Assembly (NCBI GenBank): GCA_958372075.1
Contig: CATXMO010000001.1
Span: forward strand, 68,797-132,796
Length of the DNA: 64,000 nt
Direction: 5' to 3'
Source: an uncultured Collinsella sp.
GTDB lineage: Bacteria > Actinomycetota > Coriobacteriia > Coriobacteriales > Coriobacteriaceae
Shown here: in pieces, positions 1-64,000 of the stretch
Numbering within the stretch: the first letter of the stretch is position 1
How the letters are laid out: the number at the start of each line of letters is the position of its first letter
Notes under the pieces: model-generated
Told to the model about the DNA's origin: nothing
Seen by the model: only the letters and a program-made list of their open reading frames with translations
The model's database searches: none
Program-made: the position numbers and the translations under genes

Positions 1-886
1 CGGCGTCTTTGCCGTCCTGCTGCATTGGGCCGGCGACATTGGACCCCGCCTGGCGATTAAAAGCCCCACCGAGCTGAGCATCCTTTTAATCCTGCCGCTC
101 GTCTATTACATCTTTGACTACGCCACCAACGTCTACACCACGCTGTTCCACTCGGGCTCGGTGGTGACAGTTGAGTTTTTGGCATTTGCGCTCTGTGCCT
201 TCTATCTTATGTTTCTTGCCGTTTACCTGCGCGAATACGAAGAAAAGGAAACCGCCGAGCGAGAGCGTTGGATGCTCGAAACCCGCGACAGCGCCGCCAT
301 CAAAGAGCTCGAGGCTTGGCGTCAATCTGGGCGCGAGCTGTCGATTCTTCGCCACGATATGCGCCACTTCCTACGCGGCCTGGCCACTTTAATTGAGGAG
401 GGCCACACCGACGAGGCGCTCAAACGCATCGATGAGCTCTGCGAAGCCGGCGACCGCACCGCCGTACGCCGCTTCTGCGCCAACGAGACCGTAAACATCG
501 CGCTTTCGTCATTCAACTCAGATATCAATAGAAACGGCATTACCGCCAACCTGCGCGCCGCCGTACCCGAAACCGTCCACGTAGGTGACGCCGACCTGTT
601 TAGCGTGCTCTCAAATGCCTTGGAAAACGCTATCACCGCCGCAAGCGCCGCACCCCAAGGAAAGCGATTCGTCGACCTTGACCTGCGACTTGAGGACGGC
701 CAGCTGTTGCTGTTAGTTTCCAACACGTTTGACCGCGCGCCGCGCATGGTCGACGGCATGCCCGTGACCCGGCATGCGGGCCACGGCTTTGGAACCAAGA
801 GCATCAAACTTGCCGTGGAGCGCATGAACGGCAACTGCCAGTTCCGCATTAACGGCGATCGGTTTGAGCTGCGCGCTGTGATGTAG
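1..886 (+). CDS. Sensor histidine kinase, C-terminal part (GHKL ATPase of AgrC/LytS-like type); the open frame continues upstream of position 1, so the gene is truncated at the window edge
   Basis: The frame is open from position 2 with no stop. An H-box-like LSILRHDMRHFLRGL is followed by N/G-box-like segments (NALENAITAA, GHGFG). The N-terminal part is hydrophobic. Confidence 0.65.
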   Translation, partial: GVFAVLLHWAGDIGPRLAIKSPTELSILLILPLVYYIFDYATNVYTTLFHSGSVVTVEFLAFALCAFYLMFLAVYLREYEEKETAERERWMLETRDSAAIKELEAWRQSGRELSILRHDMRHFLRGLATLIEEGHTDEALKRIDELCEAGDRTAVRRFCANETVNIALSSFNSDINRNGITANLRAAVPETVHVGDADLFSVLSNALENAITAASAAPQGKRFVDLDLRLEDGQLLLLVSNTFDRAPRMVDGMPVTRHAGHGFGTKSIKLAVERMNGNCQFRINGDRFELRAVM

Positions 887-950
887 AAGTACGGCGCCGA
901 TCTCGCGGCGCGCCTCGCCCGCCAGGCAATCGCTCGCCGGTGCCGATCCG

Positions 951-1556
951 CTACAGTGGAGCGACCGCCGGGGTCAGCTGCTTGATGTAGGCCCACATAC
1001 GCTGCTTGGCCGCTTTGTCGGTCAGCGCCTCCTCAAAGCCATCGAGCGCGAGCACGCGGCGGCCCTGCACATGGGCGACCAGGCCGGGCTTGAGCATGGC
1101 GGTGTCGAAGTCATCAATCGCCACGAGCATATCGGCGTAGGTTTCGCGCATGACATCGGCCGCGCTGTTATCGAGCAGCAGCACCGCCTCGGGATCCAGA
1201 GCCTCAAGCGCCTCGCGGAACAGCTCGCACGGCAGAGTCTCGCCCACCGCGACCGCTCCGTCACCTGTGCCGGCGACGCTTGCCAGCACGCAAAAATCCT
1301 CGGGCGCGTAGCCGATGGCCCCAAGCGCCTTGCGCAGCGCAGCACCGTCCGGACCGGCAGCCAGCTCGCCGCCCGAACGCTCGGCCTCGTCCAAATCGCC
1401 TTTGACCAGCACGATCGGCGAGCACGCGTTACCCACGATGCGCACGCCACGGACCGCAAGCGATGTGAGCTCCTGCTCGGCCGCCTGGGCGATGGCTTCT
1501 TTTTTCTGGCTTTGTGACGTGGACATGCGCTCTCCAATCGTTTGCGTGCCCACCAT
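951..1556 (-). CDS. Uracil-DNA glycosylase superfamily protein (family 4-like)
   Basis: 201 aa. The motif VLVKGDLDEAERSGGELAAGPDGAALRKALGAIGY resembles the UDG family-4 GEAPG/FvGxaG region. Convergent with the upstream kinase gene. Confidence 0.45.
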   Translation of the reverse strand: MVGTQTIGERMSTSQSQKKEAIAQAAEQELTSLAVRGVRIVGNACSPIVLVKGDLDEAERSGGELAAGPDGAALRKALGAIGYAPEDFCVLASVAGTGDGAVAVGETLPCELFREALEALDPEAVLLLDNSAADVMRETYADMLVAIDDFDTAMLKPGLVAHVQGRRVLALDGFEEALTDKAAKQRMWAYIKQLTPAVAPL

Positions 1557-1662
1557 TATATAAAAGAGCTGCCCGCGAGTGGTTGCTTTGCGGGCGGCTG
1601 GGTATAAGCACGGTCGTACTGAGTTTTACGCGGCCGAGCCGCGTCGTATTATGGAGGTCACC

Positions 1663-1983
1663 ATGGCTGACATTAAGCAGATTACCCCCGAGAACTTCGA
1701 TTCCATCGTTAACGACAGCCTGCCCGTGCTGGTCGATTTTTGGGCGCCCTGGTGCGGGCCCTGCCGATCGCTCTCGCCCATCGTGGACGAGGTAGCCGAT
1801 GAGCTGGCGGGCAAGCTTGCCGTTGCCAAATGCAACGTCGACGACAACCAGGACCTGGCCATGAAGTATGGCGTCATGAGCATCCCCACGCTGATTGTGT
1901 TTAAGAACGGCGAGGAGATTGACCGCTCGGTTGGCGCTCTGCCCAAGGCGAGGCTGCAGGCGCTGCTGGAGAAGCATCTGTAA
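1663..1983 (+). CDS. trxA: Thioredoxin
   Basis: WAPWCGPC active site. ~106 aa from the ATG at 1663, which is preceded by a GGAGG RBS. The longer track ORF from 1579 is an N-terminal over-extension. Confidence 0.9.
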   Translation: MADIKQITPENFDSIVNDSLPVLVDFWAPWCGPCRSLSPIVDEVADELAGKLAVAKCNVDDNQDLAMKYGVMSIPTLIVFKNGEEIDRSVGALPKARLQALLEKHL

Positions 1984-2093
1984 TACGCTTGTTACTTGCC
2001 CGCCGTCCATGAGCGGTTTTGCACCGCTCGCCGGACTGCCGGGTGCGGCGCGTGCGACCACGGATAGTATGGTAGTTACAAACAGCCCCCAGT

Positions 2094-2132
2094 GAACGGG
2101 TGCGAGTCGCACAGACTCGCACCCGTTTTCTT
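2094..2132 (+). terminator. Intrinsic terminator downstream of trxA
   Basis: A 13-bp GC-rich stem (AACGGGTGCGAGT / ACTCGCACCCGTT) is followed by TTTCTTAT. Confidence 0.6.
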
Positions 2133-2204
2133 ATGCAGCGGCGCGCAGAGCGGGCGTAGTAAAATCTGAACCACTGGATTACCGTCCACACAAGGAGATT
2201 TCCC

Positions 2205-2453
2205 ATGCATGATGTTGGAATGAACATGAGCCAGCTTGCCATGAGCGTCAAGCAGGTCGACGACACCATCGAGCTCGCTCACGAGTGGAGCCATCAGTTG
2301 CTGCATGCGACCGAGAATTTTGACATGGAGCGCATCGGCGCCAAGCTCGAGGCAGCCATGGCCGCGCTGCACGAGGCCCACGACGCACTCGAGGGCTACG
2401 AAGAGGCCATCGAGGCCGACCACAACTCCGTCGGCTCCGTGAAGCTGGTGTAA
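2205..2453 (+). CDS. Small helical His/Glu-rich hypothetical protein, translationally coupled to nikR
   Basis: 82 aa with an AGGAG RBS upstream. Its stop TAA at 2451-2453 lies 1 nt before the GTG start of nikR. Several H-x3-H / EAHD motifs suggest metal binding. Confidence 0.45.
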   Translation: MHDVGMNMSQLAMSVKQVDDTIELAHEWSHQLLHATENFDMERIGAKLEAAMAALHEAHDALEGYEEAIEADHNSVGSVKLV

Positions 2454-2454
2454 C

Positions 2455-2967
2455 GTGGCGGAACACGAGCACGGCTGCGGGTACGAGCACGAGCATCCGC
2501 ACGGGGCGGACGGTGACGCAGGCTGCCACTGTAGTGGCTCCGGCTCCGAGCTGGTCCGCTTTTCGGTTACCGCACCGGACGACCTGCTGCGCCGTTTTGA
2601 CGAACAGATCGCGCGCCGCGGCGACATGGCCAACCGCTCCGAGGCCGTGCGCGACCTGATTCGCGCCTCGATCGCCAAGGAGCAGATGCGCACGCCCGAT
2701 GAGCATGTTATCGGGTCGCTCACCATGATCTACGACCACCATACCGGCGACCTGACGCGCCGTCTGGACGAAGTGCAGCACGACTACACCGACGAGATCG
2801 TATCGACCATGCACGTGCATCTGGATCACCACAACTGCTTAGAGATTCTGGCGCTCAAGGGTCGCGGCGAGCGCGTCTACGAACTAGCCGACCGCCTGCT
2901 GGGCCTGCGCGGCGTTAAGCACGGTGAGCTCACGTGCGCCGCCACCAAGCAGAGCCTGGGGCTGTAG
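2455..2967 (+). CDS. nikR: Nickel-responsive regulator NikR with a His-rich N-terminal extension
   Basis: Ribbon-helix-helix segment ELVRFSVTAPDDLLRRFDEQIARRGDMANRSEAVRDLIRASI. C-terminal nickel-site-like HVHLDHHNC. N-terminal EHEHGCGYEHEHPHG tail. GTG start. Confidence 0.8.
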   Translation: MAEHEHGCGYEHEHPHGADGDAGCHCSGSGSELVRFSVTAPDDLLRRFDEQIARRGDMANRSEAVRDLIRASIAKEQMRTPDEHVIGSLTMIYDHHTGDLTRRLDEVQHDYTDEIVSTMHVHLDHHNCLEILALKGRGERVYELADRLLGLRGVKHGELTCAATKQSLGL

Positions 2968-3008
2968 CGCACCTGTCCCTATTGGTCGGTTTTGATGAGG
3001 GGTGTCGC

Positions 3009-5465
3009 ATGCGACATGTGCATATTCATGTGACGGGCATTGTGCAGGGCGTTGGCATGCGGCCGTTTGTGTATCGCGAGGCCATGGCGCATGGCATTTG
3101 CGGATGGGTGCTCAACGCGGGCGACGGCGTGCATATCGAGGCGCACGCTCCGGCCGATGCGCTCGATGCTTTTGTTGCCGCGCTTTCTGCGCATGCGCCT
3201 GCGGCAGCCCGCGTAGAATATGTCGAGGTTGTGGACCTGGCAGCCCACGGTTGGGATACCGCCAATGAACAGGGTTTTCGCATCGTAGCATCGCAGGACC
3301 AGACCGCGCACACGACGCTCGTCTCACCCGATATCGCCACCTGCGATGATTGTCTGCGCGAGTTGTTCGACCCCGCCGATCGGCGCTATCACTACCCTTT
3401 TATCAACTGTACCAACTGCGGACCGCGCTTTACCATCATCCGGTCGCTGCCTTATGACCGAGCGGCCACGTCGATGAATTGTTTTCCCATGTGTCCTGAG
3501 TGTGCCGCGGAGTATGCCGACCCACTCGACCGGCGTTTTCACGCGCAGCCCGATGCCTGCTTTGATTGCGGGCCGCATATCACGTGGCGCGAAGCGAGCG
3601 TGGGCGGTGAGCCGGGCGAAGCCGCCGCGTTGCCGGCCGTCGGCACCACGCGCGAGACCAGCGACGCCATTATCGACCGCTGTGTTGAGCTGCTGGCCGG
3701 TGGCGGTATCGTCGCCATCAAGGGTCTGGGCGGATTTCACTTGGCATGCGACGCCTCCAACGAGCAGGCGGTAGCCGAGCTTCGCCGCCGCAAACGCCGC
3801 AGCAACAAGCCGCTTGCCGTTATGGTGCGCGACCTTGCCGACGTTGAACGCCTGTGCCATGTCAGCGACGTTGAGCGCGGCTTGCTGACCGGCAGCATTC
3901 GCCCCATTGTGCTGCTGCGCCGACGTGCCGTTTGCGAGAGTGGAGATTCCCCCGACGCCCTCGCGCTCGCGCCGTCCGTCGCGCACGACCTTCCCGAGCT
4001 CGGTGTTATGCTCCCCTACACCCCGCTTCAGCATCTTCTGCTTGCAGCTGCCGCGTCGCACGGTATGCACGCGCTCGTCATGACCAGCGGAAACCTGAGC
4101 GAGGAACCTATCGAGACCGACGATGCCCTTGCATGGGAACATCTTGTTGCCGCCGGCATCGCCGACGCGCTACTTGGCAACGACCGTGCGATTCTCTCAC
4201 GCTACGACGACTCCGTGGTACGTGTGGTCGACGGCACCGTCATGCCTGTGCGTCGCGCACGCGGATATGCGCCGCAACCGTTGTCGCTGCCGGCGCTCGA
4301 CGGCACTGCACCCTGCGTGCTCGCCTGCGGGCCGCAGCAAAAAGCCACGATCGCGCTCACGCGCGAGGACGCCGACGGCCATGTGGCCTGTTTTGTGTCG
4401 CAGCATATCGGCGATGTCGAAAACGGCGCGACCTTCGATGCCTGGAGCGCCGCCCGCGCACGTCTAGAAAACCTCTTTGACCTGACGCCTGCCGCCCTGG
4501 CATGCGACATGCATCCCAACTATCTATCGAGCCAGTGGGCGCGTGAGCGGGCACGGGAGCACAGTCTGCCGCTAATCGAAATCCAGCATCATCATGCGCA
4601 CATCGCGAGCGTAATGGCAGAGGCGATTGTCGCTGGCCGGATTGCGCCTGATGCACGCGTCCTCGGTATTGCCTTCGATGGTACGGGTGCCGGCACCGAC
4701 GGCACCATATGGGGCGGTGAGTTTCTTATCGCCGGCCTTGCCGATTTTGAACGCGCCGCGCACCTGCGCACCTGGGCGCTGCCAGGCGGAGCCACATCCG
4801 TGCGCGATGCCCGGCGCAATGCCTTTGCCCTGCTGAGCGAGCTCGGCCTGCTCGAGCATCCGGGTGCCGCGGGGCTATTGGGCACCCTCGACGAGCAAAC
4901 ACGCAGCGTGACAGCCACCATGATCGAGCGCGGCATCAACAGCCCGCGTACCAGCAGCATGGGGCGTCTCTTTGATGCCGCGGCAGCGATTCTGGGCATC
5001 TGCGACAAGGCAACCTACGAAGGCGAACCCGCCATAGAACTCGAAGCCGCCGCCTGGCGCGCGCTCGACGGTAAGACCGTTCGTCTCGACGGCAATCATA
5101 CGGGCGTATTCACGTCTGCCGACGACTCCCCCATCTTGGACCCCCAACCGCTCATCGAAGCTCTTCTGAATGGAATCGAGGCAGGCGCGCCGGCCGACAG
5201 GCTCGCGCTCGACTTCCATATCGCCATCGTGCGCTCTTCGGCACGAATCGCACGCGAAATCTGCGCGCGCGAAGGCCTCGATACCGTCGCGCTCTCGGGC
5301 GGTGTGTTCATGAACCGGCTTTTGCTTCAGCTCCTTACCCACGAACTCAAAGACGCCGGTCTTGCCGTCTTGGTCCCCCACGCTGTACCCGCCAACGACG
5401 GCTGCATCGCCTACGGTCAGGCCGCCATCGCTCGCGCTCGCCTCGCGCAGACGGCGTTGCGATAG
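3009..5465 (+). CDS. hypF: [NiFe]-hydrogenase maturation carbamoyltransferase HypF
   Basis: Acylphosphatase-like N-terminus (VTGIVQGVGMRPFVYREA). Two CxxC-x18-CxxC zinc fingers. A YrdC-like and a Kae1-like domain. The start is taken at ATG 3009, which follows a GAGGGG RBS; the track ORF begins earlier at 2934. Confidence 0.93.
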   Translation: MRHVHIHVTGIVQGVGMRPFVYREAMAHGICGWVLNAGDGVHIEAHAPADALDAFVAALSAHAPAAARVEYVEVVDLAAHGWDTANEQGFRIVASQDQTAHTTLVSPDIATCDDCLRELFDPADRRYHYPFINCTNCGPRFTIIRSLPYDRAATSMNCFPMCPECAAEYADPLDRRFHAQPDACFDCGPHITWREASVGGEPGEAAALPAVGTTRETSDAIIDRCVELLAGGGIVAIKGLGGFHLACDASNEQAVAELRRRKRRSNKPLAVMVRDLADVERLCHVSDVERGLLTGSIRPIVLLRRRAVCESGDSPDALALAPSVAHDLPELGVMLPYTPLQHLLLAAAASHGMHALVMTSGNLSEEPIETDDALAWEHLVAAGIADALLGNDRAILSRYDDSVVRVVDGTVMPVRRARGYAPQPLSLPALDGTAPCVLACGPQQKATIALTREDADGHVACFVSQHIGDVENGATFDAWSAARARLENLFDLTPAALACDMHPNYLSSQWARERAREHSLPLIEIQHHHAHIASVMAEAIVAGRIAPDARVLGIAFDGTGAGTDGTIWGGEFLIAGLADFERAAHLRTWALPGGATSVRDARRNAFALLSELGLLEHPGAAGLLGTLDEQTRSVTATMIERGINSPRTSSMGRLFDAAAAILGICDKATYEGEPAIELEAAAWRALDGKTVRLDGNHTGVFTSADDSPILDPQPLIEALLNGIEAGAPADRLALDFHIAIVRSSARIAREICAREGLDTVALSGGVFMNRLLLQLLTHELKDAGLAVLVPHAVPANDGCIAYGQAAIARARLAQTALR

Positions 5466-5596
5466 GCTGTTTTGCCAGCCTGCGCGCCGCCGTCTCACAG
5501 GTGTAACGCGTTTGCTCGTGACTCCCGCGAGCGCTACCATCAACTGATGGGTAATTAGGCGCCTATCCAGCGCAAAACGTATAAAAGGGGAACATT

Positions 5597-5857
5597 ATGT
5601 GCCTTGCCGTTCCCGGTAAAGTGGTCAAACGCGACGACGACCTTAAGGCGACCGTCGACATGATGGGCATCGAGCGCCCCGTTTCGCTGCGCCTCGTGCC
5701 GACGGCACAGGTAGGCGACTATATTCTCGTGCACGCCGGCTTTGGCATTCAGATTGTCGACGAGCAGGAAGCCCAAGAGACACTCGAGCTCGTCAATACC
5801 ATGACCGAGCTGGCCAAAGAGGACCAACTCGCCACCAACCCAGCCGAGGCATACTAG
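5597..5857 (+). CDS. hypC: Hydrogenase maturation factor HypC
   Basis: N-terminal MCLAVP motif, 86 aa, AAGGGGA RBS. Confidence 0.9.
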   Translation: MCLAVPGKVVKRDDDLKATVDMMGIERPVSLRLVPTAQVGDYILVHAGFGIQIVDEQEAQETLELVNTMTELAKEDQLATNPAEAY

Positions 5858-6969
5858 TGGCGGCGGCGCAGCCGGTTCGCTCCGGTATCGACTTTTCGGC
5901 ATTTCGCGACCCCAAGCTGGCCCGCGAGCTCATCGATCGTATTCATGAGCTTGTCGGCAACCGCAGCATCAACCTTATGGAAGTCTGCGGTACGCATACC
6001 GTGAGCATTGGCCGCTATGGCTTTCGCTCCATTATGCCGACGGGGCTCAAACTGCTAAGCGGCCCGGGGTGCCCCGTTTGCGTCACCGCCAACCGCGACA
6101 TCGATCACGCAATCGCGCTTTCCAACATGGACGGCGCCATCATCACCACCTTTGGCGACATGATGCGCGTGCCCGGATCGTCCACCTCGCTTGCCGCGCA
6201 AAAGGCGGCGGGGCGCGACATCCGCATCGTCTACTCTCCGCTCGACGCACTCGACATTGCCGAGCAAAATCCCGAACGCCCGGTCATCTTTATGGGCGTC
6301 GGCTTTGAGACCACAACGCCCACCATTGCCGCCGCTATCCTGGAGGCCGACGCGCGCGGGCTCCAGAACTTCTCGGTCTACTGTGCTCACAAGACCACGC
6401 CGCCGGCTCTGCGTGCGATCTCCAACGACCCCGAGACCGCCATCGACGGCTTTATCCTGCCTGGTCACGTCGCTACCATCACAGGCCTGGCACCCTTTGG
6501 GTTTTTGGTCGATGAGTTCGAGACCCCCGGCGTAGTCACCGGGTTTGAGCCGGTCGATATCTTGCAGGGCATCTGCATGCTGGTCCAGATGATTGTCGAG
6601 CACAGGCCCGCAATCGACAACGCCTACCGCCGTGGCGTCAATGCAGACGGCAATCCCGTAGCGCGCCAGCTGGTCGAGCAGGTGTTTGAGCCATGCGACA
6701 CCACGTGGCGCGGGCTGGGGCCGATTGCGGCTTCGGGTCTTTCCATCCGACCCGAATTCGCGCGCTTTGATGCCGGCGCCCGCTTTGACGTGCCCGTTGA
6801 GGCGACGGTCGAGCCACGCGGGTGCCGCTGCGGCGACGTGCTTCGCGGAGCCATCACACCGAGCGACTGCCCGCTGTTCGGCCACGCATGTACGCCCGAA
6901 CACCCCGTCGGCCCCTGCATGGTGAGCTCCGAAGGCAGCTGCGCGGCGTACTTTAGATACCGCGACTAG
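5857..6969 (+). CDS. hypD: Hydrogenase maturation factor HypD
   Basis: CGTH, GPGCPVCV and C-terminal CPLF...C motifs. The start overlaps the hypC stop. Confidence 0.93.
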   Translation: MAAAQPVRSGIDFSAFRDPKLARELIDRIHELVGNRSINLMEVCGTHTVSIGRYGFRSIMPTGLKLLSGPGCPVCVTANRDIDHAIALSNMDGAIITTFGDMMRVPGSSTSLAAQKAAGRDIRIVYSPLDALDIAEQNPERPVIFMGVGFETTTPTIAAAILEADARGLQNFSVYCAHKTTPPALRAISNDPETAIDGFILPGHVATITGLAPFGFLVDEFETPGVVTGFEPVDILQGICMLVQMIVEHRPAIDNAYRRGVNADGNPVARQLVEQVFEPCDTTWRGLGPIAASGLSIRPEFARFDAGARFDVPVEATVEPRGCRCGDVLRGAITPSDCPLFGHACTPEHPVGPCMVSSEGSCAAYFRYRD

Positions 6970-7017
6970 CCCGGACGCCCCCGCGTACCGGCACCACCCA
7001 CGATTGGAGTTTTCGAT

Positions 7018-8052
7018 ATGTCCCGTACTGCCACCGATAGCACTGTCCTGCTGGGCCACGGCTCCGGCGGCCAGATGATGAAGCGCATTATCGATGAGGT
7101 CTTTCTGGATGCCTTTGGGTCGCCCGAGCTGCTTGCGGGCAACGATGCCGGTGTCGCCGCACTGCCCGCAAGCGGGCGAATCGCCATGTCGACCGACAGC
7201 TTTGTGGTAACGCCGCAGTTCTTCCCCGGCGGCAATATCGGCCGACTCGCCGTATGCGGAACCGTCAACGACGTCGCGACCTCGGGCGCTAACGTGCGCT
7301 ACCTCTCATGCGGCTTTATCCTCGAAGAGGGCTATCCCATGGACAAGCTGCGCCAGATTGTGCAGACCATGGCCGAAACGGCGCGCGAGGCGGGCGTGTC
7401 CATAATCACCGGCGACACCAAGGTGGTCGAGCGTGGCGGTGCCGACGGCGTCTACATCAATACCGCCGGCGTGGGCGAAGTGCCCGCGGGCGTAACGCTC
7501 AGCGGTGCGAACTGTCGGCCCGGCGACGCCATCCTGGTATCGGGTACGCTAGGCGACCACGGCATCGCCATCATGAGCCAGCGCGAGGGCTTGGCGTTTT
7601 CGAGCGACATCGAAAGCGATGCTGCGCCGCTCAATCATCTGATTGCCGACGTGCTCGCCGCCGCCCCCGACACCCGCTGCTTCCGCGACCCCACGCGCGG
7701 CGGCCTGGCATCCACGCTCAACGAGTTTGCCCAGGCCAGCGGCGTTGCCATGGAGATCGACGAGGATGCCGTGCCCGTGCGCCCCGACGTGCAGGCGGCA
7801 TGTGAGATGCTCGGTTACGATGTGCTGCAGGTGGCAAACGAGGGCAAGATGGTTGCCGTGGTGCCGGCCGAGCAAGCCGATGCCGCGCTGGCAGCCATGC
7901 GCGCCGCCCGCTACGGCGAGAACGCCGCCATCATCGGTCGCGTGCTGCCACTTGCCGAGGGCGCCCGTCCCGCCGTGCGCGTACGCACCGGCTGGGGCTC
8001 GACCCGTATCCTCGACATGCTTGTGGGAGAACAACTGCCGAGGATTTGCTAA
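7018..8052 (+). CDS. hypE: Hydrogenase maturation carbamoyl-dehydratase HypE
   Basis: PurM-like fold signature. Ends in the characteristic PRIC C-terminus. Confidence 0.93.
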   Translation: MSRTATDSTVLLGHGSGGQMMKRIIDEVFLDAFGSPELLAGNDAGVAALPASGRIAMSTDSFVVTPQFFPGGNIGRLAVCGTVNDVATSGANVRYLSCGFILEEGYPMDKLRQIVQTMAETAREAGVSIITGDTKVVERGGADGVYINTAGVGEVPAGVTLSGANCRPGDAILVSGTLGDHGIAIMSQREGLAFSSDIESDAAPLNHLIADVLAAAPDTRCFRDPTRGGLASTLNEFAQASGVAMEIDEDAVPVRPDVQAACEMLGYDVLQVANEGKMVAVVPAEQADAALAAMRAARYGENAAIIGRVLPLAEGARPAVRVRTGWGSTRILDMLVGEQLPRIC

Positions 8053-8157
8053 CGACAAAGGCTCAGGGCTATTAAAGATATTCAGATTCCAAACATGCCC
8101 GGCACGCATGCCCAGTATCATGGGGTGCGTTTTACAACTCAAGCGGCAGGAGCACCC

Positions 8158-8826
8158 ATGGCAGCAGCTTTTTCCCATGTGATCTTTGATCTGGATGGCA
8201 CCATCCTCAACACGCTCGAGGACCTGGCGGCCGCCAGCAACCATACCTGCGAGATGCACGGCTGGCCCACGTTTGCCGTAGACGAGTACCGCTACAAGGT
8301 GGGAAACGGCATGCTCAAGCTGGTCGAGCGCTTTATGCCCGCCGAGTACGCGGGCGACGGCCGTATGTTTGAGCAGACGCTTGCCGAGTTTAGGGCCTAT
8401 TACGGCGAGCACAAGGAGGACCACACCTCACCCTACGCCGGCACGATTGAGATGCTCGACCGTCTGCGCACAGCGGGCGTTCAGCTTGCCGTGCTCACCA
8501 ACAAGGATCATATTTCGGCAGCCCCGCTTATCGAGAAATACTTTGGCCCCGATCGCTTTGCGCTGGTACAGGGCCGTGTGGGCGCATTTCCGCCCAAGCC
8601 CGAGGCACCCGTCACGTTGCATGTGATGAAAGAGCTGGGCGCCGATCCGGCAACCACGCTCTATGTGGGCGATTCGAATGTCGATGTTCTGACCGGCCAC
8701 AACGCCGGCCTTAAGAGCGCGGGCGTCAGCTGGGGCTTCCGCGGCCGCGCAGAGCTGGAAGCCGCCGGCGCCGACTACGTGGTAGATACGCAGGACGAAC
8801 TCGCCGAGCTAATCTTGGGCGAGTAG
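8158..8826 (+). CDS. HAD-superfamily hydrolase (phosphoglycolate phosphatase-like)
   Basis: Motif I FDLDGTILNT, motif VGDSxxD near the C-terminus. Start taken at ATG 8158 after a GGCAGGAG RBS. Confidence 0.7.
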   Translation: MAAAFSHVIFDLDGTILNTLEDLAAASNHTCEMHGWPTFAVDEYRYKVGNGMLKLVERFMPAEYAGDGRMFEQTLAEFRAYYGEHKEDHTSPYAGTIEMLDRLRTAGVQLAVLTNKDHISAAPLIEKYFGPDRFALVQGRVGAFPPKPEAPVTLHVMKELGADPATTLYVGDSNVDVLTGHNAGLKSAGVSWGFRGRAELEAAGADYVVDTQDELAELILGE

Positions 8827-8868
8827 CGAGCGACACCGCTTAACGCAGCTGCGACAATTCTTCCACGC

Positions 8869-8914
8869 GGAAAGTGCATCCCGTTTTGGAGCTCCGAAAT
8901 GGGATGCACTTTCC
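8869..8914. repeat. 18-bp-stem hairpin immediately 3' of the HAD hydrolase gene
   Basis: GGAAAGTGCATCCCGTTT / AAATGGGATGCACTTTCC around a 10-nt loop (one G-U pair). Confidence 0.5.
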
Positions 8915-8958
8915 GTTTGAGGCGCGTCGGGGAAACCGTATCCCGTTTCAGAGCAATA

Positions 8959-9010
8959 TTCCGGGTCGCGGTTTCCGCAACCCGCCCCATCCGGAAACCG
9001 CGACCCGGAA
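8959..9010. repeat. Perfect 19-bp inverted repeat (TTCCGGGTCGCGGTTTCCG ... CGGAAACCGCGACCCGGAA)
   Basis: Read directly from the sequence. Flanked by further partial copies of CCGGGTCGC and ATCCCGTTT. Confidence 0.6.
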
Positions 9011-9066
9011 TTCGGCCAAAAAACCGGGTCGCATTTTCCCGAGCATTTGATACGGCGTTGATACAA

Positions 9067-9140
9067 GGAGTGTCCCCAACTGCCGGCAGAAAAGGAACGT
9101 CCCCAAGTGCCGCCTCAATGACTACCATGGCAACGCCGCA
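9067..9140. repeat. Copy of the GTGTCCCCAACTGCCGGCAGAAAAGGAACGTCCCCAAGTGCCG / AATGACTACCATGGCAACGCCG dispersed repeat module
   Basis: Near-identical strings recur at 61510-61575, 57554-57596 (reverse complement) and 17990-18025. Confidence 0.7.
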
Positions 9141-9169
9141 GGTAGAGGACGGGCAGCGAGCGGGCACCA

Positions 9170-9320
9170 GTGCGAACAAATTGGCATGAAAAGAGGACGG
9201 TATAGACCTTCTGGTCATGCCGTCCTCTTTGAATGACAAGTTGTCGCTCTGGTGCCCGCGCAGCGTCGGGCAGTTACGGCGTTTGGTAAAACGCCGTAAC
9301 GAACTACCGCGTAACTCCCC
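9170..9320 (-). other. Structured 3'-flank element of the lipoprotein gene
   Basis: On the minus strand the lipoprotein stop codon is followed by the stem-loop GTTACGGCGTTT-GGTA-AAACGCCGTAAC (9273-9300), the stem AAGAGGACGG...CCGTCCTCTT (9186-9224) and then TTTTCATG. The same architecture occurs 3' of pyrE. Confidence 0.5.
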
Positions 9321-9877
9321 TAGCTCATCATCGCATTCATCATCTCGGTGGTTGCGGAATCGTCAGCAGACCACTCGCCATCGTCATTGGCGGTGTACTT
9401 GAAGGTAACCTTGGTGTCCTTGGTCTTAGCGGCCTTGGTCACGTCGACCATGACCTGGCCGGCCATCTTGTACAGGTCGTCCTCGGAAGGCATCGTATCG
9501 AGCGCCGCGATCTTCTCCTGATACTGGGTGGCGAAATCTTCAACGATCTTGTTCATGGACTTGCAGGTAATGGTGACATCGGCAGTCGCGGTGCCCTTGT
9601 CCTCGTCGACCGTCACATCGCCGATCTTGTAGTCAAAACCCTCGAGATAGCTCTTGGCGTACTCCTTGGGATCGATGCCCAGCTGCTCGAACTCGTCGCC
9701 CGAGGCCTCTTCCAGGCCGGCGAGGAAGTCGTCGCCGCCGTTCTTGACCTCGTCAAACTGCGTCGTAAGATCCTCGGTGATGAGCTCCTCAACCGAAGGA
9801 CCTCCGCAGCCGGAAAGCACAACCACGCACGCGACCAGAACAGCCATCAGGGGCGCAAGCAGCAGCTTCTTCTTCAT
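9320..9877 (-). CDS. Lipoprotein (signal peptide plus LSGC lipobox), function unknown
   Basis: MKKKLLLAPLMAVLVACVVVLSGCGG N-terminus. Start taken at the internal MKKK. Confidence 0.6.
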   Translation of the reverse strand: MKKKLLLAPLMAVLVACVVVLSGCGGPSVEELITEDLTTQFDEVKNGGDDFLAGLEEASGDEFEQLGIDPKEYAKSYLEGFDYKIGDVTVDEDKGTATADVTITCKSMNKIVEDFATQYQEKIAALDTMPSEDDLYKMAGQVMVDVTKAAKTKDTKVTFKYTANDDGEWSADDSATTEMMNAMMS

Positions 9878-10054
9878 GACATTCCTCCCAACAAGCGGCA
9901 CCGCGCTTCCCGACGCGGTGCGCGTCGTAACAATAAGGCCATACTAGCCGATAACGAACACCCCCGGCAAAGCAAAGGCGCAGTCGGCTCGATTTAACGT
10001 CCGAACGGTTTACCGGTCCGCCCAACGCGCAATAAAACGTTCCGCCGCATTGCA

Positions 10055-10092
10055 ATAAAAAAGGGCGGCCGGATAACCCGACCACCCCAAAA
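10055..10092 (-). terminator. Candidate intrinsic terminator of crr
   Basis: Read on the minus strand: GGTGGTCGG-GTTAT-CCGGCCGCC followed by CTTTTTTATT. Confidence 0.45.
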
Positions 10093-10112
10093 CACCCTTA
10101 TGTTGCCGCAGA

Positions 10113-10649
10113 CTACTTGCGGACGACCTTGACGATGGCATCGCCAGCGGAGACAGCGGAGTCAGCCTCGACGGCGAGCTCGACGTCGGCGAACTCGGCG
10201 GTGTTGGACACAGCCACGACGACGCAGTCCTTGTAGCCGGCAGCGGCGATCTTGGCGCGGTCGATCTTGAGCATGGGCTGGCCAGCCTTAACGACATCGT
10301 CGGCCTTGACGAAGCCCTCGAAGCCGTCGCCGTTCATGTTGACGGTATCGACGCCAACGTGCACCAGAACCTCGATGCCGCTATCGGACTGCAGGCCCAC
10401 GGCGTGACCCATGGTGACGGTCACCTTGCCGTCGCAGGGAGCGTAGACCAGATCGTCCTCGGGCCACACGGCGCAGCCCTTGCCCAGGACCTCGCCGCCA
10501 AAGACGGGATCGGGCACATCGGCCATCTTGATGACCTTGCCCTTGACGGGCGAGCACAGCACGTCGGCGCCGGCAGAAGCAGAGATGGAGGACGGAGCAG
10601 CGGCAGTCGCGGGCTCAGCCTTCTTCTTGAACATGTCAAACAGACCCAT
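10113..10649 (-). CDS. crr: PTS glucose-family EIIA component (Crr-like)
   Basis: EIIA-Glc family signatures (VFGGEVLGKGCAV, GIEVLVHVGVDTV, DGFEGFV). Start at MGLFDMFKK after an AGGAGAAAACGT RBS. The longer track ORF is over-extended. Confidence 0.85.
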   Translation of the reverse strand: MGLFDMFKKKAEPATAAAPSSISASAGADVLCSPVKGKVIKMADVPDPVFGGEVLGKGCAVWPEDDLVYAPCDGKVTVTMGHAVGLQSDSGIEVLVHVGVDTVNMNGDGFEGFVKADDVVKAGQPMLKIDRAKIAAAGYKDCVVVAVSNTAEFADVELAVEADSAVSAGDAIVKVVRK

Positions 10650-10789
10650 ACGTTTTCTCCTCTTGATTAAGCGCAACGTTGTGCGCATGCCTATGGTGAT
10701 TATAGTGCCAAATGGTTCAAATGCTAAGGTGGGGACTCGAATCGCGAGCCCATCCCAACGCTTTTCCCCGGTGGCACTCATATTGTCGA

Positions 10790-13398
<2,609 letters not shown>

Positions 13399-13512
13399 GG
13401 CTTGCCAATCGTTGATTTGGTCATAGTTCGTCGTGATTCAGATATTAGCAGAACGCGCCGACGCGTCCATAATCTGTGCTATGCAGCAGATCGATCGAGC
13501 CAAGGAGGATCC

Positions 13513-16104
13513 ATGACCGCGTACTATCAGCAGGTGCTCGAGGGCACATACGACAACCACGTGCTTCCGTTTTTGTGGATGAAGGGCGAGAGCCATAAGA
13601 CCATTGCCGAGTATCTGGAAAAGATCGCCGGCGCCGACATCCACGAGGTCTGTCTCGAAAGCCGCCCACACCCCGATTTTTGCGGCGAGGGCTGGTGGCG
13701 CGACTTGCGCTTTGTCATTGACGAGTGCAGGCAGCTGGGCCTTAAGCTCTGGATCTTGGACGACGCGCACTTCCCCACGGGCTTTGCCAACGGCGCCGTC
13801 AAGGAGGCCGTGCCCGAGCTCCGCAAGATCGTGCTCACGCACCGCACGTTCGACATCGTGGGCCCCACGTCCGCCGCGAGCATCGCGCTCGCCAACATGC
13901 TCGACAAAACGGAGCGCTTCTACGGCGTGACATTTATGCAGGACGGCAGCCCCGTCGACGTCGCTTACCGAGTAATCGACGATGCAGACGGCAACCCCAG
14001 CCGCCTGGTCTTCGATGCACCTGCGGGCCTCACGCAGGCATGCGTGATGTTCACGAGCGGCAAGACCTCCTACAACGAGGACTACATCAATATGGTCGAC
14101 CGCGCCTCGGTGGCGCAGCTCATCGATGCTGTCTACGAGCCGCATTTTGAGCATCTGGGCGATGAGTTTGGCAAGACCATCTTGGGCTTTTTCTCCGATG
14201 AGCCCGGATTTGCCAACGAGAAGGGCACCACGGGCCCCGATGGCATCTCGGACACGCTCATCGGCAAGGCCACCGCGCCCCTACCCTGGTCGGCCGAGCT
14301 TGAGCGTCGCCTGCGCGCGGCACTGGGCGAGCGCTACCTGGCCGAGCTCCCGCACCTGTGGGACCGCGAGCCGGCCGGCGCGCACGTACGCCACGTCTAT
14401 ATGGACATCGCGAGCACCCTCTATAAGGAGTGCTTCTGCGACCAGCTCGGAGACTGGTGCCGCGCGCGCGGCGTGCAGTACATCGGCCACGTTATCGAGG
14501 ACAAGGACTGCCACGCGCGCCTGGGCGTGGGCGCCGGGCACTACTTCCGCGCCGTGGGCGGTCAGGACATGGCGGGCGTCGACATCGTGATCAACCAGCT
14601 GGTACCCGGCATGGACCGCGGCCTTCACAGCTACGGACGCGGCGTGTGGGACCTCGAGTTCTATAACTACGTGCTGCCCAAGCTGGGCTCCTCGGCAGCA
14701 CACCTCGACCCCAAAAAGCAGGGGCGCTGCATGGCCGAGGTCTTTGGCGCATTTGGATGGCACGAAGGCCTACGCGAGATGAAGTGGATCGCCGATCATT
14801 TTTTGGTGCGCGGCGTCAATTGGTTTGTGCCGCATGCCTTTAGCATGGCCGCCTTCCCCGACTGGGACTGCCCGCCGCATTTCTATGCGCATGGCCAAAA
14901 CCCCCAGTTTGCACACTTTGGGCAGCTCATGAGCTACATGAACCGTACGGCGAGCCTGCTGAGCGGCGGGCGCGCAACGACCCCGGTGGCGCTTCTCTAC
15001 CATGCGGACGCCGAGTGGACAGGCGAGGCGAACTTTATGCAGCATGCCGCCTCCGAGCTTATGCGCGCGCAGGTCGACTTTGACATCGTGCCGGCAGAGG
15101 CATTTGAGGACGCAGGGCGCTATGCCGTTGAAATTGCCGCAGACGGTAGCGACTTTGGCGTGAACGGCCAGGCATACCGCTGCCTGGTGATGCCCGGAGC
15201 CGAGTTTGTCGGCGGAGCCGTGCTCGACTTTGCCGCGCGCGCCGCAGCCGCAGGTGTTGCCGTGTACGCGCTGGATGAGTTGCCGAGCAAGCGCTACGAC
15301 GGTGATATTGCAGCCCGTGAGGGCTTTGCCTCCGTGGATGCAGCCGCGGTCGCCGGCATCAAGCTCCTGGCAACCGCCGAGCTCGCAGGCACGCTTGCCG
15401 ACGCCGGTATGCAGACCGTGGTTTGTGCCGAGTCCCAGCCCTGGCTGCGCGCACTGCGCTACGAGCGGGCGGGCGAGACCTATCTGATGCTCGTCAACGA
15501 GCATCCCAAGCAGGGTATCTCCACTCAGATTGCGCTTGCCGACGGCATACCCGTTGCAGGCGCGCGCCTCGACCTGCTCAACGGCACCGATCCCGCCGCC
15601 TTTGACGGCACGCTCGAGCTGGCTCCCTACGAGAGCTGCATCGTGGTCCTTGGGGCTACAGGTTCCGCCGGCGCGGCAACTGCTGGAGACGAAGCCACAT
15701 GCGTCGACGGGCCCTGGGCGGTTGCCTTCTCTGCCCCTGGTACCGATGCCTTTGGCGAGTCTGTTGAGCTTGCAGACCTGCACGACCTTTCCTCGGCCGA
15801 GTTCCCCGGCAAGGCCGGCACATTCCGCTACCGGGCCTCCTTTGTCCTGGGCGAAGCGGCCACCCGCACCGTCATCGACCTTGGCGAGGTCTTTGAGACC
15901 GCAACCGTCACCCTCGACGGCAAATCCCTCGGCACCCGCATCTGTCCGCCTTACCGCTTTGAGGCCGCCGCACTTTTAGCCGGTGAGCACGCGCTCACGA
16001 TTGACATCATCAACACCCTCGACCACGCCGTCCCCGACGTGTTCGGCATGACCGAGCCCTCCGAGCCCAGCGGCCTACTCGGTCCCGTCCGCGTGCTCGG
16101 GTAG
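13513..16104 (+). CDS. Large putative glycoside hydrolase (~864 aa), family not assigned
   Basis: The start at ATG 13513 is preceded by AAGGAGGA. The track ORF from 13054 overlaps the AraC gene and is not used. The layout (TIM-barrel-like N-terminal region and a beta-sandwich-like C-terminal region) resembles multidomain glycosidases. Divergent from the AraC regulator. Confidence 0.45.
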   Translation: MTAYYQQVLEGTYDNHVLPFLWMKGESHKTIAEYLEKIAGADIHEVCLESRPHPDFCGEGWWRDLRFVIDECRQLGLKLWILDDAHFPTGFANGAVKEAVPELRKIVLTHRTFDIVGPTSAASIALANMLDKTERFYGVTFMQDGSPVDVAYRVIDDADGNPSRLVFDAPAGLTQACVMFTSGKTSYNEDYINMVDRASVAQLIDAVYEPHFEHLGDEFGKTILGFFSDEPGFANEKGTTGPDGISDTLIGKATAPLPWSAELERRLRAALGERYLAELPHLWDREPAGAHVRHVYMDIASTLYKECFCDQLGDWCRARGVQYIGHVIEDKDCHARLGVGAGHYFRAVGGQDMAGVDIVINQLVPGMDRGLHSYGRGVWDLEFYNYVLPKLGSSAAHLDPKKQGRCMAEVFGAFGWHEGLREMKWIADHFLVRGVNWFVPHAFSMAAFPDWDCPPHFYAHGQNPQFAHFGQLMSYMNRTASLLSGGRATTPVALLYHADAEWTGEANFMQHAASELMRAQVDFDIVPAEAFEDAGRYAVEIAADGSDFGVNGQAYRCLVMPGAEFVGGAVLDFAARAAAAGVAVYALDELPSKRYDGDIAAREGFASVDAAAVAGIKLLATAELAGTLADAGMQTVVCAESQPWLRALRYERAGETYLMLVNEHPKQGISTQIALADGIPVAGARLDLLNGTDPAAFDGTLELAPYESCIVVLGATGSAGAATAGDEATCVDGPWAVAFSAPGTDAFGESVELADLHDLSSAEFPGKAGTFRYRASFVLGEAATRTVIDLGEVFETATVTLDGKSLGTRICPPYRFEAAALLAGEHALTIDIINTLDHAVPDVFGMTEPSEPSGLLGPVRVLG

Positions 16105-16188
16105 CGACCCCGCGCAACAGCCCCTTACGAGACGCCCGGCTTAGCCGGGCGTTTTATTTACCGTTATGATTGATACATCGCGATACGA

Positions 16189-17058
16189 ATGCATGGGAGC
16201 CATATGGATATCAAGCGCAAAATCACCCAGGGCAAGGGGCTCACCCCCACCGAGCAGCAGCTCGGGCAGACGGTTCTCGCCATGGGTGAGAACGTTCGCG
16301 GGCTCTCCATCAAGGAATTTGCGCACCAGACCAATGTCTCCGTCGCGAGCATCCACCGCTTTTGCAAAAAGCTCGGCCTTGAGGGCTTTAAGGAGCTCAA
16401 GGTCGAGCTGGTACGCGCAGCCTTGCGCGCAGACTCCGCCGCCGAGGTGGATATCAACTTTCCCTTCGATGCAACCTCCACCCCTGCGCAGGTGATGGAG
16501 CGCATGGAGGGGCTCTACCAGACCACGCTGGCCGAAACGCAGGAGCTGCTCGACTCTGCACAGCTCGACCACGCCGCCAAGCTCATCATGCGCGCCGGCA
16601 CCGTGGACATCTACACGGGCTCGCATAACCTGTATCCAGCGGGAATGTTCCGCGATCGCCTGCTCTCGTCCGGCAAAAGCGCGACGTGCCACGACAGTGT
16701 CGAGGCGCAGGTGCGTACGGCGCTCGCCTCGGGCCCCGACCATGTGGCAATCGTTATCTCCTACAGCGGCCTTGCCCCCAACCTCAGGGAGATCTTGCCA
16801 ATCCTCAGCAGTCGACATGTCCCGGTCATCGTCATCGGCACGCCGTACTGTGCCCGCATTCACCCCGGCTTTGCCGCCTATCTCACGGTAAGCGACCACG
16901 AGAGCATGACGCACCGCATCACGCAGTTCGCCAGCCATATCGCCGTGCAATACGTACTCGATTCGCTCTATAGCAGCTACTTTGCCAAAGATTACGCCCG
17001 CTGCTCCGAGTTCCTAGAGCGCTCGTTCCCCTACACCCGCCTGCCCGGACTCAAGTAG
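16189..17058 (+). CDS. RpiR/MurR-family transcriptional regulator (HTH_6 plus SIS domain)
   Basis: N-terminal HTH (GLSIKEFAHQTNVSVASIHRFCKKLGLEGFKELK) and a C-terminal SIS-like sugar-phosphate-binding domain. Confidence 0.85.
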   Translation: MHGSHMDIKRKITQGKGLTPTEQQLGQTVLAMGENVRGLSIKEFAHQTNVSVASIHRFCKKLGLEGFKELKVELVRAALRADSAAEVDINFPFDATSTPAQVMERMEGLYQTTLAETQELLDSAQLDHAAKLIMRAGTVDIYTGSHNLYPAGMFRDRLLSSGKSATCHDSVEAQVRTALASGPDHVAIVISYSGLAPNLREILPILSSRHVPVIVIGTPYCARIHPGFAAYLTVSDHESMTHRITQFASHIAVQYVLDSLYSSYFAKDYARCSEFLERSFPYTRLPGLK

Positions 17059-17059
17059 C

Positions 17060-17165
17060 GACGAGCGTGGATTTTTGGACACTCAGATAACGAGCGTGGA
17101 TAATCTCCCACTTTGAGCCCGCACACAGGCCAAAACCGGGAGATTATCCACGCTCATTTTGGGTC
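17060..17165. repeat. B-element copy 1 (~105-nt conserved hairpin repeat)
   Basis: The unit ACGAGCGTGGAT is duplicated, followed by the 18-bp stem GAGCGTGGATAATCTCCC / GGGAGATTATCCACGCTC around a 28-nt loop. Near-identical copies at 34363-34468 and 43288-43395. Confidence 0.8.
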
Positions 17166-17200
17166 CCCTGGGAACGCATGAGGAGGGCGGAAGACAGCCG

Positions 17201-17878
17201 TTATTTGCGAGGCGTCAGCGACGTAAAGAGTCCGTGTTGGTTGCAGTAAAGATATATCCTGCCGCGCCCGGTAATATGGAAGCGCGGCTGCACCGATTGC
17301 TCTGGATAGAGCTTCTTAAAGCAGATGCCGTCCATAGTCGCATATGCCACAAAGCTAATGTAGTGATCCTTGGTCATGGGATGATCGAGCGTGACGTACC
17401 AATCGTCCTCGATGCGCTCGATGGAAAAGGCGTGGTCCGCGTCCGGCTCTTCGGCCTCCTGGGGAAACATCGTGGAGCCACAGCAGCTAAAGCTGCCTTC
17501 TCCGAGCGCGTGCACAACGTTTCCGCAGATAGGGCAAACGTAAAAGACGCCTTTGAGCATATTGCCTGCACGGTTGGCGTTGGCCCGAATGTCACCAGCC
17601 AAAAGCTCGGCCACGCTTATGCCGAGTCTCTGGGCCAAAGGCTCAACGAGGGAAATGTCGGGAAGGCCGCGGCCGGATTCCCACTTGCTGACGGCTTTAT
17701 CGGTCACGCCAAGGCTTTCCGCCAGGGCGCGCTGGGTGAGGCCGCGCTCTTCGCGCAGCTGCTTGATGGCATGCGCTGCCAAAAAAGTATGGGAGGCATT
17801 GGTTTGCCGTGTCTGGTTCATGGGCTGTCCAATCAAATTGAAGAAATGGAGTGAACCGGTTCGACAGTCAGTATCCAT
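17201..17878 (-). CDS. HTH-XRE DNA-binding domain fused to a complete desulfoferrodoxin (2Fe superoxide reductase) domain
   Basis: The N-terminal segment LTQRALAESLGVTDKAVSKWESGRGLPDISLVEPLAQRLGISVAELL is a Cro/C1-type HTH. The C-terminus aligns motif-by-motif with Dfx. Center I: CPICGN...CC. Center II: DHA, DHPMTKDHYI and YCNQHG supply the His/His/His/Cys/His ligands. The start is either 17878 or the internal ATG at 17821. Confidence 0.75.
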   Translation of the reverse strand: MDTDCRTGSLHFFNLIGQPMNQTRQTNASHTFLAAHAIKQLREERGLTQRALAESLGVTDKAVSKWESGRGLPDISLVEPLAQRLGISVAELLAGDIRANANRAGNMLKGVFYVCPICGNVVHALGEGSFSCCGSTMFPQEAEEPDADHAFSIERIEDDWYVTLDHPMTKDHYISFVAYATMDGICFKKLYPEQSVQPRFHITGRGRIYLYCNQHGLFTSLTPRK

Positions 17879-17926
17879 TTGAAGGCCAGGCTCGACAACC
17901 TACGCTGCGTAGACATGCGCCAATCG

Positions 17927-18030
17927 AACGAGCGCGGATTTTTGGACGCTCATCCTGAGTAGTCATTTAAGAACGCCCCAATGACTACTCATTTATGTCT
18001 GTCCCCAATGACTACCAAGGCAACGCCGAT
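17927..18030. repeat. Truncated B-element 5' half plus A-unit repeats
   Basis: CGAGCGCGGATTTTTGGACGCTCA is followed by TCATTTAAGAACGCCCCAATGACTACTCATTTATGTCTGTCCCCAATGACTACCAAGGCAACGCCG. Confidence 0.7.
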
Positions 18031-18039
18031 GTTTTGGCA

Positions 18040-18191
18040 ACGACAGCGAAAACCCGCCAGAGCGAGCAAGGTGCCTTGAAACGAGGCGGCATTGATCTTT
18101 CGATCATGCCGCCGAAGTTGAAAGGCAGATTGCCGCTCTGGCGGGTTTGCAGCGTCGAGCCGTTACGCGGGTTGGTAAACCCGCGTAACTA
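18040..18191 (-). other. Structured 3'-flank element of pyrE (second copy of the 9170-9320 architecture)
   Basis: The stem-loop GTTACGCGGGTT-GGTA-AACCCGCGTAAC (18162-18189) abuts the pyrE stop. A second hairpin GGCGGCATTGATC-TTTC-GATCATGCCGCC lies upstream at ~18086-18114. Base changes relative to copy 1 are compensatory. Confidence 0.5.
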
Positions 18192-18875
18192 CTCCCGAGC
18201 TCCGTACTGCTCGTAGTAGGCGTCGATAGCGGTCTTGAGCTCGTCGTCGATGACGACTTTGCCGTCGATCTCGTGGTTGTAGAGGGTCTCGACGACCTCG
18301 GCCATGGAGACGATGCTCGCGACGGGGAAACCGTACTTGGCCTCGATCTCCTTCTGCGCGGTGGTCACGCCACCCTTGCCGACCTCCATGCGGTTGAGGG
18401 ACACGATGAGGCCCTTGATCTCGACATCGGCAGCAGCCTTGACCTTGGGATAGGTCTCGTCGATGGACTTACCGCTGGTAGTGACGTCCTCGACCATGAC
18501 CACGCGGTCGCCGTCCTGGGGCTCGTAGCCCAGCAGGTTGCCCTTGTCGGCGCCGTGGTCCTTGGCCTCCTTGCGATCGCAGCAGTACTTGACCTCCTTG
18601 CCGTACAGCTCGTGGTAGGCAATTGCGGTCACGACGGCCAGCGGAATACCCTTGTAGGCCGGTCCAAACAGCACGTCAAAGTCGTCGCCAAAGTTATCGT
18701 GGATGGCCTGGGCGTAATACTCGCCCAGCTTCTTGAGCTGGTAGCCCGTCACATAGGCGCCGGCGTTCATAAAGAACGGGGACTGACGGCCGCTCTTGAG
18801 CGTAAAGCTGCCGAATTTAAGAACGTCGGACTCAACCATGAACTTGATGAACTCTTGCTTGTAAGCCTCCATGCG
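18189..18875 (-). CDS. pyrE: Orotate phosphoribosyltransferase
   Basis: PRPP-binding loop VVMVEDVTTSG. Start at MEAYKQEF after a GAGGAG RBS. The longer track ORF is over-extended. Confidence 0.88.
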   Translation of the reverse strand, partial: RMEAYKQEFIKFMVESDVLKFGSFTLKSGRQSPFFMNAGAYVTGYQLKKLGEYYAQAIHDNFGDDFDVLFGPAYKGIPLAVVTAIAYHELYGKEVKYCCDRKEAKDHGADKGNLLGYEPQDGDRVVMVEDVTTSGKSIDETYPKVKAAADVEIKGLIVSLNRMEVGKGGVTTAQKEIEAKYGFPVASIVSMAEVVETLYNHEIDGKVVIDDELKTAIDAYYEQYGARE

Positions 18876-19190
18876 GGCTCCTCTCGTAATCGCGTACGTG
18901 CCTTCCAGTTTAGCGCAGGCAGGGCGCGTTGCGGGCGCGCTTTGGGGCCTCGGCATTCTGTAAAGGCTTTGTCAGGGGCAATGGTTTTCCAAACATTGGG
19001 GTTGACACGGCAAACCCCCTCATCAAGAATACGGGCGGATTGTAACGGGTACGAGATACCCAAAGCGCGCCGCGCCCGGCCTTAAGGAGGTGTGCCATGG
19101 AAGGCAGTCATAGTCGAAAAACCTGCATGTCGCCCTCGGCACGCCGCGAGGATTCCGCGCACGCATAAGCGCCAACAGCCGATCGTCAAA

Positions 19191-19224
19191 ACCACCACAA
19201 AGGTGCCTGTCCCTTTGTGGTGGT
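19191..19224. repeat. CCACCACAAAGG hairpin, copy 1 (13-bp stem)
   Basis: ACCACCACAAAGG-TGCCTGTC-CCTTTGTGGTGGT. The same hairpin occurs at 25829-25864 and 45094-45127, with a remnant at ~22125. Confidence 0.7.
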
Positions 19225-19307
19225 TCGAAAGCATGACGTGAGCGACATCTAGGTTTTTTGAAGCACATACGACACGTACGCTAACTCCCTTCAACAAGGA
19301 GGACCCT

Positions 19308-22076
19308 ATGCTGATGCTCAAAACCGCCACGGTACTCGAAGCCATCTCCAAGCGCCGCCGCACGGCGCGCCCCGCCGCTCATACCGGCATGTCCAAGAAC
19401 ACCATATTCGCCGCCACCCATAGCGCCGAGGATGCCCTCGTGCTGCTCGACGCCACAGCCGACGGCCTCACCGCCGAGCACGCCGCCGAGCGCCTGAGCG
19501 CCGTCGGCCCCAACACCATCGAAGCGCCGACCAAGACGCTCGCCCGCCGCATCGCCGACGCCTTTGTCGACCCCTTCGCCGGCATCCTCGCCGCTCTCGC
19601 GCTGGTCTCGCTCTACATCGACGTGCTCGCCGTGCCCGAACCGCAGCGCGACCCCTCCACGGTCATCGTCATCGGCATCATGCTGCTGGTATCGGGCGGC
19701 ATGAAGTTTATCCAGGAAGCCCGCAGCGGCAATGCGGCCGAGGCCCTCAAGGACCTGGTCTCCAACACCTGCTGTGCCCTGCGCGACGGCGAGCGCATCG
19801 AGATTCCCTTCGACGAGCTCGTCCCCGGCGATGTGATCCGCCTCTCTGCCGGCGATATGGCGCCGGCCGACGCCCGCATCATCACCGCACGCGATCTGTT
19901 TGTGATCGAGTCCGCACTCACCGGCGAGAGCGAGGCCGTCGAGAAGACCGCTGCCATCACCGTCGTCGAGGGTGCCGACGGCTCCGCGCTGTCACTCTCT
20001 GCCTGCAAGAACATCGTCTTTACCGGCACCTCCGTGCAAAACGGCACCGCCATGGCGCTCGTCGTTGCCACCGGCTCGGACACTTACCTGGGCGGCATCG
20101 CCAAGATGCTCAACGGGCGCGGCGAGAAGAGCGCGTTTGACCGCGGCGTCTCGAGCGTCTCCATGCTGCTCGTACGCCTCATGCTCGTTATGGCGCCGGC
20201 CGTCTTTGCCATCAACGTCGCCACCAAGGGCAACGTCATCGACGCGCTGCTGTTCGCCACGAGCGTAGCCGTTGGCATCACGCCGCAGATGCTTCCCGTC
20301 ATCGTGACCACGAGCCTGTCGCAGGGCGCCAAGGACCTCGCCCGTCGTCAGGTTATCGTCAAGGAACTGCCGGCGATCCAAAACCTCGGCGCGATGGACG
20401 TCCTGTGCTGTGACAAGACCGGCACCCTCACCGAGGACCGCATCGTGCTCGAGCGCTACCTCAACACCGACGGCAACGAGGATGCACGCGTGCTGCGCCA
20501 TGCGTTTTTGAACAGCTTCTTCCAGACCGGCCTCAAAAACCTTATCGACCTGGCCGTCATCGACCGTGCCGACGTGACGCCCTCGGCCACAGCGCCCGAT
20601 TCCATGCTGTGCCAGAGCCTGCGCGACCGCTATACCAAGGTCGACGAGGTGCCCTTTGATTTCTCACGCCGTCGCCTGAGCGTAGTTGTCGCCGATGCCC
20701 AAGGCAAAACCCAGATGGTCACCAAGGGCGCTGCCGAGGAAATGCTCGAGATCTGTTCCTTTGTCGAGGTCGATGGCATCGCCCAGCCGCTCAGCGAAAA
20801 TAAGCTCGCCCAGATTCGCAAGCAAGTCGCCGAACTCAATGCCGAGGGCCTGCGCGTGATCGCCGTGGCGCAAAAGACCAATCCGCGCTGCGTGGGTGAG
20901 TTTGGCATCGCCGACGAGTGCGACATGGTGCTGATGGGCTTTTTGGCCTTCCTCGATCCGCCCAAGGCAAGTGCCGCCGGCGCCGTCGCCACCCTCGAGG
21001 CCAAGGGCGTGGCGGTCAAGGTCTTAACCGGCGACAACGACCGCGTGGCCGCCACCGTCTGCGAGCAGATCGGCATCGACGCGAGTAACGTCTTGCTGGG
21101 CTCCGAGATCGATGCGCTCGACGACGCCGAGCTTGCCGAGCGCGCTGAGAAAACTCATCTCTTTGCCAAACTCTCGCCGCTGCAGAAGGCGCGCCTGGTG
21201 CGCGTCATGCGCGAGCTGCTCGGTCACACCGTGGGCTTTATGGGCGACGGCATTAACGACGCCGCCGCCATGCGCGCGAGCGATTGCGGCATCTCGGTCG
21301 ATTCGGCCGTCGACATCGCCAAGGAATCCGCCGATATCATCTTGCTTCAGAAGGACCTGGGCGTGCTCGAGCGCGGCATCATCGAAGGCCGCCGCACCTA
21401 CGGCAACCTGCTCAAGTACCTCAAGACCACGGTGAGCTCCAACTTTGGCAACGTGCTGTCCGTGACCGTCGCGAGCCTGTTCTTGCCGTTTTTGCCCATG
21501 AGCGCCCTGCAGCTGGTGCTGCTGTCGCTGGTCTACGAGATCGTGTGCATCGCGCTGCCGTGGGACACCGTCGACGACGCCTGGACCGCCCGCCCGCGCG
21601 CCTGGGACGCCGCGTCCATCAAGGGCTTCATGCTCGAGCTGGGCCCCGTGAGCTCGCTGTTTGACATCGCGACCTTCGTCGTCCTCTTCTTTGTGGTGTG
21701 CCCCGCAACCGTGGGCGCGAGCTGGGCAGAGCTTGCCGCCGCGGGCAACGTCGCAGGCATGGCGGCCTTTGCGGCGCTCTTCCAGAGCGGATGGTTTGTC
21801 GAGTCCATGTGGTCACAGACGCTCGTGATCCATATGCTGCGCTCCCCGCGCCTGCCGAGCCCGCGCGACCACGCCGCGCCCGCGCTGTGCGCCCTCACCG
21901 TGCTGGGTCTGGCACTCGTCACCTGGCTGCCGGCAAGCCCCATCGCCGATGCGCTGGGCCTCATGCCGCTGCCGCCGAGCTTCTTCGCGCTGCTCGTCGG
22001 CATCGTCACCGCCTATATCGCGCTCACCCAGCTGGTCAAGCGCCGCTACATCGCCCGCCACGGCGAGCTGCTGTAA
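19308..22076 (+). CDS. mgtA: Magnesium-translocating P-type ATPase (MgtA/MgtB type)
   Basis: DKTGTLT phosphorylation site, MGDGINDA hinge and about ten TM segments. 922 aa, typical of MgtA. AAGGAGGA RBS. Confidence 0.9.
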   Translation: MLMLKTATVLEAISKRRRTARPAAHTGMSKNTIFAATHSAEDALVLLDATADGLTAEHAAERLSAVGPNTIEAPTKTLARRIADAFVDPFAGILAALALVSLYIDVLAVPEPQRDPSTVIVIGIMLLVSGGMKFIQEARSGNAAEALKDLVSNTCCALRDGERIEIPFDELVPGDVIRLSAGDMAPADARIITARDLFVIESALTGESEAVEKTAAITVVEGADGSALSLSACKNIVFTGTSVQNGTAMALVVATGSDTYLGGIAKMLNGRGEKSAFDRGVSSVSMLLVRLMLVMAPAVFAINVATKGNVIDALLFATSVAVGITPQMLPVIVTTSLSQGAKDLARRQVIVKELPAIQNLGAMDVLCCDKTGTLTEDRIVLERYLNTDGNEDARVLRHAFLNSFFQTGLKNLIDLAVIDRADVTPSATAPDSMLCQSLRDRYTKVDEVPFDFSRRRLSVVVADAQGKTQMVTKGAAEEMLEICSFVEVDGIAQPLSENKLAQIRKQVAELNAEGLRVIAVAQKTNPRCVGEFGIADECDMVLMGFLAFLDPPKASAAGAVATLEAKGVAVKVLTGDNDRVAATVCEQIGIDASNVLLGSEIDALDDAELAERAEKTHLFAKLSPLQKARLVRVMRELLGHTVGFMGDGINDAAAMRASDCGISVDSAVDIAKESADIILLQKDLGVLERGIIEGRRTYGNLLKYLKTTVSSNFGNVLSVTVASLFLPFLPMSALQLVLLSLVYEIVCIALPWDTVDDAWTARPRAWDAASIKGFMLELGPVSSLFDIATFVVLFFVVCPATVGASWAELAAAGNVAGMAAFAALFQSGWFVESMWSQTLVIHMLRSPRLPSPRDHAAPALCALTVLGLALVTWLPASPIADALGLMPLPPSFFALLVGIVTAYIALTQLVKRRYIARHGELL

Positions 22077-22155
22077 CGCACGAGTTGTGACGCTCGACCC
22101 ATCAGGCGGTCAAAAAGTCCCGCCTCACTGTCCCCTTTGTGGTGGTTTTGGTGCG

Positions 22156-22842
22156 CTACGAGGCATTGGTCAGGCGGCTCCAGAGTTCGTCAATATCGAT
22201 TTGGTCGCCGCCGCTCAGATAACCGGTGTGAATAAAAGACTCACTATAGATATAGATGTCATGCGCGCTGTCGCCATCATCTTCGGTGTCGTAGGCCGAA
22301 ATCACGTAACGGCTGCCGTCGAGCGCCTTGACCAGCCAATACACGGAATCGTCGATTGTGCACTTCTCCTGCACTATCGACGCATCGCCGATTGCGCCGG
22401 TGAGCGCACGATCGCCCGTCGTATAGCCGCCCACCGAGAGCAAAATCGCCACGCTATCGTCTCCGCCGCCCGGCTCAAGTTCCTCGTACTCGGACTCCGA
22501 AAGCGGTATCGCACTGTTCGCAAGTTCGTCCACGTCATCCGAAATCTTAGAAAAGGTAAAGGCGAAAAGTCCCGCATCATCGGCGGCACCGTAGCCCACG
22601 CTCTCGCCTTGCCACTCATAGTTTTGATGCTTGAGCAGGCGCACCAGGTCGGCGCCATCCAAGTTGATCGCAGCATAGACCGTCACGTTGGCGTTGTCGT
22701 CTACACAGGCGGCGTCCGCCGTGGTCGCCTTCTTGGCACCGCTCGCGCCGCCCAATCCGCCCGAGCAGCCAGCCAGCGCACAAGCCAACGCACCCGCGCC
22801 TGCCACAAAGGCCGCACGGTTCATCGTCACTTCATTCATCAT
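22156..22842 (-). CDS. Lipoprotein (LAGCSG lipobox), unknown function
   Basis: Signal peptide plus lipobox. Paralogous features shared with the next gene (C-terminal IDELW versus IDEFW). Confidence 0.55.
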   Translation of the reverse strand: MMNEVTMNRAAFVAGAGALACALAGCSGGLGGASGAKKATTADAACVDDNANVTVYAAINLDGADLVRLLKHQNYEWQGESVGYGAADDAGLFAFTFSKISDDVDELANSAIPLSESEYEELEPGGGDDSVAILLSVGGYTTGDRALTGAIGDASIVQEKCTIDDSVYWLVKALDGSRYVISAYDTEDDGDSAHDIYIYSESFIHTGYLSGGDQIDIDELWSRLTNAS

Positions 22843-22877
22843 GTTCGTTCCTCGCTATGGTATTGGCCACGTCGCAC

Positions 22878-23618
22878 CTAGCCGAGCGCGCGTCCAGTCT
22901 TTTCCTGCCAAAATTCGTCTATCGTCGGAGCACCGCCGCCCTGGGTAAACCTACCGGTCTTGATAGCCTCCTCGGTAATGAGATCCAAGCGGTAGTCACC
23001 GTTTTCCATCGGGCTCGTCATGGCGACGTGCCGCGCCATGTTGGAACCGTATACGCACGCGATCCATGAGCCCGAAGTAATCTGCGCCCGGTCCTCGACC
23101 GGCACAGAAAAGCCCGCGATAACATCCTCGCAGCTCGAATAGCCCGAAAGTTGTAGCGTGAACATCACGGTGCTTCCGGTGCCGCCCTTGTCGAGCTTTC
23201 CGATTTCGTCCTCGCCGAGCCATTCGGTCGCGCCGTCCTTGCTGATATTGCAGACGCTGAGCACGTGTCCCGCCTCGTCCTCGTACATCTCGAGCGCGTC
23301 TTGCCAGGTATAGCCCTGCTGCGAGGCAAACTCCTGCAACTGCCAGCCCTTAAGCTCGAGGAGCGCCGCGATGCTGATGTTGCGGTGCGCGTCCCAGCAA
23401 TCTTCCGACCACGTATCGAACGCATCCGCCGAGCCGCTGTCCGCGTCGCCGGAATCGCCCGACGTCGCACCCGCGTCCATCTTGTCCTTTACCGGGCGGT
23501 CGTCGTTAAAATCCGTCGCATCCTGCGTCCGCTGTCCGCCGCACCCCACAAGCGTCAGCAGCGCCGTTCCCGCCGCCGCGACAAATGCCGTGCGCGAAAG
23601 TACCGTCTCCCTCATCAT
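22878..23618 (-). CDS. Lipoprotein (LVGCGG lipobox), unknown function
   Basis: Start at MMRETVL after a GAAAGGAA RBS, followed by signal peptide and lipobox. Confidence 0.55.
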   Translation of the reverse strand: MMRETVLSRTAFVAAAGTALLTLVGCGGQRTQDATDFNDDRPVKDKMDAGATSGDSGDADSGSADAFDTWSEDCWDAHRNISIAALLELKGWQLQEFASQQGYTWQDALEMYEDEAGHVLSVCNISKDGATEWLGEDEIGKLDKGGTGSTVMFTLQLSGYSSCEDVIAGFSVPVEDRAQITSGSWIACVYGSNMARHVAMTSPMENGDYRLDLITEEAIKTGRFTQGGGAPTIDEFWQEKTGRALG

Positions 23619-23691
23619 TGTTCCTTTCCCGTTCTTTAGCACAATGCCGAGAAACACACCCGGCATCGATTCACACATAAGCCACCCCACG

Positions 23692-25251
23692 CTATTGACG
23701 AGGCAGTTCCGTCCAGCCAAAACCAGGTTCAAAACCATCGCGTGTACCGATCACATCGCCCGAACCGTTGACCCAGGCCTGGTCGGCCATCACCGAGACC
23801 TCGACATCGGTGCCGTCGGGTCTGGTGTAATGGTTGACCCCACGAATGGCATCGAAATACGAAGCGGTGCCCGTCCCCACGCCCGCGCTGGAAAAATTGG
23901 CGGCGCTGGCAGCCATATTCGCGGCGTGCTGACGGTCGCTGCGATCGAACCACGCCTGCTGGTAGCTGTCGAATGCCGCCTGTTGCGAGGCATGCATCTG
24001 TTGCCAGGCTGCAAACTGCTGTTGCTGCTGGGCAATGTTCATCTGCGTGCGTTGGCGCTGCTCAAGCACCATCTGTTGCTTTTGAGCTGACGCTTCGCGT
24101 GCAATCGCTGGATTGAGCCGCAGAGTCGACGCCATTGATGCAAGCGCCGTGGAGGCCGCCTCGTCCAGGCGACCTTCTGGCGCAGCCAAACAGAAGCTGT
24201 CCCTGATACGCCACTGCAGCAGGTCGGCCGCACCCAGCTCGAACGACGCTCCGTCCGGGCAACCGCCTCGACCCGTGGGCTGTTCTTGCGCGACGCCCTG
24301 TCCCGCCGCTGCCGCCGCCTTGCGCTCGCGCAGGCGCTTGCCCAAAACACCGCCGATCAGCCCACTCGAAAGGCTCGCGCCCAGCAGCGCCTCGGCCCCA
24401 GCGGCAACACCTTTGCCCATAGAACCCGCGACGCCTCCGATTGAAAACATATAGCCCTCGACTTTGGCCGCCACCGCGAGCTCGGTGGGCACCGGAGCGC
24501 CCGTGAGCCGATATCGACGCATGCGGCACTCATAGACCACATCACTCGGTTCCATCGAAAAGCCCTGGATTGCAAAGTCGTTTGCCGCCTCGCGCTTTAC
24601 GCGGGCACGCTCGCGCTCGATATCGACCGCCGCGCTCGATGGGTACGGTTGCTCGGCAACAACCTCTGCCCGCGCGCCCAGCCGTGCTGCACAGGCCTGA
24701 GCCAGCTCGTCGCAAGCTGCCTCCACGTGCACAAACACCTTGCGTTCGGTTTGCGTGGGGATACGCTTGGCAACGGCGCCCGCATCCACGTAGCAGAGCT
24801 CGGAGCGGTACATAATCCGCTCACCCATCGGACCCGCCGCCGTCACGCCAACCGAAATCGGGCAGTCGAAACTGCCGCTGCGCTCAAGATGCGCTTCTTC
24901 GATATGCCAGCCCCGCGGCAGCACCACCTGCGCGAGTGCCTGGCCGCCAGAGGTATCGCATGCGGCATGAAGCTCAAGGTCACCGATGTGAGGCGCATCC
25001 GTCGTGGCTGCGTCACGAGACGACGCGACGCCGGCAGTCTCCACCGGCGCATCGGCCGGCGCGTCCACACTCGGGTCGCCGCCTTCGTCCGCATCGTCAT
25101 CGGCAGTCGCCCCATCTGTAGCCCCCACGGCGCCCGAGTAGCCCACAACGCCCTCAAGTCGGACGCCGCACCCCGGGCAAAATCGCACCGGCACGCCGGC
25201 GACCCGAGGCAGCTGCGCCCCGCACGCCGGGCAGAATCTCAAGTCACTCAT
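23692..25251 (-). CDS. Double zinc-ribbon protein with a Gln-rich C-terminal region, unknown function
   Basis: N-terminal CPACG...CPGCG. A Q-rich low-complexity segment (NIAQQQQQFAAWQQ) near the C-terminus. Start chosen at MSDLRF. Confidence 0.55.
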   Translation of the reverse strand: MSDLRFCPACGAQLPRVAGVPVRFCPGCGVRLEGVVGYSGAVGATDGATADDDADEGGDPSVDAPADAPVETAGVASSRDAATTDAPHIGDLELHAACDTSGGQALAQVVLPRGWHIEEAHLERSGSFDCPISVGVTAAGPMGERIMYRSELCYVDAGAVAKRIPTQTERKVFVHVEAACDELAQACAARLGARAEVVAEQPYPSSAAVDIERERARVKREAANDFAIQGFSMEPSDVVYECRMRRYRLTGAPVPTELAVAAKVEGYMFSIGGVAGSMGKGVAAGAEALLGASLSSGLIGGVLGKRLRERKAAAAAGQGVAQEQPTGRGGCPDGASFELGAADLLQWRIRDSFCLAAPEGRLDEAASTALASMASTLRLNPAIAREASAQKQQMVLEQRQRTQMNIAQQQQQFAAWQQMHASQQAAFDSYQQAWFDRSDRQHAANMAASAANFSSAGVGTGTASYFDAIRGVNHYTRPDGTDVEVSVMADQAWVNGSGDVIGTRDGFEPGFGWTELPRQ

Positions 25252-25271
25252 CCCGTACATCCCTAATTTCG

Positions 25272-25721
25272 TTAGCTGTTTTTGATTGCGGCAAGCTGCC
25301 GCCATAACTCATCGGCACCGTTAAGTCGATACGCCGTCTTATCGAGCACGATGTTTTTGCCCTCAAGTTCTACCGATTGCTCCGAGCCATCCGTATAGAC
25401 AAAGACGAGCGTTCGGCCGGCATCGCTCGTCCGCTCATCCACCGCATCCCCCACGGTGCAGCCATCGAGCGCGGCAAAAGTCGATGCGACCAGTTCGGCA
25501 TCGTCGGTCTCATAGGCCGTCCGCGCCTCCCCGTCCTCGATAAGCTTGACCGCCACCGGAACGGCAGCGCAATCGTTGAGCGACACTTGCGCGGCAGTCT
25601 TTCCCTGAGCGCCATGGTCGCCGGCAACGTAAACTCGCATGAGTGTCACCGCCGCGGCAAAGACCACCACGGCGATAAGCGCGCCCGCAATTTTATTAGA
25701 CGCGCAACCCCGAGACGCCAT
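25272..25721 (-). CDS. Small membrane-anchored protein, unknown function
   Basis: 149 aa with an N-terminal TM helix (IAGALIAVVVFAAAVTL). Overlaps the next gene by ~30 nt. Confidence 0.45.
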   Translation of the reverse strand: MASRGCASNKIAGALIAVVVFAAAVTLMRVYVAGDHGAQGKTAAQVSLNDCAAVPVAVKLIEDGEARTAYETDDAELVASTFAALDGCTVGDAVDERTSDAGRTLVFVYTDGSEQSVELEGKNIVLDKTAYRLNGADELWRQLAAIKNS

Positions 25722-25828
25722 AGGTGCACCCCCTCCGTTCTGCTCTGCTCAGCATCACATTCATATGCCTTTGAGCACCAAAACGGCAGGTGACAAATGT
25801 CTCATATTCATATTTTTGCAGGTAAAAA

Positions 25829-25866
25829 ACCACCACAAAGGTGCCTGTCCCCTTTGTGGTGGTTAG
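25829..25866 (-). terminator. Intrinsic terminator of the LuxR-type regulator gene (CCACCACAAAGG hairpin, copy 2)
   Basis: On the minus strand the 13-bp stem is followed by TTTTTTACC, directly after the stop at 25867. Confidence 0.65.
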
Positions 25867-27453
25867 CTAGTCTTGGGGTGTCCAGGACCAGAAGAAGTTG
25901 ATGAGGGCTACGCGCGAGGAGGCACCTGTCTTTTTGTTAATCGAAGCGATGTGGCGATAGAGCGTGGAACGCGAAAGGAAGAGTGCCGCCGCCACGTCCT
26001 GCACGCTGTCGTCCGAAACGACCAGTGCCTCCAGAACATCGCGCTCGCGCTTGGTGAGCCCAAAGGCGGCAACGAAGCCATCGAGCCGATCGTCAAACGA
26101 AAGCTCCGGCGCCTCCAGGGGCACCGTGTCGGCCTGGCCGGGCTCACAGCTCACGCCAAGATCGTCGGTGGCAAGCGCCAGCCTGCCGCGCGTCGCCTCG
26201 CCCTCACCGTCTTGTCCAAACTGTCCCAACAGCGAAATCGCGATGCCGACAAACAGCACGAGCACGACGCTCACTGCCGCCAGCACGTTTTGACTCGAGA
26301 TAATCGCCACTGCCGGAGCCGTCACGAGCATCGAGCAAACGTTGTTGATAACACGGCCCATGCACGGCCACAGATACGCCCAGCGGGCATACATCGAAAT
26401 CGCGGCGAACTTCGCGGTGAAGAACACCACGAAAAAGCCCGTGCCAAGGTAAAAGATAATCGTGGCGGCAAGCGTGTTGCCACCGTTGCCATCGGTGATA
26501 AGTACAAAGAACGAGAGCGTGGACAGCATGGCGGCGCACGTCATGATGATATTCATATACGAACGCCCACGCAGGTCATACAGGACGCCGGCGGCAAGGG
26601 CGCTCACAACCAGCAGCAAGCGCGGCCAGTCGCCCAGATCGATAGCGCCAGCGGCATGCGAGGTCGTAAGGCCGGCATTGAGGGCCGCGAACACGCCGGT
26701 GAGGCAAGCGGTCGCCACCGTCAGACGCACCACGGCACCCTGAAAGGCCGCCTTTGCCTCGGGGTCATCGTGCCACCTGGCGCCACGCTCCGACGCATCG
26801 ACCGATAGCTCGGCAATCTCGACCTCGAACTCGGGCGCAGGCTCATCACGCAATTTAGCGCGGCGGACACCGTGAAGCAGCCCCACCAGCGCAATCGCAC
26901 AGGCAATGAGAACAGACTGCTGGGGAATGCCCGCAGGCATCACCATATGGTTGAGCACCTGCACCAAAATGTCCACAGCATAGGAAACCGCCACGGTGCG
27001 CGCCAGGCAGGGCGTCTGCGCAAAACGCCGCGCAAGATTGGCATGGGCGGTCGATCCGCAATAGCCCAGGGCGCAGCACGCCACCAGGCCGCCGGCAATT
27101 ACTACCTCAAACCGCATTGCCATAATCATCAGCAGCAACGCCGATACCAACAGCACGCCCGTAATATCGCTCGTCGCATCGATCGTCTGGGGACGGCGAT
27201 AGTACAGAAATGGGCGCACGAAAAAGCCAATCACGCTCGCGCCGACAACGATGCTCTCGTAGATGACGACCTCACTCGATGGCACGAACTCGGCCATGCG
27301 CGCATCAAAGAAATACTCGCACGCCAAAAACGTGAAGAAGAACAGCGCTAGGCACAGAATCTCCCGCATGCCCCGGCGCAAATATGCGGTTGTGTCTCCC
27401 AGGTCCCTCATGGTAACCCCCACCCGCTTTGTTGTCCGGAACACCATTTTCAT
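25867..27453 (-). CDS. LuxR-family transcriptional regulator with an N-terminal polytopic membrane domain
   Basis: About ten predicted TM helices are followed by a C-terminal LuxR HTH (TKRERDVLEALVVSDDSVQDVAAALFLSRSTLYRHIASINKK). Confidence 0.8.
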   Translation of the reverse strand: MKMVFRTTKRVGVTMRDLGDTTAYLRRGMREILCLALFFFTFLACEYFFDARMAEFVPSSEVVIYESIVVGASVIGFFVRPFLYYRRPQTIDATSDITGVLLVSALLLMIMAMRFEVVIAGGLVACCALGYCGSTAHANLARRFAQTPCLARTVAVSYAVDILVQVLNHMVMPAGIPQQSVLIACAIALVGLLHGVRRAKLRDEPAPEFEVEIAELSVDASERGARWHDDPEAKAAFQGAVVRLTVATACLTGVFAALNAGLTTSHAAGAIDLGDWPRLLLVVSALAAGVLYDLRGRSYMNIIMTCAAMLSTLSFFVLITDGNGGNTLAATIIFYLGTGFFVVFFTAKFAAISMYARWAYLWPCMGRVINNVCSMLVTAPAVAIISSQNVLAAVSVVLVLFVGIAISLLGQFGQDGEGEATRGRLALATDDLGVSCEPGQADTVPLEAPELSFDDRLDGFVAAFGLTKRERDVLEALVVSDDSVQDVAAALFLSRSTLYRHIASINKKTGASSRVALINFFWSWTPQD

Positions 27454-27582
27454 AAAGAACCAATCTCAATATCGAAGCCAAGTTCGAAATGTTGCAAATT
27501 CGACCCCAGCCGTCCGCATGACGCCGCGATTTTGAGCCGCATGACCCAGAAGGGGCGCGCGCAAGCTCCAACTCGGCAAGGA

Positions 27583-27640
27583 GTATCCCCCAACTGCCAC
27601 TCATTTAAGTACGTCCCCAATGAGTACCCAATGAGTAAGC
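27583..27640. repeat. A-unit repeat copy
   Basis: GAGTATCCCCCAACTGCC followed by ACTCATTTAAGTACGTCCCCAATGAGT. Confidence 0.7.
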
Positions 27641-27749
27641 AAAGGGTGCGACGGAATGGCTCCCCTTGGCAGCTTGAAGCCGTCATGCAGGAACCATTCC
27701 GTCGCAGCCTAATGAAAGGGACTGGGTTGTAAATGTTGGAGAAGAGCCG

Positions 27750-29063
27750 TTAGCGCCCGGGGGCCAGGATCACCAGCGCGTCGTGCTCAAAGGGATGCTG
27801 CGCCACGCGCACGGTGCCGTCACCGTTGTCACGGACGGGCAGCTTTGCGATGCGCTTGTCCTCCATGTCGAGGACCGTCGCCGTCCAGCCACGCGCGCCG
27901 TCGAGCTTAAACTTGAGCGCCGTGGTACGCGGCAGGTACGCGACGATGCGATCGCCAACGCGCGCCACACGGATGGACTCGCGCGCGTCGTCGAGGAGCT
28001 CCTGCGCCGGAACCACGGCAAGTGCATCGTCGGCAGCCGTAGCGCCTAGGGCGGCAAGCACGTGCTCGATCGCGCCAAAGTCCCACACACCCGCAAACTG
28101 CAGGCACTCTTGCCAGCGGAAGGGCATGTCAAAGCCCTCGCCCAGGACCGAACCCTGGCTGCGCGATGTTTGCCAGTTCCACACGCCGTGTGCGCCATAG
28201 GTCACGCCGGCACTGGCGCCGGCAAGAATCGACGACCATACGCTCGCGCGGCAATCCTGCGCGGTAAAACGCCAGTAGACGTTGCGCGACGCACCCATCT
28301 GCTCGTAGCAAGGCTCGGAGTTGACCATCGGCTTTTTGGGATAGTTGGCGATAAAGTCCTGCGGCAGACGCCATGCCTCGGGCTGGCCCTCGTAGTTGTG
28401 GCCGGGCTGGAACATATAAAAGTCCAGACGGTCCAAATACTGCGCCGGAATGGTGCGGTTACCGCGGTTGATATGCATGGTGCGCAGTGCCTCGGGCGCG
28501 CGCTTGACGACCTCGTCGAGGGCGTCCTCGTAATAGGCGATCGCCTCGTCGCCGGCAAAGTCGGTATCGCCCGCCACCACGTAGACGGGGTCGAACTCGC
28601 CCAGGTTCTCGACGACGCGGGCAACGTGGGCGCGAACCTCCTCACGCGGCATAATCTCGGCACCGCAACGCTCGGCGATCTTGGCACCCCAGGTACCGGG
28701 CACGTAGTTGCACCACATGAGCACGAGCGCCGGACGAATGCCGTGCTCGACGGCCGCGCGGCACATGGCGGCGGCACGATCCCAATACGCCTGGTTGGGG
28801 CAGGACCAATCAAAGTGCACGCCATCCTCGCTGGCATAGGGCCAAATGCCCAGGTCGGGACAGCAGCGATCCCACTGCGGCAACGTGTTGATCTGCAGCA
28901 CGTTCATGCCCTGCTCGGCACGGCGGGTCAGGTAGTAATCCCAGTCGTTCTCGGCGATGCTCGTAAATGCGCTCCAGCACGTATCGGCAAACCAGAAGAA
29001 CGGTTTGCCCTCGCACAAAAAGCCGTCCTGGCGACCGTTGGCGGTCAGCTTTCCCAAACTCAT
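27750..29063 (-). CDS. DUF4038-containing putative glycoside hydrolase (GH140-like)
   Basis: N-terminal KPFFWFADTCWS resembles the DUF4038/GH140 FFWLGDTAW signature. Start at the MQMSLGK region after a GAAAGGA RBS. Confidence 0.55.
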   Translation of the reverse strand: MSLGKLTANGRQDGFLCEGKPFFWFADTCWSAFTSIAENDWDYYLTRRAEQGMNVLQINTLPQWDRCCPDLGIWPYASEDGVHFDWSCPNQAYWDRAAAMCRAAVEHGIRPALVLMWCNYVPGTWGAKIAERCGAEIMPREEVRAHVARVVENLGEFDPVYVVAGDTDFAGDEAIAYYEDALDEVVKRAPEALRTMHINRGNRTIPAQYLDRLDFYMFQPGHNYEGQPEAWRLPQDFIANYPKKPMVNSEPCYEQMGASRNVYWRFTAQDCRASVWSSILAGASAGVTYGAHGVWNWQTSRSQGSVLGEGFDMPFRWQECLQFAGVWDFGAIEHVLAALGATAADDALAVVPAQELLDDARESIRVARVGDRIVAYLPRTTALKFKLDGARGWTATVLDMEDKRIAKLPVRDNGDGTVRVAQHPFEHDALVILAPGR

Positions 29064-29272
29064 CTGCATGTCCTTTCGTTTGATAAAGGATTTGCGAACC
29101 GCCGGGGGCTTTCGCGATAACCCCGCGCGAAAGCCCCCGGCGCTTGGCAAACCCTCGCGGGCGAATCTCACCCGCCTCCATCAGTCTACCTTGCAAGAAG
29201 GGCCCCGCCGGGCTTACGCCTGACGGGGCCCTGTCGTGTAGGTGAGGTCTTATGCGACCGAACGGTTTGGCC

Positions 29273-30700
29273 TTAGGCCTCCATCTCGGCGAGCTCCTCC
29301 TTGGAGAAGCCGGAGACAAAGACGACGGCAGCGGCGATGACAAAGGAGATTGCCATACCAACGATAGCCCAGACGGTGTTCATCTGGCCACCCTGCAGGT
29401 AGTTGGTGAAGACCAGGAAGTTGGAGGCACCGCCTGCGAGGTAGTAGGTAACCCCCATGAGGCCGGAGAACACAGCGCCGATGGCACCGCCGATGAACAT
29501 GCCAAACATGGTGCGACGGAAGCGCATGAGGATGCCGAAGAGCGCGGGCTCGGTGACGCCGCCGGCGATGGCGGAGATGACGTAACCGATGGCGAGAGAC
29601 TTCTCGTCGGGGTTCTTCATCTTGAGGAAGGCACCGAAGGCGCAGCCCCAGACAGCGGCCATAGCGCAGTTGGTGGAAACGAAGACGAAGGGATCGTAAC
29701 CGGCAGCGATGATCTGAACCTGGGCGAGCAGGATGACGGGCATGTGCATGCCGCAGACCACGAAGAGCTGCCAGAAGGCGCCGAGGACGGCCATGACGAT
29801 CAGGATGCCGATGCCGCCAAGGTCAGCAAGGCCGAAGAGGGCGTTGGCGATCAGTGTACCGATCTCGTTGCCGATCGGAGCGAGGACGATGAAGGCAATG
29901 GGGATCGTGACGATCATGGTGCAGAACGGCGTGAAGACCGTGGAGAGCACGTCGGGCATGACCTTCTTAAAGAACTTCTCGACGAAGTAGAGGACAGGCA
30001 CCGAAAGGATGATCGGCAGGACGGACTGCTGATAGTTGGCAGCAGCGATCTGGATGCCGTAGACGGAGATGATGCCGCCGCCCTCCTGGGTGGCGACGCT
30101 CACCACGGAAGGAGCCATGAGGGCGCCACCGAGCAGCATGCCGAGCACCGGGCTGGCGCCGAGCTTCTTAGCCGCGGCATAACCCAGGTAGATGGGGATA
30201 AAGGTGAACGTGGCCTCGTACAGCGTGGTGTAGAGGAACGTATAGGTCGGGTCGTCGGCCGAGAGCACACCGAGCATGGTGGGGCCGAGGACGGCCGCGA
30301 TGGTACGGAACAGACCGCCGGCCATGAGCAGCGGGATGAGCTGGGTCATGGAGCCCGACAGATAGTCGAGGATGATATTGGGCAGGTTCTTGAGCTCGAA
30401 CTTCTCCTTGGGAGCATCGAGGTTCTCGTTGACGGCCTCACCCTGCTTGACACCGGAGATGGCGACGAACTCGGCGAGCACCTTGGGCACGTTCTGGCCG
30501 ATGATGACCTGGAGCTGGCTGCCGGCAAACTGGCAACCCAGAACACCCTTGACCTTCTTGATCTTCTCCACGTCGGCCTTGCTGTTATCCTTGAGCGTCA
30601 GACGCAGGCGCGTCATGCAGTTGGTGGCAACGGAAACATTCTCCGCACCGCCCACGAGCTCGAGGACATCGGTGGCAATCTGCTTGTTATCTACTGCCAT
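29273..30700 (-). CDS. PTS EIIBC component, glucose/beta-glucoside family (no IIA domain)
   Basis: N-terminal EIIB with CMTRLR, followed by a ~10-TM EIIC. Start at MAVDNK after a GGGAGGGG RBS. Confidence 0.85.
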   Translation of the reverse strand: MAVDNKQIATDVLELVGGAENVSVATNCMTRLRLTLKDNSKADVEKIKKVKGVLGCQFAGSQLQVIIGQNVPKVLAEFVAISGVKQGEAVNENLDAPKEKFELKNLPNIILDYLSGSMTQLIPLLMAGGLFRTIAAVLGPTMLGVLSADDPTYTFLYTTLYEATFTFIPIYLGYAAAKKLGASPVLGMLLGGALMAPSVVSVATQEGGGIISVYGIQIAAANYQQSVLPIILSVPVLYFVEKFFKKVMPDVLSTVFTPFCTMIVTIPIAFIVLAPIGNEIGTLIANALFGLADLGGIGILIVMAVLGAFWQLFVVCGMHMPVILLAQVQIIAAGYDPFVFVSTNCAMAAVWGCAFGAFLKMKNPDEKSLAIGYVISAIAGGVTEPALFGILMRFRRTMFGMFIGGAIGAVFSGLMGVTYYLAGGASNFLVFTNYLQGGQMNTVWAIVGMAISFVIAAAVVFVSGFSKEELAEMEA

Positions 30701-30799
30701 GGGACCCCTCCCCATATCTTCGTGTGCCAGCCCCCTTGGGCTTAGGCACGCCTTTGGCCCGGCGACTATAACCCCTTACGGTTGCCGGACCCTTGGATA

Positions 30800-31140
30800 C
30801 GCTTTTGTAAACAAGGTGTTTACTGAACGTTTACGGGCTTTAGTTTACACGGAGCGCCGAATTTATGGCAATTTTGCCGTCTACAGTCCGGTGAACGGTA
30901 GGAAATCGGGGGTGAACGTATTTGAATGGCGGGAGATGGTCTCTTTGACCCTCTATTGATATATAGCCATTTACGTGGGATTTTATTTTGATGAACACCT
31001 CACTGATCTGTTAACTCATCAACAGAATCCCTGCTAGAAGCTAGTAAACATACGTTTAGTAGTTCACGACGTGTTCAATTTTGCCGTTTACCGAGTTCAT
31101 CTGGTTATTCTTCAATTCTAGATTACACTAAACATGTTTA
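30800..31140. promoter_or_regulatory. AT-rich divergent control region with LacI-type operator-like palindromes
   Basis: GTAAACA-AGG-TGTTTAC at 30807-30823. Half-sites ACGTTTAC and TAGTTTAC nearby. A perfect palindrome CTAAACATGTTTAG at 31127-31140, ~50 nt upstream of the hydrolase start. Confidence 0.5.
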
Positions 31141-31190
31141 GTTTGTATTGCCGCAGATGCCAGGCATTCGCGGCGCAAGGGAGGCAGCTC

Positions 31191-32528
31191 ATGGAACTCA
31201 AATTGTGTACCTACGCAACCGTCACCACCTTGGGCGACTTTGGCCCCTGGATCAGCAAGGTCGTACTCGACCTGCCCTGCACCGTGCGCGCCAACGACAT
31301 CGACGCGAACACCTTCCATATATATGTAGAGCGTCACGAGCGCTCGGGCGATGTTCTGATGCGCAAGGAACGCGGCGCCGACCATGCCGCGCCCTCCGTG
31401 GGTTACATCGACATTCTCGCCGCATATCCGTGCGACGAGAACGGACGTAAGCTCGCCGTGGGCACCCATGTGGCGCTCGAGGTCGCCGAGCAGCGCCTGA
31501 CCAAAAAGATCGAAGGCGGCGTCATGGGCTCGCGCATGCTCGATGACCAGTTGCACATCACGCAGCTCGCGGCTCTTCCCGGCAACGACGGCGACGATCC
31601 CACCTGCGGCCTGGTCTTCGACACCTGCCGTGGCGATATCTGCCCTGCGCTCAAAGGCTGGAGCAACGACACGCAAAAGACCGCCGTCGACGGTATCGCG
31701 CTCGAATACGGCTTCTTTGAGCCCAGCTTTAAGGCCGAGGACTCGGCATGCTTCAACCCCTTTGCGCCCGAGGCCACGGCCGTGCCCCAAAAGGCACCGC
31801 TCGTGGTGTATCTGCACGGCGCCGGCGAGGGCAAGGGCGCCACGCAGGGCGAAGGCGCCACGCGCGCCTATATCGGCAACCGCGTGACGGCCATCAGCCA
31901 GGCGCAGATCCAGCGCTACTTTGGCGGCTTTGCCTGGGTGCTCGTACCGCAGTCGCCCACGTTTTGGATGGACAACGGCGTCGAGCAGCTTGGTCACTCC
32001 AACCAGAGCATCTACTCCCCCGTGCTCAAGGCACTTATCGATGAGTTTGTCGCCGAGCATGCCGACCGCATCGACACCGACCGCATCGTGGTCGCCGGTC
32101 TTTCCAACGGCGGCTTTATGACCCTGCGCCTGTGCGCCGACTACCCCGATTTCTTCGCCGCGGGCCTTCCCTGCTGCGCCCCGTGGTACAACGCCACGGA
32201 CGAGGACGTGGCCGCGCTCGCCAAGACGCCGCTGTGGTTTACGCACTCCAAGGGCGACGAGCTCGTGTCACCGCAACAGACCGTGCTGCCGCTCACGGCG
32301 CGCCTGCGCGATGCCGGCGCCAACGTGCACCTCACCTACTTTAGCCATGTCGAGGACCTGACCGGCGTGTATCGCGAGGCCGACGGCTCGGCCAAGAAGA
32401 CGTTCAACCACGGCGTGTGGATCCACCAATTCAACGACCTGTGTTATCAAGACTTCGACGGGGGCAACGTACTCATCGACGGCGAGCCGGTGGGCTGCTG
32501 GGAGTGGTCGGCCAGGGTCGACCGCTAA
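31191..32528 (+). CDS. Alpha/beta-hydrolase-fold serine hydrolase (esterase or S9-peptidase-like)
   Basis: GLSNGG nucleophile elbow. Start at MELKLC after an AAGGGAGG RBS. Confidence 0.65.
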   Translation: MELKLCTYATVTTLGDFGPWISKVVLDLPCTVRANDIDANTFHIYVERHERSGDVLMRKERGADHAAPSVGYIDILAAYPCDENGRKLAVGTHVALEVAEQRLTKKIEGGVMGSRMLDDQLHITQLAALPGNDGDDPTCGLVFDTCRGDICPALKGWSNDTQKTAVDGIALEYGFFEPSFKAEDSACFNPFAPEATAVPQKAPLVVYLHGAGEGKGATQGEGATRAYIGNRVTAISQAQIQRYFGGFAWVLVPQSPTFWMDNGVEQLGHSNQSIYSPVLKALIDEFVAEHADRIDTDRIVVAGLSNGGFMTLRLCADYPDFFAAGLPCCAPWYNATDEDVAALAKTPLWFTHSKGDELVSPQQTVLPLTARLRDAGANVHLTYFSHVEDLTGVYREADGSAKKTFNHGVWIHQFNDLCYQDFDGGNVLIDGEPVGCWEWSARVDR

Positions 32529-32540
32529 GCCCTCCCATCG

Positions 32541-32661
32541 CGGGGACCGGGGTTTAGTCTTGCAAACGTCCTCGGGCATGCATGGGCTGGCGCTTTGCGC
32601 TTCGCGCTGCGCCTGCCCATGCCCCCTGCGGAATGTTTGCAAGACTAAACCCCAGTCCCCG
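32541..32661. repeat. Large imperfect hairpin (~27-bp outer stem with one mismatch and nested inner palindromes)
   Basis: CGGGGACCGGGGTTTAGTCTTGCAAAC pairs with GTTTGCAAGACTAAACCCCAGTCCCCG. The loop contains GCATGGGC/GCCCATGC and GGCGC/GCGCC pairs. Confidence 0.6.
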
Positions 32662-32790
32662 CTGCGTTGACGTTGCTGTGATCCTGGCCGGGCGCTTCCG
32701 GCAGCACGCCGGGTCGGTGGCGATGGGGGCGTGGGTCCCGTCTTGCCTTGCGCGTAACTGGCTGAATTGATTTTGATTGGAGCTGTTCCT

Positions 32791-34302
32791 ATGTCCCAGA
32801 ATTTGACTCGGGTGATTGTTACCACTGATATGGAAGTCGATGATATGAACTCGCTCATTCATTTGGCTCTGTATCTTAATGTGCTTGATGTTCAGGCTGT
32901 GGCGTATACGGCTTCGCAGTATCACTTTCTTGGGGATGGGGTTCATACGCTGGGCGAGGTGAATTCGCATTGGCGGACCAAAGGGCGTCGCTCTTACGAG
33001 TGGGCTGTTGTGCCTCATGAGCCTGATCCGCTGGCCGGGGTGCTTTGTGAGTATCGTCCGTTTCCCGAACATTGGATCGAAAGCCTCTGGAGTAATGAAT
33101 ATGCCCAGGCTTGGCCGCAGCTGCAGGCAAATGCGGCCGCTGCCGGTGAGCCGCCGTTTCCCACGCCTGCCCAGATGGTCGAGCGCACCTTTGTGGGAAA
33201 TGTTACCTTTGAGGGTGATGTGACTGAGGAAACTGAGGGGTCCCGCGTAATTGCGCAGGCGATTTTGGATGATGATCCGTGTACGTTATGGCTGCTCAGC
33301 TGGGGTGGCATGAACACCATCGTTCGCGCCCTCATGAGCATTGCCGAGCGCTATCGCGCCACGCCCGAATGGCCTGCTGTGCAGCAGCGGGTCTATCAGA
33401 AGGTGCGCGTGATGGGCGTCGCGGACGGCGTAGGGCAGGACAACTCATGGCTCGACCATGGGCGTGAGCTCTTTCCCGAGCTCGTCTTTTGGCGTGTGCC
33501 CTATATGTATGGCAACTATTTCGACGCCAAAACAGCTCAGCCCGATACGCTGCCGCTGTTTAAGGCTCCTTGGCCTGAGCGGAATCTCACGCAGGGCAAC
33601 GGACCCCTCATGGCACGCTATATGCTCTATGGCGATGGTAAGGTCTACGAAAACGAGCCCGAGCGCTTTCAGTTTGGCAAGCATGCCCGTCTGGATTGGG
33701 GCCTAGAAGGCAGGCCCGCGGTGCAGTTTGAGCGCGGCGACTTTATGGCCGAAGGCGACAGCATGACCTATATTCCGCTGCTTCCGTTTGGCCTGCGCGG
33801 TATCGACGACCGCGACTTCGATACGCTGCTGGGCCGCATGTTTTTTGATGGGCATCCCGATGCGAACGCGCCCGCCGGTTTTGCCTCCATCGGCACGCCC
33901 GCAGACGACAATCTCAATCCCTACCTGCGTGCCTATCAGGAAGACTTTGCCGCCCGCGCGCAATGGTGTGCCCATGATCCGGCAGCCTGCTCGCATCCGG
34001 CACATGTTGTCGAGGTCACGGCCGACCGCAGCGCCACAGCCGGCGAGCGCGTCGACCTTACAGCGACCATCGTCGACCCCGACGGCAAGGGCTTCGATGT
34101 GCATTGGGATGTCGCCGTGGACCCGTCGAGCTATGCAGGCGCCCAGGATCTGTCGCTGTGGCAAGAATGCACGGTAGACACCGCTTTCATCGTGCCCGCC
34201 GACGCGCGGCCCGGCGACCGCCTTGTGCTCACCCTTACCGTGCAGACGCGCGCCGAGCGCCCCTGCAGCCGCTACGCCCAGGTCGCCGTAACCGTGGCAT
34301 AG
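32791..34302 (+). CDS. DUF1593-like protein (nucleoside-hydrolase-like N-terminal domain)
   Basis: N-terminal VIVTTDMEVDDMNSLIHLALY resembles the DUF1593 / inosine-uridine nucleoside hydrolase-like aspartate cluster. Confidence 0.5.
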   Translation: MSQNLTRVIVTTDMEVDDMNSLIHLALYLNVLDVQAVAYTASQYHFLGDGVHTLGEVNSHWRTKGRRSYEWAVVPHEPDPLAGVLCEYRPFPEHWIESLWSNEYAQAWPQLQANAAAAGEPPFPTPAQMVERTFVGNVTFEGDVTEETEGSRVIAQAILDDDPCTLWLLSWGGMNTIVRALMSIAERYRATPEWPAVQQRVYQKVRVMGVADGVGQDNSWLDHGRELFPELVFWRVPYMYGNYFDAKTAQPDTLPLFKAPWPERNLTQGNGPLMARYMLYGDGKVYENEPERFQFGKHARLDWGLEGRPAVQFERGDFMAEGDSMTYIPLLPFGLRGIDDRDFDTLLGRMFFDGHPDANAPAGFASIGTPADDNLNPYLRAYQEDFAARAQWCAHDPAACSHPAHVVEVTADRSATAGERVDLTATIVDPDGKGFDVHWDVAVDPSSYAGAQDLSLWQECTVDTAFIVPADARPGDRLVLTLTVQTRAERPCSRYAQVAVTVA

Positions 34303-34344
34303 CAAGGGCGGCGCCCACATTCGGCAGCCGCCGCATTCGACAAA

Positions 34345-34531
34345 GAGTGTCCCCAAGTGCCAAACGAGCGGGGATTTTTGGACACCCAAACAACGAGAGT
34401 GGACAATCTCCCACTTTGAGCCCACAAGCAGGCCAAAAATGGGAGATTATCCACTCTCATTCTGCGGGTACTCATTGGGGACGTACTTAAATGAGTAGTT
34501 TCACTCATTTAAGTGCGTCCCCAATGAGTAG
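34345..34531. repeat. Composite repeat: GAGTGTCCCCAAGTGCC, B-element copy 2 (34363-34468) and an inverted pair of A-units
   Basis: The B stem is GAGAGTGGACAATCTCCC / GGGAGATTATCCACTCTC. A reverse-complement A-unit and a forward A-unit follow. Confidence 0.8.
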
Positions 34532-34650
34532 GAAAAATGGGCCATGTGTCCCAGTTGTGGAGACTCGTTGAGCCGTCTGGGTATCGTGAAAGATCGCGCG
34601 CTCGCCCATCATCAAAAGTGACACACGCTACCTGTTGATGGGAGGCAGCC

Positions 34651-35388
34651 ATGGGCTTCTTTGACAAGATGTTCGAGAAGAAAGAGTGCGCGATTTGCGG
34701 TACCGAGCTGGGGCTTTTGGGAAAGACCAAGATCAACGAAGGCTACCTGTGCAAAGAGTGCGTCGGCAAGCTCTCCCCCTTCTTTGGCGGCTATCATTCC
34801 AGCACCGCGGACGATATCCGCGAGCAGCTCGCCTACCGCGAGGCCAATGCCGAGCGCCTGGCGTCGTTCAACCCCACGCGCACACTCTCGGCCGGGCGCA
34901 CCAATATTATGCTCGATGAGGACGCGGGCCTGCTGATCATTACCTCGCAGAGCCGCTGGCGCGACGCCAATCCCGACATCATCGAGTTCTCACAGGTACT
35001 CGGCTGCGATATGGATATCGACGAGCATCGCACCGAGATCTATCGCGAGACCAAGGACGGCGAGCGCGAGAGCTACAACCCGCCGCGCTACGACCTGGAC
35101 TATGACTTTAACCTGACCATCCACGTCAACACGCCGTACTTTACCGAGATCAACCTGCGCGTGAACGACTCCACCATCGATCAGCGCGGTTCCATCGAAT
35201 ACCGCGAGGCCAAGCGCCAGGCAACCGAGGTCCGCGACGCGCTGGTGCAGCTGCGCCAGGAGACGCGCGACAGCGTCGTGGCCGCTAAGGCCCCCAAGAC
35301 CGCGGTGACCTGCCCCTTCTGCGGAGCCACCACCATTCCCGATGCCAGTGGGCGCTGCGAATACTGCGGCGGCGCCATCGGCGCATAG
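34651..35388 (+). CDS. DUF4428-like protein with N- and C-terminal zinc ribbons
   Basis: N-terminal CAICG...CKEC and C-terminal CPFCG...CEYCG. Confidence 0.55.
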   Translation: MGFFDKMFEKKECAICGTELGLLGKTKINEGYLCKECVGKLSPFFGGYHSSTADDIREQLAYREANAERLASFNPTRTLSAGRTNIMLDEDAGLLIITSQSRWRDANPDIIEFSQVLGCDMDIDEHRTEIYRETKDGERESYNPPRYDLDYDFNLTIHVNTPYFTEINLRVNDSTIDQRGSIEYREAKRQATEVRDALVQLRQETRDSVVAAKAPKTAVTCPFCGATTIPDASGRCEYCGGAIGA

Positions 35389-35412
35389 CCTCCGGCAGCG
35401 AAAGGACCGATC

Positions 35413-36735
35413 ATGGCCTTCGAGAGCGTCAACTATCAGTGCCCCGCGTGTGGCGGCCCCCTTCACTTTGCCAGTGCCGAGCAAAAGCTCGTCTGTGACT
35501 ACTGCGATTCGCGTTTTGAAGTCGAAGAAGTCGAGGCCCTCTATCGCGAGCGCCAGGACAAGGCCGACGCCAAAGCCGATGCGGCAGCCGCAACGCCCAA
35601 GCCCGTCGCCGACGACGCCGTGCAGGAGCTGGCCCAAAACGCCGGCTACATCTGCTCGTCGTGCGGCGCCGAGCTGGTCTCGGACGGCACCGTCGCCGTT
35701 ACCACCTGCCCATACTGCGGCAACTCCGCCGTAGCACCCGGCCAGCTCTCGGGCGACTTCTCACCCGACCTGGTGATTCCGTTTAAGCTCGGGCGCGATG
35801 ATGTCATGGCCGCGCTCAAAGACCACTACAAGGGCAAGATCCTGCTGCCCAAGAGCTTTGTCACCGGCAACCACATCGACGAGGTCCAAGGCGTCTACGT
35901 GCCGTTTTGGCTCTACGGCGCCCGCGTTGACGGCGAAGTGTACTTTGACGCGACCAACGAGACCGTGACCGAGGAATCCGACCGCACCGTCACGACCACC
36001 GACCACTACGACGCCTACCGTAAGGGCAATATCTCGTTTGAGCGCGTGCCCGTCGACGGATCGTCCAAGATGCCCGACGGCCACATGGATGCCATCGAGC
36101 CGTTTGACTACGACGCGCTGCGCCCGTTTTCGGTCGCTTATATGCCCGGCTACATCGCCAACCGCTATGACGAAGATTGCGAAACCTGCAAGGCGCGTGC
36201 CGAGCGCCGCATGGAGGAGAGCACGATCTCGGCCCTGCGCGAGACCGTCGTCGACGAATATGACGATGCCACGGTCGAAAGCAAGCAGCTCGACTACACC
36301 TGGGGAGAAAACGATTATGCCCTGTTCCCCGTGTGGATGCTTTCCACCTCGTGGAACGGCAAGAGTTATCTGTTTGCCATGAACGGCCAAACCGGTCGCA
36401 TGGTCGGCGAGCTTCCCTGCTCCAAGCCCAAGCTCGCCATCGCCTCGGTGCTGTTCTTTGTGATCGGGTTTGTCCTCTCCCAGATTCTCTTTATGGGAGA
36501 GAACGCCTTCGATCCGGACTACCTCACCTTTGATGTCGAGGGCATCCTCATCAACATCGTCGCGCCGCTGATCATCGTGGTCATCGCAGACGTGCTGCTG
36601 GTGGGCCAGCTCAAGACGGCCAACGAGGCCACCCACGCCGATTGCTACTGTGGCGAGCTCGATCTGACCGAGAAGCACGACACCTTCAGCCATACCGAGA
36701 CCTCGGTCGTCATGAAGGACAACAAGGACGATTAG
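35413..36735 (+). CDS. Zinc-ribbon membrane protein (two N-terminal C4 ribbons, two C-terminal TM helices)
   Basis: CPACG...CDYC and CSSCG...CPYCG near the N-terminus. Hydrophobic helices near the C-terminus. AAAGGA RBS. Confidence 0.55.
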   Translation: MAFESVNYQCPACGGPLHFASAEQKLVCDYCDSRFEVEEVEALYRERQDKADAKADAAAATPKPVADDAVQELAQNAGYICSSCGAELVSDGTVAVTTCPYCGNSAVAPGQLSGDFSPDLVIPFKLGRDDVMAALKDHYKGKILLPKSFVTGNHIDEVQGVYVPFWLYGARVDGEVYFDATNETVTEESDRTVTTTDHYDAYRKGNISFERVPVDGSSKMPDGHMDAIEPFDYDALRPFSVAYMPGYIANRYDEDCETCKARAERRMEESTISALRETVVDEYDDATVESKQLDYTWGENDYALFPVWMLSTSWNGKSYLFAMNGQTGRMVGELPCSKPKLAIASVLFFVIGFVLSQILFMGENAFDPDYLTFDVEGILINIVAPLIIVVIADVLLVGQLKTANEATHADCYCGELDLTEKHDTFSHTETSVVMKDNKDD

Positions 36736-36783
36736 CCATTCTGACCAATACCACCCGGCCTTTGACGAGAAAGGAAGATCACC

Positions 36784-38019
36784 ATGGGACTCTTGAAAGC
36801 TGGATTGGGTGCTGCCGGCGGCGTCATGGCCGACCAGTGGAAGGAATTTATCTATTGCGAATCGATGCCCGCTGATGTCTTGGCCTGCAAGGGCAGCAAA
36901 CGCACCGGTGGCCGCAGCTCCAACACGCGCGGCGAGGACAACGTCATCTCCAACGGCTCGGTCATCGCCGTCAACGACGGCCAGGGCATGCTCGTGGTGC
37001 AAAACGGCAAGATCATCGAAGTCGCGCTGGAGCCTGGTGAGTTCGTCTTCGATACCGGCAGCGAGCCGAGCGTCTTTAGCGGCAACCTGGGCGATTCCAT
37101 CAAGGAGACCTTCGCCAATATCGGCAGCCGCTTTACCTTTGGCGGCGACGCGGGCAAGGACCAGCGCGTCTACTTCATCAACACCAAGGAGATCATCGGC
37201 AACAAGTACGGCACCGCCTCGCCCGTGCCCTTCCGCGTGGTCGATAACAACATTGGTCTGGACGTCGACATCTCCGTGCGTTGCAACGGCGAGTATTCGT
37301 ACCGCATCACCAACCCGCTGCTGTTCTACACCAACGTATGCGGCAACGTGACCGATAGCTACACGCGCGACAAGATCGACAGCCAGCTTAAGTCCGAGCT
37401 TCTCACCGCCCTGCAGCCCGCCTTCGCCAAGATCTCGGAGATGGGCATCCGCTACAGCGCCATCCCCGGCCACACCACCGAGCTCGCTCGTGCGCTCAAC
37501 GAGGTCCTCTCTGCCGACTGGCGCGACCTGCGTGGTGTCGAGATCGTGAGCTTTGGCGTCAACTCCATCGCAGCCTCGCAAGAAGACGAGCAGATGATCA
37601 AGGACCTGCAGAAGGCCGCAGTCATGCGCGATCCCACCATGGCGGCAGCCAACATTGCCAGCGCCCAGAGCGACGCAATGCGCGCGGCAGCGGCCAACCC
37701 CAACGGCGCGATGGCAGGCTTTATGGGCATGGGCATGGCAGGTGGCATGGGCGGCATGAACGCTAGCCAGCTGTTCGCCGCCGGTCAGGCACAGCAGCAG
37801 GCTGCCCCGCAGCCGGCTCCGGCACCCGCCCCGGCTCCTGTCGCCGCACCTGCGGCCGGCACGTGGACCTGCAGCTGCGGCGCCACCAACACCGGCAAGT
37901 TCTGCTCCGAGTGTGGCAGTCCCGCACCCGCCCCGGCACCGGCCAAGTGGTTCTGCCCCAACTGCGGCAGCGAAAACGGCGGCAAGTTCTGCAGCAACTG
38001 CGGAACGCCCAGGCCCTAG
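36784..38019 (+). CDS. SPFH/Band-7-like protein of the COG4260 type with a C-terminal double zinc ribbon
   Basis: N-terminal SPFH-like region, a Gly/Met/Ala-rich linker and a PAPAPA spacer, then CSCGATNTGKFCSECG and CPNCGSENGGKFCSNCG. Confidence 0.65.
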   Translation: MGLLKAGLGAAGGVMADQWKEFIYCESMPADVLACKGSKRTGGRSSNTRGEDNVISNGSVIAVNDGQGMLVVQNGKIIEVALEPGEFVFDTGSEPSVFSGNLGDSIKETFANIGSRFTFGGDAGKDQRVYFINTKEIIGNKYGTASPVPFRVVDNNIGLDVDISVRCNGEYSYRITNPLLFYTNVCGNVTDSYTRDKIDSQLKSELLTALQPAFAKISEMGIRYSAIPGHTTELARALNEVLSADWRDLRGVEIVSFGVNSIAASQEDEQMIKDLQKAAVMRDPTMAAANIASAQSDAMRAAAANPNGAMAGFMGMGMAGGMGGMNASQLFAAGQAQQQAAPQPAPAPAPAPVAAPAAGTWTCSCGATNTGKFCSECGSPAPAPAPAKWFCPNCGSENGGKFCSNCGTPRP

Positions 38020-38029
38020 CCCCTCTATC

Positions 38030-38070
38030 TGGTAATTGGCGGGGGTTCCGCACCCCCGCATTTGTTTCTA
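38030..38070 (+). terminator. Intrinsic terminator after the SPFH gene
   Basis: GCGGGGG-TTCCGCA-CCCCCGC followed by ATTTGTTTCT. Confidence 0.55.
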
Positions 38071-38098
38071 TGGGTTTCGTTCGATAAAGGAGGACACC

Positions 38099-38938
38099 AT
38101 GAAGACAACGTTCAAAAAGTCCGTACTCGCATTTCTGGCATGCGTCCTGGCGCTCGCCTTTGCCCTGACGGGCTGCAGCGGCGGCAAAGACCCCAAGGCC
38201 AACTTTGTCGGCAGCTGGAAGCTCTCGGGTGGAACCACGGAGGGCGAAGAGCTGACCGATGAGTATATGGATATGTTCGAGGAATGGGGCATCAGCTGCA
38301 TCTTGGTCCTGGACGAAGACGGCACGGGCAGCCTCGATTTGTTCTCCGAAGTTTCCGACCTAAAGTGGGAGGCCAAGGACGCTACCACCGCGAGTATCAC
38401 CGTCGACAAGGAGACGACCGACGTGAAGCTCGAGGACGGCAAGCTTGTCCTTGAGGACGGCGAGGACAAGCTCATCTTTAGCAAGTCCGATAAGGATCTG
38501 TCCGGTACCGTGAAGAAGGATCGCGAGGCGGCCGAGAAGGAAGAAGAGATCGACGAGGCCGTCGAAGACGACGACGTCCAGAAGATTGAAATCTCCCCCG
38601 CCGTCACCGTTGCCGATGACGACCTGTGCACCATCACCGTCACCGAGAAGTTCAAGGACGAGTGGGGCGACATCGGTTTTGTCGTCAACATCACCAACAA
38701 GAGCGACAAGGACCTGACCTTCTACGCTCCTTCCGGCAAGACCAACGTCAACGGCACCATGAAGGAACCCTGGTTCTCGGCTCACCTGATGCCCGGCACC
38801 AACGCCACCGAGGAATTCACGTTCTCGAGCGGCGAGCTTGACAGCCTTGACGACCTGGTCAACACGACCATCGGCATCGACGCCTACCTGACCGATTCCT
38901 ACGAGGACGTCGCCTCCTACAGCGTAACCATCGCGTAG
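38099..38938 (+). CDS. Lipoprotein (LTGCSG lipobox), acidic, unknown function
   Basis: Start at MKTTFKK after an AAAGGAGGA RBS, followed by signal peptide and lipobox. Confidence 0.6.
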   Translation: MKTTFKKSVLAFLACVLALAFALTGCSGGKDPKANFVGSWKLSGGTTEGEELTDEYMDMFEEWGISCILVLDEDGTGSLDLFSEVSDLKWEAKDATTASITVDKETTDVKLEDGKLVLEDGEDKLIFSKSDKDLSGTVKKDREAAEKEEEIDEAVEDDDVQKIEISPAVTVADDDLCTITVTEKFKDEWGDIGFVVNITNKSDKDLTFYAPSGKTNVNGTMKEPWFSAHLMPGTNATEEFTFSSGELDSLDDLVNTTIGIDAYLTDSYEDVASYSVTIA

Positions 38939-39129
38939 CGGTAGACCACGACAGCCGCGGATTGGCGGACACATCCGCGCACACCAGACGGGGCCGCAGG
39001 AGATGATCCTGCGGCCCCGCCGCTTTATGCCGACAGCACTGCCCATACAAGCAGGCCGCCCGCCGTTTTTAGATGCGAAACGGTGGGCGGCCTATCTTTG
39101 CGGTGCCGGAACACGGGTGAGCGCATCGA

Positions 39130-39753
39130 TTACGGGCGCTCCATGTTGGGAACGATGCTGCCCTCGGTCACCGCATGCACGGCCAGGCGCATGATGTTGT
39201 CGTAGCCGGTCTTGCTCAGGATCTCCGAGATGCGGCGCTTGATGGTGCCCTCGCTCATAAACAGCTCGGCCGCAATCTCGCGACGACTTTTGCCCTCGCA
39301 GGCAAGGCGCAAAATCGATAGCTCGACATCGTCGAGGGCTGCCGTGCCCGAAAAAATGCTCTCGGGCGGCTTGGGAAACGTGCAGTAGCCAGCCAACGTG
39401 GAGCGCATCACGGCGAACAGCTCGTCGATACCGACGTTCTTGTACACAAAGCTATCGACGCCCGCCTCGCGGGCCTGATCGACAAAGGTGATCTCGGGCA
39501 TGCCTGTCATGATAATGACGCGACACTCGGGCAGTTGTTCTTTGATGCGCGCCGCCGCCACGATGCCGTTGGAATCGTGTTCGGTGCACACATCCATCAG
39601 TATCATGTCCGGACGCTCCTTAAGCACAACGTCCAAGGCATCCGAGGCGTCGGCGATCGCGGCGACAACGGTCATGTCGGGCTGGTCGCCCACGGAACGC
39701 GCGAGGCTCTCGCGCAAGATAGCCTGGTCTTCGACGATTAACGCGCGGATCAT
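39130..39753 (-). CDS. Response regulator, NarL/FixJ family
   Basis: REC domain (LIVEDQ...D...MD) plus a LuxR-type HTH (SILRLACEGKSRREIAAELFMSEGTIKRRISEILSK). Confidence 0.9.
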   Translation of the reverse strand: MIRALIVEDQAILRESLARSVGDQPDMTVVAAIADASDALDVVLKERPDMILMDVCTEHDSNGIVAAARIKEQLPECRVIIMTGMPEITFVDQAREAGVDSFVYKNVGIDELFAVMRSTLAGYCTFPKPPESIFSGTAALDDVELSILRLACEGKSRREIAAELFMSEGTIKRRISEILSKTGYDNIMRLAVHAVTEGSIVPNMERP

Positions 39754-41249
39754 GAGTTTCTCCTTTGGGACGTGTCGTTGGCGTTAAGCGGAATGGATAC
39801 CGTAAGCGTAAAGGGCGGGGTGGCGTGGACCTCTAGGCTGCCACCCAGATCTTGCGCGACATGCCTCATACCTGGGATACCCGTTCCCTCGCGATACGAT
39901 ACGGGGGCCGGAGACCCGTCGTTAGAAATCGTCATGTGCGCGACGGCGTCAGCATCCGTCCCCTCCTGCCACAAGCGCACATGGACCCGATGCGCCTGCG
40001 CATGCTTGGTGGCATTGGTCGAGGCCTCGCGGATAATCTGCAAAAAGACGGCGGCGACACGCGCGTCCTCAGGCAGCGCGCCCTCCACATCGATCTGCAC
40101 GCTCACCAGGCCAAAGGCATGGACGATATCGCCCAGTTGCTCTGCCGGTTCGGTGTCGCCCCCGCTGCGCAGATCGGCAGCGATTGAGCGCAGCAGCGGG
40201 TCGATCTGCTCGAGCGACTCGTCGTCCAAGCGCCCCTCCTCCAAATAGCGATGAAGGATGGACAGGCGCTGGCCGATCACATCGTGCACGCGGGAACGCA
40301 TGCGCAGGTAGGCCGCATTGTCGGCAACCTTTTTGACTTCTTCGATCTGGGCCTGGAGCTCTTGGCCCGCAAGCTCAAGCAGGTGGTTGGCCTGCGCCAG
40401 GCGGTCATGCGCATGCGCATACTCTGTCACATCCAGACCGATTATGCGCTCGAACGAACGGCCCGAGACCATAACGCCATCGCACACAAACAGGCGAATC
40501 TCGGCGGGAGAAACCTCGACCACCGCACGCGCCTCACCAAAGCGGTCCAGGTTGATCCGCACGCTGTTCTTACCGCCTCCGGGCATTTGCATGCTGAGCT
40601 TGCGCAGGTCGTTCCATGTACCGCTCATATCGCCTAGGTCGGTGGGCATATGAAGCTCCACCAGGTTTTTGCGCATGCAGCGGTTCATGAGCAGTGGACG
40701 GCCCCTCGAGTCCAGATACAGGATGCCCACGGGAATCACGTTGATGGTTTCGATCGTCGAGAACGCGGTGATATCCTCCTGGCGGTTACGGACGTCCATC
40801 AAGAGCGCCGCGACGGAACGGAACAGGAAGAACGCTCCCTCTGCGATAAGGACAACGGCCCACACCGAGCCCATGGCAAAAACCACCGGCGGTGTCACGG
40901 CGCCAACAAGCAGCAGCTCGGCCAGCATGACAGGGCGACGATAGTGCACCATAAGGACCACGCCATAGGCAAAGATCGCGGCATTGAGCCACAGCACTCC
41001 GCCCATTGCCCTGGCGCAAACGTCAAGCGGCGCCACCAGATACGAGCCAGACGACGCGAATAAGATGAGCGCCGAAATCATCAGGTGAAGCACAAGGCTC
41101 GTCTCGTAGGCGCAAATCACCTTACGGTTATAGGACGAGCGGCGCGATGCGATGAGCGGGACGTGGATCATCTGCAGACACGCAGCCAGGGCAAAGATAA
41201 CATCGAGCGCAACGATTTGGGGAAGGATGAACGAAATCTGCATCGTCAC
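39750..41249 (-). CDS. Sensor histidine kinase (HisKA_3 type, NarX/LiaS-like)
   Basis: About five N-terminal TM helices, the H-box RMRSRVHDVIGQRLSIL and the N-box IIREASTNATKHAQA. Overlaps the regulator gene by 4 nt. Confidence 0.85.
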   Translation of the reverse strand: MTMQISFILPQIVALDVIFALAACLQMIHVPLIASRRSSYNRKVICAYETSLVLHLMISALILFASSGSYLVAPLDVCARAMGGVLWLNAAIFAYGVVLMVHYRRPVMLAELLLVGAVTPPVVFAMGSVWAVVLIAEGAFFLFRSVAALLMDVRNRQEDITAFSTIETINVIPVGILYLDSRGRPLLMNRCMRKNLVELHMPTDLGDMSGTWNDLRKLSMQMPGGGKNSVRINLDRFGEARAVVEVSPAEIRLFVCDGVMVSGRSFERIIGLDVTEYAHAHDRLAQANHLLELAGQELQAQIEEVKKVADNAAYLRMRSRVHDVIGQRLSILHRYLEEGRLDDESLEQIDPLLRSIAADLRSGGDTEPAEQLGDIVHAFGLVSVQIDVEGALPEDARVAAVFLQIIREASTNATKHAQAHRVHVRLWQEGTDADAVAHMTISNDGSPAPVSYREGTGIPGMRHVAQDLGGSLEVHATPPFTLTVSIPLNANDTSQRRNS

Positions 41250-43222
41250 TCACCCGCCCTCGGCATCAAGACGATCATGCGCAGCTGGCCGGGCTCGCCC
41301 TCAAGGCGGTATGCCACGTTGCGCCCTTGCAGAGCGCTTTCGAGCTCTTGCGCAGCGGGCGTCTGAGAAAGATCTTCATCATCGTTGGAAAAAAGCGTGG
41401 CGCGCAGCTCGACACTGCATCGGTCATGATCGCCCAAGTGATACATAAGCGCCGGATGGTCGGTGGTGTAGGCAAAAAACGCAAAGTCATACACGCAGTC
41501 GTACAGGGCGCTTACCGTACTGGCGTGCATCGGGCGCCGTATGGCGATAATCGAGGCGCAATCGATATCGATGGTGCGCAGGTCGCTTGCGAGCTCGTTG
41601 GCAATGAGCTGAATGCGGTCGCGATCAAAACCGCTCTCACCGTGCTGTGCCAACGTGAGCGACCCTTTGCGCTTGCAATAGGCGACGAGCATCTTGGCGC
41701 GCTGCAGCATGCGGTAACGCTCGTGCGAAGACGCCTCGTCGGTCAACGGCGGCAGCGAACTCAGCAGGTCGTACATCCCTTCGAGCGCGCGGGCAAGTGC
41801 TTGGTCCACGTCTTGGACCAGCAAGGTCTCGGCCTCTTGATCTGCCAGGTGCGTCTTAAGGTCGTAGTCGGCGGCGAGCAGCTCGTTTTGACGCTGCAGT
41901 TCCATGCGACGATGTGCCAGTTCACGGTTAAGCTCGTTGAGATCCGACACGTCTTGGGCAAGCAGGGCCGATCCGCCCAGCAGTGGAAAGGCACGGTACA
42001 CCACATCGGGATCGGACGCCACAGCAAAGGCATGGGCGTGGCCGTGCTCCTGGGTCCGCAACTCCTCGCGCACGCCTACCGGCATTGGCTTTGACGCCGG
42101 CGTGGCATAGACCTCCTGCAGGTCGCGCGTTAGAACTTTGAGGTCGAGCGGCAAGGTGTCGAAGATGCCGGCGATGTCGTGATACGACGGAATGACACCG
42201 CAATCGAGACAGATTTCCATCGCCACCACGCACAGGACGCAATAGACGAGCGAAAAGTTGAGCCTCCATGCCCAGGGCACGCGCAACGCATACGAGACGG
42301 CAAAGAATGCGCCACCCAGCAGTACGAGCGCCGCCGTGCCCGAGAAACGCTGGATGCGAAAGGACGAGGACCGGCCCACCAGGATAAAAAAGGCCACAAA
42401 GTTAAAGGCCGTCCACACTAAGACAGCGAAATAACCCCAGCCGTACGTGTAATCGTTGCTCCAGGTGTCGCTTGCACGGTCAAAGTGGAATACCTGCCGG
42501 TGGAAATCGTTGGTGAGCACAAAACCGATAAGTAGGATGGCCACGACCCACAGGATGCTGCGATAGCGACGGCCCGCACGGTGTTGTTCCAGCCCCGCAA
42601 GGCGCAGGCCGCACAGCTGGTAGAGCAGCGGAATGAGCGTCATGGGCACGTAGTACAGGTACCACAGCACGGTGGCATAGAACGGTGTGAACGACTTGTA
42701 TTTGAGGATGACCTCAATCATCCAGAGGGCGCAGATGGTGGCGACGGCAACAAGGCGGCGGCGCAACACATAGTCCAAACAGCGTAGATAGACCGATACA
42801 CCCCAGATCGAAAATATAATTGCGGCGACAAGCAACGGGAGAGAGCTCGAGTGGACGAGCGCATCCACGACCTCTTCGGACACCTCGCTATAGGCGGGCA
42901 CGGCGTTAGAAAGTTTGGGGTCGAAGGCGAACAGCGCCGGCAAGACTGCCAAAACCATGAGGAACAGCGCGGTGATGGCGCCGGCGATAGCAAAGACGCG
43001 GTGACGGTACACCCGATGTGTTATGCCAACAAGGAATCGCGGCATGGCGAAGAGCCTGCCGCCCCTGGGATCCGCCACGGGTGCGGATCGGGCGGCCGCG
43101 TGGCCGATATGTCGCTCGCAGGTACCCATAGTGCTTTTAGTGTACCGACAGGCGGGCCCAAAAAGCGGGCCACATGTCCCAAAATCCGCCGACGGCAAAG
43201 GGTGTCCCCAGGGGCCACTCAT
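41246..43222 (-). CDS. Polytopic membrane protein with a cytoplasmic coiled-coil and no recognisable kinase catalytic motifs, first gene of the two-component operon
   Basis: Eight or more TM helices, then a coiled-coil (ELNRELAHRRMELQRQNELL). No H-box His and no ATPase boxes. The likely start is the internal ATG at 43045 (MPRFLVG). Overlaps the kinase gene by 4 nt. Confidence 0.5.
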   Translation of the reverse strand: MSGPWGHPLPSADFGTCGPLFGPACRYTKSTMGTCERHIGHAAARSAPVADPRGGRLFAMPRFLVGITHRVYRHRVFAIAGAITALFLMVLAVLPALFAFDPKLSNAVPAYSEVSEEVVDALVHSSSLPLLVAAIIFSIWGVSVYLRCLDYVLRRRLVAVATICALWMIEVILKYKSFTPFYATVLWYLYYVPMTLIPLLYQLCGLRLAGLEQHRAGRRYRSILWVVAILLIGFVLTNDFHRQVFHFDRASDTWSNDYTYGWGYFAVLVWTAFNFVAFFILVGRSSSFRIQRFSGTAALVLLGGAFFAVSYALRVPWAWRLNFSLVYCVLCVVAMEICLDCGVIPSYHDIAGIFDTLPLDLKVLTRDLQEVYATPASKPMPVGVREELRTQEHGHAHAFAVASDPDVVYRAFPLLGGSALLAQDVSDLNELNRELAHRRMELQRQNELLAADYDLKTHLADQEAETLLVQDVDQALARALEGMYDLLSSLPPLTDEASSHERYRMLQRAKMLVAYCKRKGSLTLAQHGESGFDRDRIQLIANELASDLRTIDIDCASIIAIRRPMHASTVSALYDCVYDFAFFAYTTDHPALMYHLGDHDRCSVELRATLFSNDDEDLSQTPAAQELESALQGRNVAYRLEGEPGQLRMIVLMPRAGE

Positions 43223-43425
43223 TTAAGTACGTCCCCAATGAGTGGACCAGCGACTAGTCGTTTAAGAACGTCCCCAATGACTAAGACAAAACGAGCGAGG
43301 ATTTTTGGACGCCCAAATGGCGAGAGTGGATAATCTCCCACTTTGAGCCCACAAACAGGCTAAAAACGGGAGATTATCCACTCTCATTCTGCGGGCACTC
43401 ATTTAAGTACGTCCCCAATGAGTGC
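43201..43425. repeat. Composite repeat: GGTGTCCCCAGGGGCC, two A-units, B-element copy 3 (43288-43395) and a terminal A-unit
   Basis: The B stem is GAGAGTGGATAATCTCCC / GGGAGATTATCCACTCTC (perfect). The A-units read ACTCATTTAAGTACGTCCCCAATGAGT. Confidence 0.8.
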
Positions 43426-43509
43426 TTTCACTTCTTTTAACAAAACGCCCGGCGGGCATTAACTGCTCGCCGGGCGTTTTGGTTAGGAGGCTATGGTTGT
43501 TGGGAAGCC

Positions 43510-44943
<1,434 letters not shown>

Positions 44944-45093
44944 TCAATCCTTTCGCACGCTGTTTGTCGTGGTTTCAGTATCCCCGTAAGCAGCGCGCTA
45001 CTCAACGGCAACGACGCAGGCCGACACTTCTTTTCGCACACGGCGGCCCGGCAGCCGCCCCTGCCTGACACTTTCTGATACCGCCGCCCCAAA

Positions 45094-45127
45094 CCACCAC
45101 AAAGGGGACAGGCACCTTTGTGGTGGT
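45094..45127. repeat. CCACCACAAAGG hairpin, copy 3 (inverted orientation)
   Basis: CCACCACAAAGG-GGACAGGCA-CCTTTGTGGTGG. Confidence 0.7.
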
Positions 45128-45138
45128 TGGGGACGGTT

Positions 45139-45275
45139 TGTCTCGATCTGTAACAGGTAGGCAGCCAAAACCGGGCTTGGTGTTACAGATCGAGATTTTC
45201 GGGCAGCCCCCCGCAGTTTGTCTAAATCTGTAACAGGTAGAGACGATTTAGCCCGCTAGATGTTACAAATCGAGA
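45139..45275. repeat. Tandem pair of ~57-nt hairpins sharing the core TCTGTAACAGGTAG
   Basis: Hairpin 1: TCTCGATCTGTAACA / TGTTACAGATCGAGA (perfect 15 bp) followed by TTTTCGGG. Hairpin 2: GTCTAAATCTGTAACA / TGTTACAAATCGAGAC (imperfect). Confidence 0.6.
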
Positions 45276-45284
45276 CGGAAGATG

Positions 45285-45929
45285 CTAGTCACAGGCGATG
45301 TCGAGGTTCTTGCCGACGAGGCCCACGTAGCCGCCTTCGGCTGCCTTGGGGCTGTCGGCGTGGCAGAGGACCCACTTGTCGGCCTTCCAGTAGCAGTAGC
45401 TGTCGCCGACCGCGGGCATGTCGGCTGCGGCCTCGGGGCGCGGACCATTGGTGCCGGCGGGCAACGCAACCATTACCTGGAAGCCGCCGTCGTCGACCAT
45501 GCAGGGCGTGTAGTGGAGCGTGGTGTTGAAGACTTCGACGACCGTACCCGCCGGCACGCGGAACGCCTTGACGCACGCGGTGTCGAGCTTACCGTCCTCG
45601 ATCTCCCAGCGATGCGCCACGAGCAGGATAAAGTCGCGGGCGCCCAGGTTAAACTCGCTGGCGCGGTGATACTCCAGGCAGTTGAGGCGTGTGTTGTGGC
45701 CGTTGCACCAACCGAGCTGGAAAGGGCGGCCGCCAAACATGAGAAAGCCCAATTTGTCGGCATCCTTGACGCCCTCGAGCTCCGGCGCGCTTGCCACGTA
45801 CTTGCTGCCCTCGGGGACGGGCGTGGCAGAGAGCGCCTCGAGTACGGGCGACGTGAGCTCGGACGGAACGTTATCCCAAACGTTGCCATAGGATTTGAAC
45901 TCGGGATCGTTGACAGAGTAGATATGCAT
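45285..45929 (-). CDS. Cupin-like small conserved protein (possibly DUF4867-like)
   Basis: Start at MHIYSV after an ACAGGAG RBS. A His-containing beta-rich core. Lies at the distal end of the sugar operon. Confidence 0.35.
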   Translation of the reverse strand: MHIYSVNDPEFKSYGNVWDNVPSELTSPVLEALSATPVPEGSKYVASAPELEGVKDADKLGFLMFGGRPFQLGWCNGHNTRLNCLEYHRASEFNLGARDFILLVAHRWEIEDGKLDTACVKAFRVPAGTVVEVFNTTLHYTPCMVDDGGFQVMVALPAGTNGPRPEAAADMPAVGDSYCYWKADKWVLCHADSPKAAEGGYVGLVGKNLDIACD

Positions 45930-46073
45930 GTTCACTCCTGTTCGTTTATGTAACAGTACGAACATTCTAGAACAAACATGAGCGATTTTGAACGCCCATC
46001 CCGACCACTCAACAAAAAGGCGCCCCCGCATAAGCGAAGGCGCCCAATGCGCGCGTTTTGGACGGTAAAGCCC

Positions 46074-46562
46074 TTACGCCTGCTGATAGTGCAGGTGCTT
46101 CTCGTCGATATCAGCCAGGTCGCGGTCGAAGTAACGGCGCGCGAGCCAGTTTGCCATGGGGAGGTTCTGGTCCAGGTAGTTGCCGCACTCCTCGGGAGCG
46201 GCTCCGGGGACATCGCCCTTAAAGCCAGCGACAAACTCGAACAGCTCACGCACGAGCGGCAGAATCTCCTCGCTCGTCAGCTCACCAAAGACAACCAGGT
46301 AAAAGCCCGTGCGGCAGCCCATGGGCCCAAAGTAGACGATACGGCTCGACCACTCAGCATGGTTGCGCAAGAACGTGGCACCCAGGTGCTCGATGGTGTG
46401 GCACTCGGCCGTGTTCATGACCGGCTCCTTATTGGGCGTGGTCAGGCGCAGGTCAAAGGTGGTGACGGCAGCGCCGGTCGCCGGATCGCGGTCGATGCGG
46501 CTCACGTACACGCCGGGCTCAAGCAGCAGATGGTCAACGGAAAAACTCGCGATGCGCTCCAT
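46074..46562 (-). CDS. luxS: S-ribosylhomocysteine lyase LuxS
   Basis: HTIEHL metal-binding motif and the conserved C (GCRTGFY). 162 aa. Confidence 0.88.
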   Translation of the reverse strand: MERIASFSVDHLLLEPGVYVSRIDRDPATGAAVTTFDLRLTTPNKEPVMNTAECHTIEHLGATFLRNHAEWSSRIVYFGPMGCRTGFYLVVFGELTSEEILPLVRELFEFVAGFKGDVPGAAPEECGNYLDQNLPMANWLARRYFDRDLADIDEKHLHYQQA

Positions 46563-46635
46563 GGCAGATCCTCTCGGTAGTCAATTTGGGACGGGGCTCT
46601 TTCAGCTGGTTCGAATGGTCGCACCAATCATACCA

Positions 46636-46676
46636 GTCAAAAAAGCCCCGTCCCAAATGAGCTACCCGGGACGGGG
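46636..46676 (-). terminator. Intrinsic terminator of the FGGY kinase gene (GGGACGGGG family)
   Basis: Minus strand: CCCCGTCCC-GGGTAGCTCATTT-GGGACGGGG followed by CTTTTTTGA. Additional CCCCGTCCC/GGGACGGGG arms at 46583-46712 allow alternative long hairpins. Confidence 0.55.
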
Positions 46677-46715
46677 ACCGAATGATTATTTAATCCCCGT
46701 CCCAGAAAAATCATT

Positions 46716-48206
46716 CTAGGCAGTGTACGAGATGGTGGCGGCTACGGCATGACGCCAGCCGGCGATCTTTTTGGCTCGCTCGTCAGCGGGCATGGTGGGC
46801 TCCACGATGCCGCGGGCGCCATAGACGTCGACGACATCGCGCGCGTACATGCCCAGCGCAATGCCGCAGGCCCAAGCCGCACCCAGACCGCTCATCTCGT
46901 CATTGCTCGCAATGCGGATGGGCGAGCCGACCAAGTCGCTCTCAAACTGCATCAGATACGCATCGTGCGTGGGGCCGCCGTCAACGCGAAGCTCGGCAAG
47001 CGCCGCGCCCGAATCCTCGACCATCGCATCGATGACGTCAAAGATTTGATAGGCGATCGACTCGTCGGCGGCCTTCACGAACTCCGCGCGACCCGTGGTG
47101 CGTGTCATGCCAAAGACGCAGCCCTCGGCGTCACTCGCCCAGTGCGGCGCGCCCAAACCGGTAAACGCCGGCACAAAGTAGACGCGGCTCGCCGGATTGG
47201 CGGCGTAGCACAGGTCGGTAACTTCCTCGGGGTTATTGATGAGCTCCAAATCGTCGCGCAGCCAGGTCTTGACGGCGCCGGCGTAGCTCACGTTGCCCTC
47301 GAGCACATACTCGGTCACGCCGTTCATACGCCACGCAAGCGAGCTCGAAAGCCCGTGCGAGCTGGCAACGAACTCGTCACCGACGTTCATCATGACCGAG
47401 CTGCCGGTGCCATAGGTCGCCTTGGCCATGCCGCGGCTATGGCAGCCCTGGGCAAACAAGGCGGCATGGCTGTCGCCGAGCACGCCGTGAATGGGCACGG
47501 GCGCCGGCAAAAAGCCGCCCAGGTTCGTCATGCCGAACAGGCCATCGGAATCGGTCACCTGCGGCAGGCAAGCCGAATCGACGCCAAAGGCCTCGCACAC
47601 CGGCTCGCTCCAGCAGCCACGGCGCAGGTCAAAGAGCTGCGTGCGGCTGGCATTGGACCAGTCGCAGCGAAACTCCGCGCCGCCCGTGAGCGTCCAGACC
47701 ACCCAGGCATCGATGGTGCCCAGACACAGTTCGCCTGCCGCCGCGGCCTCGGCAGCCGTGGGAACGTTCACGAGAATCCAAGCCATCTTGCCCGCCGGAT
47801 AATAGGGCGAGAGTACCAGACCCGTCGTGTCGCGCACCAGCTCGGCCACACCCTCGCGCGCGGCCAGCTCGTCGCACAGCTCGCGGGCGCGGGCGCATTG
47901 CCACACCACGGCGTCGCACAGCGGCTCGCCCGTCGTGCGCCTCCAGGCAACGGTGGTCTCGCGCTGGTTGGAAATGCCGATGCCGGCGATGTCGGCCGGA
48001 TCGACCCCAGTCTCCTCCACCACGGCGCGCGCCACGGCCAGCACGTTGGCGGCGATCTCGGCAGGATCATGGCTCACCCAGCCGGCCTCGTTCACAATCT
48101 GGCGATGTGAGCGGTCGGCACGATGAATCAGATGGCCGCCCTCGTCCACCAGCAGTGCCTTGGTGCCCTGCGTGGATTGATCGATTCCGATGATGTATTT
48201 GCTCAT
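46716..48206 (-). CDS. FGGY-family carbohydrate kinase
   Basis: N-terminal IGIDQSTQGTKALL. FGGY N- and C-domain pattern. 496 aa. Confidence 0.8.
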   Translation of the reverse strand: MSKYIIGIDQSTQGTKALLVDEGGHLIHRADRSHRQIVNEAGWVSHDPAEIAANVLAVARAVVEETGVDPADIAGIGISNQRETTVAWRRTTGEPLCDAVVWQCARARELCDELAAREGVAELVRDTTGLVLSPYYPAGKMAWILVNVPTAAEAAAAGELCLGTIDAWVVWTLTGGAEFRCDWSNASRTQLFDLRRGCWSEPVCEAFGVDSACLPQVTDSDGLFGMTNLGGFLPAPVPIHGVLGDSHAALFAQGCHSRGMAKATYGTGSSVMMNVGDEFVASSHGLSSSLAWRMNGVTEYVLEGNVSYAGAVKTWLRDDLELINNPEEVTDLCYAANPASRVYFVPAFTGLGAPHWASDAEGCVFGMTRTTGRAEFVKAADESIAYQIFDVIDAMVEDSGAALAELRVDGGPTHDAYLMQFESDLVGSPIRIASNDEMSGLGAAWACGIALGMYARDVVDVYGARGIVEPTMPADERAKKIAGWRHAVAATISYTA

Positions 48207-48380
48207 GTACTCTCCTGTCTCCCCCGTCGATTCAAAAACTAAAACCCGACGGACAAGGAGCGAGCGGCCGTCAAGTGCCGCAGATTGCCGTGAAAGAGGA
48301 GCGCCGCGTGCTCTGTGTACGCAAGCGACGGTTTGAACGGCAAGGTGCGGTGCTTGGCGGCCGCGCAGCGTCTGTTTCTA

Positions 48381-49319
48381 CTAGTTGCCGAGGAACTCGG
48401 CAACGGTCTTGGCGATTCCGGCACCCGTCAGGCCGTAGTGCGCAAAGACCTCGGGGCTCGTGCCGGTGATGACCGGCGCGTCGGGCAGGCTCAGGCACTT
48501 GACCGGACGCGGGCAATGCTCGCCCACCACCTGCGCGACCATGGAACCCAGGCCGCCGAAGGGGCTGTGCTCCTCGACGGTCACGACGGCGCGCGTGGCA
48601 CCGGCAGCCTCGATCACGGCCTCGGCATCGAGCGGCTTGACGCAGTACATATCGAGCACCGTTGCCGAAATGCCCTGCTCGGCCAGCAGATCGGCGGCAT
48701 CCACGGCATGGCGGACCATCTCGCCGGTGGCGACGAGCGTCACATCGGTGCCGCGACGCACCCAAGTGGCGCGGTCCATCTGGAACGGACACTCGTCCTC
48801 GGTATACACGTCCTCGACCGGGTTGCGCCCCACGCGGATGTAGGCCGGCTTGTTATCGTTGACCAGGGCGCGCACGAGCTCGGCGGTCTGGAAGCGGTCG
48901 CTCGGCAGATACACGCGCATGTTGGGAATCGCGCTCATGGCGGCGATATCCTGCGCGGAGTGATGGCTCATGCCCAAGGCGCCGTAGGACACGCCGCCCG
49001 AGATGCCGATGAGCTTGACGTTGGTGTTGGAGTACGAGACGTCGACCTTGCACTGCTCATACGAGCGCGTGGTCACAAAGGACGCCGGCGAGGCGGCCCA
49101 GGCCTTCTTGCCGCACGAAGCCATGCCGGCGGCGATGCTCACCAGGTCCTGCTCGGCAATGCCGACCTCAATGGACTGCTGGGGATACTGATCGAAGAAC
49201 GGCGTGAGCGATGCGGAGCCGCGGGAGTCGGAGCACAGGACGACGATGTCCTTATCGGTCTCGGCGGCCTCGAGCAGCGTGTCGCAGATAACCTTGCGGT
49301 TGGCGATCTTGTTAGCCAT
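48381..49319 (-). CDS. Transketolase, C-terminal subunit (split transketolase)
   Basis: Pyrimidine-binding and C-terminal domains. Start at MANKIAN after an AAGGAGG RBS. Confidence 0.85.
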   Translation of the reverse strand: MANKIANRKVICDTLLEAAETDKDIVVLCSDSRGSASLTPFFDQYPQQSIEVGIAEQDLVSIAAGMASCGKKAWAASPASFVTTRSYEQCKVDVSYSNTNVKLIGISGGVSYGALGMSHHSAQDIAAMSAIPNMRVYLPSDRFQTAELVRALVNDNKPAYIRVGRNPVEDVYTEDECPFQMDRATWVRRGTDVTLVATGEMVRHAVDAADLLAEQGISATVLDMYCVKPLDAEAVIEAAGATRAVVTVEEHSPFGGLGSMVAQVVGEHCPRPVKCLSLPDAPVITGTSPEVFAHYGLTGAGIAKTVAEFLGN

Positions 49320-50148
49320 TGATAGCCTCCTTATGGGCAGCGAAATCGGCGATGATCTGGGCATATTCCTCGTCGTTGGGCAGGTGATGATGCCAGGCGG
49401 CCTTGTCCTCCATAACCGGCGAGCCGTAGCCCTTCACCGTGTTGAGGATGATGACCGTGGGCTTTCCGCAGGTCTCGGCGGCCAACGTCAGTGCGGCATC
49501 GATGGCTTGGACGTCGTTGCCCGGAATGGAGAGCACGTTCCAGCCGAAGGCGGCCCAGCGCTCCTCCTGCGAATCCTGCTTCATGACGTCCTCGGTGCTG
49601 CCACTGATCTGCAGGCGGTTGCGGTCCACGAGCGCGCACAGGTTATCGAGCTGGTAGTTACCGCCGCTCATGGCGCCTTCCCAGACCGAGCCCTCGGCAA
49701 GCTCGCCGTCGCCCATAATGGTGTAGACGCGGTAGTCGCGGCCGTCCATCTTGCCGGCGAGTGCCATGCCCACGGCCACGGGCAGGCCGTGGCCCAGCGA
49801 GCCGGAGTTCATCTCGATGCCCTTGAGCTTGTTGTTGGGGTGACCGATGTAGGGGCTGCCGAACTTGGAGAAGCGGGCCTTGACGTCGTCGAGGTCCAGA
49901 TAGCCCTCGTGGCACAGCACCGCGTAGTAGGCCTCCATGGCGTGGCCCTTAGAGAGCACAAAGCGGTCACGGTTGGGGTCGTCGACGGTCTCGGGCGAAA
50001 TGTTGAGGTGGTTGGCATAGAGGGTCATGAGGGCGTCGATCACCGACATGTCGCCACCGATGTGGCCGCCGGCGCCGGCCATGATGATATCGACGCAATC
50101 GCGGCGAAGATCCCAACGCAGGGACTCAAGCTCTTCGATAGTTGCCAT
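49312..50148 (-). CDS. Transketolase, N-terminal (TPP-binding) subunit
   Basis: GDGELAEG thiamine-diphosphate-binding motif. 278 aa. Overlaps the downstream C-terminal subunit gene. Confidence 0.85.
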   Translation of the reverse strand: MATIEELESLRWDLRRDCVDIIMAGAGGHIGGDMSVIDALMTLYANHLNISPETVDDPNRDRFVLSKGHAMEAYYAVLCHEGYLDLDDVKARFSKFGSPYIGHPNNKLKGIEMNSGSLGHGLPVAVGMALAGKMDGRDYRVYTIMGDGELAEGSVWEGAMSGGNYQLDNLCALVDRNRLQISGSTEDVMKQDSQEERWAAFGWNVLSIPGNDVQAIDAALTLAAETCGKPTVIILNTVKGYGSPVMEDKAAWHHHLPNDEEYAQIIADFAAHKEAING

Positions 50149-50150
50149 TT

Positions 50151-51551
50151 CTACTCTCCTCGCAGGTAGGCTTTGACGTCTTCTTCAATCGGGTCGTACA
50201 AGTCGGGCTGGATGCCGATATACTTGCACGCCTCGTAGAGCACCGGCACCACGTTGGCGTGAATGGCGACGCAGTGGTGGATGTAGGGGCCCTCGACGAT
50301 CTTGGCCTCGAGGCGCTTGAGGTTGTCGACCTCAACCCACAGGTAGGTGCCCATGCCGGCCGGGCCGTCGATGCCGCGAGCGTTGCCCAGCAGCAGCGAA
50401 TACTCGCCGTTGTCGCCGTCAAAGCGGGCAAGGGTGAGGTCGCCGTGCTTGGCCTCGGCCGTCAGCGCGCCGGGGTGATCGAAAGCCAGCGGGTAGGTGA
50501 GCTTGGGCTTGACGGCCGCGCAGCTGCAGGGCCAAGGGCCGCAGTGCTGCAGCAGCTCGCCGTTCTCGTTATCGGGATGGCGCACGGTCCAGTCGGCGAA
50601 CATGCCGCGGTGACGGCCCAAGTCGGCGGCCTCGACCATCAGCGCGGTAATCGCACCGTGGATATCGGTCTCGCACACGACGGGGATACCCATCTCATTG
50701 AGGATGGCGTTGGCGGCGCAGGGCATAATGCCCAGCTCGTCCTGCAGAGCGTTCCAGCACTGGATGGCGCCGGCGTTGCAGCCGTACTTATCGACCAGGC
50801 GCTTCATGGCGATAGCGAGCCCTGCAACCGCGGGGACCTTGTCCTCGGGAATGCAGATCTCAAAGCTGTCGCGAATGTGGTCGAGCATGGCGGCCATGGC
50901 CTGCTCGTCGGTCTGGGCGTCGCGCACGGCCTGAACAAGCTCGGTCATGGGGATGGGCGAAAGCTGAATATTGAACTTCTCGAGCAGCTCGCCCTCGTTG
51001 CACATGGTGGACCAGAAGTCGAACGGACGGGTAGCCATCTGCAGGATGCGAGTGTGCTTGAAGGTCTTGACCACGTTGCACACGGCCAAGAAGTCCCAGA
51101 CGCCGCGCTCGAACTCGGGATCGGTTAGGCGGCAGTTGGTCATATAGGTAAAGGGAACCTGGAAGCGGCGCAGGACCTTGCCGGTGGCGAACAGGCCGCA
51201 CTGGCTATCGCGCAGGCGGGTGCCGTCGGGCTCGGGGCGCTCGTCGCGCGGGCCCCACAGCAGCACGGGCAGGCCGAGCTCACGGGCAAGACGGGCGCAA
51301 ACGTACTCGGTGCCAAAATTGGCGTGGCACAGCATGATGCCGTCGACGCCCTCGGCGCGGAACTTCTTGACGATAGGCTCGATATGGCTGTCGTCAAACA
51401 GCAGGCCCTCGTCGTTGATGTCGTCGATGTCCACAATGTCGACGCCGATCTCGCGCAGGCGATTGGCTGTCAGGCCGCGATACTTGATCGCGTCCGGCGC
51501 GCTAAAAATGCTGCGGCGCGTGGGCACAAAGCCGAGCTTGATCTTATCCAT
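50151..51551 (-). CDS. L-fucose/L-arabinose isomerase-family sugar isomerase
   Basis: 466 aa. FucI/AraA-like C-terminal domain pattern. First gene of the operon. Confidence 0.55.
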   Translation of the reverse strand: MDKIKLGFVPTRRSIFSAPDAIKYRGLTANRLREIGVDIVDIDDINDEGLLFDDSHIEPIVKKFRAEGVDGIMLCHANFGTEYVCARLARELGLPVLLWGPRDERPEPDGTRLRDSQCGLFATGKVLRRFQVPFTYMTNCRLTDPEFERGVWDFLAVCNVVKTFKHTRILQMATRPFDFWSTMCNEGELLEKFNIQLSPIPMTELVQAVRDAQTDEQAMAAMLDHIRDSFEICIPEDKVPAVAGLAIAMKRLVDKYGCNAGAIQCWNALQDELGIMPCAANAILNEMGIPVVCETDIHGAITALMVEAADLGRHRGMFADWTVRHPDNENGELLQHCGPWPCSCAAVKPKLTYPLAFDHPGALTAEAKHGDLTLARFDGDNGEYSLLLGNARGIDGPAGMGTYLWVEVDNLKRLEAKIVEGPYIHHCVAIHANVVPVLYEACKYIGIQPDLYDPIEEDVKAYLRGE

Positions 51552-51564
51552 ATACGTCCTCCCC

Positions 51565-51720
51565 TAGTCACATGTTCAGTAAACAGACGCGTGTTTCGTT
51601 TTGTTCTGTTTACTAAATGTTTTACTCTTCTGTTTAAAAGTTTAACGCGAAATACCCGCAAGCGGTAGAGAAATCAGCCTAAACGGTATGTAAACAAACT
51701 GAACATACAAGGAGAACAAA
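51565..51720. promoter_or_regulatory. Operon leader with TGTTTAC/GTAAACA operator-like repeats
   Basis: CAGTAAACAGACGCGTGTTTCG, CTGTTTACTAAATGTTTTAC and TGTAAACAAACTGAACATAC. The ends of the region form an inverted repeat (CATGTTCAGT ... ACTGAACATAC). An AAGGAG RBS precedes the isomerase gene. Confidence 0.45.
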
Positions 51721-51809
51721 AAGGGGGTCCCGAAAGACCCCCTTTTTGAATGGCGTTGTTTTTACTGCCCTCGCGCGCTTTGACGCGCCGCGAGCGATGC
51801 TGCCCTCGC

Positions 51810-52820
51810 CTAGATTTCGCGCACGCTCTGGCGCTCGACAAAATATGTCGATACGGCCGTCTTGCAGGTATAGCTCTTGGGATTGCGGATGTTGCCCACC
51901 AGGCGGCGCACCGCGATCTCGCCCACCTCGTGCTTGGGAACGTGCACCGTGGTGAGCGGCGGGTTGGAGAAGGCGCCCAGAGACAGGTCGTCAAAGCCGA
52001 TGATCGAGACGTCCTCTGGCACGCGCACGCCGTGTTCGCTCAGCGCGCGCATGGCGCCCACGGCGAGCACGTCGTTCTCGGCAAAGAAGGCCGTCGGCAG
52101 GTCGTCGCGCGAGATGCTGTCGAGCCACACGCCCATGTCGCGATAAGCGCCCTCGAGCGTGGTGCCCAGCGTGACGCGCCATGCCGGGTTGGCCTCAAGG
52201 CCCGCGTCCTCAAGTGCTTGGCGATAGCCGCGCTCGCGATCCTTAAAGTTGCGGATGCGAAGGTCGCCTGCTAGATAGCCAATTTGCTTGTGACCCTTTT
52301 CGATAAGGTAATCCACGGCACGCAGTACCGAATCGGTGTTGGCAATGACTACGGCATCAAAGTACTGACGGTCGCTCCAACCGTCGAGCACGATCAGGTG
52401 AGCGGCGGCGTTGGCGAACAAGGCGTAATCTTCCTCGCCCAGCTCGGTGCCCATCAGCACGATGGCGGCAGCCGGGTCGGCGATCAGGCCCTCGACCTGC
52501 GGGCGCACGGCGTTCAAGTCGCTAAAGTCGAGCGAGACAAAGCTCGTGCTCATGCCGTGGCGACGCGCCTGGCGCTCCACGCCCTCGATGACCGCGGGAT
52601 GGAAGGTGCTCTCGTCCAGGATGGCGCCCGTCTTGCGCGCAAGCACAAACTGAATGCTCTCGAGCTGCGTCGATTGCTGATAGCCAAGCGACTGCGCGCA
52701 CTCCAGGATGACCTTAGCGGTCTCCTCGCTCACGCTGCGCTTGCGGTTGAGCGCGTTGGACACGGTTGCGGGCGAAAAACCGGTGATGCGGCTGATCTCG
52801 CGAACACTTGCTTTGGCCAT
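51810..52820 (-). CDS. LacI-family transcriptional regulator
   Basis: N-terminal HTH ASVREISRITGFSPATVSNALNRKRSVSEETAKVIL plus a periplasmic-binding-protein-like sugar-binding domain. Start at MAKASV after an AGGGGGA RBS. Confidence 0.85.
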   Translation of the reverse strand: MAKASVREISRITGFSPATVSNALNRKRSVSEETAKVILECAQSLGYQQSTQLESIQFVLARKTGAILDESTFHPAVIEGVERQARRHGMSTSFVSLDFSDLNAVRPQVEGLIADPAAAIVLMGTELGEEDYALFANAAAHLIVLDGWSDRQYFDAVVIANTDSVLRAVDYLIEKGHKQIGYLAGDLRIRNFKDRERGYRQALEDAGLEANPAWRVTLGTTLEGAYRDMGVWLDSISRDDLPTAFFAENDVLAVGAMRALSEHGVRVPEDVSIIGFDDLSLGAFSNPPLTTVHVPKHEVGEIAVRRLVGNIRNPKSYTCKTAVSTYFVERQSVREI

Positions 52821-52983
52821 TGTTCCCCCTAGCAACGGCCGTGGCGGAGCATCGCGACTCGATGGCTCGGCAACTAAACGACCGCAAATTCAATCTAAAC
52901 AGAATAGTAAATGTTTATGAGCTAGTTTAGCCTGTTGTCAAGCAAAGCGGTACGACTATTCCCCCAACGGGCGCATTTGCTCG

Positions 52984-53098
52984 GTAGCTCATTTGGGACG
53001 GGGCTATTTTGACTACCTACGCATAGTTTTGGAGGCGGTGGGGGCAGACGCCAAGTAGCTAAAAAGCCCCGTCCCAAATCGACTACATGGGGCGGGGC
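52984..53098. repeat. GGGACGGGG-family hairpin pair. The distal copy acts as the minus-strand terminator of the nucleoside hydrolase gene
   Basis: CATTTGGGACGGGGCT (52990-53005) pairs with AGCCCCGTCCCAAATC (53064-53079). On the minus strand CCCCGCCCC...GGGACGGGG is followed by CTTTTTAGC. Confidence 0.5.
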
Positions 53099-53109
53099 TT
53101 AGGGGTCGT

Positions 53110-54084
53110 TTAGCCTAGGACGCGGGCCATGCGCGTCTTGAACTCGGTCAGGAAGCGCGGGGCGTCAACGGTCAACGCCACGAGCGCGCTCTTGTCCGGA
53201 TCGGACAGGCGGTGCTCATCGCAGATGGTGCGGCCGCGGTACTCACCCAGCAGGTCGACGCGCAAATTGCAGCCGAGCGCACCCACGAGTGTGGGGTCGA
53301 TCGCCACGGCAACAGCCAGGGGATCGTGCAGTGCGCAGCCGCCCAGGTAGGGCGCATTCATCTCGTACGAGCCAATGTAGTGCTCCACCATGCTCGCAAA
53401 TGCGCAGCCCGCCATGGTGCCCGAGCCCGTCCAGCCGGCAACGTCGCGGCGCGTGAGCACCACGCGATGCGTCACGTCCAGGCCCACCATGGTGAGCTTG
53501 CGGCCCGAGCGCAGCACGGCGTCGGCGGCCTCGGGGTCGCTTGCCATGTTGGCCTCGGCGCCCGCGCTCACGTTGCCGGGCACGGTCAGGGCGCCACCCA
53601 TCACCACCACGCGGCCAATAGACATCATCGCCGCCGTATCGCGCTCAAGGGCAAGTGCCAAGTTGGAGAGCGGACCGGTCGCCACGTAAACCAAATCGGG
53701 GCCATAGGTACGCGCGGCATCGATCAGATAATCGACCGCGGCATTGCCATCGGCCGACGTCGCCCCCACCGGCTCGTAGGGCGACGCAGGCACGCTCGCG
53801 CCGCCGATGCCGTTCTTGCCGTGGATGAGCGTGGTGGACGCCGGCGGCGTATAGGGCTCGGTCGCCTGCAAAGGACGGTCGGCACCCAGGTACACCGGCA
53901 CCTCGGGACGGCCCAACAGGTCGAGCACCGCCAGGCAGTTATGCGCCGATTGCTCGACGCGCACGTTGCCAAAGCACGTGGTAATGCCCACGAGCTCCAC
54001 CTCGGGGCTCGCGATGGCATAGGCAAGCGCCATCGCATCGTCCACACCCATATCCAGATCAAGGATCAGCTTCTTAATCGCCAT
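53110..54084 (-). CDS. Ribonucleoside hydrolase (inosine-uridine-preferring family)
   Basis: N-terminal DLDMGVDDAMAL aspartate cluster. 324 aa. Confidence 0.85.
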   Translation of the reverse strand: MAIKKLILDLDMGVDDAMALAYAIASPEVELVGITTCFGNVRVEQSAHNCLAVLDLLGRPEVPVYLGADRPLQATEPYTPPASTTLIHGKNGIGGASVPASPYEPVGATSADGNAAVDYLIDAARTYGPDLVYVATGPLSNLALALERDTAAMMSIGRVVVMGGALTVPGNVSAGAEANMASDPEAADAVLRSGRKLTMVGLDVTHRVVLTRRDVAGWTGSGTMAGCAFASMVEHYIGSYEMNAPYLGGCALHDPLAVAVAIDPTLVGALGCNLRVDLLGEYRGRTICDEHRLSDPDKSALVALTVDAPRFLTEFKTRMARVLG

Positions 54085-54111
54085 AGTTCTACTCCGCTTC
54101 TCCGTCTTGTA

Positions 54112-55083
54112 CTAATCGTCTAAACCAAACATACGCTCAACTTCGACGCGCGTGGGAATCGACTGCTGTGCGCCCAAACGTGACACCGTCACCGCCGAGG
54201 CACGGGCGCCGGCGGCCATGCACTCAAAGAGCGGCAGGCCCTCCAGGCGAGCCGCGGCAAGTGCACCGATAAACGTATCGCCCGCGGCCGTCGTATCGAC
54301 CACCGCGCACGAAAGTGCCGGCATGCGCAGCAGCTCGCCGTCGTCGCCGAGCGTAACCGATCCAGCGCCGCCCAACGTGATGACCGCAGCTGCGGCGCCC
54401 TTGGCGAGCAGGGCATTGAGCGCCGCGACACAGCTCGCATCATCCGCGGGCAGGATGCCCGTCAGCACCTGGCACTCGGTCTCGTTGGGGCAGACCAGGT
54501 CAACCGCCTCCCAGACATCTGCCGGCACGTCACTTGCCGGCGCCGGGTTAAAGACCGTATAGAACCCCAGCTCGTGAGCGCAAACAAGCGCCTCGGCCGT
54601 CGCCGCAAGGTCGCATTCGCCCTGGGCGATAAAGACGCTTCCGGCAGCCGGGGCAATCTCACTGGCGTCGCCGTCGGGCCCATCGGCCACCAGGCGCCTC
54701 AGCGCGCGGGCAACGTCCTCGCCCGCAAGCGCATGGTTGGCGCCCGGCGACAGCACGATGCGGTTGTCGCCCTCACAGCGAATGATGGTCGCCGTGCCCG
54801 TTTCCACGTCGTCACGATGCGCCACAAAATCGCAGTCCACGCCAGCGTCTTGGAGCCCTGTCACAAGCGACGCGCCAAACGCGTCACGGCCGACCGCGCC
54901 GATCATGCACGTGCGCGCGCCCATGCGCGCGGCCGCCACGACCTGGTTGGCGCCTTTGCCGCCGGCGTTGGCGATAAACCCGCTGCCGCCGACGGTCTCG
55001 CCCGCACGCGGCATGCGCTCACACGCCACCGATAGGTCCATGTTCATGCTGCCGAACACCGCAACGATGCCGCAATCTGCCAT
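54112..55083 (-). CDS. rbsK: Ribokinase
   Basis: PfkB signatures: N-terminal GSMNMD...GGKGANQ and C-terminal DTTAAGDTFIGAL. Confidence 0.88.
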   Translation of the reverse strand: MADCGIVAVFGSMNMDLSVACERMPRAGETVGGSGFIANAGGKGANQVVAAARMGARTCMIGAVGRDAFGASLVTGLQDAGVDCDFVAHRDDVETGTATIIRCEGDNRIVLSPGANHALAGEDVARALRRLVADGPDGDASEIAPAAGSVFIAQGECDLAATAEALVCAHELGFYTVFNPAPASDVPADVWEAVDLVCPNETECQVLTGILPADDASCVAALNALLAKGAAAAVITLGGAGSVTLGDDGELLRMPALSCAVVDTTAAGDTFIGALAAARLEGLPLFECMAAGARASAVTVSRLGAQQSIPTRVEVERMFGLDD

Positions 55084-55269
55084 GGAAACCTCCTCGTCCG
55101 CGGGCTCTGCACCCGCTGCCGGCCGTCAATCGTGCGCTCTCGCACCTCTATAACTTTAGTTCACTTTGATGTGGACGCGCGCTTGAGCCTGAGCCAGCAG
55201 CAAGCATTCACAGGAGCAGGCAGCTACAATGAAGGTGTGCTGATTATTCTCGTCATTGGATGATGCTAT

Positions 55270-57486
55270 ATGGAACAATTCCCGCAATCGAACTCGCGCA
55301 GCCGACGCCACGCGGGCGGCCAACAGGCGCCGCACGAACGTTCGCGCGCCAACCGCCAAACCACCGAAGCACGCCGCACTGCAGGCTCCCATCGCACGCC
55401 CGCCAACAAGGGCGCCCACGCCAGCAGCGCCGCAAAAGAGCAGACGCCCGCGCGCCCCAAATCTCGGTACATCCCCGCCCTCGACGGTCTGCGTACGCTC
55501 GCCGTCGTCGCAGTGGTGCTCTATCACCTCAACCTCACATGGGCACAGGGCGGCTTGCTTGGCGTCACGGTGTTCTTTGTGCTCTCGGGCTATCTGATCA
55601 CGCGCCTGCTTATCAACGAAATATCAAAGACTGGCCGCATCGACCTCAAGAGCTTCTGGATCCGCCGCATCCGCCGCCTGTTCCCCGCCGTGGTAACCGT
55701 CGTGGTGGTGACCTGCGCGCTGTGCACCGTCTTTAACCACGTGATGCTCACCAAAATGCGCCCCGACATCCTGCCGTCGCTACTGTTCGTTAATAACTGG
55801 TGGCAGATTCTGCAGGACGTTTCGTACTTTAACGCCTTGGGCGACCCTTCGCCGCTCACGCATTTTTGGTCGCTTGCCATCGAGGAACAGTTCTATCTAA
55901 TTTGGCCGCCGCTGCTGCTCGCCATGGTGTCTATGCATATGAGCAAGCCCAATACGCGCCGCGTGGTTCTGGTCCTCGCCGCCGTCTCCGCCATCGCCAT
56001 GATGGTGCTCTACAACCCCGCCACCGACCCCAGCCGCGTGTACTACGGCACCGACACCCGCGTGTTCTCGCTGCTGCTGGGCGCCTGGATGGCCTTTATC
56101 CCCGACCGCGACCTAGCGCCTGCGGGCCTTGTCCGCCATCTGGGGCTCGACCGACTGGCTGGCGCCGTCAAACGCGACAAGGACAAGACCAGTGAGCATG
56201 GTAAGGACAGTGGCAGCACGGCCGAAACCGAACAGGCCGCGTCGAGCGCACTCATGCGCTTTTGGTCCTCGCCCGCATCCATCGACCTGTTGGGCATTGT
56301 GGGTCTCCTCGGTCTTGCCGCCATGGTCGCGCTTACCAACGGCTATACCGCGTTTCAGTATCGCGGAGGTACGCTGCTGTGCTCTATCCTCACGCTGATG
56401 GTTATCGCGGCATGTGTGCAGCCCCAGGGCATGGTCGCACGGGCCTTGGCCGCCGAGCCGCTCGTATGGATCGGTAAGCGCTCCTACAGCATCTACCTGT
56501 GGCATTATCCGCTGCTGCTCCTCATGAACCCGGTCGCCAATATTAGCGACACGCCCTGGTGGCATTACATTTTGCAGGTACTGCTGGTGGTCGTCGCCGC
56601 CGAGTGCTCCTATCGCTTTATCGAGACGCCGTTTAGGAAGGGTGCTTTTGGGCGCACCGTTTCTGAGTTCCGCGACGGCACCACCACGCCCGCCGACTGG
56701 GTGCGCACGCATATTCCCACCTGCGCCGTTTGCGCCGTCGTACTTGTTGTGGCGTTGGGCGGCCTTGTCTTTGTGCCCGACACCTCCGCGCTGAGCGGCG
56801 AGGGCGCCGAAATCCTAAACAAGGAAGCTAAAAATACAAAGCCCCAGGACCAGCAGGCGGCCGACGACACCGATAAGGATGACGATGGCTTCCCCGATGG
56901 AGCCTACGACCTGTTAATGATCGGCGACTCCGTGTCGCTGCGCGCTGTCGATTCCTTTGACGGCGTGTTCCCCCACAGTCACATCGATGCCGAAAAGGGC
57001 CGCCAGTTCGATGCGGGCCGCACAACATTTGAGGCTTATCTCCAACAGAACCTCGCCGGCAAGATCGTAGTCTTTGCGCTGGGCACCAACGGCCTAGTGA
57101 CCGATGCCCAGATTGACGCCATCATGGCCGATGCCGGCGATCAGCGCACCGTCGTATTTGTAAACACGCGCAGCCCGCAGCCATGGGTCGGCGCCACCAA
57201 TCAGGCCATTGCCAACGCCGCCTCGCGCTATAAAAACGTTCGCGTTATCGACTGGTACGGATATAGCGCCAACCGCAACGATCTGTTCGACGGCGACGGC
57301 ACGCACCTTTCGAACGCGGGCGTGGCCGAGTACCTTAAGCTCATCCACGATGCCGTCAAGAAGGACCTGCCCGTGCATCCCGAGGATCACGTCAACGATC
57401 CGCAGCCGGCGGCCGTCAAGTCTGCCACCGACGCGCTCGTCAATGCGCTCGCTCTCAAGCCGCACAAGCTGGGCACCGACAAGTAA
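55270..57486 (+). CDS. Acyltransferase-3 (OatA-like O-acetyltransferase) with a C-terminal SGNH hydrolase domain
   Basis: AT3 membrane domain (LDGLRTLAVVAVVLYH, FFVLSGYLIT). The C-terminal region contains GDSVS. An ~80-aa Arg/Pro/Ala-rich N-terminal tail leaves the true start uncertain. Confidence 0.75.
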   Translation: MEQFPQSNSRSRRHAGGQQAPHERSRANRQTTEARRTAGSHRTPANKGAHASSAAKEQTPARPKSRYIPALDGLRTLAVVAVVLYHLNLTWAQGGLLGVTVFFVLSGYLITRLLINEISKTGRIDLKSFWIRRIRRLFPAVVTVVVVTCALCTVFNHVMLTKMRPDILPSLLFVNNWWQILQDVSYFNALGDPSPLTHFWSLAIEEQFYLIWPPLLLAMVSMHMSKPNTRRVVLVLAAVSAIAMMVLYNPATDPSRVYYGTDTRVFSLLLGAWMAFIPDRDLAPAGLVRHLGLDRLAGAVKRDKDKTSEHGKDSGSTAETEQAASSALMRFWSSPASIDLLGIVGLLGLAAMVALTNGYTAFQYRGGTLLCSILTLMVIAACVQPQGMVARALAAEPLVWIGKRSYSIYLWHYPLLLLMNPVANISDTPWWHYILQVLLVVVAAECSYRFIETPFRKGAFGRTVSEFRDGTTTPADWVRTHIPTCAVCAVVLVVALGGLVFVPDTSALSGEGAEILNKEAKNTKPQDQQAADDTDKDDDGFPDGAYDLLMIGDSVSLRAVDSFDGVFPHSHIDAEKGRQFDAGRTTFEAYLQQNLAGKIVVFALGTNGLVTDAQIDAIMADAGDQRTVVFVNTRSPQPWVGATNQAIANAASRYKNVRVIDWYGYSANRNDLFDGDGTHLSNAGVAEYLKLIHDAVKKDLPVHPEDHVNDPQPAAVKSATDALVNALALKPHKLGTDK

Positions 57487-57509
57487 CCTGCAGCGCAAAC
57501 TTCCCACAT

Positions 57510-57547
57510 CCGGAGGGGGTGCCTGCCACGGCAGGCACCCCCTCCGG
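57510..57547. repeat. Perfect 18-bp-stem hairpin downstream of the acyltransferase gene
   Basis: CCGGAGGGGGTGCCTGCC-ACG-GGCAGGCACCCCCTCCGG. No U-tract follows. Confidence 0.6.
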
Positions 57548-57553
57548 CAGTTA

Positions 57554-57596
57554 GGGACGTTCCTTATGTGCCGGCACCTAGGGACACTCCTGGCAC
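57554..57596. repeat. Reverse-complement copy of the GGAACGTCCC/GTGTCCC repeat module
   Basis: GGGACGTTCCTTATGTGCCGGCACCTAGGGACACTCCTGGCAC is the reverse complement of the module at 9067-9110. Confidence 0.65.
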
Positions 57597-57726
57597 AGCC
57601 GAGGAACGCCCTCCTTGCGACCGAATTCTGGGCGCCTCGCCACCCCGAGCGTTGTTTCCAAGCCCCACATCCGCAGCAAACAACCCAAAATCACTCTTTT
57701 CGAGCCGACTCCAAGAGGTCGTGGAC

Positions 57727-57938
57727 AAAAAGGGGCAAATATGAGTACTGTTACCATTTTAGTAGCAGGCAAAACCACCCAAAATGACGTCCGAGCGACC
57801 CCTACAACCCCCTAAAGCAGCCAACCTGACTGGTTTAAGACATATTGGAGCCAATTTTAATGAACATACTATCGGCTATGTCCATTATCTTCTTGGGTGT
57901 AAATGCTATTCACTTAGCAACAGTACTCATATTTGGCA
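57727..57938. mobile_element. AT-rich ~210-bp islet bounded by perfect 16-bp terminal inverted repeats (MITE-like)
   Basis: AAATATGAGTACTGTT (57728-57743) and AACAGTACTCATATTT (57919-57934). The interior is visibly AT-rich relative to the flanks. Contains small ORFs. Confidence 0.45.
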
Positions 57939-57964
57939 TTTTTTGTCCACTGCCATATAACTAA
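57860..57964 (+). CDS. Candidate 34-aa hydrophobic peptide (MNILSAMSIIFLGVNAIHLATVLIFGIFCPLPYN)
   Basis: ORF located within and at the 3' edge of the AT-rich islet (57727-57938). GGAG lies ~11 nt upstream. One predicted TM helix. Speculative. Confidence 0.2.
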   Translation: MNILSAMSIIFLGVNAIHLATVLIFGIFCPLPYN

Positions 57965-57974
57965 TGCCCTATAG

Positions 57975-58012
57975 CGGGCAAAAAACAGGCCGCAGTCCAT
58001 CGCTGCGGCCTG
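57975..58012 (-). terminator. Intrinsic terminator of mntH
   Basis: Minus strand: CAGGCCGCAG-CGATGGA-CTGCGGCCTG followed by TTTTTTGCC. Confidence 0.6.
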
Positions 58013-58032
58013 TTCGGAAGCAAAAGTGGGCG

Positions 58033-59295
58033 TTAAGCGCTGTAGCCCATCGCCTGCAGGACAAACATGACGACCGTGAGCACCGTAATCACGCCGATAG
58101 TCGCCCACGTGAGCACGTTCCATACGCGGCCGTTGCGGTTGGCGCCCATAATGTGACGGTCGGCGGCGATAACCACCTGGAACACCAGAACCACGGGCAG
58201 TAGCACGCCATTGATGACCTGCGAGGTCATCATAATCTGGAACAGATCGACGCCGGGCATAAGCACCAGCACGGCAGAGATGCCGATGATGGCCGTAATG
58301 ATGCCGCGATAGACCGGGGCCTCGTCCCAGCTGCGATCGGCACCGCGCTCCCAGCCAAATGCCTCGCAGATAGCGCTCGACGTAACGCCCGGCAGCACGC
58401 AGGCAGCCAAGAAACTCGCCGCGACCAGGCCCGAGGCAAACAATACCGTAGACCACTGACCCGCAATAGGCTCCAGCGCGCGGGCAGCATCGGCAGCATC
58501 GCTAATCTGAATACCCGCCGGGAACAGCACCGTACCGGTCGTAATGATAATAAAGCCGGCAATGACATCAGCGGCAAGCGAGCCGCTCACGGTATCGATG
58601 CGCTGCAGCACGATATCGTCCTCGCCCGCGTTCTTATCGACCACGTTGTTCTGCGCCAAGAAAATCATCCACGGCGCGATGGTGGTACCGATCGTTGCGA
58701 CCACGAGCGACACGTAGCTGGGGTCATTTTGAATGTTAGGCACGACCAGGTCGACCGCGACCTCACCCCAGTTGGGGCCAGCCAAAAACGCGGCGACGAT
58801 ATAGGTCACAAACACGCAGCTCACCAGCAGTAGAATCTTCTCGATGCGCTGGAAACTACCCGACATGGTAAGCATCCATACCAGCAGCGCCACCAACGGC
58901 ACCGAGATGCTCGCCGGCACGCCAAAGAGAGCAAGACCGCTGGCGATGCCCGCAAACTCCGAAATGGTCACAGCCGTGTTGGCGATCAACAGCGCCGCCA
59001 TAGCAAGTACACTCTTGCGCACGCCAAAGCGCTCGCGAATGAGCGATGCCAGGCCCTTGCCCGTGACGCAGCCGCAGCGCGCCGCGGTCTCCTGCGTCAC
59101 GATGAGCAGCACGGTCATGACAGGAAGCATCCACAGCATCTTGTAGCCATAGCTGGCGCCCGCGCTGGAATACGTTGCAATGCCGCCGGCATCATTGCCC
59201 GAAAGCGCCGCCAACAGACCGGGACCCATAGCGCCAAAGATGGCCGCGATGGTCAGCTTTTGCTTGGTGCCCGACTTTTGCTTGGTATTTTGCAC
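58033..59295 (-). CDS. mntH: NRAMP-family divalent metal (Mn2+/Fe2+) transporter
   Basis: GPGLLAALSGNDAGG and the MntH-like TM pattern. Start proposed at GTG 59295 after AGGTGG, which avoids overlap with the upstream gene. The track ORF runs to 59358. Confidence 0.8.
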   Translation of the reverse strand: MQNTKQKSGTKQKLTIAAIFGAMGPGLLAALSGNDAGGIATYSSAGASYGYKMLWMLPVMTVLLIVTQETAARCGCVTGKGLASLIRERFGVRKSVLAMAALLIANTAVTISEFAGIASGLALFGVPASISVPLVALLVWMLTMSGSFQRIEKILLLVSCVFVTYIVAAFLAGPNWGEVAVDLVVPNIQNDPSYVSLVVATIGTTIAPWMIFLAQNNVVDKNAGEDDIVLQRIDTVSGSLAADVIAGFIIITTGTVLFPAGIQISDAADAARALEPIAGQWSTVLFASGLVAASFLAACVLPGVTSSAICEAFGWERGADRSWDEAPVYRGIITAIIGISAVLVLMPGVDLFQIMMTSQVINGVLLPVVLVFQVVIAADRHIMGANRNGRVWNVLTWATIGVITVLTVVMFVLQAMGYSA

Positions 59296-59303
59296 GCGAC
59301 CAC

Positions 59304-61148
59304 CTAACCCATGACTGACATGGCGAGCAGCACCGCGGCGATGCAATACGCCACACACGAGATCATGACGGCAATGACGTTCATGGCGGTGCCCGACGTG
59401 TTGAGGTCATGCTCGTCACGCCAGAACAGCACCATCAGGTAAATCACGGCACTCATGTTGCCAACCAGGCAAATGATGGCGGCAATGTTAAAGCAGCCGG
59501 TAAAGAGCTGCTCCTCAAACATAGAGGCATCGGGGAATGCAGCGGTGCGCACCAGCTGGGCGCACAGGTAGGTCACGAGTGACAGAATCAGGCCCATGCC
59601 CGTGCTCTGGAAGAAGAATCCCAGATACGGCTTGGGCTCGTCGTCGTGACCGTCATACTCCAGGAAGTAGTTCTTGACGAACGACACCATGCGCGAGGCC
59701 GCCAGCAGCACGAGCGGCATGGCGCACATGGGGAACACCACCAGATGCGCGGAGCCGAGCGCCGTTCCCAGCACGGTCGCCATGATGCACGATGCGATGC
59801 CCCATACAACAACCCAGTACTGACGATGCACGAACCAGCTGAGCACGTTCGTCGAGTCGTCCGACGCGCTATCGCCCGAGCCGACACCGGCGATCTGCAG
59901 GTCCTCCTGATGCTCCTCGGCGATAACGTCCATGGCGTCGTCGAAGGTCACGATACCAAGGATATGACGGTTCTCGTCGCAGACAGGGATGGCAACCAGG
60001 TCGTACTTGGTCATCTCGTCCGTCACGTCTTCCTGGTCCTCGTCGGGCGACACATAGACCAGGTCGCGATAGGCCAACTGACCCAGCGTGGCGTCGCGGT
60101 CGGCTACGATCAGCGTGCGCAGCGAAAGCACGCCGGTCAGCATGCCACTCGGATCCTCGGTATAGACGTAATAGACGCTCTCGAAGTCCTCGTCGAGCTC
60201 GCGAATCGCCTCGATGGCGTCACCGACCGTTGCCGTGGCGGGCAGGGAGACAAACTCCGAGGTCATGATGCGGCCGGCGGTGTTGTCCTCATACCCCAGC
60301 AGGTTACGAATCGCCTTCTCCTCCTTGACGCCCATCAGGCGCAGGAGCTTCTCGGCCTTCTCGTAATCAAGCTCGTCGATCAGGTCGGCAGCGTCGTCCG
60401 GGTCCATCATGGCCAGCATCGACGATGCGTCCGTGTCGGACAGGCCCTCGAGCATCTCGGTCATAAGCTCGTCGTCATCGAACTCCGAGATAGCTTCGGC
60501 TGCCTGGGCGGTATCGAGCTGCGCAAACACCTGCGCACGTAGGCGCGGGTCGAGCTGCTCGATAATGTCGGCGATGTCGGCAGGGTGCAGCTCGCCGAGC
60601 GTCTTGTGCGACACCGAGAGTTGGATGTTTTTAGTCGAGCGGTCGAGCAGGTCCATGTAGGACCAAGCGATGATGTCCTCGCTGAGCGGCTTGCCCAGGT
60701 GCTTCATAAAGCCCTCGACGACGTGCTCGAGTGCGGGGCTGATCGCGCGCAGCAGACCGCGGGCACCGACCTCGGCACCCAACAGGCGCAGCTGGTTTTC
60801 GCCCGACATGGAAAACTTGATGTCGTTGACGCGCACGACCTTCATGCCCTGCGTGTCGACGATCTGCTTATTGAGCACGTCGCGCGCCAGCAGGAGCTCG
60901 GTCGGCTGCAGGTACGAGAAGCGAATATTGGTGGCAGACGTGTTGAGATACACGCCCGTCTCGTCGATACGGTCGACCCATTTGCGCCAGCTGATCATAA
61001 ACGGCGTCTTGCCGGGGCCGCGGAACGCGAGCGACGTCACGTGCGGAAAAACTTCGCCGGTAGCAATGCCAAAATCGTTGACCACGCCGAGCTTTTCGCC
61101 GTCGACGTCCAAGACCGGCAATTTGAGCATCTCACTCAGATAATTCAA
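59304..61148 (-). CDS. MgtE-N/CBS-pair membrane protein with PRC-barrel-like N-terminal domains (putative divalent-cation transporter or regulator)
   Basis: N-terminal PRC-barrel-like repeats. An MgtE_N-like acidic helical region (DPDDAADLIDELD). A CBS pair. A ~5-TM C-terminal domain. Confidence 0.5.
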   Translation of the reverse strand: MNYLSEMLKLPVLDVDGEKLGVVNDFGIATGEVFPHVTSLAFRGPGKTPFMISWRKWVDRIDETGVYLNTSATNIRFSYLQPTELLLARDVLNKQIVDTQGMKVVRVNDIKFSMSGENQLRLLGAEVGARGLLRAISPALEHVVEGFMKHLGKPLSEDIIAWSYMDLLDRSTKNIQLSVSHKTLGELHPADIADIIEQLDPRLRAQVFAQLDTAQAAEAISEFDDDELMTEMLEGLSDTDASSMLAMMDPDDAADLIDELDYEKAEKLLRLMGVKEEKAIRNLLGYEDNTAGRIMTSEFVSLPATATVGDAIEAIRELDEDFESVYYVYTEDPSGMLTGVLSLRTLIVADRDATLGQLAYRDLVYVSPDEDQEDVTDEMTKYDLVAIPVCDENRHILGIVTFDDAMDVIAEEHQEDLQIAGVGSGDSASDDSTNVLSWFVHRQYWVVVWGIASCIMATVLGTALGSAHLVVFPMCAMPLVLLAASRMVSFVKNYFLEYDGHDDEPKPYLGFFFQSTGMGLILSLVTYLCAQLVRTAAFPDASMFEEQLFTGCFNIAAIICLVGNMSAVIYLMVLFWRDEHDLNTSGTAMNVIAVMISCVAYCIAAVLLAMSVMG

Positions 61149-61442
61149 TGGTGCTCCCCATCATTATTCCTCCGGACGCGGCCGCGCGTGCGGCGTCCGG
61201 GGGCTTCTGGATATGTATACGCATGCGCGGGCGGCACGCCGCTCGACGCTTACACCCCGTGCATGCGCAAAAAGCACCTGCATGGGGTCATCGACTGTAT
61301 GGTCGAGGTTTGGATTTCACCTGTAACCTTTCTCTTGACCCTCATTAACCGCAGTAACTATAGCATCAGCATCGCCCTGCGGCATCGAATTTATGCGCTG
61401 CACATTGCAGGCATACCAAACGCTGACGTATCCGTGACATAG

Positions 61443-61640
61443 CCCTTGGGGACGTTCTTAAACGACTAGTCGTCGGGGACGCTCTTTGCGAGCGACAGAA
61501 AAGGACTGCCCAAACTGCCGGCAAAAAAGGAACGTCCCCAAGTGCCGGCCGTTGGGGACAGTCCCCAAGTGCCGAGTTTTCGCAAGACTGTCCCACATGA
61601 CTACTCGTTTAAGCACGTCCCCGATGACTACTCTGTGGTG
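61443..61640. repeat. Cluster of A-unit and GGAACGTCCCCAAGTGCCG modules. The 3' end of the deacetylase gene lies inside it
   Basis: GGGGACGTTCTTAAACGACTAGTCG (reverse-complement A-unit), GGAACGTCCCCAAGTGCCGGCCGTTGGGGACAGTCCCCAAGTGCCG and ACTCGTTTAAGCACGTCCCCGATGACTAC. The deacetylase stop codon is supplied by the last unit. Confidence 0.7.
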
Positions 61641-63034
61641 TCGTCGTCCTTGGGGAGTTGGGGGAACACGGCGTTTTTGGGCATGGAAACCTTGGTGAGC
61701 GAGGTGAGCTTTTTGCTCAATGCCGTGTCCGTCTTGACCAGGTCGCTGAGCGTCACGATCTTGTAGCCGTCGGCGACAAGGCCATCGATAATCTGCGGCA
61801 ACGCCTCGAGCGTCTGCTCGACGGACTCATCGCTATCGGTGAGCAGCACAATATTGCCCGGCGTCACCGAGTCGAGCACGGTCGATACTTGCTCGTCGGC
61901 GCCGTTGAGCAGCCAGTCGCCCGAATCGATATTCCACGAAACCACGGCGGACACCAGGTCCATCGAGTCGATCCAGTTTTGCTCGTCAAACGCGGCGTAG
62001 GGAGCACGCAGCAACATCGTCTCGACGCCGGTCGCCGACTTAATCGCTTCGGTGCCCTTCGTGATCTGCTTGCGCACCGTCTCGCGATCCTCTCCCTTGA
62101 GCGAATCATCGCTGTAGCTGTTGGAGCCGATCTCGCACCCGGCATCGACAATCGCTTTGGCAGTAGCGGGCGAGGCCTCCGCGGCATCGCCCGAAAGGAA
62201 GAATGTCGCCGTGACGCCCTTTTCCTTGAGCACCTGCAAGATCTGCTTGGTCGCGCCGCTCGGGCCCTCGTCAAATGTCAGGGCCACGTACTTTTCGTTG
62301 CCCTTGGGCGCTACGCTTGCGCACTCGACTACGCAGTCGGTGGCGGGCACGACCTCGCCGCGGTCCTGCGTCTTGCCCGACTGCTCGCCGACCCATACCT
62401 CAGAGCGGCCCCGAACACCCCAGGTTTTGACGTACTCAATGGCACCCGTGCCCTCGACCTTAAGCTTTGGCTCGACAGTCTTGGCCTGGACCTCGTGCTT
62501 TTCGTACGCGTTGCGGCCGTCCTTAACCGTCACCTTCTCGCCACCCGTAAGCTCGCGACTATCCCATTTGCCTTGCTTCACGCGCTTGCCGTCGACCTTC
62601 ACCGACAGCTTTTCGCCACCATGGCGCTTGAGCACGCTGTCGTCGACGGCCAGCAGATCGCCGGCATCGTACGTTTCGGTCAGGCTTTGATCGTCGATAA
62701 GATTCTGCAACGTAGAGCCCACGCGTACCGCGGTCTTTTGCCCGTTGAGTTCCACGTCCACGCTGCGGTTGACGTAGCCCACGACGGCAGCGATAAACAG
62801 CACGAGCGCGCAGCCCACGGCGATGAGTGCATAGGGCAGGTGGGACGGTCGGCGCGGCGAGCGCCCGTTGCCGATGCGCGCACTGCGATCGCTAAACCCA
62901 CGGCTATGGTTGAGGTACATCGCGCCGGGCTTACGGCGACGTTGACGCTGACCGCTGGGCAGCTGCCCCAGGTCGCGGCGCGCCGTCGGACGCACACCCG
63001 AGCGCCCGTTTAAGTTAGATCCGTTTTGGCGCAT
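61628..63034 (-). CDS. Polysaccharide deacetylase (NodB homology domain) with N-terminal TM anchor and Arg-rich cytoplasmic tail
   Basis: ALTFDEGP (the TFDDGP-like motif). TM helix LPYALIAVGCALVLFIAAVV. GGGGAG RBS before ATG 63034. Confidence 0.75.
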   Translation of the reverse strand: MRQNGSNLNGRSGVRPTARRDLGQLPSGQRQRRRKPGAMYLNHSRGFSDRSARIGNGRSPRRPSHLPYALIAVGCALVLFIAAVVGYVNRSVDVELNGQKTAVRVGSTLQNLIDDQSLTETYDAGDLLAVDDSVLKRHGGEKLSVKVDGKRVKQGKWDSRELTGGEKVTVKDGRNAYEKHEVQAKTVEPKLKVEGTGAIEYVKTWGVRGRSEVWVGEQSGKTQDRGEVVPATDCVVECASVAPKGNEKYVALTFDEGPSGATKQILQVLKEKGVTATFFLSGDAAEASPATAKAIVDAGCEIGSNSYSDDSLKGEDRETVRKQITKGTEAIKSATGVETMLLRAPYAAFDEQNWIDSMDLVSAVVSWNIDSGDWLLNGADEQVSTVLDSVTPGNIVLLTDSDESVEQTLEALPQIIDGLVADGYKIVTLSDLVKTDTALSKKLTSLTKVSMPKNAVFPQLPKDDDTTE

Positions 63035-63106
63035 GTGCGCTCCCCCATAAACACAGCGAGCCGGAGCAACATGTCTCCGGCTCGCCTCCCATCATTTGGT
63101 ACGTCG

Positions 63107-63862
63107 CTATTTGCTAGCTTTTGACGAGTTCCCGCTCGCCTTTTGATATTCGTCCTTAAAGGCCTTGAACATACCGCGCGTCTTGCCGAGCTGCTTGCCC
63201 AGTGCGCGGCTGCCCTTGTCAACGGCAACCGATCCCTTGTCATCGAGCACCTTGGCGCCCTTCTTGACCTTATCGCCCACCGCGACACCGGCCTCGGCAG
63301 CCTTGGCGGCCACGCCGCCCGAATACCCGAGCGCCTTGACCTCGTCCGAGACAATCATCGCGCCGTCCTCGTAGCCGCGCAGCATCATCGGCGGCACCTG
63401 CGTGTCGCCCACCAGCACGCTCGAAGCGGCGCCGGCAGTCACGTAGAACATCTGCACAATACCCGAGCGCGGCTTGAACTCAACGTCCGAGCAGTAGCCC
63501 ACGACATCGCCCGATTCCGTGCGCACATCCATACCAACCCAGATGATGCAATCGTCCAGATTGATATCGAGGCGCTTGGCCGCGGCGGCATCGTAGGTGC
63601 CCTTGACGTCGTCGACCGCGACAGCGCCCTCATAGACGCCGATGGCATCGAGCGCCACAAAGCGGTCGGGGCGCTCGATCATGCCCGCGATATCGGACTG
63701 GCGGACCATAAAGCCCACCACGCGCGTGCCGCCCGGGGTAAAGACGGGAAAGTGAATCTTGCCGAGCTTTTTAGGGTTGCGCGGCGTGCCGTCCTTTTTG
63801 GTGCGCTTGTCTTCGGCAGGCTTACGATAAACCTTGACGCCGACAAAATCCCCTGCGCGCAT
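63107..63862 (-). CDS. PRC-barrel domain protein, unknown function
   Basis: 251 aa. PRC-barrel-like core with a Lys/Ala-rich C-terminus. Its ATG overlaps the upstream gene stop (TAATG). Confidence 0.5.
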   Translation of the reverse strand: MRAGDFVGVKVYRKPAEDKRTKKDGTPRNPKKLGKIHFPVFTPGGTRVVGFMVRQSDIAGMIERPDRFVALDAIGVYEGAVAVDDVKGTYDAAAAKRLDINLDDCIIWVGMDVRTESGDVVGYCSDVEFKPRSGIVQMFYVTAGAASSVLVGDTQVPPMMLRGYEDGAMIVSDEVKALGYSGGVAAKAAEAGVAVGDKVKKGAKVLDDKGSVAVDKGSRALGKQLGKTRGMFKAFKDEYQKASGNSSKASK

Positions 63863-64000
63863 TATGCCTCGGTCGAGGGCTCCGTGGCCTCGGTGTCGGC
63901 CTCAGTGACGTTCTCGACCACGACGTCGGCAGCGGGCGTCACATTGCCGCCCGAGATGGCGTTGTTGAGCTGCTCGCGAAGCTGGTCCATGCGCTCGCGG
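63862..64000 (-). CDS. 3' end of a minus-strand gene continuing beyond the window (C-terminus ...RERMDQLREQLNNAISGGNVTPAADVVVENVTEADTEATEPSTEA)
   Basis: Open frame to the window edge. Its stop TAA overlaps the downstream start. Identity unknown. Confidence 0.3.
   Translation of the reverse strand, partial: RERMDQLREQLNNAISGGNVTPAADVVVENVTEADTEATEPSTEA

Follow-up and report, generated by a model that had tools for sequence, protein, structure and literature searches.

An AT-rich islet of Collinsella DNA, lying between an acyltransferase gene and an NRAMP gene, is probably (we put the chance at roughly 0.7) a member of a family of small, non-coding palindromic repeats that is specific to Collinsella and resembles MITEs and REPINs. 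Collinsella is an abundant and heavily split genus of the human gut in which little mobile or repetitive DNA has been described, and the family is apparently undescribed so far (no repeat family of Collinsella is described in the full-text literature searched). The element is missing from about one sixth of close relatives at this site, and the cores of its two inverted arms are 5-10 times more conserved than its interior among orthologous copies.

Anatomy of the islet and its dispersed family

The window, by which we mean the whole 64,000-nucleotide stretch of DNA that was analysed, is Collinsella DNA with a GC content near 0.60. An earlier note made from this sequence had described a sharp drop in base composition at the acyltransferase-NRAMP junction, and windowed GC content (200-nt windows) confirms it, at 0.42-0.46 across 57700-57999 against about 0.58-0.66 around it. 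The 16-mer AAATATGAGTACTGTT is found at 57737-57752 on the forward strand and at 57919-57934 on the reverse strand; these are its only two matches in 64 kb with up to three mismatches tolerated (chance expectation 0.12), and adding the neighbouring C extends the perfect inverted repeat to 17 bp. The note had taken the 16-bp repeats for the termini of an islet of about 210 bp. The repeat is indeed perfect, but its position is subterminal: it forms the core of imperfect 47-nt arms (57721-57767 and 57904-57950, 81% complementary by repeat finding) that bound a 230-bp unit, and what relatives either have or lack is a larger unit still, of 253 bp (57721-57973).

Each strand of the islet folds as one long hairpin, with -75.9 kcal/mol (z -4.6) for the forward and -99.9 kcal/mol (z -8.3) for the reverse strand. 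The two hairpins that had been said to flank the islet are both there (Table 1). The perfect 18-bp hairpin following the acyltransferase gene is absent from some relatives (e.g. L101), and the NRAMP terminator, with its A6/T6 run, is kept in filled and empty alleles alike. A scan of Rfam 15 returned no family at the islet, the top element matches scoring 15-16 bits against gathering thresholds of 45-56, and a promoter scan of 57300-58200 returned no promoter-like (sigma-70-like) site.

Table 1. Features of the acyltransferase-NRAMP junction, in window coordinates.
Feature	Positions	Strand	Remarks
Acyltransferase gene	55270-57486	+	Left neighbour of islet
Perfect 18-bp hairpin after acyltransferase gene	57510-57547	+	Outside the element
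Left tip ('box 1') GTGGACAAAAAG, direct-repeat copy A	57721-57732	+	Family tip consensus GTGGnCAAAAAA
Left arm core	57733-57768	+	3-nt variable spacer, invariant CAAATATGAGTACTGTTACC, small local hairpin CTGTTAC-N7-GTAGCAG
24-aa ORF from arm ATG	57741-57815	+	ATG at 57741; judged no gene
Variable interior	57769-57903		AT-rich, partly self-complementary, hairpin AATGAACATA...TATGTCCATT; part of the long hairpin fold
34-aa ORF	57860-57964	+	ATG at 57860, stop ends at 57964; judged no gene
Right arm	57904-57950	-	Core 57919-57938; tip copy B TTTTTTGTCCAC at 57939-57950; family consensus GCAACAGTACTCATATTTGGCATTTTTTGnCCAC
23-bp tail TGCCATATAACTAATGCCCTATA	57951-57973		Missing with the arms in empty alleles
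Direct-repeat copy C GCGGGCAAAAAA	57974-57985	+	T-tract of NRAMP terminator on - strand
NRAMP intrinsic terminator hairpin	57984-58014	-	Perfect 12-bp stems, then T6 on - strand
NRAMP gene	58033-59358	-	Right neighbour of islet

An exact search with the 17-mer core, using one genome per species, returned at least 120 stretches, and among the matches listed nearly all are from Collinsella or Coriobacteriaceae. When the window region was used as a BLAST query, 17 of the matches listed shared the window flanks, and the others matched only 57720-57768 and 57904-57950. A profile of the arms found a single copy within the 64-kb window and at least 232 arms in at least 121 sources, almost all of them in inverted pairs spaced 209-231 bp. 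Clustering by flanks placed them at no fewer than 14 distinct intergenic sites, each common to several Collinsella lineages, and we show that copies at one site have been inherited vertically across many of these lineages. Five assemblies contain two different sites apiece and a 900-kb C. aerofaciens record gives seven arm matches, which indirectly suggests roughly 10-15 copies per genome. The proposal of a miniature element has therefore held up, in that the islet belongs to a dispersed inverted-repeat family whose copies are all AT-rich (mean GC 0.40) and shows presence/absence variation at its own site.

The arms are nearly invariant. Among 89 copies from at least 14 sites, the left arm has the consensus GTGGnCAAAAAA-nnn-CAAATATGAGTACTGTyACCnnTTTAGTArCAGC, of which GTGGnCAAAAAA is shared by both tips, with a small local hairpin inside it (CTGTyAC-N7-GTrrCAG); the right arm consensus is GCAACAGTACTCATATTTG-nnn-TTTTTTGnCCAC. 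The interior of ~135 nt is unalignable between sites and usually contains a strong, site-specific hairpin. The hairpin formed by each copy as a whole is very stable on either strand (-59 to -124 kcal/mol), and the better-folding strand varies, with seven clusters favouring one and four the other.

Some copies also have a tail, a 23-nt motif (TATAGGGGGTTAGTTATAT) that always reads towards the neighbouring arm. Of its 106 matches, 93 are no more than 40 nt from an arm tip and 11 are inside elements, and it is never seen away from family members. The tail occurs at three to five of the at least 14 sites, being found outside the right tip at three (the window, c0b and c5) and inside the element at two (c4 and c10). 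It may be a promoter, an extra binding site or the remnant of an older, longer end. At tail-less sites the inverted repeat runs 4-8 nt past GTGG in site-specific sequence.

All ten sites examined are intergenic with at least one gene 3' end adjoining, and five of them separate convergent genes. Apart from an IS3-type transposase 580 nt from one site, the neighbours are all housekeeping genes, and on these grounds the flanking genes were rejected as partner enzymes. Empty sites of other family members were sought in the window through their flanks, and none was found; neither were any found for a second locus among DAHP synthase homologues, where distant species have other neighbours and close ones are filled.

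A search of phage sequences gave no match to the element. IMG/VR yielded seven real, complete copies (L212, L218, L219, L227, L228, L233, L234) on Collinsella-like contigs that are classed as viral and have a GC content of 0.61-0.68, most of them matching site c1, beside a tRNA-like sequence; these contigs may be prophage borders that include host DNA, and the remaining 20 IMG/VR matches to the 16-mer are chance matches on low-GC contigs. Carriage by phages or plasmids was rejected, the lone 'plasmid' match being a 900-kb chromosome-like record. This record, NZ_OY725717.1 (L236, L237), is deposited as 'plasmid 6' of C. aerofaciens TSDC17.2-1.1, carries housekeeping genes (DAHP synthase, raiA and ricT), and looks like a chromosome segment or secondary replicon rather than a plasmid. 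Typical Collinsella copies with their flanks were also seen in bins labelled Methanobrevibacter smithii and Alloprevotella sp. (L084, L086), labels that are probably due to bin contamination.

Metagenome contigs often stop within a few hundred bases past NRAMP, in or beside the element or an adjacent insertion sequence (L122, L127, L131, L138, L141, L142, L150-L152, L155, L156, L159, L160, L165, L171, L173, L179, L193, L194, L197). These stops look like repeat-induced assembly breaks, the family being one that breaks metagenome assemblies at fixed places.

Filled and empty alleles at the window site

Insertion polymorphism among relatives, which the earlier note had named as a check on its proposal, is present. 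A metagenome scan with the NRAMP protein gave 80 loci (at least 98% amino-acid identity), and the 96 window-site sequences from metagenome and genome loci comprise 69 filled and 16 empty alleles and 11 others, which are truncated or partly deleted or have an insertion sequence within them. The family thus marks strain-level presence/absence variation.

The empty alleles lack exactly the 253-bp unit and retain a single copy of a 12-bp direct repeat, GYGGRCAAAAAA, between ...GGTC and CAGGCC..., of which filled alleles have two imperfect copies, A and C, bounding the unit (Table 1). In NRAMP orientation, the empty allele reads ...CTGCGGCCTG-TTTTTTGCCCAC-GACCTCTTGG..., and the filled allele reads ...TTTTTTGCCCGC, followed by the tail, right arm, interior and left arm ending TTTTTGTCCAC, and then GACCTCTTGG.... 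Copy A always has the tip sequence of the element (GTGGRC), and copy C always has another form (GCGGGC, GCAGAC and similar) that doubles as the T-tract of the NRAMP terminator. The 12-mer of the empty alleles is mostly A-like, C-like in three sequences (L138, L148, L163) and chimeric in one (L175). An ordinary 12-bp target-site duplication was considered and rejected, because the element would then lose its terminal repeats and because copy A always matches tip B, not copy C. No target-site duplication was found at the other sites either, the copies there having no flanking direct repeats.

In a tree built from the adjoining 1.1 kb of NRAMP, the root reconstructs as filled and the empty alleles are scattered, most of them with filled nearest neighbours, giving at least 11 state changes, a count that inter-strain recombination could inflate. 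Because the empty alleles keep ~20 nt that resemble one end of the element (AAGAGGTC plus GYGGRCAAAAAA, as against AAGGGGCn plus GTGGnCAAAAAA in the family), we read them as repeated deletions between A and C. The likeness of the 12-bp direct repeat to the element tip means that they may be deletion footprints rather than virgin targets, and we do not take them as proof of recent insertion at this site. Long palindromes stimulate deletion between direct repeats. Here, the long hairpin would bring copies A and C close together, and recurrent loss would then proceed by slipped-strand or recombinational deletion between them.

Several window-site sequences are altered in other ways. A partial deletion in L154 (3660-3900) has spared copy C, the tail and a degenerate tip and nothing else, beyond which comes a different hairpin of terminator-like form; one in L171 (3660-3953) has taken out the interior together with the left arm and some 50 bp of flank. 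Five sequences (L100, L103, L120, L068, L101) have interiors very different from that of the window at the orthologous site, with flanks about 90% identical and the same arms, which suggests replacement by recombination through the arms or independent re-insertion.

One inverted-repeat consensus shared by many loci, with the repeats under selection and variable interiors of ~200 bp between them, is also the layout of invertible DNA switches (invertons), in which a master invertase would flip the interior between the arms at many loci. The Mpi invertase flips Bacteroides fragilis promoters at many loci in this way, and the Mpi regions have segments of about the same size. At the window site, however, the orientation is fixed: in every filled sequence the profile scores low on the arm near NRAMP and high on the far one, and 46 window-site sequences align end to end in one orientation only. 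Further, the family occupies gene 3' ends, half of the sites examined are between convergent genes, leaving a promoter switch nothing to drive, and no invertase was found, with no recombinase gene adjoining any site. We have rejected the switch on account of the fixed orientation and regard it as highly improbable.

Constraint on the arms and candidate functions

To compare rates within the element, we used 41 distinct orthologous sequences that align end to end with the window. Nucleotide diversity is 0.214 in the interior, close to the values for the intergenic DNA to the left (0.200) and for third codon positions of the two flanking genes (0.18-0.20), and it falls to 0.042 in the left and 0.019 in the right arm core, as against 0.008-0.05 at first and second codon positions, so that conservation of the arms resembles that of protein-coding sequence. 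In 35 metagenome sequences that were picked by their NRAMP protein, not by their arms, the cores give 0.044 and 0.022 and the interior 0.229. Since it evolves at the synonymous rate, the interior has been accumulating changes in place over the same span of time as the neighbouring genes. These figures show arm cores under strong purifying selection in place, on either side of an interior that drifts neutrally.

The continuing conservation of the arms suggests that some protein still reads them, whether a host factor or the enzyme that mobilises the element. Such selection would not be expected on the arms of a relic that is immobile and merely selfish, which, like the low copy number, counts against the reading of the islet as a MITE/REPIN-like repeat that we prefer. 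The site is of interest in that a single orthologous locus displays neutral decay of the interior beside strong constraint on the arms, raising the question of what reads them.

Compensatory change is seen in 2 of the 24 predicted arm pairs (89 copies), and tip position 5, which is hypervariable, is paired in 62 of the 89 copies; the arms are almost invariant and so yield no covariation signal. The constraint is on the sequence of the arms, not on their pairing. A structured RNA supported by covariation was rejected, given the lack of a covariation signal and a more stable strand that differs between sites.

Selection on the arms could reflect co-option by the host as a cis element, in which protein-binding arms or a 3'-UTR hairpin would shape termination or mRNA stability and the mobile origin would be secondary. 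This role, which is like that proposed for REP/BIME, ERIC and Correia elements, is a possibility that we consider unlikely as the principal explanation, and it overlaps with the mobile-element explanation rather than excluding it. Arm cores that are 5-10 times better conserved than neutral sites at an orthologous position would be expected of such an element, as would a gene 3' end next to every site examined, the stable hairpin that each copy forms on either strand, and the strong local hairpin of many interiors, which at c0b is terminator-like on one strand in 12 of 12 copies. However, c0b is the only site that passes the strict terminator scan; most clusters fail it, and a universal internal terminator was rejected for this reason. 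The window copy is without an internal terminator-like hairpin, and both of its neighbour genes already have hairpins of their own. Other points also run counter to a cis role: it is sequence and not pairing that is conserved, no strand is consistently the better-folding one, a structural RNA role would be insufficient by itself to account for 36 invariant nucleotides, and 16 relatives do without the element.

The same interior hairpins, together with the tail, could instead belong to a family of small RNA genes, with the tail motif as promoter, the interior hairpin as terminator and a product of ~100 nt having the common 5' sequence GUGGnCAAAAAAUGCCAAAUAUGAGUACUG.... The invariable direction of the tail motif, pointing to the neighbouring arm, would suit such genes, and at several sites the interior hairpin is followed by TTTTATTG on that strand, the strand on which c0b passes the terminator scan. 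We nevertheless think this reading improbable: the tail is confined to a minority of the sites, the terminator scan is failed by most clusters, the window copy has neither a sigma-70-like promoter nor an Rfam match, and the equal conservation of the second arm would go unexplained.

A third functional reading comes from the earlier note, which had seen in the islet a 34-aa hydrophobic peptide of the type I toxin kind and a second short frame beginning at the left repeat. Both exist as frames (Table 1). The larger has a hydrophobic product, a version of 28 to 45 aa is kept in many window-site orthologues, and the islet shares with the type I loci Hok/Sok, Ldr, Fst, TisB and AapA/IsoA a short hydrophobic ORF within a structured, multi-copy intergenic segment. 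Some type I toxin mRNAs also show long-range 5'-3' pairing, a further point in favour. In contrast to those loci, the Collinsella ORF is unconserved between copies and has no coding pattern, and it is the two inverted arms that are conserved. The hydrophobic C-terminal half is no more than the T-rich right arm translated in one frame, and the peptide is a chance product of that arm; the arm being conserved and T-rich, this frame gives ...ATVLIFGIFCP... in every copy.

The start codon of the window is found in few orthologues, and many others have a different ATG (MFIIFL...). L064, L101 and L112 lack any ATG in this frame, an insertion sequence interrupts it in L078, and in most copies at other sites it is startless. 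The frame from the arm ATG (MSTVT...) varies between 6 and 70 aa, with only its arm-encoded residues conserved. Diversities at the three codon positions of the putative ORF are 0.13/0.22/0.23 in its interior part and 0.12/0.12/0.13 in its arm part, and no excess of third-position substitutions is seen among the 41 orthologues. The best Pfam E-values (0.04-0.19) are to unrelated DUFs and fall below the cut-off, NCBIfam returned nothing, and RefSeq annotates no gene in the two copies examined (NZ_OY725717.1). Loss of the ORF, the lack of codon periodicity and the lack of a family match led us to reject the toxin, which strikes us as barely credible. The toxin/antisense-RNA locus proposed in the earlier note is likewise unsupported. 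What the earlier note had named as telling against it, an unconserved peptide in conserved DNA, is indeed found for the arms. Copies of the element could be mistaken for small-protein or toxin genes in ORF-based screens.

Known repeat systems, possible origin and associated insertion sequences

Bacterial MITEs such as the Correia/NEMIS elements of Neisseria, RUP of Streptococcus pneumoniae and ERIC/IRU of enterobacteria are likewise about 100-300 bp long, non-coding and AT-rich, with inverted-repeat ends, a long hairpin, intergenic dispersal that is often by gene ends, and presence/absence among strains. The Collinsella element has the defining features of small size, lack of coding capacity, inverted repeats, multiple dispersed copies and presence/absence polymorphism, and it departs from MITEs in lacking a target-site duplication of fixed length: Correia and RUP duplicate TA, whereas the Collinsella element has no demonstrable duplication. 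Other differences are its unusually long arms (about 47 nt), its low copy number (about 10-15), purifying selection on the arms at orthologous sites while the interior drifts, and the lack, across the roughly 1.5 Mb of Collinsella sequence searched, of any parent insertion sequence whose ends match.

REPINs, which are REP doublets mobilised by RAYT, a single-copy domesticated IS200-like transposase (Bertels and Rainey, PMC3116915, PMC3337134), share with the Collinsella family an extragenic pair of conserved inverted blocks that forms a hairpin around a variable spacer, the lack of a target-site duplication, vertical inheritance with persistence at orthologous sites, and conserved recognition sequences. 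The Collinsella arms are longer (47 nt versus about 25 nt), as is the spacer (about 135 nt versus a few nt), the tip is GTGGnC with no GTAG-type 5' motif, and copies number tens at most, or about 10-15 per genome, versus tens to hundreds. Further, no RAYT gene flanked by the repeats was seen in the sequence examined, the lone IS200-type tnpA (in L078) being an ordinary nested insertion, and the host is a member of the Coriobacteriia, not a proteobacterium.

Two-part arms with a tip that tolerates variation and an invariant subterminal core are typical of ends that a transposase or recombinase would read. We suggest that the family spread in the past through such an enzyme, acting in trans and recognising the two-part arms, and that insertion took place without an ordinary target-site duplication. 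The lack of a duplication argues against a classical DDE cut-and-paste parent, and we infer that a single-strand, hairpin-dependent or site-specific mechanism would fit better. A search of about 1.5 Mb of Collinsella DNA turned up no autonomous element that has these arms as its ends. Elements of IS256 and IS200 type were rejected as autonomous parents, their ends being unrelated and accompanied by duplications or hairpins of their own.

More speculatively, and in our view rather doubtfully, the arms might be sites of a resident single-copy recombinase or DNA-binding protein, making the family a host-maintained, vertically inherited system of REPIN-RAYT type in Coriobacteriia but differently built, with two-part arms of 47 nt around a long variable spacer and a tail in some copies, whose hairpins would also concentrate IS256-type insertions in harmless intergenic DNA. 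A major new question would arise only if a dedicated partner protein exists. The two features that most merit pursuit are the selection on the arms in place and the association with IS256-type insertion sequences.

This association is seen in 19 of 200 loci, which carry an IS256-type insertion sequence either within the palindromic element or no more than about 60 bp away (L136, L007, L022, L032, L047, L054, L058, L088, L103, L105, L116, L117, L127, L130, L152, L155, L165, L187, L194). The insertions occupy many positions at several genomic sites, and no copy was seen elsewhere in those loci. The example in L136 (3742-5248) is 1,507 bp long, encodes a 444-aa transposase of the IS256 family, has ends of its own (GGTAGCGCACAGAGATGTGGTGTAAGAG) and generates an 8-bp duplication (GTTAGTTA). 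Such a distribution suggests that AT-rich hairpins are preferred landing pads for IS256-type elements, the palindromic family being one that attracts insertion sequences. In L078, the interior of the window-element orthologue itself contains a nested IS200-type element (5834-6596) that has hairpin ends and a gene for a Y1 HUH transposase, and a tblastn search with this transposase found it in that locus alone.

A second dispersed repeat accompanies the palindromic family. Its 21-nt unit, CCGGCAnTTrGGGACryTCCT, is often paired 27 nt apart and occurs in the window at 57544-57564 and 57571-57591 and, on the reverse strand, at 9066-9113 and 61528-61548. It is present in 73 of about 200 loci, at a median distance of 155 bp from an arm of the palindromic element, and may be a separate REP-like family.
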